A stretch of DNA of 57,329 nt from Octopus bimaculoides (Eukaryota): contig NC_069000.1 in the NCBI RefSeq assembly GCF_001194135.2, positions 6,701,646 to 6,758,974 of the forward strand, in the 5' to 3' direction. Positions 1-57,329 of the stretch are shown here, piece after piece. Both the position numbers and the translations under genes were made by a program. Within the stretch, counting starts at the first letter, position 1. Each line of letters begins with the position of its first letter. Under the pieces are notes generated by a model. It saw only the letters and a list, made by a program, of their open reading frames with translations. It did not search any database and was not told where the DNA came from.

Positions 1-29
<29 letters not shown>

Positions 30-34
<5 letters not shown>

Positions 35-490
35 CTCCCTCTGAGAAGGAAGCTAGTTTCTAAGAAACATACAAAGTTCCGTCGCTGGAATGTAGATAAC
101 AGAAAGAACTTGAAAAATGTCTTGCATACTTGTACTGTTCTTCTTACAGATTGTATTTCTAATGTGCGAGTTAGCTGGTTGATTTCTTTTTCTGAAAACC
201 CTAGCTTTTCCAGTTTGTCATTCAGGCCTTCACTAACAAAACCAAGTACACCAAATATTATAAATATGAATTCATAGCGTGGTTTTCAAGCAGTTGCCCG
301 TAGTTATCCTCTTTCTCTTTGATTGTCAAAGAGATATTCACGGTAGCAAAGCAGATGACCTCTATTACCTCTCAAACAACTATATCTGATATGTTCTGTT
401 TGCACTTGCTAACAGTTTTGATGGGAATATTCCACCAATATTTCTTGTGCCGATGTTTATATATACATTCAATAAGAAGGGGATTGTCTA
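30..490 (-). mobile_element. 3' end fragment of an RLE-type (R2/R4/NeSL-like) non-LTR retrotransposon, degenerate
   Basis: Minus strand translates, with stops and a frameshift, as KYWWNIPIKTVSKCKQNISDIVV...IFGVLGFVSEGLNDKLEKLGFSEKEINQLTRTLEIQSVRRTVQVCKTFFKF. This matches the W-W-N/D...N-R-P-D-I endonuclease region and C-terminus of RLE LINEs. The 3' end abuts (TA)n at 1-28. Confidence 0.7.
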
Positions 491-1900
491 TAGTTACCCC
501 GAGACAGCTTTTTTTCTTCAGTTGGCCTTGAATATTGTTTTAGTGATAGCGTCATGGCGCATTAAGATATACCGTTATGATAAAGAAATTCACATGTGTA
601 GCCAACCATGAAGAACAGATCAGTGATACAACCAAATAAAATACCAATCCCATTCAAATGCCAGCCTGTACCAAAATAGCCATCTACTACCATTCATAGC
701 AGTCCATCAAACGCCCTCTGGCAGCACACACCATGAGTCTATCAGTTACTACTAAATTCAAACCACGACAGACGAAGGGGATGGCCTTGAAGTCGACGAT
801 TTTAAACTAACGGAGACAACGCTCGCATATCGCATGAGGAAACACAACTAGATCTCATTATGCAAACAAACAGCTGCATAATCAAATACCTGTACTCCTG
901 GAGAATTACGTTGCGTCGAAACAATTGTCGCGATTAAAAGATAACTGTCCAGCAGTACTCCTTCTTGTTGACTTAAATTACTTCAATTTTATTTTCATAC
1001 ACGACGAATGCCCAAACTTGGAAGAATCTAATACTACTACCGGATAGTACTGGGAAATTCTGAAGGTGGACGAGCTTTATACTGTACTCTACCACGTTCC
1101 TAACGGAATACATCGAATGACTGTGGAGGCCCAGCAGAGTAAAATAGAAATCAAAGGAGTCCATAGGTAAAAAAAAAAAAAAAATGGGTTGAGAACCACT
1201 AACAGAGCGTCCCACGTTGGCAAGAAAATTAGTTTAAGATCGGGTTTCAATTTACGTCATTACTCGACGTAACTTCTCCAAATCTGTTGATTTTTCAAAA
1301 GATTTTATTTTCACTGATTTCCACTTTCACAGACTTCCAATTGTTTCCTGAAATTTGGCATTATTTATAAAGTAAGTCAGTTTTTTCTTTTAATTTTATT
1401 TGACAAAAGATTTGTCATACAAAGAAAGGAGTGGATTGCATTTATGGCAGCGCCAATGTTTATTCTGAAAATACTAAAACGTTAACATATTTTTTTGTCT
1501 TTGGTTTCCATTCCTGGTTTAATTCAGTCAAACAAAGGCCTTTTGTGATGCTAAAATCCTTACTTTAAGTCGCCGAAACTTTAGGGTTATAACGGCAAAG
1601 AGAAAGATTGTGAGAGAGAACGATCAGATGAAAATGAGTTGAACAAGAGACAATTTTATTTCTCCGTTGTAAAAATAGACGATTGCTCAACACAGGCTCA
1701 TATTATATCATAACAACAACAGTCAGAAGCGTGTGACTTCAGCTTTCGCTGGGTCTGTACGAGATCTGATCAATAAGTATCCGGACTGTTGCTACAGTAA
1801 CGAAGCAAAAGCAGTGGGATGTTAACGTTAATGCAGCTGTCATTCATGGGTGTGTGCAGGCGACGCTGCATGCATACTTTCGTAAATACATAGATAGATG

Positions 1901-1932
<32 letters not shown>

Positions 1933-2060
1933 CACACATACACACACGCACGCACACACACATGCACATAAACATAACTAACTTTTAAAACACCGAGGAA
2001 GGGAAAGAAAGGTGGGTATCAGGAATACATAGCTTTAAGAAACACTGACTCACACACGCA

Positions 2061-2093
<33 letters not shown>

Positions 2094-3244
2094 CTCACAC
2101 ACACACACATACATACATATGTCTACTGTACACCATTTTAAACTCGTGATTACCTGTGTGTACGTTTGTAAATGTGTGTGTGTTTGTATGTTGCTTGTTC
2201 GTATATGAGTGTCATTCTACTGTCTGACTCTCCACTTTTGTAGGGTCCTCCCTGTTGCCGTCACATATTGTGAAATTTTAAAATTACGTTAATATTTTCA
2301 AATTTGGTATAATTGAAATAATTTTCCACGTTAAATCCAATTTTGTTATTTATTTGTTTCAGAAAAATTGTAGAAAAATGTTAATAAGGTTTAAAGTTTA
2401 ATCAGTTTTACCCAATCAGAAAACAGGATTTGGATGCTGACATTTTCTTCCTACAAAATGAAAGCAAAATGAAAGCAAAATCATTACAAGGAGGAATTTT
2501 TATTAAACAAACGAAAGCAAAGCATTACGACAGTGGTTCCCAACCTTTTCTCTGTCAAGGACCCCTTTTATCCTATTTTGCTATGGGGACGGATATGACA
2601 ACTCGGTGACAGGATGGAACTTTCTATCAAACACTGATGTTTGGAGGTGGGAATGGAAAGAGGGGGGGGGGCGACAGCGATTCTCTCTTCAGCAGCTCAG
2701 AATCACTGGAATTATTTAGAGAAGCGAAATGACTCACAAGACCAACCTCCTGAAACTGTGTCATTCAGCGTAGGAGAGAGAGGGGGAGAGAAGATGAGGA
2801 TGAGGGAAGATGATGAGGGGGAGGAGGAGGAGAGAAAGCGGGAGGGAAGGAGAGGATTTCCCCAAGAAATGATAAGGATCTATACTAGGAGGTGAGTGGT
2901 GTAGATGAACTGATATCAACTTCCGGTAAGATTTGACCGAAGCAATTCGTTGATATATTTAATTTTGCCAGTCTTCATTTGTGTATGCACGTGTCAGTGC
3001 ATGCATGTATGTATGTATGCATGCATGTATGCATGTATGCATGTATGTATGTATGTATGCATGTATGTATGTATGTATGTGTGCACGCGCGGGCGTGTAT
3101 GCATGTATGCGTAAAATACGTGATGTCTGTAAAATTGTAAATTGTGTGTTATATGCGATTTAAAAATAAATTTGACGCAACTCTTGAGTCACTTCAACAG
3201 AAAATGTTAGCTCGCTTTAAAACGAACTCAATTTAACATTTATA

Positions 3245-4169
3245 ATATACATACATACATACTTACATATTTACATACATACACACATACATACATACAT
3301 ACATACATACATACATACATACATACGTACATACATACATACATACATTCATACATACATACATACATACATATATACCTGTAATTATTGACGCACTGGA
3401 ATATGTAACACACTGCCTAAATACCAATCTTGAGAGATTAGGCTTCTCAAAACCAGAAAGGAGAAAGCTGATTCGAAGGCTACAAATCCAAGCCATAATT
3501 GGAACTGTACAAATCTGTAAAACTTTCCAGAAGTTTATCATTTAAGTATATATGAACATATCTAGTTATGCAACTATATGCATAAGAAAACATGCATAAA
3601 ACAAAACATACACTTTTGCACACGCACTGACTTCAAATACTGCACATATAAACAAATACATGCAAAAATACCCTGTTTTTGATGTTGAAATTCCAATGAA
3701 GGAGCCTTGGATCCAGGCTAGAAACCGGTTCTTTCTCTCTATTGGCAAGAAATCTTGAAATAAAACTGGACAACGATATACATGCATACATACATACATA
3801 CATACATACATACACACAAACATACATACATGCATACATACATACATACATGCATACATACATACATACATACATGCATACATACATACATGCATACATA
3901 CATACATACATACATACATGCATGCATACATACATACATACATACATGCATACATACATACATACATGCATACATACATACATGCATCCATCCATACATA
4001 CATACATGCATACATACATGCATGCATACATACATACATACATACATGCATACATACATAATACATACATACATACATACATGCATACATACATACATAC
4101 ATACATACATGCATACATACATACATACATACATGCATACATACATACATACATACATGCATGCATACA

Positions 4170-4200
<31 letters not shown>

Positions 4201-4275
4201 GAAATCATGAAATAAAACTGAAAAAATGATATACATACGAACGTACGTACGAACGTACGTACGTACGTACATGCA
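3245..4275. repeat. (CATA)n/(TATG)n microsatellite arrays with CATG and TACG variant units
   Basis: Directly visible. These arrays are the source of the MYVC/HTYI pseudo-ORFs. Similar arrays occur at 2985-3110, 4480-4520, 9519-9610, 13668-13730 and 53570-53600. Confidence 0.95.
3375..3785 (+). mobile_element. 5'-truncated RLE-type LINE 3' end (ORF C-terminus plus 3' UTR) embedded in a (CATA)n array
   Basis: 3375-3545 reads IPVIIDALEYVTHCLNTNLERLGFSKPERRKLIRRLQIQAIIGTVQICKTFQKFII*, homologous to the copy at 30-490. About 235 nt of UTR follow, ending GAAATCTTGAAATAAAACTGGACAACGATA, then (CATA)n resumes. Confidence 0.7.
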
Positions 4276-4994
4276 TGCACACGAAAGTTATACCGAAGTA
4301 ATACAAAATTGGACATAATATTTTGCTTTTCTTTTTCTTCCTTTGTCCCTTTTTTCCATTTTTTTTCTTTTAAATATAATACTCTTTAAATAACATAATA
4401 ATGTACATTGAACTAAACTTTTTTTATTAACTGTCAGAGGTCGTTCAAACCGCACGTGTTGGCGAAGTAATCTTTCTATGCATGCATGTATGTATGTATG
4501 TATGTATGTATGTATGTATATAATGCGTCGACCACATTCTTAACAATATCCCTTAAAATAAAATCCTATTTCCTATTGTCATGACCTTCTCATTTGCAAG
4601 GTCGTTTCCTGCGACCAATACGTACGTTCCAAATACAAAGTTGTTGAATGAAGTCGTGGGTGGTCGCGGTTGATTGTGGGTTGTCGTATGTAGTTGAATT
4701 TGTGAATGTGCACGTGTATGTATGTATGTATGTATGTATGTATGTGTGTGTGTGTATAGCTATTTATTTTGTTTTTAGTTATTTATTTATTTCCTTACAA
4801 TTTCATAGTAATAATAGTATAAGTTGTCACAACTCCCAGCTGGCTTTTTTTTTTTTTTTTTTTCATCAATTATTTGATAGTTCGTTTCCGACGACCAAAA
4901 TATAGATTTATGAATGAAACGTGGCCAACCTTTACTTTTTTAGTCGAGGGTGTGTTCGCTGGAGAGATGGACACAGAGAAAGGTAAAGCTGGGA

Positions 4995-5040
<46 letters not shown>

Positions 5041-5633
5041 AAAGAGAAAGAGAGTGGGGGTATTTCCTGCAATTCTTTGACCACAACAAAACTTGTGAAC
5101 CAATTACCTTCAAACTATCAACGTCAGGCGATGAATGGCCAACGCAACACTTGCTACTGATGTCAACGGAAACACCAGAAGCAAAGGAGAGCTAGAGAAC
5201 CTCTTTTGTAAAGTGGTTTAGACCTATTATTTACCGTCGCCAGTATATTTGAGCGTGTATACGTGCATACACGTGTGTATACGTGTGTGAGTATGTGCGT
5301 GCCTGTGTGTGTGAGAGAGAGAGTGCGTGTATCTTGTGAATTGGCTTAACTATGTCCAAGACAAGCGGTCAGCACCGTACGTACGTGTGTTTTTTTTTTG
5401 TTTTTAGAAGGAGAGGAAGGATATAAAGGCGAGAAGAAAGGAAACAAAGTAAAAAAAAGAAAGCAACAACAACAACAAAACCCAAAAGAACCCAAAAAGA
5501 AACCCAGAAAAAGAAAACAAAGATAAAAAGAAATAACTGAATGGACACAACTCGAAGAAGTATTGTGTGGGCACTTCCTTAAATAGTGGTGGCTATATTT
5601 GTTGGTTGTACCATTTATTATCATCATCATTAT

Positions 5634-5677
<44 letters not shown>

Positions 5678-5764
5678 TAATTTGATATCGGGTGAAACTG
5701 ACTTTTGACAAAAGGATGTACTCAATAAGCAGCAGTGCTGTACTGTATTTCCGACAAATTACAC

Positions 5765-5806
<42 letters not shown>

Positions 5807-5860
5807 CGCGCGCGTTTACATACATACATTCACAAACACACACACATATATTTATATATA

Positions 5861-6749
5861 CAGGGTGCGAAGGATAAACTGTCGCCATTTTATATTTTTA
5901 ACTTCGCGCACCTGCATTGTTTATTTTTTTTTATTTAATCGACCACACAACATGGTAGGGTCAGTTGAGCACCATCTGTGAGAGAAACAGCACTATGACG
6001 CAATTCACTCTGCCAAAAATTTGGAAACGACATGCTGTACTGCTTTGCATTTGCACTGGAAGCTCCATTACGAACATTTCAGAGTGTTTGGGTGTCAGTC
6101 TGAAGACGTGCAACCTGAAGACAAGCACCGAGAGTGATAAAAATCAAACATCCAGTCAACATCATTGTGTTTGGAGTGATCACTAGGGATTCGACGTTTT
6201 GCCTCCATCCATCTTCTCACACGGCCTCAGACTCAACACAGAGGCCTACATCAAGTGCCTGGAGGAGGTAGTGCGTCCTGGGTGAAGGGGATGGCTGCTG
6301 GAAGACCTTATTTCTGGCAACAGGACTCTTCACCATGTCACATGAACAGGAGAACCCCGTCATGGCTGTCAGACAAATTCTGCGACAGTATCATCCCTAA
6401 CACCTGGCCATTTGACTCCCCAGACTGCAACCCCCTTGATTATTATGTGTGGGGTACAGTTGAGTGAGAGACCGACAAAACATCTTGTAACACCAAAGAT
6501 GAACCGAAGGCAAAGATTATGGCAGCATTCACCAACTTAAACAAAGAGACCGCCCAGAAGAGTTGCAGGAGATTCCGAAGTTGTCTGGATACTGTGGTTG
6601 GAGCCAATGGCGGTTTTATTGAATAAATTAACTCTTTAGTATTTCAAGATATTTTTATGCGATTTTGGTAAATGTATCTGCTAAAATGAGATGTCAGTGT
6701 TATTTTCATTTTTGCGTATTTTCGACGACAGTTTATTCACCGCACCCTG
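5861..6749 (+). mobile_element. Tc1/mariner superfamily DD37D (maT) transposon, internally deleted, with both TIRs
   Basis: TA|CAGGGTGCGAAGGATAAACTGTCG ... CGACAGTTTATTCACCGCACCCTG|TA gives 24-bp TIRs with 3 mismatches and a TA TSD. Internal WQQDSSPCH...SPDCNPLDYYVWG has 37 residues between the 2nd and 3rd catalytic Asp. Confidence 0.9.
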
Positions 6750-7129
6750 TATATGTATAAGCATATACATATTCATTCACTGGACTACTAATTTTGATAA
6801 AGCTAGGCAACTTGTTTCACACACACACACACACACATACACGGACAGATACAAGCAGGCTATGAGGCTATGGTAAAAGACATTTCCTCCAAAGTGCCGC
6901 TCACCTGAAAGCGTATAGTTGTAAATCAAACGTCTTAATTTTTATGGCGAGATAATCACAGGTAAGTCGATATGTCGATCAACTGTGACTATTCATGCAA
7001 TTAGTGAAAGAAAACTCCGTCTAGGAGAGACTCATCAATAATATCAGACAACTGGAGTTTTGGGAATATAGAGACAATACAGACAGAGGTAGATCTTGTT
7101 TTTAACAGTTGACAGTAACTGAAGTGTTT

Positions 7130-7440
7130 TCAGTTTACGAGACCTTTTTGAAGCACCAAGACGTAGTTTACTGCTTATAATAAAGTTTTAATCTAAAATC
7201 TTTTACATAAAACTAGTTTACTGACTCCAAATGTAAACAACTTACTGTCAGTGAACAGAAATATGTAATGCATTACCCGTCAAAAACCGAGTTTACTGAT
7301 TATAAATGTTAACATTTTACAGGTGGTGAACTGAAATATTTAATACATTAAACACCAAAAGCTTAGTTTACTGAAGTAAACAACTTACGTGATCTAAAAT
7401 ATTTACTAGGTAAAACACTAAAAACCCAGCTATAGATACG
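7130..7440. repeat. Degenerate ~75-bp minisatellite (3 full units plus partial units)
   Basis: AGTTTACTGA starts at 7215, 7290 and 7365 (75-bp spacing). Each is followed by GTAAACAACTTAC or GTTAACATTTTAC and then GTGAAC.GAAATAT-like sequence. Confidence 0.7.
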
Positions 7441-8265
7441 GCACCTTTTTCAAGATTCTAAATCCGTAAAATAGATAGCAAAATTTTATGGCAAAAGTAA
7501 TAAGAAAACGAGAAAAACGAATATAAAATGTTACAAAAGGGGGTAAAAAAATGAAGACAAGAAAATGGCCCAGACTACACACTGTCGCAAATGTCGGTAA
7601 GAATTAGGAATTATTTGGAAGTGTTTTCGCTAACATATTTCTTGTTTTGTCTAAATAAAAAAGCTAAACTAAGCTAAAATAAAATAGATAGAATTTTAAA
7701 AAACGGTGGAAGGGAGGGTTGAAGAAACGCTATCAAAGAATTCTTTTGAATAATACTAACAGNNNNNNNNNNNNNNNNNNNNNNNNNNNNNNNNNNNNNN
7801 NNNNNNNNNNNNNNNNNNNNNNNNNNNNNNNNNNNNNNNNNNNNNNNNNNNNNNNNNNNNNNNNNNNNNNNNNNNNNNNNNNNNNNNNNNNNNNNNNNNN
7901 NNNNNNNNNNNNNNNNNNNNNNNNNNNNNNNNNNNNNNNNNNNNNNNNNNNNNNNNNNNNNNNNNNNNNNNNNNNNNNNNNNNNNNNNNNNNNNNNNNNN
8001 NNNNNNNNNNNNNNNNNNNNNNNNNNNNNNNNNNNNNNNNNNNNNNNNNNNNNNNNNNNNNNNNNNNNNNNNNNNNNNNNNNNNNNNNNNNNNNNNNNNN
8101 NNNNNNNNNNNNNNNNNNNNNNNNNNNNNNNNNNNNNNNNNNNNNNNNNNNNNNNNNNNNNNNNNNNNNNNNNNNNNNNNNNNNNNNNNNAAAAATACAT
8201 ATTCTTTACCATTTCTTCTCTCCTCCCTTTCTCATTCTTCACCTACCATCTTATTTCTCTCTCTT

Positions 8266-8302
<37 letters not shown>

Positions 8303-10374
8303 TTCCCTGTCCCTACTCTCTCACAATTCTTAACCTATCTATTCCTTACTATCAGAAAACATAATTCTTCAATGAAGACTTCAACCCGATCCGTTAGAGT
8401 TTCTCTGTTCCTCACCTCAGACCAATTTATTATTTCACTTTTAAACTGTTTATACCCAGTGATTATCAAACACAGGCCTTCTTCATGTGTTTTCCTTCCA
8501 TCCTTTCTTCAACTGTTTATACAAACTACCCCAACACTACGACCTCACACCATCAATATCTTCCTATGTTTACTAACAAACTTGCAATGTTTAGTTTTAT
8601 GTCTATAATTGGCAGGGGTTCAAATACATACACACCGCCGACTTTCTGAACATTGATGGTCCGGAACCTCTTATAATCCGCATTAATCTACGACCAGGAA
8701 CTCCAATTTCACACGCCCGCCAGACTAGTTTGCCAGTTATTTCCACCAATTACCGTTTTGCTCATTAAACTATTAATAAATTTGTATGACGTATACTAAA
8801 GTACAGACGCTTGCATTTCATTTAATTAAGTAAAATTTAGTGTTTGTTTAATTTAGAGTGTATCGACCATGGTGACCACCCTGGTTCGGAAAAATCAGGT
8901 ATCAAGAAAGGCTTTGGAACCGAAGGTTCCGGAAAATATACGTTGTACCTGTACCACCACAGCCAACAATATTTTCAATTCTTCCGAGGTTGATAAAATA
9001 AGAACCGGTAAAATACTGAAGCAAGGAAGCTTGGATGGCTAAGTCGATGGCATACAAGAACCAAAAGATCAAACATTATGTTACCAAGGTTTTATTCAGA
9101 TGCATAACGAACGAACTCATGCTGTGAGTATACAATGTTCGATAAAGTTATCTGGGATTGAAGAAAAAGGTTCTGAACATTTTGCTATGTTCTACGACGA
9201 CAGTGAGAAGATAGAAGGAATTCAAACTACAAAAATTACTTTCAGACAGGCACTAGGCGTAGAATACCATAGCGAGTTGATGGTAGGAAAGAATATCGAA
9301 TCCGTGTGCCTGGCTTTCACTCCGAAATTGACCTTGTCGTGACTTAGAGAAGAAGAGAGGAAATTCAATCTTGCTGTCTGTCTGTCTGTCTCTGTTTGTC
9401 TGTCTGTCTGTCTCTGTTTGTCTGTCTGTCTGTCTCTGTTTGTCTGTCTGTCTGTCTCTGTCTCTGTTTCTCTGTCTCTCTCTCTCTCTTGATATGTGTG
9501 TGAGCATNNNNNNNNNNATGTATGTATGTATGTGTGCATGTTTGTATGTATGTATGTATGTATGTATGTATGTGTGCATGTATGTATGTATGTATGTATG
9601 TACGTACGTGTGTGTGTGTGTGTGTGTGTGTGTGCGTCAGATCAGACCATGCTACTTCAAAGTGACTTCCTAACTGGATCACTTGTTATTGTTACCTTTT
9701 GCTGTTGTTGTTGTTGTTGCCTTAATCTAAATATAAAGGTGCCAGTCCCGGATATATTATTCTATCCTCAGACATTTTGGTCATGGTAGTGATGGTGATG
9801 GTAATGGCAGTTTGTGACGAAGGTGGGGGCCTTATTTAATCTTAACAACAACAAAATCTCGTCTTAATCGGAGAAAATATCGGTCAGATTACGCCACCAT
9901 TCGCCCCTCCCTCCCACCAACGCTCCCACCCACGCCACACACATACACACATCCTCCTGATCATCATCACTATCATCGTCATCATCCTCTTCTTATTCGT
10001 ATTCTTCCTCATCTTATCTCCATCTTAACACATCGCTAATAAACCCAAACCAAAAATTATGACTTCCTATTTTACCTAATCTTAAGAAAACACCAAAACC
10101 TACCGACACTGCTCCACCGATTTCCGTATATTTGGTGGGGATGGGGGTCGGAGTCAGGCGGTGGGGGTGGGGCTGGTAGGCGTTGTTGCTTTTGTTGCTC
10201 TTCTTCTTCTTCTTCTTCTTCTTTTTCTTCTTCTTCTTCTTCTTCTTCTTCTTCTTCTTCTTCTTCTCAAGACACCCACATAGTCCCTGTTATCTGCCTA
10301 CCCACGCGACCAACTCCTCCACTCCAACTTTATTCCTTTATTTCTTTGTAATATCTCCTTACCCGAGGTAAAAC

Positions 10375-10447
<73 letters not shown>

Positions 10448-11363
10448 CGCTACAATAATGATAAATAAAACATACTTTGTTATTTGTTTTAGGTTGTGAT
10501 ATTTAGTTCTAGATTTTGTCCAAGGTTTTCGAATCTTATTTTTACTTCAAAAGTGGAATAAATTGATTTGCTATGAAAGCGGCAAAAAGGAAACGTCTGA
10601 ACGTGTCCCCCACCTCACACCAGAGAAACAGTTGTATAGCCCTGAAGTTACCTCCACCACCACCACCACCACCACCACCACCATCACCACTAACACTATC
10701 TTCCAGCGGAAGAACAAACACAAGGGTGAAGTAGGCGATTGGAGGGAGATTTGGCTACCGTTTCTTAAAATATATAAAATTATGCGAACATATAAAGGCT
10801 TCGCTTGTTGGCTCAAATAATAAATGACTCATTCAGGTGTGAATTAATTTATACAGGTGTATATCAATTAATTCATACAGGTGTTAATTTAGAAGAGTAT
10901 TTTAAGTGCTTGTTAATGGACATCAATTTGGCTTCATATTTTTATTAAGATTTCTTGGCCACTCCTGTAACACCCTCAACTAATTAGGGTTTACAGGGGG
11001 TTGCAGGAATTTGCAAGGGGTTACAAGCAATAGAAGAAGGTCCGTTTAGTCTTCAAGTGAAGTTTCAGAAAAAGCCCCCTGGTGGCTGTCGATTTAGAGG
11101 TCTGATCCGTGGATTATTGCTGCTGGGGAAAAGCGAGACTTACTAATAACTTCCAAGTAGGAATAGCAACTCCTTTGAATGTCAAAAGATCACTGACCCT
11201 CAACCCTCAACCTAGATTTAAGCAAATCATCAGACGTTTTTCAATCACCTGGCGAAACAGAATTACGCACACAGCCAGCTTCATTCATTACCGAATGTGT
11301 TTTTTCCTTATTTAAAACTAGTGGTTATGATTTGAGAGAGATTTAGTTGTTATGTCGTGCGAC

Positions 11364-11417
11364 CACGTGGGGCGGTTCCTTAAATTGATATTGTGACGTC
11401 ATCGAAAGAACGGAAGT
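11364..11417. promoter_or_regulatory. CpG-containing promoter motif cluster (E-box, GC box, CRE, ETS)
   Basis: CACGTG 11364-69, GGGGCGG 11369-75, TGACGTCA 11394-11401 and CGGAAGT 11411-17 lie within 54 bp, 215-270 bp upstream of the ATG at 11633. Confidence 0.65.
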
Positions 11418-11632
11418 TGAAGAATCACGTTGGCATTCAAAGTTGAACGGTTTTTACGTAAAACATGATTTTGCCTGGGTAAATACAAAACTATGATTAA
11501 TTCTTATCGCTAAATACAATGTATTTGAAAATCTGTTTAAAATTTGTACAAATCGGACGAGAATACCAAAGAGACCACTTGGAATTCGTATTCTTTTGAA
11601 TTATAGTTCTTTTCTCTTTTCAAATTCTCAAG

Positions 11633-12259
11633 ATGGACTTTTTTATTACGTTTCTGTCTTATTATCTGATTACGGCTTTCATACAATATCTGTCAGGTAT
11701 TTTCCCGAGCCAGAAAAAGTACGTCACAATACTTCATGCAGCAACAGTTTCCATCACTATAATCATTTGGATAACTTGTTTCAGTGAATTAATTCTCCGC
11801 GATAAATGCAAACCGGCCATGTTTAAAATGTTAATGTCGTTCATTTTCGAAGGGCGCTGCGTTTTTGTTGAAAAGGAAACGTGGGATTGTATTGCTCATG
11901 AAAAGCTATCAGTGTATTTCTTAAGACCGTTGGGGATTGAAGAAAAAACTTTAAGAAATTTGATTTTAATTGCCTTGTATTTGTTCTGCATTCAGATTAG
12001 TGTCATTATAAACCACTATGAAATCGCAGGATTTATCGACCTCCTCGCTAAACTTGCCTTGGCTTATTTTGTATTTACACTTTTAGCAAGTTTATGTAGC
12101 ATGTTCGAACAGAAGTTTTGTCCAGCGATTACCTTGAAGGAATATTATTTTCTGAGATATTTAAATATATACACCGTACCAGAGGTTTACATTTGCAGAA
12201 TTTTGAAAACCATGAAACTCTTTGACCAATTTAGAATCGGTAACGATCTTTACAAATGA
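11633..12259 (+). CDS. Intronless 208-aa hypothetical membrane protein with about 4 hydrophobic segments; no recognised family
   Basis: 627-nt uninterrupted, non-repetitive ORF in AT-rich DNA. Kozak-like AAGATGG, in-frame stop 36 nt upstream, and AATAAA at 12287-92. Hydrophobic segments at about aa 3-24, 31-50, 110-127 and 133-158. Confidence 0.7.
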   Translation: MDFFITFLSYYLITAFIQYLSGIFPSQKKYVTILHAATVSITIIIWITCFSELILRDKCKPAMFKMLMSFIFEGRCVFVEKETWDCIAHEKLSVYFLRPLGIEEKTLRNLILIALYLFCIQISVIINHYEIAGFIDLLAKLALAYFVFTLLASLCSMFEQKFCPAITLKEYYFLRYLNIYTVPEVYICRILKTMKLFDQFRIGNDLYK

Positions 12260-12384
12260 GAAAATATTTAGGAAGAAATTACCAAGAATAAATTATTCGT
12301 TCATCTCCATCGTTACATAATATTTGAGTTTTAGTCATTAACTATATCTACCTTTCTCTATATGTGTGTGTGTGTGTGTGTGTG

Positions 12385-12396
12385 AGATCGGAAGAG
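12385..12396 (+). other. Illumina adapter remnant at a contig end
   Basis: AGATCGGAAGAG immediately before the N gap; this is the start of the standard Illumina adapter. Confidence 0.85.
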
Positions 12397-13149
12397 NNNN
12401 NNNNNNNNNNNNNNNNNNNNNNNNNNNNNNNNNNNNNNNNNNNNNNNNNNNNNNNNNNNNNNNNNNNNNNNNNNNNNNNNNNNNNNNNNNNNNNNNNNNN
12501 NNNNNNNNNNNNNNNNNNNNNNNNNNNNNNNNNNNNNNNNNNNNNNNNNNNNNNNNNNNNNNNNNNNNNNNNNNNNNNNNNNNNNNNNNNNNNNNNNNNN
12601 NNNCCTACATCTTAAATGTTTCGTTCTCTGTTGCATTGTCACATTTAAAGCAAACAAACCAAACCACGACCAAAAAGTCTTGCAGAAATTCCTCCCTAAT
12701 TATAACAGACTTGATTACTCTTATTCTGCACTGCCGCAATCTTTTATTTTATCTTTTTCTTTTTCTTTATCTTTTACTTTTTCCAGTCATTGGGACCATC
12801 ATTGACACTGGCTTACGATTATTGTCCGATCCCCATATACTGTATTAATATTCCTCGCACTTTCCGTTGCGTTGGTGCCTTTATTGAACTCATAAAGCAA
12901 AATATGCCAAATATGCTCCTTTGTCACTTCCATTACAGCTTTGAAAAAATAACTGTTAAAATGGAACTGCACTCTTCAAAACTTAAGAATAAATATAATA
13001 TAAAATTACTACCTGCTTTTATAGCAAGTTGATGCCGGTAGTTTATCCCGTCCCCCTCCGAATTTTAGTTCATGCAATTGAAAAAACCACATTATTTATG
13101 GGATGACCCAATATACATACATACATACATGTATGTGTGTGTGTGTGCG

Positions 13150-13315
13150 AGCGATGGGATTCTTTCAGTTTCCGTCTGTCAAATGTACCCTCAAAACTTT
13201 GATCGGCCGGGATTTTAGTAAAAGATATCTACCTAAGGTGCCATCTAGTGGCACTGAACCCGGAACTATGTGGTTAGGAAGCAAACTTTTCACCACAGCC
13301 GCACCTACACCTGAA
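13150..13315 (-). mobile_element. Partial copy of an abundant SINE family
   Basis: TTCTTTCAGTTTCCGTCT...GGTGCC...GGCACTGAACCCGGAAC..TGTGGTT...ACCACAGCC is shared with the copies at 33150-33530 and 33790-34160. Confidence 0.75.
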
Positions 13316-13615
13316 CGCTGAGTAATTCGAGTTCTCCAGGATTCGAATTTCCTCTACAAAATCGTCATCAAAACCACAAAGAATACCTCCGTCTATCGTA
13401 CAACTCCTTAACTCCCATCTTGCAACTTACAGCCAATCCTTACCAAAAAGATCTCGACCAATTTACCAGAATCTTCCTTCTCACCATTTCTTAAAACACC
13501 ATAGTTCTTCAATAAACAATTCCCCGTTTACTTCCAAGAATTTTATTTATTTATTCCTGTAAAGAAGGAGATGTAGACACTTCAGCACCTTGCTCAATGA
13601 CATCCATCCATCTAT

Positions 13616-13667
<52 letters not shown>

Positions 13668-13813
13668 ACATACATACATACATACATACATTCATACATA
13701 CATACATAAACACATACATACATACATACGCAGCAGCAATTACACGCACACACACACATACATACATACACACACACACACACGCACGCACATATATACA
13801 TATATATATATGA

Positions 13814-13860
<47 letters not shown>

Positions 13861-14069
13861 GAACACTCATAGATGAGAGAGTGTGTGTGAAAGAGAAAGA
13901 GAGAGACAGACAGACAGACAGACAGATTTTCTTTTAAATTAGTTTTATTTCGTCTCTACTCGATTTTCAAAATTTCACTCATTCACGTTTCTATTCATGC
14001 GTTGACCTATTCTCTTTCTTTCTTCCTTCCTTCCTTCCTTCCTTCCTTTCTTTCTTTCTTTAATATCCT

Positions 14070-14104
<35 letters not shown>

Positions 14105-14174
14105 CTCTTTCTTTCTTTCTCTCTTTCTCTCTTTCTTTCTTTCTTTCTCGCTTTCTTGCTTTCTTTCTTTCTCG

Positions 14175-14239
<65 letters not shown>

Positions 14240-15489
14240 TTTCTTATCGTCTTACGTACTGTGACGAACTTGAGCTACTCAGTGATAAGTAGGTCTTCAC
14301 AGTTTTACAGCGACGCTTTGTTTAAATTGTTTTGGGTGGAAATAGGAGGGAGACAGTATTGGGCTTAATTGCTGCCTTCGACGGCTTGGCGCGGCTCACG
14401 ACGGAGGGCGCAGAATGATGCGAAAACCCGATCCCAATAGCTAAAGACAACAGTTTGGTGATAATTGGTTGATCGAGGATTAAACCACCGGCTTTAAATG
14501 GTTTATCGTACAGTCTTCACGTATTCTCACCAGACTTGATTGAAGATGTCTTGGCAGACGTCTGCTGCTACAGGCAGCAAAACTGGAGAATTTCTTCTCC
14601 TGTGTGCTGGGAATGGCAATGCTGTCGAGGAAGGATGCTTGAAATGAGGACGTTATCGATAATTTCTAACTCGTAATTCTGCTGAATTCACAATTGAAGG
14701 TTTTGAACAAGATGCTCGCCGAAAGGTTAACAGTGTGGTTAAGAAAGTGCAAACCAGTGAGGTTCACGACAAATTTGTCCACTGCTACTTCATGTGATGC
14801 ATCACTGAGAGGGTGGGTAACAAACCTGACATTCCTAGGACTCTGATCTATTTGGATCAGTCGAAAGCCTCTTGATAAGTTCGAAATACTTCGTGTCTTT
14901 CTTTGTAGCAATGAGTCTCACTCCTGTTTTCAGAGGCAGGATCGTTTGAACGTATTGCGATATCTGCTGGGTGGTCAGATTAAATGGTTCCTTATTTGAA
15001 CCGTTTTGAACTGAAAGTGCCATCCTTCACGTGTATCTCTTCCCATTTTCCTTATGTCACAAGCTACAGCGACGTTGTTGAGGAATCTCTGCGTGTCGAC
15101 AGGAAACAACTGGCTGGTTTGTTTCTGAAGACTTAGAGCTCAGAGACTATTTGATAACTACAATAAATCCCTGATTTGGCAGTGCTAGCAGAGTGAAGGC
15201 ATTTGTTGGGTTGATATAAACTCCACGGGCATAGAAGTGCCTTCAGTCAAGCATGTCTGAAGTGTGCAATGATGGACGAAATCTTTCTGTGCACACTTGA
15301 TCATTTCCATAACATATGCGGGGCTTTGTCAAACATCTGTAATCGCGTGTAGGACGGGTCTAGTTATCAACCGAATCCATCAAGGTCGCTCTGTTGGTTT
15401 CGTTGGTCTCATTTTGATGGTTCTGGTGAAAGAGCTTGTGAGGCGGATGCAACTGAAAGGACTGGAAGTCAAACAGTTCCGTCTTTGGT

Positions 15490-16231
15490 GAAGTCTTCGG
15501 TTAATTACAACTTCAACATCCGGTCACCAAAAAAAAAAGCAAGTATAATACGAATATGAAAACAAAAATTTGCGCCAATGAACCGGGGTGGGGAGAAAAC
15601 TTTCGGAAAATTCACACGATCCGATTTTTTCCCTCATCGCTTTTAGAAAAATGGATATGTTTTGATGAAATTTTATATAAATACCTTTCAAACTGCATAG
15701 ATTACGATTATAAAGAAATTTGTAGGAAAAATTATTTCCGATGGGGTGGGGAGAGGACTTTTGGAGAGAAAGAAATTCATAAATGNNNNNNNNNNNNNNN
15801 NNNNNNNNNNNNNNNNNNNNNNNNNNNNNNNNNNNNNNNNNNNNNNNNNNNNNNNNNNNNNNNNNNNNNNNNNNNNNNNNNNNNNNNNNNNNNNNNNNNN
15901 NNNNNNNNNNNNNNNNNNNNNNATTCATAAATACGGCGTTGAATATGGTTTCACTATGGAAGAAAAGTTCAGGGTGATTTCTTTATAATCGTAATCTATG
16001 CCTTTTTGAAAGGCATTTATATAAAATTTCATGAAAAGATATCCATTTTCCTAAAAGTTATGAGCAAAAAAATCGGATCGTGTGAATTTTCCGAAAGTCC
16101 TCTCGCCACCCTCGGTTCGCTGGCGCAAATTTTTGCTTTCATATTCGTTTAATACACATTTTTTGCACCTATTACACTTTTTTTTTTTTTTTTGGTGGCC
16201 AGGTGTTAAAATAGTAATTAACCAAGCCTTC
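15490..16231. mobile_element. Foldback/MITE with ~230-bp imperfect inverted arms
   Basis: 15490-15715 is the imperfect reverse complement of 15980-16231 (e.g. GGAAAATTCACACGATCCGATTTTTT vs AAAAAATCGGATCGTGTGAATTTTCC). An N gap lies in the centre. No clear TSD. Confidence 0.8.
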
Positions 16232-16911
16232 GTCTACTTTTCTCTAAGTTCTATTTAGGGAGGAAGGTGATGCGGCGAAGGAGGTGCTACTTTCTTGTAA
16301 ATTTATTGAAAGGTGAATGAGAACGGCGAACACTGCTTGAGTGGATGGTCCTACTTTCAAATAAGATTGAAAGTTAGAGATTAAGGGAGTCTAAGAAGGT
16401 ATTTACTCTTGATGGTCAGGTGAATCCTGAATGTGTGGAGTTCGTCTATTAACCGAGGGCAGTCCTATGTGCATTCTATGGACTGCATTTTTTAATGCAT
16501 TGAAACTACACCGTGTGTGTATGTGTGTGTGTGTGATGCTCGGCTTCTTATGTCAAGTCCTGCGGTGATCATGTCGATAAGGTGCTAATATTTTGAATGA
16601 AGCACTAAATACTACGAATTTAAGACATTCTCTTGAAAGGTAGTTTTCAGTAATTGTAGGGAGGGGGGGGAGAAATGTTATGGGGTTTTGTGGCAGAGTT
16701 TTGAAACGAAGGAGAGAGAACGTGTGAGAAAAAGAGTGGGTGTGTATATGTGTGTGTGTGTCTGTGAATGAGAGTCCAAGGAGAGAAAGAACACATATCT
16801 ATGTTTGTGCGTGTGTGTGTGAGAAAGAGAGAGAGAGAGAGAGAAACGGCAAATGAAGAGAGCGCGGAAGCAAATGAAGAGAAGAGGTAGAAAGAACAAA
16901 GGAAGGAAGGA

Positions 16912-16956
<45 letters not shown>

Positions 16957-17102
16957 GACAGAGAGAGAGAAGAGAAAGATTTAAGGAAGAAAGAAAGAGA
17001 AAGAACAAAGGGAAAAAGAGAGAGAGATAGCGATGGGAGGTTACTAATTACAGACACTCATCTTTAACATGTGCTCCTCCTACCTACCTCTCCCATGTAC
17101 GT

Positions 17103-17142
<40 letters not shown>

Positions 17143-17189
17143 ATTAACGTTTGTTCTCTGACGTTAAATCTTAGAAGAACCAGTGGAAG

Positions 17190-17300
17190 TAACGACGTCA
17201 GAGCAACATCCCCGCCCGACCCGCGTCCGCCACTCTTGCAGCCGTCAAACATATAAAAAGCCACTCGCATCTCTGAATCGCTATTAATTCGCTCTCAGCA
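17190..17300 (+). promoter_or_regulatory. Putative TATA-type promoter of the calmodulin-like gene
   Basis: GACGTCA 17194-17200, CCCCGCCC 17210-17 and TATAAAAA 17252-59 in a CpG-rich patch about 600 bp upstream of the first coding exon. Confidence 0.55.
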
Positions 17301-17862
17301 GACGTTCATCTTTTGATCAGAGAAGATTTGTTCGTGTATATATTTTTTGGTGTTTGCCACACACGGAACAACTACAACAGCATCAATAGGAAGGAAGGTT
17401 TATTACATTGTGAAAAAACAACAGAAACCAAACTAAGCAATTTGCATATAAAAGCTTTGCGATAAAGGAAACTTCAAGATTATTTTTTCTTAAATTAACG
17501 AAACAATTAATTCTTCACGTCTTCATTAAACAAGTGGAAAAACAAAAACAAAACAACAACCACGAAAACAAAAAAATTGATAAATAATTAAACGTCACTA
17601 TATAGCAATAATTAATTAACTATATTTATAAGTGTTGTTAATTAATTAATTAATCTTTTAAGATTATATAATTGTTAAATTGAGTAAATTTATTTTTTAA
17701 GAAACCAAGCAAATAACCAACAGAACTCACGCAATCGTTTCTGATTGATACGTATATCGATATATAGTGAGATATCGATAAATTACTGATAAAATTCATT
17801 GATAAATTATTGATATATTTATGTATTGCAAAGAGTTGATGACTTCAGGACCAAACGCAAAA

Positions 17863-26880
<9,018 letters not shown>

Positions 26881-27810
26881 AAATCTAATGATAATTCTAA
26901 TAACTTAAATTAGTCGTATGAGAAATCATATGGTCTTTTCTATTTTTTTCCTTAATAGAGCCTTTATCCTCTCAGTAACGGTAGCGTCACAAACGCTTGC
27001 TCTATTGGCGGGAAAAACAACAACAGCAAACAACACAACAGACACAGAGACAGCATTTTTCCTGGGGCTGTGTGAATAATAAATTACATGTAAATGCTTA
27101 TTGAAGAGTTCTTCGATATTCGGTAACGGACAGATTCTAAACTAGCGCGGCATTTAGGCTGAGATGAGGGGCAGGATCAAACAAAGTAAAAAAGCAGAAA
27201 TGATTAAAGAAAAGGAAGAAGAGACTAAAACATTACGAGGAGAGAATAAAATAGAAAGAAAGAAAAAAAGGAAGGAAGAAATGAAGAAAGAAAGAAAGAA
27301 AAACGAAAGACTTATGTATAGTTATGTATTTTCAAAAAAAATGGCCAAAATAGAAACAAGTTTCTCCACAGCCTCACATACCCCATCACCACCACCACAA
27401 ATTGTTGATGTTACGAACGAAGAACACAAGAAGCAATACAAATAACATTATTTGATGTTGAACTAATCACAGACTTGGAAAATGGCAGTTCCTGACTGTT
27501 TATCATTGTGACACATTTTGGGAAAAACAATAATTCTTTGAGACTTTTTGTTTTTTGAATATATTTCTAATGAGGTGCATTTAACATTTGATTATTTTCT
27601 CGGGGAAATATTCCTCGTTTTTTTTTCTTTTGCAATAAATATTGTGTTGTGGCCTTAATGCCTGCCTGTGGCTTATTGTATAACATATTTATAAACATTG
27701 TATATATTTTTTATCAAATATTTCAAAAGTATAAGGTTTTGTCTTTGTGTTTCTTTTGGAATTATAATGAGACATTATTCTTAGAAACATAACTATCTTT
27801 CTCTCTCCCT

Positions 27811-27914
<104 letters not shown>

Positions 27915-28377
27915 CACTGTCCTCCAATTGAAAACCTCAATTAAATGAAAATCAAAAACAAACTGAGCATTTCCAAATCATTGATTGCATACTCTCACCT
28001 TATATTTATTCAGTTTCTTGTACTCTCAATAAATGCCCCTCCCCCCATGTACTCTCTTCTCTCTAACCAATGCCAAATAAATGGGGTGCACCTTATACCA
28101 CCTTCCATTTTATATTTATATATTTTCGTTAAAAAAAAATAGCTGCTGCTTTCTATATGCTATTGCCACATACATACACATACATAGATATACAATGTAT
28201 ACACACATGTATATACATATCTGCACATACACACACACACACACATGCAATCACATGAAGACACTTGTCTGGAAAAAGTTATAGTCCAAAGATAATCGCA
28301 CCCTCCCTATCTTTTTTTAATTTCTTCTGATTAGATAATTTACAATTACTCTTAAGTAATTATTATTATTGAACAGA

Positions 28378-28430
<53 letters not shown>

Positions 28431-30339
28431 TCATACCATCCCTGTCCTTTTATGTTGTTCCTCTCTGTGTGTACGTGTGTCCATACTCAAGCTTTTGCAA
28501 CCAGTGCGCAAAAGAAATTAATATCAGTACAATGGTTTGTTAATTACAACAATGTTTAAAAAATATAAGAGATACATGATCTTCGGTATCATTCTTGAAT
28601 TCATTTCAACAAAAGATTTTTTTCCCCACTTTTCTCAATGATGAATCACAAGAATGGCCAGTCCAGAAGACATTTCTCCATGATTGCAGATCATCATTTC
28701 GTATTTGGTGATAAACTAATGCCTTATGAGTAAAAAATATCACCATTTTCTAGCATGAAATAACTGCAATTTCAAATTCATATTGGCACTTGCACACACT
28801 ACACACATACTTTCGCCATAGCAGGAGATTAAAGCTATATAACATAGACTGCTGGTTCAATTCTCTTCTCAAAATTTTGATGGAGCAATTGCATGATATC
28901 CTGCCTTCATTGTTTGAACAACAATAATGAAACTATGGAAAGGTTTCTTCATCTCATCCTCAAATAAATGAACAATAAAATTAACAATAACAGACAACAA
29001 GAGGATATGCACAAAGGATGTATTAGTTTGATGCTCAGTAAAAAGAGAGTGTCTTTGACGTTTCGAACCTAGCTCTTTGTCAGAAAGGAGAAAGGGAAAA
29101 GTCCAAAGAAGGAAAAGAAATTGTCAACAGCATATGTGTAGTTACATTGCTGAAGTGTATACACACACACATATATATAAAGTTATTTATTTTTGTACAT
29201 TAAGTTATTTTTCTCCCAATAAAAAAGAAGAGATGTTTAAAAATCCCTTTGAAGGAGTATACATGGTCTCATGGAAATATTTATGTCTGTCTATACAGGC
29301 ATTCTGTCCAGATGTTATGTATGTGTGTATATGAACATATGTATATATTATATATATATATATATATATNNNNNNNNNNNNNNNNNNNNNNNNNNNNNNN
29401 NNNNNNNNNNNNNNNNNNNNNNNNNNNNNNNNNNNNNNNNNNNNNNNNNNNNNNNNNNNNNNNNNNNNNNNNNNNNNNNNNNNNNNNNNNNNNNNNNNNN
29501 NNNNNNNNNNNNNNNNNNNNNNNNNNNNTGTTCCCTGATGTCAGTTCAATCAGTCAAAAAATAACTAATAATTTATGATAATTAATAATCAGTATTTATT
29601 GAACTGAGGAAGATAGCTTGCCAGAATCTATAGAAAGTCAAACAGTATGACAAAGGATTGGCTGAATTGGTAGAGCACCAAACAAACAATGTTGTGGTGG
29701 TTAATTATGTTTAATTATATTGTTGGGTATCAAATCCGGTCTGGATCTGTTTTATTTTTCATTCTTCCCATCAAATATTTAGGTCGATCTAATTGACTAA
29801 CTTCCCACTCCCAACAATTGTTTATGTTAGACATTTTTTTCTTCCCTTCTTGGTCAACGTTATACAGTTTTGAAGACAAACAGTCAAATAAACTTCTCGC
29901 AAACATGCACCAATGTACGCATGCACGGCCACAGATTGGTAAATGCACACTTACTCACATGAGTTTGCTAAATGTAAATATTTATGCCACTGAAAACTCT
30001 TCCTTGAGAGTTGGTTTCAATCAAATATGTAAATATTTTGTTCATTTTTTTTCTTTTATTTTTGTTGCTGAGTGTTTCAATAAAAGATATTGGAAAACCA
30101 AATATGGACGTTATTTTGTTTGTTTTGCCTTCCAAGTTTCCTCTTATGTGTTGTCATCATTGTTGTTGTGTTTGTTGGCTTTGTTGTTGTTGTTGCTTGG
30201 CAAGTAACCAAATCTGAGATCATTTATTAAAATCTAGAATATTGTGATAGAGTTATGACAGTCAATTGAAATACACACTTATACCATTATATCTTATTTT
30301 TGTTTTATTTTACCAAATTATTATTATTATTATAGTCTA

Positions 30340-30480
30340 AGGTGATGAGCTGGCAGAATAGTTAGCATGCTGAATGAAATGCTTAGCAGCATTTTACCTG
30401 TTGCTACATTCTGAGTTCAAATTCCACTGAGGTCGACTTTGCCTTTCGTCCTCTTAGGGTCTTATAAATTAAGTCTCTGC
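30340..30480 (+). mobile_element. tRNA-derived SINE (GAGCTGGCAGAAT.GTTAGCA family)
   Basis: GAGCTGGCAGAATAGTTAGCA...CTGAGTTCAAATTCCACTGAGGTCGACTTTGCCTTTC. Other copies at 36465-36550, 37365-37770, 55060-55200 (-) and 56240-56450 (-). Confidence 0.75.
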
Positions 30481-30633
30481 AACAAATGAGTAATTCCTGG
30501 ATGACTCAACATAGTGTGAGGCTCTCAACCAGAAATCTGTGAGCTTGAAGCATTGTCTTACCACAATACCATCTGGTAAACAAACCAGGAGCAATATTGT
30601 ATTTATGAGGTAGATTCACAGTTATGAAATATA

Positions 30634-30752
30634 TATATATATGTTCATAAACACCAACTCAAGGAATACTGGTGGAATATTCCCATCAAAACTTCTGTCA
30701 AATGTAAGCATAACAGGCCGGATATTGTAGTTTGGGACAAAGTGGCAAAGGT
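30634..30752 (+). mobile_element. RLE-type LINE endonuclease fragment between (AT)n and an assembly gap
   Basis: Reads YVHKHQLKEYWWNIPIKTSVKCKHNRPDIVVWDKVAK; contains the NRPDI motif of RLE endonucleases. Confidence 0.75.
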
Positions 30753-30762
30753 NNNNNNNNNN

Positions 30763-30809
<47 letters not shown>

Positions 30810-31275
30810 ATATATATATATACATACATATGTATATATATATATGATGTATATGCATGTATGTCCACAATAATGTCTGTGTGTGAGTGTGTGTGTGTTT
30901 ATGCGTGTCTGCATATCATTAATAATTAACATTGTGCTGTACTTTAACAAGATATCAGAGATCAAGATAACAGCGGTCACAAATAAATAGTTGTACTTAT
31001 GCTGTGATAGCAAATATACACACACAGGTGTGTACACACCCACACATGCATGTGTGAATGCACACATATATGTATATATGTATATATGTATATATATATA
31101 TATGTGTCTGTGTAGAAAGACAGAAAGATAGGTATCTGAAAAATATATAAATATATACATACATATACTCAAATACACATACACACACACATATTTATAT
31201 GTACTTCTATACAAATATATACATATACATATATGTATATATTTGCATGTATGTGTGTATATATATATGTGTATG

Positions 31276-31326
<51 letters not shown>

Positions 31327-31699
31327 ATGTATGCATGGTTGTATGTATGTCTGTATTAAAGAAACCAAAAAATTAAAAAATGATAAAAGCAAAAGGCTAA
31401 AAGGATGTGTATGTGTAAAAGAATTCAGTACTCAGTGCAAGTTGACTGGGAACCTAGGGCCTACCAAAATTTTTCCCAGTTGGGCCCCACACCTCCTCAG
31501 GTCAGCCCTGTATATATATAATGGCTGATAGTTAGCAAGGTGAGACACACATAAGAAAGAAGGAAACAAAGGACCACTGATGAGGTCACAGAAGTGTGAC
31601 GAAAGAACTCTGGCCGAAATAAGATTAAGATTAAGATTAATGTAATATAAAGCTGAAAAAAAAAAAAAAAAAATTAACACCAAATATACAGTGCGTGTG

Positions 31700-32390
31700 T
31701 TTTTATTGGCTAAACTGGCAATATGACCATCCCCAAGTACAACAATATATNNNNNNNNNNNNNNNNNNNNNNNNNNNNNNNNNNNNNNNNNNNNNNNNNN
31801 NNNNNNNNNNNNNNNNNNNNNNNNNNNNNNNNNNNNNNNNNNNNNNNNNNNNNNNNNNNNNNNNNNNNNNNNNNNNNNNNNNNNNNNNNNNNNNNNNNNN
31901 NNNNNNNNNNNNNNNNNNNNNNNNNNNNNNNNNNNNNNNNNNNNNNNNNNNNNNNNNNNNNNNNNNNNNNNNNNNNNNNNNNNNNNNNNNNNNNNNNNNN
32001 NNNNNNNNNNNNNNNNNNNNNNNNNNNNNNNNNNNNNNNNNNNNNNNNNNNNNNNNNNNNNNNNNNNNNNNNNNNNNNNNNNNNNNNNNNNNNNNNNNNN
32101 NNNNNNNNNNNNNNNNNNNNNNNNNNNNNNNNNNNNNNNNNNNNNNNNNNNTTATGCTTACATTTGACAGAAGTTTTGATGGGAATATTCCACCAGTATT
32201 CCTTGAGTTGGTGTTTATGAACATATTCCATAACAGAGGGATTTTCTAGGTTTATTTCAGAACAGTCTTTTTTGCGGATGGCATTGTAAATTGTTTTAGC
32301 AACAACATCGTGCCACATAGGGAGGTAGTACTGTGACGACATTTTAGGATAGCTGCTAATCACATGCGTGATGTCTTCCACAAATAAGTA
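31700..32390 (-). mobile_element. RLE-type LINE fragment (zinc-knuckle remnant/RHD region into endonuclease), interrupted by a gap
   Basis: Minus strand reads EDITHVISSYPKMSSQYYLPMWHDVVAKTIYNA...EYWWNIPIKTSVKCKH, a degenerate H-x-I-S-x-C...R-H-D motif. A short possible continuation lies at 31710-31750. Confidence 0.75.
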
Positions 32391-32505
32391 CTAGGGTTGA
32401 TTTATTCATTGAAAATGAATTCTTGAAGGTTGTGCCCCAGCATGGCCGCGGTCAAGTAACTGAAACAAAGCAAGAGATAAAAGATGAAAGATAAAAGATA
32501 GAATC

Positions 32506-32552
<47 letters not shown>

Positions 32553-32867
32553 CCATCCACTTACACATACATACACATATCCACACACACTCAGACGCAC
32601 ACAAATACATGCATATACACACACAGGTGGCCTTGTTAACTGTGTCAAATATTGGTCCTCTGTATTTAAATGATAAGAGGCCAATATTCGAAACACTGAC
32701 GAAACTTATGTGCTGAGATAAGGGCCCCCAGGTCGACAACTAATAATGGTGGTGGTGGGGTGGCCATGGTGGTGGTGGCGGTGATTGTTGTAACTGTAGT
32801 AGTAGTAGCAGTAGTAGGCATGTTGTATTGTTTTTTTGTTTTCATGAATTTAAACAGATAAACAAAG

Positions 32868-35439
32868 ATGTCGAAGGAGATTAGTCCAAGAAAAGACTTC
32901 ATCGCTGGCTATTTCGGAGGTGTAGCCATTGTGGTGGCCGGATACCCAATGGATACTATAAAGGTAGGGTAGGGACCATAAAGGGGTGGGCCATACTTAT
33001 TAGTCACCCATAAAAACTGAGGAGGTAAACATGCTTTTGTGTCGTATGTATATGTATGTATGTATGTATATTTTCTATGTGTATATATGTTTGTGTGTCT
33101 GCAGATATGTGCCTGTGTGTATCTGCATACATGCATACTCTTTTACTCTTTACTCTTTACTCTTTACTCTTTTACTTGTTTCAGTCATTTGACTGCGGCC
33201 ATGCTGGAGCACAGCCTTTAGTCGAGCAAATCGACCCCAGGACTTATTCTTTGTAAGCCTAGTACTTATTCTATCGGTCTTTTTTTGTTTTGACGAACCG
33301 CTAGGTTATGGGGATGTAAACACACCAGCATCGGTTGTCGAGCGATGTTGGAGGGACAAACACAGACACACAAACATATACACACACACATACATATATA
33401 TATACATATATACGACAGGCTTCTTTCAGTTTCCGTCTACCAAATCTACTCATAAGGCTTTGGTCGGCCTGAGGCTATAGTAGAAGATACTTGCCCAAGA
33501 TGCCACGCAGTAGGACTGAACCCGGAACCATATATATATACATACATACATACACATGTTTACATAACAGCGCGTGCATATCTCATTAGTAAATACTAAA
33601 CTTATACAATATTTACACAATCCCATCAATGTCTTTTAATTATAATTTCCTAATTAGCTGACTCATTTCCTAATTAGCAACCCATCTTCACAAGATTACC
33701 CCAGAATCAGTTGTTCATATGTTCCTTGCCCTAATAATTACTGGTATAAGCTTTAATCTATTTGTCTGGGTGGAGTAGCTTTTATCTATAATCTTTTAAT
33801 TGTTTCAGTTATTAGACTGCGGCCATGCTGGAGCACCACTTTGAAAATTTTTCAGCTGAATAAATCAACCCAACTTTTTTTTCATGCCTGGTACTTACTA
33901 CTCCATAGGTCTCTTTTGTCAAAATGCTAAGTTACGGGGATGTAAACACCAACACTGGTTGTCAAGCATGGACAGAAAGACATACTCATGCATATGTGAC
34001 TGGCTTCTTTTAGTTTCCATCAATCAAATCCACTCACAAGGCTTTGGTTGGCCCAAGGCACTATAATAGAAGACACGTGCCCAAGGTGCCCACACATTTA
34101 GACTGAAACCTGAACCATGTGGTTGTGGAGCAAGCTTCTTACCACACAGCCATGCCTGCACCTATATGTATCTAGACTTCATTTATTCAGCATAGATATT
34201 TTCACTTCCACTGATCTTTTAAACTTATAGCATCATCCACTCATCTCTTAGTGTGGCTGTGTGGTTGAGAAGGTTGCTTTCGAAAGACACAATTTTGAAT
34301 TCAATCCCATGACAGCTTGGATAAGGTTTTTTTTTACTAAAGCCTTCAACAAACCAAAACTATTTACTCCTACTCTCCAAATACCTCCCTCCAACTCTCT
34401 TTCTCCCTCATTCTCACACTCTTTCTACTCTTCCTCCTTCTTTAATACATGACCTCATTTTAGGTTCGAATACAAACAATGCCACAGATCCCGGGCCAGC
34501 CTTCACCTTATCGAAACATGTACGATTGTGGAATGCACATCATCAAACGAGAGGTAAGATATGAAATACCAATTACTTATATCCTATTATTCTATTGTGG
34601 GTTTCAACCAGAGGCTGTGGCCATGCTGGAGTACTGCCATTAGTGAAATATCAATTTCCTCCATTGGTTAATGACTTGTAGGGACAAACTCAGAGTATTT
34701 CTTTGATTCCTTCACCCACAGAGTGTCCGAGGGTTATACAAAGGAATGGCTATTCCTCTGGTCATCATTCCACCAATGTTTGCACTTTGGTTCTTCACAT
34801 TTGGCGTCGGTAAAAAGTTACAACAGAAATCACCCCAGGAACAATTAAGGTAATGGTCATTTTTTTTTATGTATAAACACCTTTCAAGACATGGTTTTTT
34901 TTAGAATTCTAGGAAATATTTTATCTTGAACCGATGAGGAAGCCATTATGTTGTATGTTGGTCTGCTAAAAATAGCAACCAAATCTTTATTGAATCAAAT
35001 CCCATCATCTTATGAGAGAATACATTAAATGATATTATCTTAGATCCTCCAAAAAACGACAAGGTTGTCATAACTGAATTAGTTTTTATTATTTTTTACT
35101 CAATTTTATTATTTTTTTATTTTTATTTTTTTTGGCTCAATTTTATTTTTTTATTTTTTATTCAATTCTATAATTTTTAAAATATATTTTTTTAATTAGC
35201 TTTTGCTCAAATTTATTATTTTATTATTCTTTATTACCCAATTTTATTATTCTTTTTGTTGTTTTTACTCACTTTTATTATTTTTTATTCTTTTTTTACT
35301 CAATTTTATTACATTTATTATTTTCATTGCTCAATTTTATTTTTCTTATTCATTTTTATACTCAATCTTATTATTTTTTTTATCTTTCACTCAATTTTAT
35401 TATCTTTTATTATATTTTTTACTCAGTTCTATTATCATT

Positions 35440-35522
<83 letters not shown>

Positions 35523-36203
35523 TATCATTATCATAATCATTATTATTACTATCATTATTATTAAGGCAATGAGCTGGCAGAATCGTTAGCACACTGGGTT
35601 TGTGTGTAGTCATGTTTTGACATCACATAATGGCAGTCAACAGGCAAACAATGGGGAAACACCGACTTGCTTGGAAGCAGGTGAAGGTTGGTGACAGGAA
35701 AGGCATCCAGCTGTGGAAAATTTGCTCAGCAGGGAAAAGTTGATGCTGGATAATGATGATGATGACAACAACGATGATGACAACAACGACGATGACAACA
35801 ACGACGATGACGACGACGACGATGATGTCTTCAGATTGAGTGGGAACAACTATGAACTCCTATTTCAACATCTGATGTTCTGTGAAGGTTCTTGAGCAAT
35901 TAAACACACCTTGAATTTGCTGTTCTATAGTGAACTGTGTGTCCCTTTTCTTTTTTTTCTTTCTTTCTTTCTTTCTTTTTTCAGTTATTTCCAGGTATTC
36001 AAGGCAGGAATGCTGGCTGGTACTGTAGCCACAGCTTTTTGTTCTCCCGGAGAAAGAATCAAGTGTTTGTTGCAGGTGAGTAAATAGTCTTAATTATTTG
36101 GGTTTCAGAACAAATTAATTGAGAAATAATTAACTAATTAATCAGTTTAAGCAGTGATGATAAACAGTGACAACAATGCTGATGTCGAACATGATGATGG
36201 TAG

Positions 36204-36246
<43 letters not shown>

Positions 36247-36997
36247 AGTAATGATGACAATGATGACAATGATGACGATGGCAACAACAATACTACCGCT
36301 AATGGTAGTGATAACGATAATGATGATAACAATAATGATAATGACAACAATAATGATGATGATGGTGATGATAACGATGATGATGAATTTCGACATGTGA
36401 TATAATATAGTCTTTATATTAGTTTTTATACAAGGCTTTCTATATTAATTAATTATAAGGCAGTAAACTGGCAGAATCGTTAGCACACCAGACAAAATAT
36501 TTAGTCGCATTTTGTCTGTTTTTAAGCTCTGAGTTCAAATTCTGTCTAGGTCTCTCTCTCTCTCCCTCTCCCTGTCACGCCCTCTCTATCCTTCACTCTC
36601 TCTGTCTCTCCCTCTTTCTCTCTTTCTGTTTTCCTCTCCCCCTTTCTTTCTTTGCCAACTAATCTTCTAACATTGACATCATAAAAGCCATAAAAACCGA
36701 TCTCAAAGGTTATAGCTTTGCATTAAAGTACTACACTCACCTGACACTCTCCAGATGTTTGTATGTGGATTTCACACATGAATACACATACACACATACC
36801 TGTATAGTCACAAACAACCACCCACCTACACACACACACACCTGTATGGTCACACCTGCCAACCCACACACATACCTGTATATTCACACACACACACACC
36901 TGTATATTCACATACATACAGCCACACACACACACCTACCTATATCATCTCTCTCTCACTCAGTCACACACACACACACCTATCTGTATAGTCTCTT

Positions 36998-37039
<42 letters not shown>

Positions 37040-39452
37040 ACGCATGCACATATATCTGTTAGGAGGCACAAAGCACTTATACACACACTTCTACACACAC
37101 AACGATAACTTCTGCCTAGCAAATTCAATCACAAGGCTTCAGTCAGTTCAAGATGATAATAGCAGAAGACACTTGCCCAAGGTACCATGCAGTGGGACTG
37201 AACCCAAAACCATGGCTGTAAAAGAATAAAAGAAAATCACATCATTGAAATTACATAGCTATGAGATAATGCTTGATGAATTCAAAACCAATGTGAAAAA
37301 ATAAGCATTACATTTGACAAAACAATCTCAATGCTTAAGGCTTTCTATATTAATTAATTACAAGGCAGCAAATTGGCAGAATCGTTAGCACACCGGACAA
37401 AATATTTAGTCACATTTTGTCTGTCTTTAAGCTCTGAGTTCAAATTTTGTCTAGGTCAGTCAATAAAATAAATACCAGTCATGTACAAGGGTCAATGTGA
37501 TCAACTAGCCCCCTCCTCCAAACTTGTTGGATTTGTACCAAAATTTGAAATCAATATATGAATTAATTAGTCATTAGCAGGCCAGGAAAAATGCTGAATG
37601 GCTTTCCATCCTGCTAATGCTCTGAGTTCAAATTCTGCCAAAGTCAACTTTGCTTTTCCTCTTTTCGGGGACAATAAAATAGATACCAATCATGTACTGG
37701 GGTCGATGTGATCAACTAGCCCTCTACCCCAGCCTTGCTGGACTTGTACCAAACTTTGAAATCAATATATTAATTAATTATCGTGTATTTAACTAAATTC
37801 TTTTTGCTTCCTTACCATTTCAGATTCAGCAAGAATCCAATGGAAAGGCTAAATATCAGGGACCCATTGATTGTCTGCGTAAATTATATAAGGAAGGGGG
37901 CATCAGGTGGATCTACAGGGGCACCACAGCAACTTTTGTCAGAGGTTTGTAGTTGTTGTTATTCATGTTATAAGTGGTGGTCAGAAAGATCCCCATCCTC
38001 GGAATTTTTCAGGAAATCCCTCCCCCACTTCAGCCCCCTCCACAGAACTTTCCAGGAAGTCCCTCTCCCCCCTTCATCCCTCCCTCCTCGGAGTTTTCCA
38101 GGAAGTACCTCTCCTCCCCTTCAACACTTCCAGGAAGTCCCAATTCCTCTGAGTTTTCCAGGAAGTCAACCTCTTCCCCTTCAACTCCCCCTTCTCATAA
38201 TGTTAACAGAAGAAATGACTGATGGTTATGTGCAGACCCTTCTGAAGTTCAAAGTGTTATGCATACAAAAATTTCCTGCAACTGTCATGGTTTTATGGGT
38301 TGTCAGCAATGAAGGACATGTGATGCCTCCTTACTTCTTTCCACAAGGCCTTAAAATTAACTCTGCTGCCTACATTGAATGCAAAGCGTTCACATTTCTT
38401 TGTGCCCCTGCAACCCTGTTCTGTTCTTAGGAAGTGGCACCTCAGTTGGTGCAGTTTTGCCAGGTAGGGCACTCTTTTGCCTGCATTTCCTGAATATTTA
38501 TACATAAACACTTGCTTACACCCATACGCACACATTGACATGTGAATACACACACACACACATGCACACTCTCTCATACATACATACACATACATATATG
38601 CATTCACACATAAATACATGCCCATGTTCCAGGTGGGCATGTATTACTTACCAGGCAGGTAATCAGAGACTGTGCATTGAAACTACAACAATTGTAGTGT
38701 GAAATATATATTAGTCATTTACCCACTCTCCCCATACAGACACACACACACATCCTACCCCCACCCGAATCTCCAACTCCATCCCCATTGACGAAAAGCT
38801 TCAATGGCTGCAGCAACGAAAAATTTGACACCAAATAATAAATGTCTAATTGAACTTAACAGTTTACGCGTGCATTGAATGGCTAATATGTGTGTCTTCC
38901 ACACTGCATTGTACATGTGCAGTCATACATGTGCAGCAATCATACATGTGCTGCAATCGTACGTATGCACACATGTATAACTAAGTTCATTTGCATTACC
39001 ATTATTGCTGTTGTTGTCGTTGTTGCGGTCGTCATTGCCATCATTGTTTTGCCGTTGTTGTTGTCCTATGTTTCTCCCCTAAGGCTTTCACTCTACACAC
39101 GCCAGCTCAACTTGATTCGTATTTATTAGTTGAAAGACACCTGGTGTTATTTTCTTGTTGTTTGTATTTGTAACTGTGTAGCATTTTCTCCATTTTTTTG
39201 TCTTTGTTGTCGTACACATTCACTTGCTTTCTCCCAAAATATTTAATGCCTTTAGCTCAGATTTTTGGGGCCAGCCAGATTTGAACAGTCTGAAGTATAA
39301 CCGGCTGAAACTGTAAGGATAATCTGGAAACTTGACTGAAGAGAGAAGACTGTAAATGATCCATCCTTGTTTTTTCCTGTTCATCTTTGTATCATTTATC
39401 TGTCCAGATGTTTTATTGTTGTCTGTTATGCGCTTGTTCCATTTTTTGGATA

Positions 39453-39485
<33 letters not shown>

Positions 39486-42253
39486 NNNNNNNNNNNNNNN
39501 NNNNNNNNNNNNNNNNNNNNNNNNNNNNNNNNNNNNNNNNNNNNGATATACATGGATCAGGATTCTATTTCATGACTTATGAGTTTATGCAACGTCTTCT
39601 GTCAGAAGACAACAAAAGGTAAAAAAATCACTGTTAAAATATATAAAGAATGACCAGTAAAAATTGTGTTTATGATTTACTTTTTTATTCTTTTATTTGT
39701 TTCAGTCATTTGACTGTGGCCATGCTGGAGCACCACCTTTAATCAAACAAATCGACCCCAGAGCTTATTCTTTGTAGGCCTAGTACTTATTCTTTTGGCC
39801 TCTTTGGCCAAACCTCTAAGTTGAGTCTTTTTGGCATCTCTGTAGTTGCAAGAAGGCATAGATGCTCTCTTGGCCTTCTCACCCATTAACCCAGTGGAAC
39901 ATCTAGGTTGTGACAACTGGAGGGAGGGAGAGGGCTATACCAGTACTCAACTGTACTCATTACAGCTGGAGCAACAAGAGATGAAGTACCTTGTTCAAGA
40001 ACACAGCATGTTACTCACTCCAGGAATTTGAACCCACAATCATAGTCATGAATCCAACACCTTAACTTCTTGGCCATGTTCCTTTTTTCATCTTTAGATC
40101 CTCCTACACCTCTTAATGCATTGTGCATTGTGTGAAAGTTGTCTGTGATGTTCTTAATAAATATTACTCCATAAATTCATTAAGATAAAATAATTACAGT
40201 CAATTAATTGTAGCTATATTATTTCAAATATTTAGTATGAAGTTTAAGCTTTCTACACTGCTCAATACATTGTGAAGCAAGCTCTCTCCACCAGGTTCAG
40301 CTACCTGCTATTTTTGTTCAACCATCCATATAATGTTGGTTGTCCTTGGGTCATCTTGAAATGTCCAGTACCTGGTGTTCTTCAGCCTGCCTCTTTTACG
40401 TTTGCTGTCAGGTGGTGTCCAGGTCATGGCTGTTTTTGATCATTTTGACACAGGATCCTAAGTTCAAGAAGTCAAACACACACATGCTTGTGTGTACACA
40501 AGCACATGGGTTTACTGAGTTATGTCAGTCTGTTTATTCATTTGCAGATATGAATCTCTGAGTGCCAGAAATACTCTGTTGGCTGGAGGTGTGGCTGGAC
40601 TGGTCAACTGGTCATTGGCATTACCAGCAGATGTGGTTAAATCAAGAATACAAATAGGTAAGTTGATACATTGTACAGGTGTGCATGTGCATGCGTGTGT
40701 GTGTGTGTGTGTGTATGTGTGACTCAGTGCTAGATTAACCATTAAGCAAAATAAGCACTTGCTTAGGGCATCAAGGAAAGAAGGGGGCCAAAATTTCGGT
40801 TCCAATCAAACCATGTAACTTATGCCAGCATGGAAAGTAGACACTAAATGGTGATGATGATGACGATGATGATGATGATGATGATGGTTAATAACTATTT
40901 CTTCTCATTATTGAGTGTGATTTCAATTGCTTAAATTGATTCACTACATTAATTATATTAATTCTATATTAATTATATATATTAGTATCATGTTTAATCA
41001 TTTATTGGTTCAATTCTATTCTTCTATCAAGCACCCATAGAAAACCAGAATCTAAGAATCAAAGATGTCTTCAAACAATTATGGAAGGAAGGTGGAATCC
41101 AAGCCTTGTACAAAGGAACAACACCAGTTTTGACCAGAGCTTTTGTAGGGAATGCTGTAAGTGTGACATTTGTTGTGGTCAAATTAGATTTGTTTTCTTG
41201 TTCTGGAATTGCATAAGGTTGCGTCAGTGATATCCTTGTCAACAAAGAAGAGATATGCTTCAGCATATTTAACAGGAAGAAACTAACACGATTTCGTAAT
41301 GTTACTCTTCAACAGAATAACGAACAATAATTATCTATAACACTTTTATGTAAACAATTATTATAGTCATATTGCTTTTTTTTCTAACTTTTGTATGACA
41401 TATTCAATGGAGAAAAGCATTTATATAACTTTCTCACATGGTGGCTGTCAGAGGAGCTCAAAACAGGATCAATCAATTTGTCTGTTTACAAATAGCATTC
41501 TACACCACATTCTTTATAACAATGGCCAGAATAGATATAACTTGCAACACAGTTGTATATACGACACACTTTTGAAAGATCTAATGTGAAACTGGTCAAG
41601 AGTATTTCTATATTATAAAATATAAATAAATTTTATTTAATTCGAATATATTCACTGAACATTTTCCTCCACTTGTTTGAATTAATAACAATTTATATAT
41701 ATATGTTAAGAAGTGCATATATTTATGTTTCTTTTCTTAGATATATAAACTACTGACCAATATATATATATATTTATATTTAATTATGATTACAAAAATA
41801 TAATTATAACAAAGGGTGTTGAATTGACAATACCTATACACTAGAAATAGATAATAATTAATAACATCGAAAAATACCTTAGGAATGAAAACCCAGATTC
41901 AAAATTTCCCCCAAGACATCTGATGAAGACTGGAGGGTATATCAGCCGAAACATTGTGTTAACAACAAACAAGATGAGGACAAATATCCATCGAATGTAA
42001 ATAATGTAAATAATGAATACACTAATTTGTTTTAGATCTGGCTGTGTGTGTGTGTGTGTGTGAACTATACAACATTTGCTGTACAATTACCATCATGTTT
42101 GACTTCCAATTGCAATACTTCTATATTTAATTCATTTGCTCCCAAACTCTCATTTCTTTTTTTTCTGTCTAATTTTTTTTTTAATTCCAGGCCTGCCTCC
42201 TCACATACGAAATAGTAGTTAGAGTTCTAAACACTCTTCTTCCAAATCTATGA
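32868..42253 (+). CDS. SLC25A20: Mitochondrial carnitine/acylcarnitine carrier-like protein (SLC25 family, 298 aa)
   Basis: Exons 32868-32963, 34464-34553, 34722-34849, 35985-36075, 37824-37944, 39546-39618 (acceptor mostly in the gap), 40548-40657, 41032-41156 and 42191-42253; 897 nt, phases consistent. Three Px[DE]xx[KR] motifs (PMDTIK, PGERIK, PADVVK), plus GKKLQQK, ERIKCLLQ, YFMTYE and C-terminal PNL typical of CACT. Exon sizes 128/91/73/110/125/63 match human SLC25A20 as I recall them. An acceptor at 32856-57 implies an unlocated 5' UTR exon. Confidence 0.93.
33150..33530 (-). mobile_element. Near full-length abundant SINE in carrier intron 1
   Basis: TTGTTTCAGTCATTTGACTGCGGCCATGCTGGAGCAC...GTAAACACACCAGCATCGGTTGTC...CTTCTTTCAGTTTCCGTCTACC. 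Copies at 33790-34160, 39690-39830 and 43770-43990. Confidence 0.85.
35080..35430. repeat. Degenerate AT-rich minisatellite (core TTTACTCAATTTTATT) in carrier intron 3
   Basis: Roughly ten or more irregularly spaced copies of CTCAATT(T/C)TATT are visible. Confidence 0.75.
38200..38392 (+). mobile_element. maT/Tc1 transposase fragment
   Basis: Across frameshifts it reads NRRND*WLCADPSEV...KFPATVMVLWVVSNEGHVMPPYFFPQGLKINSAAYIEC; same family as 5861-6749. Confidence 0.75.
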
Positions 42254-42345
42254 ATAAACACTTTTGTTTGCAGCATTTAAATCAGAAAATAAAATTTACC
42301 AGATTCCAGAGGTAATGTATACAGAGAATTAACATTTATCATTAC

Positions 42346-42396
<51 letters not shown>

Positions 42397-42870
42397 CATT
42401 ATTATCATAAACTGTCAATCCCAGAGGTTGTGCAGAGCCCCACTGGCTGTGTTGGGATGGTTTCTACAGCTGGATGCCCTTCCTAATGTCAACCACATCT
42501 TTTAGAAATTTTTCTTGTGTAAAAATTGTAAAAAATTAAGAAATTTGCATTAAAATTAGTTTATTTCCTTGAAATTCTAAAAACAATGTCTTAAGTTTCT
42601 TTTTATCCTAAACACAGGACTTAGCAGTTTGACAAACAGATTATGATAAAACGAGGAGCAGACTGGAATAAGTACTGGGATTGATACGACTGGCTAAAAA
42701 ATGTTGAACTCCAGCTTGGCAGCTATCCAAAGACTGAAGCTTGTAAAATGATATATTTCGTGCCTCCTGCATGTGTGTGTGTGTGCATGCGTGCGTGTGC
42801 ATGTGTGTGTGTGTGTATCTATATCTGTTTGTCAGTATATGTATGTTTATGTGTGCATGTCTGCTTCTTC

Positions 42871-42929
<59 letters not shown>

Positions 42930-43993
42930 TGNNNNNNNNNNNNNNNNNNNNNNNNNNNNNNNNNNNNNNNNNNNNNNNNNNNNNNNNNNNNNNNNNNNNN
43001 NNNNNNNNNNNNNNNNNNNNNNNNNNNNNNNNNNNNNNNNNNNNNNNNNNNNNNNNNNNNNNNNNNNNNNNNNNNNNNNNNNNNNNNNNNNNNNNNNNNN
43101 NNNNNNNNNNNNNNNNNNNNNNNNNNNNNNNNNNNNNNNNNNNNNNNNNNNNNNNNNNNNNNNNNNNNNNNNNNNNNNNNNNNNNNNNNNNNNNNNNNNN
43201 NNNNNNNNNNNNNNNNNNNNNNNNNNNNNNNNNNNNNNNNNNNNNNNNNNNNNNNNNNNNNNNNNNNNNNNNNNNNNNNNNNNNNNNNNNNNNNNNNNNN
43301 NNNNNNNNNNNNNNNNNNNNNNNNNNNNNNNNNNNNNNNNNNNNNNNNNNNNNNNNNNNNNNNNNNNNNNNNNNNNNNNNNNNNNNNNNNNNNNNNNNNN
43401 NNNNNNNNNNNNNNNNNNNNNNNNNNNNNNNNNNNNNNNNNNNNNNNNNNNNNNNNNNNNNNNNNNNNNNNNNNNNNNNNNNNNNNNNNNNNNNNNNNNN
43501 NNNNNNNNNNNNNNNNNNNNNNNNNNNNNNNNNNNNNNNNNNNNNNNNNNNNNNNNNNNNNNNNNNNNNNNNNNNNNNNNNNNNNNNNNNNNNNNNNNNN
43601 NNNNNNNNNNNNNNNNNNNNNNNNNNNNNNNNNNNNNNNNNNNNNNNNNNNNNNNNNNNNNNNNNNNNNNNNNNNNNNNNNNNNNNNNNNNNNNNNNNNN
43701 NNNNNNNNNNNNNNNNNNNNNNNNNNNNNNNNNNNNNNNNNNNNNNNNNNNNNNNNNNNNNNNNNNNNTTTACTCTTTACTCTTTACTCTTTACTCTTTT
43801 ACTCTTTTACTTGTTTCAGTCATGTGACTGTGGCCATGCTGGAGCACTGCCTTTAGTCGAGCAAATTGACCCCAGGACTTATTCTTTGTAAGTCCAGTAC
43901 TTATTCTATCGGTCTCTTTTGTTGAACCGCTAAGTTACGGGGATGTAAACACACCAGCATCGGTTGTCAAGCGATGTTGGGGGGACAAACACA

Positions 43994-44049
<56 letters not shown>

Positions 44050-45520
44050 CATATATACTCGCCCCACCACCACCACCACCACTTGACAACCGGCGTTAAT
44101 GTGTTTACATCCCCATAACTTAAGGATCAACAAAGGAGACTGATAGAATAAGTACTAGGCTTAAAGAAATAAGTCCTGGGGTTGATTTGCTTGACTAAAA
44201 CCCTTCAAGACAGTGCCCCAGCATGGCCGAACTCAAATGACTGAAGCAAGTAAAAGATATACATGTGTGTGTGTGTGAAAGCACATGGCTTAGTGGTTAG
44301 GGTGTTGCACCCATGCTCACAAGATCATAGGTTTGATTTCTAGACCATGCAGCATGTTGTGGTCTTGAGCAAAACACTTCATTTCACATTGTCCCAGACC
44401 ACTTGGCTGTAAATAGGTAACCCCGTGATGGAATAACGTTCCAAACAAGGGGAATGTTGGCCTGCTTGCCTAGTTAGCAGGGTGGCTTCATTTGGAAGCT
44501 AAAACATGCAAAATACATGTATAACAACATCTGAAAGTCTGGTCGGTCATGTCATATATATACAATACTGATTACTAACAACCATTTCTATCTCCTTTGA
44601 TATGTCAGAAATGAAGTGTATTAGCTTTGTACTCAGACAAAATAGAAGAAAAAGTCTTTTATGTTTTTGGCAAATGCTCTTTTTCAGAAGGAAAAGATGA
44701 GAAGAGAAAAAAAAAAGTGGAGAAAGAAAGGTACAAATGTGTCTCAATTAGACAATCATTGCATATATTGGGGTCATCATGAAGCATTGTCAGAGATTAT
44801 GAAGCCTGGTATTTATAGCCACTTGGAGAGATTTATTTTCATATTGTTCACGAAACAGTATGGTTGAAGTCTGTTTCTAAGACATAAGCCTTTAAAGAAT
44901 ACGTCTTTCTATAGATGAGATTAGATTATTATCAAGATGACTGATTGCTGAAGATCTCAAGAGGGAATGAGGGACAGTTGTAGACCCTAGATTAACAACT
45001 TATGTAGAAGGTTCACACATCAGACACGTGAATGAATTTATGGATGCTCAAAGCAGCAACACTGCTTTCACTAAAGTTCTCAATGGTAAAGGACAATTGG
45101 TTTATTATGACATAAGAGAGTAAGTTTTTACAAGATATGGGTCTACAGAAGCTATACGAGTATTCACAGAAGAGAAAGAGAGAGACAATGCTATGAAATA
45201 TGTGACCACTGATTACTAACAACCATTTCTATCTCCTTTGATATGTCAGAAATGAAGTGATAGGTCAATAGTTGAAAATAAAATGTGAAAGATAGAATAT
45301 TCCCCAGCATGGGGGGATTTTGTATCTCATTTCCCAAAAGATAGAAAGCTTTACCTTCTGTGAAAGAGGATATACTATGATTAATTATCAAAGATTTAGA
45401 CAGATTCAGAGAGAGAGTAGAGAAAGAGAGAGAGATTGAAATGGTTGATGAAGATATTAGCTAGCTCTGAGATGTCTCATTCAAGGATCACAGAAGTGAC
45501 TTTGATAGAAGAAGTCATTA

Positions 45521-48500
45521 TCAGGGAGACCTAATATTTCTTTTATATATCAAAGATTTTAAGATATGTGGTGCAGGCAAATTTTCTCGTAAAATATCAT
45601 TGAAAGTATTGCAGTTTCCTGGTTGTTGAAAGTTTTGATCAATTCTCTTATTGTACAAATGCCATAATTCTTTTAGCAAATCTTCAAGAACCAAATTCGT
45701 TGTGTTCTTAGCAATCATTCGTAATATAAAAAACCCATCATTCCGCAGATAATCAGTTGTGAAATGCTTGAACATTTTCTTACCATCAGCCTTTATAAGT
45801 ATATTTTTAGAGGGGCTCAAATGGTGCAAAACATATTTACTCTGACGTTTGGAAAAGATTGCACGATAAATCCATAGTACAACATTTGCACATGTAACCA
45901 CAGCAACAAAGATTAACCAAAACCAAAGAAAAATGAATATTTTTTCATTGAATAGATTAACTGGAAGAACACATTGGAGAGTGTAGAGATGAATGTTCTG
46001 TAACTGCCTTAATTCTAAATCACAGAGAGTCACACGAGGAAACCTTGCAGATCCTTTTGAAGGAATTGTGCGAAAAATATCATAGGGTGTAAAATTGTCT
46101 GAGAGGAATGCATTCAATAAGAAAAACTGTCCAATGACATTTACAGTGAACAAGAATTTTACGAAGATATAGAAGCTGATAAAATATGTCCCTTCCTTTT
46201 TTGAAAACGGAAGCCAAGAAACATTTAAATTTCTTCCTTTTATTGTTACTACACGGTGCAACTTCCGTTTCCAGCAGCCTTCCAACCACATGTCAATGAA
46301 ACAAGCAATATTTCTTATATTCATCTTATACTTTTCTGGCGACTCTAACAGAGAGCTCTGAGCCAAAGCAATGATTTTCTTTAATCTAATACCAGACATT
46401 GAGTTCACAAATCTCCATACCATATCAGGAGTCTAGAAAAACAAAAAAAAAACAAAAAGAAAAGAAAAAACAAGACATAAATAAATAAAAATAGTAATAA
46501 ATTGACTTTCAAAAAAAATACATAAAGTGCTGATGCCATGTAAAAAACATCCAGTCCACACTTTAAAGTGGTTGGCATTTGGAAGGACATCCAGCTGTAA
46601 AAACCTTGCCAAAACTGACCTCGCTTGTGCTTGTACCACGTAAAAAGTACTCTGTCCATTCTGCTGAATGGTTGAGGCTAGGATGGGCATTCAGTCTTAA
46701 AAACCCTGCAAAAACAGACACAGAAGTCTGGTGCAAGCTCCTGCCAAATCATCCAACCGATGCCATCATGGAAGGCGGATATTAAATGATGTTCATGATG
46801 TTTCTTTCTTATATTTCTATTATTTTTCTGCAAAACTATCCACCAGTAACTTAGGGTAGCAGAACAGATTAACATCCATAGACAGGGTGTTGGGGGCTAA
46901 ATTTGAGTTTGCATAAAGGGAAAAGAGAACACAATATCCCATCTAGCAATAAAAGTATTTTAAAAAGTCGAAAAGAATCAACTAAATTATGGCTGGGAAA
47001 AACCAGTTTACTCAAAGCAGCTGCCCTCAGCTTCATCACAGCCTCAAGACAGCTCTGGAACCTGGCACTATGTCCCTGGGGAAGACCTTTCATCACCTCC
47101 TTGATCTTGGCCACCAGCTCAGCTTCAGTGTTGCAGACAGAATGGTTGGTGTCTTTCTCAGCCACATTGCACAGATAGTAACCCATGGGGTTACAACTAG
47201 GGGAATTAAGAGGCTAGAAATTGGGGCTGATGAAGTTGTAGAGTTTCTCCAACAAACGCTGTTGACTCTTTGTGAACCCTGTTTCCAGCAGCAACCCTTT
47301 CCAGTCAAGGTTTGATCACAGTCTCCAGCAGCTCTGCGTAGTCATCTGAACTAACCCTAAGGCCCTCTTCCTGCAGTTGTTGTCCTATGACAACAATACA
47401 AAATGTCAGTGTTTCTATTAATAGATATTACTGGCATATGTGTAGTCTTTCTTGGAGGCAGAACTGGCAATTGTGAATGTCAGGTGAGTAAGTGCGGGGT
47501 GTTGAATATATTGTTTCATGATAGATGAATTGTTATTGAGATCTCAGAGTATCTAGATGAAGTGATGAAAAAGACAAGAAGGTTAAGTTTTCGTTTCCCA
47601 ACATCTGAAGGAGTGCATATGCTGTGCATATCTCTCCTTGAAGTAGTTGGCTGTCATTCCTGTGCAGTGTCTAGTAATACCATTCCTGTGTAGTGTCTAG
47701 TAATACCATTCCTGTGTAGTGTCTAGCAATACTATTTTCTCCTCCCAGTTGCAATATACTTGGTGACCCTGTCAGTGATGGTGCTACATATAAAGAACAG
47801 GTGCCAGTGGAACATAAAAAGGGCTGGTGCTGGTGTAATGTAAAAAGCAATGGTGCCATGTAAAAGCACCCAGTACATTCTGTATGGTGGTTGGCATTAG
47901 GAAGGGCATCCAGCTGTAGAAGCCTGGTACAGCTGCCAGCCTTGCTAGCACCTGTCAAACCATCCAACCCATGCCAAGATGGAGAGTAGATGTTAAATGA
48001 TTATGATGATGATGATGATATCACAAAATAAAAAAAAATAAAAACAAAGAAAAGAGAACTGTAAATGGTTCACCTTAAAAAGAGTTGCCATGAAAAGGAA
48101 AATAATAGGTGCCCACTGGTAATAAGTAACTTCTTCTTCTGTGCGACTTGTAGGGTCCGTAGGAATGGGGTACTTCATTCCAATATAGTAAGTGTTTGAA
48201 ACCCAACAATATGATTTCGCATAATTTACCTCTTGTTTTGGCCAGTTCGGAGGAGCTAGGCAATGGATTGGCTCTCCTATGAGGTAGGTAAATGTGACAA
48301 TAACAGCAAATATAATTAACAGAAATACAGTCCATGTATGGCTAATGGCACTACACAAATCCTCGTTAATTTCAGTCTGTGATACCAGCTTTTTTGCAAG
48401 GAAAGCAGCTCTGAAATAGAGAAATAAAATTGATTAATTAATTAATCAGTTAATTAAAAGCATGTAAATTTTTAAAGCAAAAAAAAAAATTAAAGTAAAT

Positions 48501-49103
48501 ACCATTGTTGCATTTTGTATCTTATCTTACACAATGGGCTTCATTCTGTTTCCATCTATCAAATCCATGCACAAGGCTCTAGCCAGCTTGGGACTGTAGT
48601 GGCACTATTGTTAATATGTCCGGAAAAATATCTCTTTACAACAAAGCAAATTATTTAAATCTCTTTCCTTAACCCTTTCATTACCAACTCGGCTGAAACC
48701 ACCTCTGGCTCTGAGTACAACCCAAACCCTAACCCTAATTGTTTTCATAAGTTTTGAATTAAAATCTTCCGCCAAACATTACTCACAATTTATGTTCCTA
48801 ACACTAGTTGAATGGTAACTAAGTTATTTTACTAAATTCTTTGTTATATTTAAAGTAATTGAAAGAAACACAGAGCATCTCAAAATAAGTACAGTAATGA
48901 AAAGATTTAATCAGGAGAGATCTCTGTGTAGGTCAGTTTGTCTGAAGTACGTTTTAGAAACTTCTTATTTCCTCCTCTACAAATGGAATGAAGAAAATTT
49001 TAAACTTTTTTGTTAAAAAGCAAAGCACAACAAAAATCATAGAAAGACTCAGGCAACTTACATGATGCTGGAGAAGCCATCCAACTGCTCCAAGGTGTCT
49101 GCT

Positions 49104-49151
<48 letters not shown>

Positions 49152-49609
49152 TGAGGGTAAAAACAATACCAGCAGTAATTGAAGCATTTATATATGAAAA
49201 GAAACATAGAAGCCATTTCAAGAGTCACAGCACTAAACAGTGCCCCCAAAATAGTTCTGCTAGGAGAATGGCCCACGTCTTGGGCAAGGCACTATCAATT
49301 CAATAGAATAGTTCAGAAAGAATAAACTTCATATATATAGCCCACACACTATACAATGCGCACCTAATAATCTAAACTTAACTTGAACAACATATACTCT
49401 ACAAGATTGAGGCCAAATAAAATCTCACAACTCACAGTCTATGCATCAGTACACACACCATATACAACGGAATGCACACCAACATAACAAGAGACAAGAA
49501 GCTAAAAAACTTCAGAACAAAACAAACTGATGTGGCACACAAACAGGAGTCTACAATCCCAGGAGAACAAAGAGGCACAAGATGGGAAATTCCCAAAGCA
49601 AATATAAAT

Positions 49610-49653
<44 letters not shown>

Positions 49654-51009
49654 ACTGGAACAGCAATAAAAATATTTGTCGCAAAAACAACAAATATAAA
49701 AGGTAAAAAAACTATTCAGGTGGACTAACAAAGCAAACATTTTTTCTAGTCTGCACGAATATGGAGGAAAACATGGGAAAGCATGAAATAGAATTCCCAC
49801 AATAACAGATCAAACATACACACATGCACACACAAACACATGCACGCATACATATGCACAAACATATGCATGTGTAAACATATACATGTGCATATATACA
49901 TCATCAATCATCACAATGCTTTAATGCTCACTTTTTCATGCTAGGAAAATCATGAAACAGCAGTAAATGGAATAAACATCAATTCTTTCACCTCACTTCC
50001 TACAGGAACACACCTTGATCGAAAAAAAAAAGCAGCGAATGACCTGCTCACCTAGCCAGCGGGTTGGCATCAACTCATGGCTAAAACAGCATTAGGAAAT
50101 GGGCCTCAGTACCCTGCACATCAATCTGATCACTCCACAGTGGTGGGGCATAATCTGAGTGACAAGAGGCTGCTGAGAATCTTATGCTGCAAGAAGCCGC
50201 TAAGGAAACTGACTAAGGCTACAACTGCAGGTCTTTTGGCAAGAGGGACCAGCTTGAACCTCCTGTTGAAGGGGAGAAAGAAAATCACTTGCAATGTGCT
50301 TGGGCTTTGTGAGACATGACAAAAGAGTTGAGAGCTAGATGGTCGAATGGAAGCATCTTGGGACTGGGTTGTGTAGAAGGTCCCAGAGCAATCGGTGGCA
50401 AAGGTTTTGTGATCAGCAAGGAATGAGCTGAGGAGGTTATCTCTTGCTACTTCGTTTCTACATGAATAGGTGTGCTGAACGTTCAAATCTCAAAGAAAGC
50501 AACCTTGGAGATCATCCAGATGTAGGCTCCCACTTGTGCCAATGACAATGAAGTGGGGGAATTCCATCTTGACCTGGAGCATGCTCTAACGAGCAGATCC
50601 ACCTACACTGTCCTGATGGAGGATTTCAATGCCAAAGTCAGAAAAAAGACGACAAAGGTGAGAAGTACGTGGGAAGATTCAGGCTCAGGGAGAGAAATCA
50701 GAGAGGAGAACATTTACTCACCATGACAGAGTCAAAAAGGTTGTACATCAACAACAGCCTGTTCAAAAAAAGGGCCAGGAACAGATGGACCAATCTTTGC
50801 CTGCACAAGGTGGTGGTCACCTGTGTTGAACAGCGTGTTCTACAGAGACATCTTGTAGAATATGCCTTTTATTGACCAGGATGTAGTCAATCTCATTTCA
50901 GTCCCTTACTTGAAAATTTTCACTTTTTCCACATCTTTCATTTTCTTTTGGTAAACTTTCTCACTCACCACAAAAATCTATTGTTCATGCTGAGTGTTTG
51001 TATGTTTCT

Positions 51010-51046
<37 letters not shown>

Positions 51047-53473
51047 CATGTTTGTAAGGAATTTCATTAGGGTGACAGAGTAATTTAAAAAATGGTATGT
51101 AAAAGATAATTTATTTTAATAGCATACTTTTCTGTTAGAAAATATATTTTTTCTTGCACACACATGGACTCGCTTGATACGGAATGGGGTTAGAGGCTTA
51201 AATAAATTTATTTGTTGTTGCTTTCACCCCCTATAAAAACATATTGTTCATGCTGAGTGTGTATATTTGTATGCATGTGATTAAAAAAGGTAAGTAAAAG
51301 GTAATTTATTTTAATAGCATAATTTTCAGTGAGTAAATGTGTTTTTTCTTACACATACACATGTGTGCGTGGGCTCACTTGATGCAGGGTGAGGTTAAAT
51401 ATTTAAATAACAAATTTTTTTGTTATTACTTAAATCGCAGCAATTAACCACTACGTCATCGTTTTGTAAAATGTTTATGGGGAGAAAAATATAGAAAAAC
51501 ATCAATACACATTAGAGTGACAAAGAAACGAGGAAGATACCAGGTGGTCGTGGGGTGTGATACAAACACCAACTAAATCTCTCTTAAATCACCTTTTCGT
51601 CTGAAAGTTATTTTGAAATTATAAACAGAAAGAAATTGCAGATTTGGATTGTCTATATTTTAAAAGTATGATTATAAAAAATTTTTTTGCCAAAAGCCGA
51701 AATTTTAGGATTTATTTTTAATGAAAGAATTTTTTTTAAAATTTGCTATTGTTTTGAAATCACATTTCATTTTCTGTTGGAAAATTAAGGAAATTAGGAT
51801 TGTGATGGCATTTGCCGATTTCCAATATTTTTACCTTCAAGGCTTCAAAGGCTGTTTTTAAGTGTGCAGTGCAAAAGAAGAAAAAAAAAAAAAAAAACAG
51901 TCCAAAGTTGGTACTAATCTACAAACTTCAGCATGAATTAACTCCTTATAATCTGAAATGGTCCATAGTCACCCAAGCTGAACTGTACACTGGATATAAC
52001 AAGTGTGATCTCTGCATTGCTGATGTCTTCTCCATTATGCAATCCATGGATTATTTAAACAAACAAGATAGCAAGATTTTTACCTGTGGACACAAATTAT
52101 GCCATTCGTTCTCTAAGTACAAATTACAGCAATCCCTCTCACCATCCCCTAACTATCCCCCTTGCCCTTAACTGATATCCCTCAACATATCTTTTTACAA
52201 CATGCAACCTTTTAACCACCTTTATATTTTTTAAACTTTTTATTTATTCTATATTCTCCACCTGTTTTCCTTATCCTTCGTACTCTTATAAGTTTCCATA
52301 ACTTTTCTATCTGCACATCCCATCCGCACATGATAATATACAAATATCCACACATGTGCACATATCTACTAGTTTCTACAGATGCACAACATATACACAC
52401 ATGCATGCTAATACACACTCACATAATCTCAGATTTCAACTGTTACTACCATCTCTCACTTCACTGGCTGCCCCTAGATTTTAAAACTGAATTACTACTA
52501 GCAACTGGATGGGCAACACTAAGTCTACTAATTTGACCAAAAATACATTATCTTCCACCTCCCACTCCTTCACTCCCCACCCTATTCATTTCAAATACCA
52601 CTCCTACATCTTCATCCTTCTGATTCTGTTTAAATGGCTTTATAGAATGCTACAACATGTTTGCTTGCCTCTCCCTCAACAGAGTACATATGACTCCATT
52701 ATTGTTGGCACTCCGTCGTTTATGACGTCGAGGGTTCCAGTTGATCCGATCAACAGAACAGCCTGCTTGTGAAATTAACGTGCAAGTGGCTGAGCACTCC
52801 ACAGGCACGTGTACCCTTAACGTAGTTCTCGGGGATATTCAGCGTGACACAATGTGACAAGGCTGACCCTTTGAATTACAGGCACAAAAGAAACAGGAAG
52901 TAAGAGTGAGAGAAAGTTGTGGTGGAAGAGTACAGCAGGGTTCGCCACCACCCCCTGCCGGAGCCTCGTGGAGCTTTAGGTGTTTTCACTCAATAAACAC
53001 TCAAAACGCCCGATGCGGGAATTGAAACCGCGATCCTATGACCACGAGTCCGCTGCCCTAACCACTGGGCCATTGCGCCTCCATATGACCCCAGTATACA
53101 TTCATAAAGACATCTCCCCAGCCATTTTAAATACCAAACCTTCTCTCCCCACCTGCCCCTCTTTACTCATATTCTTCTCTGTTACAAGCTTACCCCCTCC
53201 CATATATATATTTTTTTTCTATTTTTACTTCTTCTTCACAACTATGTTTTCCTCTTGAACTGTGCTTTCAACACATTTTGATCGAATCCCCAACAATTTA
53301 ACATGAGAACTCCTAACAACAATGTAAGCTTCATGTAATCAAACTATCCTTGACCCAAAGAGTAGCTTGTGGTCTACACCTCGTTTAAATAATTTACTAC
53401 TTCCAAGGTTCTGCTAGCTATGAAACATATGTAGGCTGGACTTTATCAACTCCATTCCCTAATTCTTGAATTA

Positions 53474-53541
<68 letters not shown>

Positions 53542-54433
53542 TAAACACATACATATGTGTCTGTGTGTGTATGTATGTATGTATGTATGTATGTATGCAT
53601 ATATGTATGTGTTTGCCTGAAATAGAAAGAAAGAGAGACTATGTATGCTTCTGTCTCCTTGTGTCATAGTAATAAATGAGTGTAACTGTGATGCAAGGAG
53701 TGGGGTTCATATCCTGTAATTTGGCAGAAACATGACAGGTCAGGTGGAAACATATATTACACACACACACATATAAGAAATTACAATGACTAAGGAATAA
53801 ACGATTATGTTATGAACTACATTAGCTTACAGTTGAATACTTGCCTACTACGTCTTATAGTAGAAACAGCTGTTAAGTTAACAATGTTTATAACATATTT
53901 GATTGTCCTTTCATCATTCTAATTTCTTGTAATCACTCCATATTTGACTGAACCTTCATTCTGAAGTATATGTCTATTGAGTTTGAACACCAGGTCATTA
54001 GTATCGCTAAGCCTAAGTAAAATACACACACATACAATGACAATCGCAACAACAAATATATGCATTATGGATATTATAAGCAAAGCAAGTCGATCGATTG
54101 ACTGAACTATTAGTTAAGCAGCTGATTAATTAATTGGTTAAGTGGTTGATTAGTTGACTAATTATGATAAAAGAAATTGAAGAGAACCAGTGAGTGTGTG
54201 TTTATTATTGGTATAATAACCGTCCCAAAAAACAACAAAATTTCTTTCAATACACCAGTTCATATTAAAAATCTTGCGAACCAAATAGAAAAATGATATA
54301 AATACGTTACACATACATATAGATATGTATGTATATTGGAGCCTGGTGTTGCCATCCGGTTTCACCAGTCCTCAGTCAAATCGTCCAACCCATGCTAGCA
54401 TGGAAAGCAGACGTTAAACGATGATGATGATGA

Positions 54434-54482
<49 letters not shown>

Positions 54483-54693
54483 TAGATAGATAGATAGATA
54501 GATAGATGATATACATACAAGCATACCTACACGCCTGACTTTGTTTCCTCATAACTTTCAGACAAAAATGGATATTTTTTTATTGAAATTTTCTTTTACA
54601 AACACCTTTCAGGTTTTGTGAATTATGATTATATTGGGACTTAATGTGAGGAAAAAATGTGGCATACAGACATACACACACTGACATACATCG

Positions 54694-54725
<32 letters not shown>

Positions 54726-54998
54726 TGTGTGCTTGTGCGTGTGTATCATCTGTGCTAATGGCAACCATTGTTGCCCAGATAGTTTTTGATTAAGAACAAT
54801 GCTTGGCTTTCGAATCAACAGTGTTTCCCGATCAAAAGTGACCGGGGTCTGAGCAATAACACCCGTTACTATAACAAACAATCAGTATGGCTAGAGCTGG
54901 ACATTTAGTGACCACCTCTTTCAACTCTATAAAATGGCTTCATATCAATGTGACAAATTAAAATATTAACAACAACAACAACAAAAACAATGATAATG

Positions 54999-55053
<55 letters not shown>

Positions 55054-55233
55054 TAATAATAATCCTTTCTACTGTAGGTACAAGGGCTTGAAATTTGGGG
55101 CGAGGGGTGAGTTGGTTACATTGACCTCAGTGTGTAACTGCTACTTATTTAATCAACCCCCGAAAGGATGAAAGGCAAAGTCAACCTCGGCTGAATTTTA
55201 ATATTAATAATAATGATAATAATAATAATAATA

Positions 55234-55271
<38 letters not shown>

Positions 55272-55849
55272 ATAATTTCATTTTTTTGCCACAAGGGTGA
55301 AGGATGAGGGGTACAATACAGATACAGACATAAAAGTGTTGGGGTTTATATATAATAATAATGAAATGATAAAAAAAAAGTATGCATGGTATACACTGGG
55401 AAAGAAGAGACATATGCATAGCATACAAAGGTAAAAAGAAACAAAAAAAAAACAAAGGTAAAAACAAAGGAGGCAGGGAGGATGATAAAGATGTGGCCCT
55501 CCTGATCCAGGAACGCCTCTAGGGATAATTGAGGAACCCCACTGTCTGAGATTTCCCTGAAACCCTAGAAGCAAGTGGCCTCTCTAATTCCTTCTCTCCG
55601 ACTCACAGGTCTACACTTAGAGAGGTACCATCCACTCTTGCCATTTTCGCAACTTTCACTCACATTTCAGTAAACTCACTCAAGGACCCGCACTTCACTC
55701 TCCACTCTCAATTTCCCTTTCGAGTGAATGGGAGCTCTACCAAAGAGGAATGTATCTGTCCTCATGCCTTTCGGCCTTGACCACCAAACAACCTCTTTCG
55801 CCATAGCCACCAGGCAAAGGAAAATTGCCTTGCCTGCCCGACTGAAGGA

Positions 55850-55918
<69 letters not shown>

Positions 55919-55923
55919 TAATG

Positions 55924-55954
<31 letters not shown>

Positions 55955-56046
55955 CAACAACAACTAAAATAATGATTTGAAATTTTGGTACAGAGCCAGC
56001 ATATTGATGGGACAAAATAAAAAACAACAATAATAATGATGCTGCT

Positions 56047-56077
<31 letters not shown>

Positions 56078-56078
56078 C

Positions 56079-56130
<52 letters not shown>

Positions 56131-56568
56131 GGTGGTGGTGGTGGTGGTGGTGATGATTTCTTTATTAACCACAAAGGGTTTACATTAAGAAAAACATTAT
56201 GGACAATAACAGGACAAAACAAGGAAAGAACAACAATAATAACAGCCTCAGATTTTGGCACAAGGCCAGCACTATCGGGGAAGAGCGTTAAGACGATTAC
56301 ATCGACCCTAGTATTCAACTGGTATTGATTTTATCGACGCCAAAAGGATAAAAGGTAAAGTCGACCTGGGCGAAATTTGAACTCAGAACGGACGAAATGC
56401 TTAGAGGCATTTCGTCCAGTGTGTTACCTGTTCTGCCAGCTTAATAGTAACGATTTTCTACGATAGGCACAAGACCTGAGTTATTTGAGATTAAATCGGC
56501 CTCCCCGCTGCTGATTAATGATATTTATAATAGAAATGTGTCGTAGAAAAACAAATCAACTTACCCAT
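45521..56568 (-). CDS. inx: Innexin (gap junction/hemichannel protein), divergent, 430 aa
   Basis: Exons (minus) 56568-56565 (gcaATG G|gtaagt), 49101-49062, 48410-48074 and 46432-45521; phases 1/2/0 consistent, 1293 nt. N-terminus MADTLEQLDGFSSIIAAFLAKKLVSQ. Motifs: GEPIHC, YCWVSNTY, YYQWAP, FPRVTLCD, QCVLPVNLFNEKIFIFLWFW, LRNDGFFILR; all four extracellular Cys present. The two large exons are secure; the two small 5' exons are less so (about 0.6). Confidence 0.9.
46880..47385 (-). mobile_element. maT (DD37D-family) transposon remnant with one TIR, in the innexin intron
   Basis: Minus strand reads LETVIKP*LERVAAG...PLNSPSCNPMGYYLCNVAEKDTN...RFQSCLEAV. TIR-like CAGGGTG at about 46886. Confidence 0.7.
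47655..47732. repeat. 26-bp tandem repeat x3
   Basis: CATTCCTGTG(C/T)AGTGTCTAG(T/C)AATAC repeated three times. Confidence 0.9.
48669..48910. mobile_element. piggyBac-like MITE
   Basis: TTAA|CCCTTTCATTAC ... GTAATGAAAAGAT|TTAA: imperfect TIR with TTAA flanks. Confidence 0.55.
50200..50795 (+). mobile_element. RTE-clade LINE apurinic endonuclease domain, degenerate
   Basis: Across stops and frameshifts: CNVLGLCET...LEIIQM*APTCANDNEVGEFHLDLEHAL...TVLMEDFNAKV...VGRFRLRERNQRGEHLL...NSLFKKRARNRWT, corresponding to the YAPT, GDFNAKVG and N.RGERL motifs of RTE APE domains. Confidence 0.85.
50979..51435. repeat. Diverged tandem duplication (about 260 and 195 bp units)
   Basis: Both units start TATTGTTCATGCTGAGTGT (50979 and 51242) and share TAATTTATTTTAATAGCATA and CTC.CTTGAT.C. 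Confidence 0.75.
51895..52125 (+). mobile_element. Penelope-like element C-terminal (GIY-YIG region) remnant
   Basis: IYKLQHELTPYNLKWSIVTQAELYTGYNKCDLCIADVFSIMQSMDYLNKQDSKIFTCGHK resembles the Y.IKWSI...A..Y...C.LC..E...LNKR.E...C.H tail of PLE ORFs. Confidence 0.65.
52707..53082 (-). mobile_element. Full-length-looking tRNA-derived SINE
   Basis: Minus-strand head GGAGGCGCAATGGCCCAGTGGTTAGGGCAGCGGAC...GGTTTCAATTCCC with A and B boxes and about 300 bp of body; CpGs retained. Confidence 0.75.
55610..55850 (-). mobile_element. Tx1/L1-clade LINE ORF2 C-terminal remnant
   Basis: IFLCLVAMAKEVVWWSRPKGMRTDTFLFG...KGKLRVESEVRVLE resembles the LAK..IW..R C-terminal motif of Tx1/L1 ORF2; abuts an (AAT)n tract. 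Confidence 0.5.
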
Positions 56569-57329
56569 TGCTGAAATGATTTGGGAAGTTCAATATATCC
56601 CAGTAACGATATCTTTCGCTTATTAAAGCATTGAAAAAATTATCTACTATCCGTTAAGATGATCATTGACTTTCTGCTATGAAACGTAATGCAAAACTGA
56701 AAGTAATGTTCATTTAATGTGATTCTGTTTTTGTACTTCTCGTTTGACCTCGATTTGTTAACAAAATCAGTGGAGTTATTTTCGTAGTTCTGGGAAATTA
56801 CAGCAGTTGAGTTTGTGATGTAACAAACCATTTAAAGATAGAAGAAACAATCAGATTGAGGAAACCTGAATATGTTTGCTCGGTCCGTTGGAAATGGGAG
56901 AAAAACTCCCTGAAATTACTTAACGACGTATTGTATTTAACAGGAAGAGCCGATCGTATGCGTGTGTTGTGTGTGTATCTGTGTGTGTTGTGTTGTGTGT
57001 GTTGTGGGTGTGTTGGTCGTCCCACAACCGTCACTTGACAACAGGCGCTGGTTTGTTTACGTCCCTGTAACTTAGGAGTCCAGCAAAAACGGATCGATAA
57101 AAGGAGTGCCAGGTTGAGAAAGAAGTAAATACTGGGGACGTTTTGTCTAATGATTGAAACAAGGAAAAGATAAAGAGTATGTAGTTATACATACATGCAC
57201 GCGCACACACGCGAACACGCGCACACGCACACACGCGCACACACTCACAAGCACACACACACACACACACACATATACCAGGATGGACAACAGACATTAA
57301 ATGATGATATATATATATATATATATATA

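What the first reader, a model, noticed from the sequence alone, without database searches (positions are those of the whole stretch)
11633..12292. Orphan intronless four-TM protein with a complete transcription unit (top novelty candidate)
Seen: 208 non-repetitive codons without a stop. A rough estimate at ~7% stop frequency gives ~3e-7 per segment, so chance is unlikely. Kozak context, upstream promoter and AATAAA 28 nt after the stop are all present. Predicted layout: two helical hairpins (aa ~3-50 and ~110-158) joined by a ~60-aa loop with three Cys, plus a ~50-aa C-tail. The large loop is between TM2 and TM3, unlike claudins (large ECL1) or tetraspanins (large EC2). I recognise no family motif. 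Inference: a lineage-restricted or fast-evolving small membrane protein, possibly born by retroposition since neighbouring genes are intron-rich.
Basis: partly seen in the sequence, partly recalled or inferred. Interest (0 to 1): 0.75.

Follow-up and report, generated by a model that had tools for sequence, protein, structure and literature searches.

The report
Conserved orphan octopus membrane protein gene
A 208-codon, single-coding-exon gene in the Octopus bimaculoides genome encodes a small multi-pass membrane protein that a second octopus species keeps intact under purifying selection, yet it matches nothing among about 15 billion catalogued proteins, so it is a real gene of unknown function.

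Summary
The ORF is real: 11633..12259 (+), 208 aa, Kozak-type ATG, AATAAA 28 nt after the stop. Conservation settles the question. Genomic contigs from a related octopus (SRA runs SRR11869384-94) carry the same 208-codon frame with no indel. There are 24 synonymous and 18 non-synonymous differences (dN/dS 0.17, Fisher p=5e-8). The ORF is 93% identical, against 76-84% for nearby non-coding DNA.

A 290-bp upstream block is also conserved (92%). It holds the window's only TGACGTCA and CGGAAGT motifs plus a CACGTG. The neighbouring innexin identifies the window as Octopus bimaculoides.

No homologue was found by Pfam, PDB sequences, an exhaustive phmmer scan of 1.84 billion cluster representatives, or a profile search at E<=10. 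AlphaFold models are unusable (pLDDT 40-48).

So this is a genuine, selectively maintained orphan gene for a small four-segment membrane protein. Its most constrained part is the 54-aa Cys-bearing central loop, which charge balance places in the cytoplasm. "Fast-evolving" and "retroposed" are not supported. Expression, transcript structure, phylogenetic spread and function remain untested.

The parts
11345..11440 (+). Conserved promoter-like block with CACGTG (11364-11369), TGACGTCA (11394-11401) and CGGAAGT (11411-11417); CpG-rich
   Evidence: It is 93.6% identical to the relative, against 76-84% for neutral-looking non-coding DNA. TGACGTCA and CGGAAGT are unique in the window. CpG o/e is 1.77, against 0.51 window-wide. 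Promoter function is inferred, not shown.
11441..11632 (+). Conserved leader: a putative 5' UTR, or a UTR intron from donor-like CTGG|GTAAAT at 11479 to the pyrimidine tract + CAAG at 11632. It contains upstream ATGs at 11465, 11493 and 11519.
   Evidence: It is 91.7% identical with no indel. The uATGs are conserved, but the third uORF's length is polymorphic in the relative. No Rfam family matches. Transcript structure is untested.
11633..12259 (+). Coding sequence, 208 codons + TGA
   Evidence: The frame is intact and free of indels in five contigs of a related species. There are 42 differences, split 12/6/24 by codon position, with dN/dS 0.17.
11639..11791 (+). Hydrophobic hairpin 1 (aa 3-53: segments 3-23 and 31-53 joined by FPSQKKY)
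   Evidence: Kyte-Doolittle profile. 6 of the 18 aa substitutions fall here, all conservative.
11792..11953 (+). Central loop, aa 54-107, with C59, C76, C86; 9 K/R and 8 D/E; the most conserved part of the protein
   Evidence: It has 1 substitution in 54 residues (H89Y), against 17 in the other 154. All Cys are invariant.
11954..12103 (+). Hydrophobic hairpin 2 (aa 108-157: segments 108-128 and 133-157 joined by YEIA)
   Evidence: Kyte-Doolittle profile; 6 substitutions.
12104..12256 (+). C-terminal tail, aa 158-208, 8 K/R, C163 and C188
   Evidence: 5 substitutions.
12287..12292 (+). AATAAA poly(A)-signal-like hexamer, followed by the conserved U/GU-rich TTTGAGTTTT
   Evidence: It is conserved in the relative. 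The hexamer is common in the window. Use as a poly(A) site is untested.

Best explanation
This is a genuine stand-alone protein-coding gene of Octopus bimaculoides. It is kept by purifying selection in at least one other octopus species.

Shown:
- The coding frame, the hydrophobic layout, the selective constraint and the absence of detectable homologues.

Inferred from the sequence:
- The product is a 208-aa integral membrane protein made of two helical hairpins.
- By the positive-inside rule, the N-terminus, the 54-aa central loop and the 51-aa tail carry 17 K/R together. The two short hairpin turns carry 2.
- The most likely topology is therefore N-in/C-in. The short turns face the lumen or outside. 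The conserved Cys-bearing loop and the tail face the cytoplasm.

Inferred with low confidence (about 0.3):
- The hairpins anchor the protein in an endomembrane or the plasma membrane. Substitutions there are frequent but conservative.
- The near-invariant cytoplasmic loop is the working surface. It would bind a partner, or be lipid- or metal-modified on its cysteines.
- On this view the protein acts as a small adaptor or regulatory subunit, not as an enzyme, channel or adhesion molecule.

Also inferred:
- Transcription is probably driven by the conserved CRE/E-box/ETS-type block 200-290 bp upstream.
For: Orthologue in a second species:
- The ORF is intact with no indel in five independent genomic contigs, which are colinear with window 11278-12351.
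- There are 24 synonymous and 18 non-synonymous differences: dN 0.037, dS 0.218, dN/dS 0.17.
- Fisher p=5e-8. A ts/tv-matched simulation gives P(<=18 aa changes)=3e-4.
- The flanks have 4 indel events in about 450 bp and the ORF has none.
- ORF identity is 93.3%. Far flanks are 84% and non-coding DNA at the innexin locus is 76-84%.
- Within the relative, the only ORF polymorphism among five runs is synonymous.

Protein features:
- Hydrophobic architecture exceeds the compositional expectation.
- The loop has 1 of 18 substitutions in 26% of the length, and all 8 Cys are invariant.
- The K/R distribution is 17 versus 2.

Upstream block:
- It is conserved and CpG-rich, and holds the window's only TGACGTCA and CGGAAGT.

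Other frames and repeats:
- No domain is found in any other frame of 11300-12396.
- There is no repeat, TIR or paralogue at the locus.
Against: - No transcript, ribosome-profiling or peptide evidence was obtainable. No RNA-derived contig with this protein is in the collection. O. bimaculoides runs seem absent from it in general, since the window's innexin also lacks a Logan source.
- Only two species are available, so the selection estimate rests on 42 substitutions.
- Three conserved upstream ATGs would hamper translation if the TSS lies at the conserved block.
- A pyrimidine tract plus AG directly before the ATG could mean the ORF is a downstream exon.
- Topology and mechanism rest on hydropathy and charge counts only. 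TM1 is weakly hydrophobic.
- Both AlphaFold models are unusable (pLDDT 47.8 and 40.1).
Confidence: 0.75

Rival explanations
1. De novo origin: the gene arose within the Octopus lineage from T-rich non-coding DNA. This is the 'TM-first' route, in which thymine-rich sequence spontaneously encodes transmembrane helices. It later came under purifying selection. This rival concerns origin and is compatible with the best explanation.
For: - There is no homologue at any distance among 1.84e9 cluster representatives or in a profile search at E<=10.
- Extrapolating the observed score decay (419 to 391 bits) suggests homologues would stay detectable to about 26-32 times the distance between the two octopuses. 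Divergence alone therefore explains the silence poorly.
- The sense strand is 36% T, with 43% T at codon position 2, in a 36%-GC genome.
- The TM-first model is described in PMC7005711.
Against: - 208 codons with four hydrophobic segments, 8 invariant Cys and a strongly constrained loop is long and elaborate for a young de novo gene.
- Random ORFs of this composition rarely look like this.
- No outgroup genome could be examined, so no non-coding ancestral state has been shown.
- Unannotated single-exon ORFs in other cephalopod genomes would be invisible to the protein databases.
Confidence: 0.2
2. An old gene whose relatives exist but were not seen. Either it is a very divergent member of a known small-membrane-protein family, or its orthologues in other cephalopods are simply unannotated.
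For: - Short, compositionally biased TM proteins are a known hard case for homology detection (general point in PMC7660931, listed).
- The databases hold annotated or called proteins only.
- O. sinensis sequence could be reached only within 10 kb of the innexin, not at the syntenic position of the ORF.
Against: - The slow observed rate (dN 0.037) predicts easy detection across cephalopods if a relative were annotated.
- Pfam gave zero hits even at E<=10, and PDB sequences gave none.
- The profile search found nothing.
Confidence: 0.3
3. Retrogene: a processed mRNA copy of an intron-containing parent gene, inserted here.
For: - The coding region has no intron, while neighbouring genes have introns. 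Examples are the innexin exons at 45521-46423 and 47993-48358, and the EF-hand exons at 24.4 and 26.3 kb.
Against: - No parent or paralogue exists in the window or in any database.
- There is no poly(A) remnant after the AATAAA.
- There are no flanking direct repeats.
- The 290 bp upstream are conserved like a native promoter and leader.
Confidence: 0.05
4. Terminal coding exon of a larger gene: the AG at 11631-11632, after a conserved pyrimidine tract, is a splice acceptor, and the ATG is an internal Met.
For: - The TTCTTTTCTCTTTTCAAATTCTCAAG|ATG context is conserved.
- Donor-like GTAAAT and GTAAAA sites lie upstream at 11479 and 11458.
Against: - The nearest candidate upstream exon (ATG 11465 ... 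GG|GTAAAT) would join out of frame (and my reading).
- No coding-like conserved ORF lies in 11278-11632, and the third uORF is polymorphic for a stop.
- No exon-like ORF with a Pfam domain lies within 10 kb upstream.
- A non-coding 5' exon is still possible. That would change only 'intronless'.
Confidence: 0.1
5. Chance ORF, or a conserved non-coding element that happens to be open. An AT-rich genome makes hydrophobic-looking ORFs.
For: - An ORF this long arises in about 1 of 200 simulated windows, so hundreds are expected genome-wide.
- No expression evidence exists.
Against: - The codon-position pattern of differences is 12/6/24, dN/dS is 0.17, and there are no stops or indels in the orthologue.
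- Hydrophobic layout is beyond the compositional expectation.
Confidence: 0.03
6. Transposon-borne or transposon-derived ORF. A mariner fragment lies just downstream.
For: - A Mos1-type HTH_48 fragment lies at 12802-12975 on the minus strand.
Against: - The fragment is beyond an assembly gap, on the other strand, and is only the N-terminal 58 aa.
- No transposase domain is found in any frame of 11300-12396.
- The locus is single-copy in the window, without TIRs or LTRs.
- No similar protein exists elsewhere, which is unlike a mobile-element ORF.
Confidence: 0.02

Closest known systems
Taxonomically restricted ('orphan') genes of cephalopods and other animals
   Same: There is no detectable homologue outside a narrow lineage. 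The product is short, sits in a gene-poor repeat-rich region, and is already present in UniRef as an unnamed prediction.
   Different: This one has direct comparative evidence of purifying selection and a conserved upstream block, which many orphan gene models lack. Its true phylogenetic range is not known.
TM-first de novo genes, e.g. yeast YBR196C-A (PMC7005711)
   Same: The coding strand is T-rich, the product is dominated by transmembrane helices, and there are no homologues.
   Different: It is four times longer, has four segments and a constrained soluble loop, and is under purifying rather than positive selection. No non-coding ancestor has been shown.
Reticulon-homology-domain / REEP-type hairpin proteins (resemblance of layout only, recalled from general knowledge)
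   Same: The layout is two hydrophobic hairpins with very short turns, separated by a ~55-65-aa hydrophilic loop and followed by a ~50-aa tail. The predicted topology is N-in/C-in.
   Different: There is no sequence match to Pfam Reticulon or any other family. Each hairpin here is about 50 aa, long enough for two full membrane spans rather than a wedge. No strong amphipathic helix is found in the tail (maximum hydrophobic moment 0.41).
Claudin/PMP22 and tetraspanin four-TM families
   Same: Four predicted TM segments, small size, and cysteines in a loop.
   Different: The large loop lies between TM2 and TM3, not TM1-2 or TM3-4. The TM1-2 loop is 7 aa and the TM3-4 loop 4 aa. There is no CCG or W..GLW..C..C motif and no Pfam match. 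Charge balance places the large loop in the cytoplasm.

Membership tests
Any curated protein family (Pfam-A, 24,736 models) | Sequence match to the family profile at or near the gathering score | tested here: not met
   There were zero families at E<=10 for the window protein and zero at E<=0.01 for the orthologue.
Any protein with a solved structure | Sequence or fold similarity to a PDB chain | tested here: inconclusive
   phmmer against PDB sequences gave 0 hits at E<=10. The best Foldseek hit had E=2.4 and TM 0.15, but the query model is unreliable, with pLDDT 47.8.
Tetraspanin | Large extracellular loop between TM3 and TM4 carrying a CCG motif | tested here: not met
   The TM3-TM4 loop is 4 aa (YEIA) and the sequence contains no CC dipeptide.
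Claudin/PMP22 | Large first extracellular loop (TM1-TM2) with a conserved W...C...C signature | tested here: not met
   The TM1-TM2 loop is 7 aa (FPSQKKY). There is no PF00822 match.
Innexin (neighbouring gene family, four TM with Cys loops) | Match to PF00876, including the YYQW motif region | tested here: not met
   The window's true innexin exons hit PF00876 at 7.6e-48 and 2.5e-22. The orphan gives nothing.
Reticulon homology domain | Two hydrophobic hairpins, a ~60-aa loop and a ~50-aa tail (layout) | tested here: met
   The segment lengths are 51, 54, 50 and 51 aa. This is layout only and does not establish membership.
Reticulon homology domain | Sequence match to the Pfam Reticulon profile | tested here: not met
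   No Pfam hit at E<=10.
Retrogene | An intron-containing parent gene elsewhere, a poly(A) remnant at the 3' end, and target-site duplications | tested here: not met
   No paralogue was found anywhere. There is no A-run after 12292 and no flanking direct repeats. The whole O. bimaculoides genome itself was not searchable.
De novo gene | Orthologous non-coding sequence in outgroup genomes at the syntenic site | not testable with these tools
   No eukaryotic genome collection can be searched by similarity. O. sinensis DNA could be fetched only within 10 kb of the innexin gene, and that did not contain the locus.
Expressed protein-coding gene | A transcript and a protein product | not testable with these tools
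   Only genomic contigs carry the ORF. No RNA-derived record exists.
Protein-coding gene under selection | Frame conservation and dN/dS well below 1 in an orthologue | tested here: met
   dN/dS is 0.17 with p=5e-8 and no indels.

The most novel reading that the evidence does not exclude
A 208-aa, four-segment membrane protein gene that was born de novo from T-rich non-coding DNA inside the Octopus lineage. It has since acquired its own CRE/E-box/ETS promoter and come under strong purifying selection. That would make it an unusually long and mature animal example of the 'TM-first' route of gene birth, with a Cys-bearing cytoplasmic loop as a newly evolved functional surface.
Probability: 0.2. 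Interest if true: 0.6.

Novelty: new member of a known kind. Interest (0 to 1): 0.4.

Why it matters
Cephalopod genomes hold many unplaced gene models, and most cannot be told apart from annotation noise. This one now has comparative proof of coding constraint, a defined conserved upstream block and a clear domain layout. That makes it a tractable candidate for asking what lineage-restricted membrane proteins do in octopus. With genome-level synteny, it could also show whether such a gene arose de novo. As it stands it is one orphan among many with no known function, so it is useful rather than surprising.

Tried and rejected
- Pfam on both orthologues and on all other frames of the locus: nothing.
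- PDB sequence search: nothing.
- Word-indexed search of 5.8e9 clusters with the protein, and with a two-sequence profile at E<=10: only itself.
- Exhaustive phmmer over 1.84e9 representatives: only itself.
- AlphaFold2, single sequence and two-sequence alignment: pLDDT 47.8 and 40.1, unusable.
- Foldseek against PDB on the poor model: no hit better than E=2.4.
- Rfam and tRNA scans of the locus: only microsatellite artefacts.
- Repeat, TIR and paralogue search: only microsatellites.
- Literature search for the SRA run numbers, to name the related species: no paper.
- Attempt to reach the syntenic O. sinensis site through the innexin orthologue. The 36-kb locus L009 is colinear with the window's innexin but ends about 20 kb short of where the ORF should be, and tblastn found nothing in it.
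- Exact-sequence look-up of the window protein in assemblies: not on record.
- Considered and rejected: chance ORF, retrogene, mariner-borne ORF, conserved non-coding element. Reasons are under the rival explanations.

Full report
**What is there.** The window has about 36% GC, many microsatellites and many N gaps. The plus strand has an ATG-to-TGA ORF at 11633..12259, 208 codons. The stop-to-stop frame starts at 11600, so the ORF cannot be extended upstream without splicing. The start context is CTCAAGATGG. A Kyte-Doolittle profile gives strong hydrophobic segments at about aa 31-53, 108-128 and 133-157, and a weaker one at 3-23. Cysteines are at positions 49, 59, 76, 86, 119, 155, 163 and 188.

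In 200 first-order-Markov simulations of the window, the longest ATG-ORF averaged 121 aa and one reached 208. That is roughly p=0.005 per window, which means hundreds of such ORFs in a genome of this size. AATAAA occurs about once per kb here. Hydrophobicity is above what composition gives: only 2% of random stop-free ORFs have three or more strong segments, and 0.2% reach its GRAVY of 0.68.

**Comparative evidence.**
- The protein's 90% cluster has one other member, P0002, found on five 1.0-1.3-kb contigs from SRA runs SRR11869384-94.
- These contigs are colinear with window 11278-12351 and break at microsatellites.
- Contigs from the same runs that carry the neighbouring innexin exon are colinear through intron and 3' flank. 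The runs are therefore genomic DNA of a related octopus.
- In that species the 208-codon frame is intact with no indel.
- The 42 differences fall 12/6/24 on codon positions 1/2/3. By Nei-Gojobori counting there are 18 non-synonymous and 24 synonymous changes: dN 0.037, dS 0.218, dN/dS 0.17.
- Fisher p=5e-8. A simulation that keeps the observed 33:9 transition:transversion ratio gives P(<=18 amino-acid changes)=3e-4.
- The ORF is 93.3% identical. Its far flanks are 84%, and intron and 3' flank at the innexin locus are 76-84%. The flanks carry four indel events in about 450 bp.
- Among the five runs, the only ORF polymorphism is synonymous.

**Whose genome.** The 300-aa exon at 45524-46423 (-) is 100% identical to 'innexin unc-9 [Octopus bimaculoides]', so the window is O. 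bimaculoides. The related species could not be named. Its innexin exon is 80% identical in protein. The colinear O. sinensis gene is only 49% identical. The orphan is thus better conserved than its bona fide neighbour, which argues against 'fast-evolving'.

**Surroundings.**
- The 290 bp upstream (11345-11632) are 92% identical between species, well above the neutral level.
- The distal part holds CACGTG (11364), TGACGTCA (11394) and CGGAAGT (11411). The latter two occur nowhere else in 57 kb.
- CpG o/e is 1.77 in this core and 1.13 in the ORF, against 0.51 for the window.
- I read this as a native promoter of CRE/E-box/ETS type (inference from established motif knowledge). It could not be tested.
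- The proximal part holds three conserved upstream ATGs (11465, 11493, 11519). The third uORF is polymorphic for a stop in the relative, so it is not a conserved coding sequence.
- A donor-like CTGG|GTAAAT (11479), and a conserved pyrimidine tract ending in CAAG directly before the ATG, leave room for a 5'-UTR intron.
- Alternatively, a TATA-like TTTAAAAT near 11.54 kb could give a short leader free of uATGs (my reading).
- 'Complete transcription unit' therefore remains unproven.
- No Rfam family, tRNA, TIR, LTR or dispersed copy is present at the locus.
- Downstream, the assembly ends in (GT)n followed by an Illumina adapter and an N gap. A 58-aa Mos1-type HTH fragment lies beyond the gap on the other strand. 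No transposase signal overlaps the ORF in any frame.

**What family?** None that can be detected.
- Pfam: zero hits at E<=10. The orthologue also gives zero.
- PDB sequences: zero hits.
- Word-indexed search of 5.8e9 clusters: only itself.
- Exhaustive phmmer over 1.84e9 representatives: only itself.
- Two-sequence profile at E<=10: only itself.
- AlphaFold2 gave pLDDT 47.8 (single sequence) and 40.1 (two sequences).
- Foldseek on the better model gave nothing below E=2.4.

A crude two-point extrapolation of score decay (419 bits against self, 391 against the orthologue) suggests homologues would stay above 45-70 bits out to about 26-32 times the distance between the two octopuses. Plain divergence therefore explains the silence poorly. 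The databases contain only annotated or called proteins, however, and unannotated single-exon ORFs in other cephalopod genomes would be missed. I could not search those genomes. The O. sinensis locus reachable through the innexin ended short of the syntenic site.

**How it probably works.**
- Shown: two hydrophobic hairpins (aa 3-53 and 108-157) with turns of 7 and 4 residues, a 54-aa loop and a 51-aa tail.
- Shown: 12 of the 18 substitutions lie in the hydrophobic segments and are conservative (I/V/L/F, S/T, H/Y). Five lie in the tail and one in the loop (H89Y). All eight Cys are invariant.
- Inferred: the loop and tail carry 17 K/R and the short turns carry 2. The positive-inside rule therefore predicts N-in/C-in, with the loop and tail in the cytoplasm.
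- Inferred: the loop cysteines would be free, acylated or metal-binding rather than disulfide-bonded.
- My best guess, at about 0.3: a membrane-anchored adaptor or regulatory subunit whose working surface is the central loop.
- The layout recalls reticulon-homology and REEP hairpin proteins. The hairpins are long enough for full spans, no strong amphipathic helix is present and there is no sequence match. This is a resemblance of layout, not membership.

**Origin.** Retroposition lacks every diagnostic feature: there is no parent gene, no A-tail and no target-site duplication, and the promoter block is conserved. De novo birth from T-rich DNA (the TM-first model, PMC7005711) is compatible with the T-rich coding strand (36% T; 43% at codon position 2) and with the absence of homologues. 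It is unproven, and the protein is long and elaborate for such an origin. An old gene with unannotated orthologues is at least as likely.

**Verdict.** This is a real, selectively maintained, single-coding-exon orphan gene for a small multi-pass membrane protein. Function, expression and age are open. Orphan genes are common in cephalopods, so interest is moderate.

Noticed in passing
window 12385-12396 (abutting N gap 12397-12603): An exact Illumina adapter core, AGATCGGAAGAG, sits between a (GT)n run and the N gap. It occurs once in the window, with 0 expected by chance. It is an assembly artefact, so the sequence just 3' of the gene is not trustworthy beyond about 12384.
   Followed up: yes
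window 12802-12975 (-): A 58-aa fragment matches the Mos1 transposase HTH domain (PF17906, E=2e-14). It is a mariner-type remnant about 540 bp downstream of the ORF on the other strand. No transposase catalytic domain was found nearby.
   Followed up: partly
window 45521-46423 and 47993-48358 (-); loci L006-L009: This is an innexin gene, identical to O. bimaculoides 'innexin unc-9'. It evolves fast: 80% aa and 86% nt identity to the unnamed related octopus, and only 49% aa to the colinear O. sinensis gene. It is less constrained than the orphan ORF.
   Followed up: partly
window 24448-24828 and 26298-26636 (+): Two ORF segments with EF-hand motifs (PF13405/PF00036). They are probably exons of a calmodulin-like gene about 12 kb downstream of the orphan.
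   Followed up: no
window 11465, 11493, 11519: Three upstream ATGs lie in the conserved leader (uORFs of 5, 6 and 26 codons). The ATGs are conserved in the relative. The third uORF carries a polymorphic premature stop there. They may act as translational control, or may be removed by splicing or lie upstream of the real TSS.
   Followed up: partly
window 11340-12259 versus the whole window: CpG observed/expected is 1.1-1.8 across the orphan's upstream block and ORF, against 0.51 for the window. This suggests the locus escapes germline methylation, unlike its surroundings.
   Followed up: no
window 52708-53065, 33163-33531, 43794-44021, 39680-39822; L009 751-1106, 6616-6961, 22260-22458: Short dispersed repeats (about 130-370 bp) are 80-89% identical between this window and an O. 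sinensis locus, and occur several times within the window. They are probably a SINE-like family shared across Octopus.
   Followed up: no
window 6180-6464 (+), 37783-38430 (+), 46869-47186 (-): These ORF fragments look to me like decayed Tc1/mariner-type transposase pieces. Pfam gave no hit at E<=0.01, so this is unconfirmed.
   Followed up: partly
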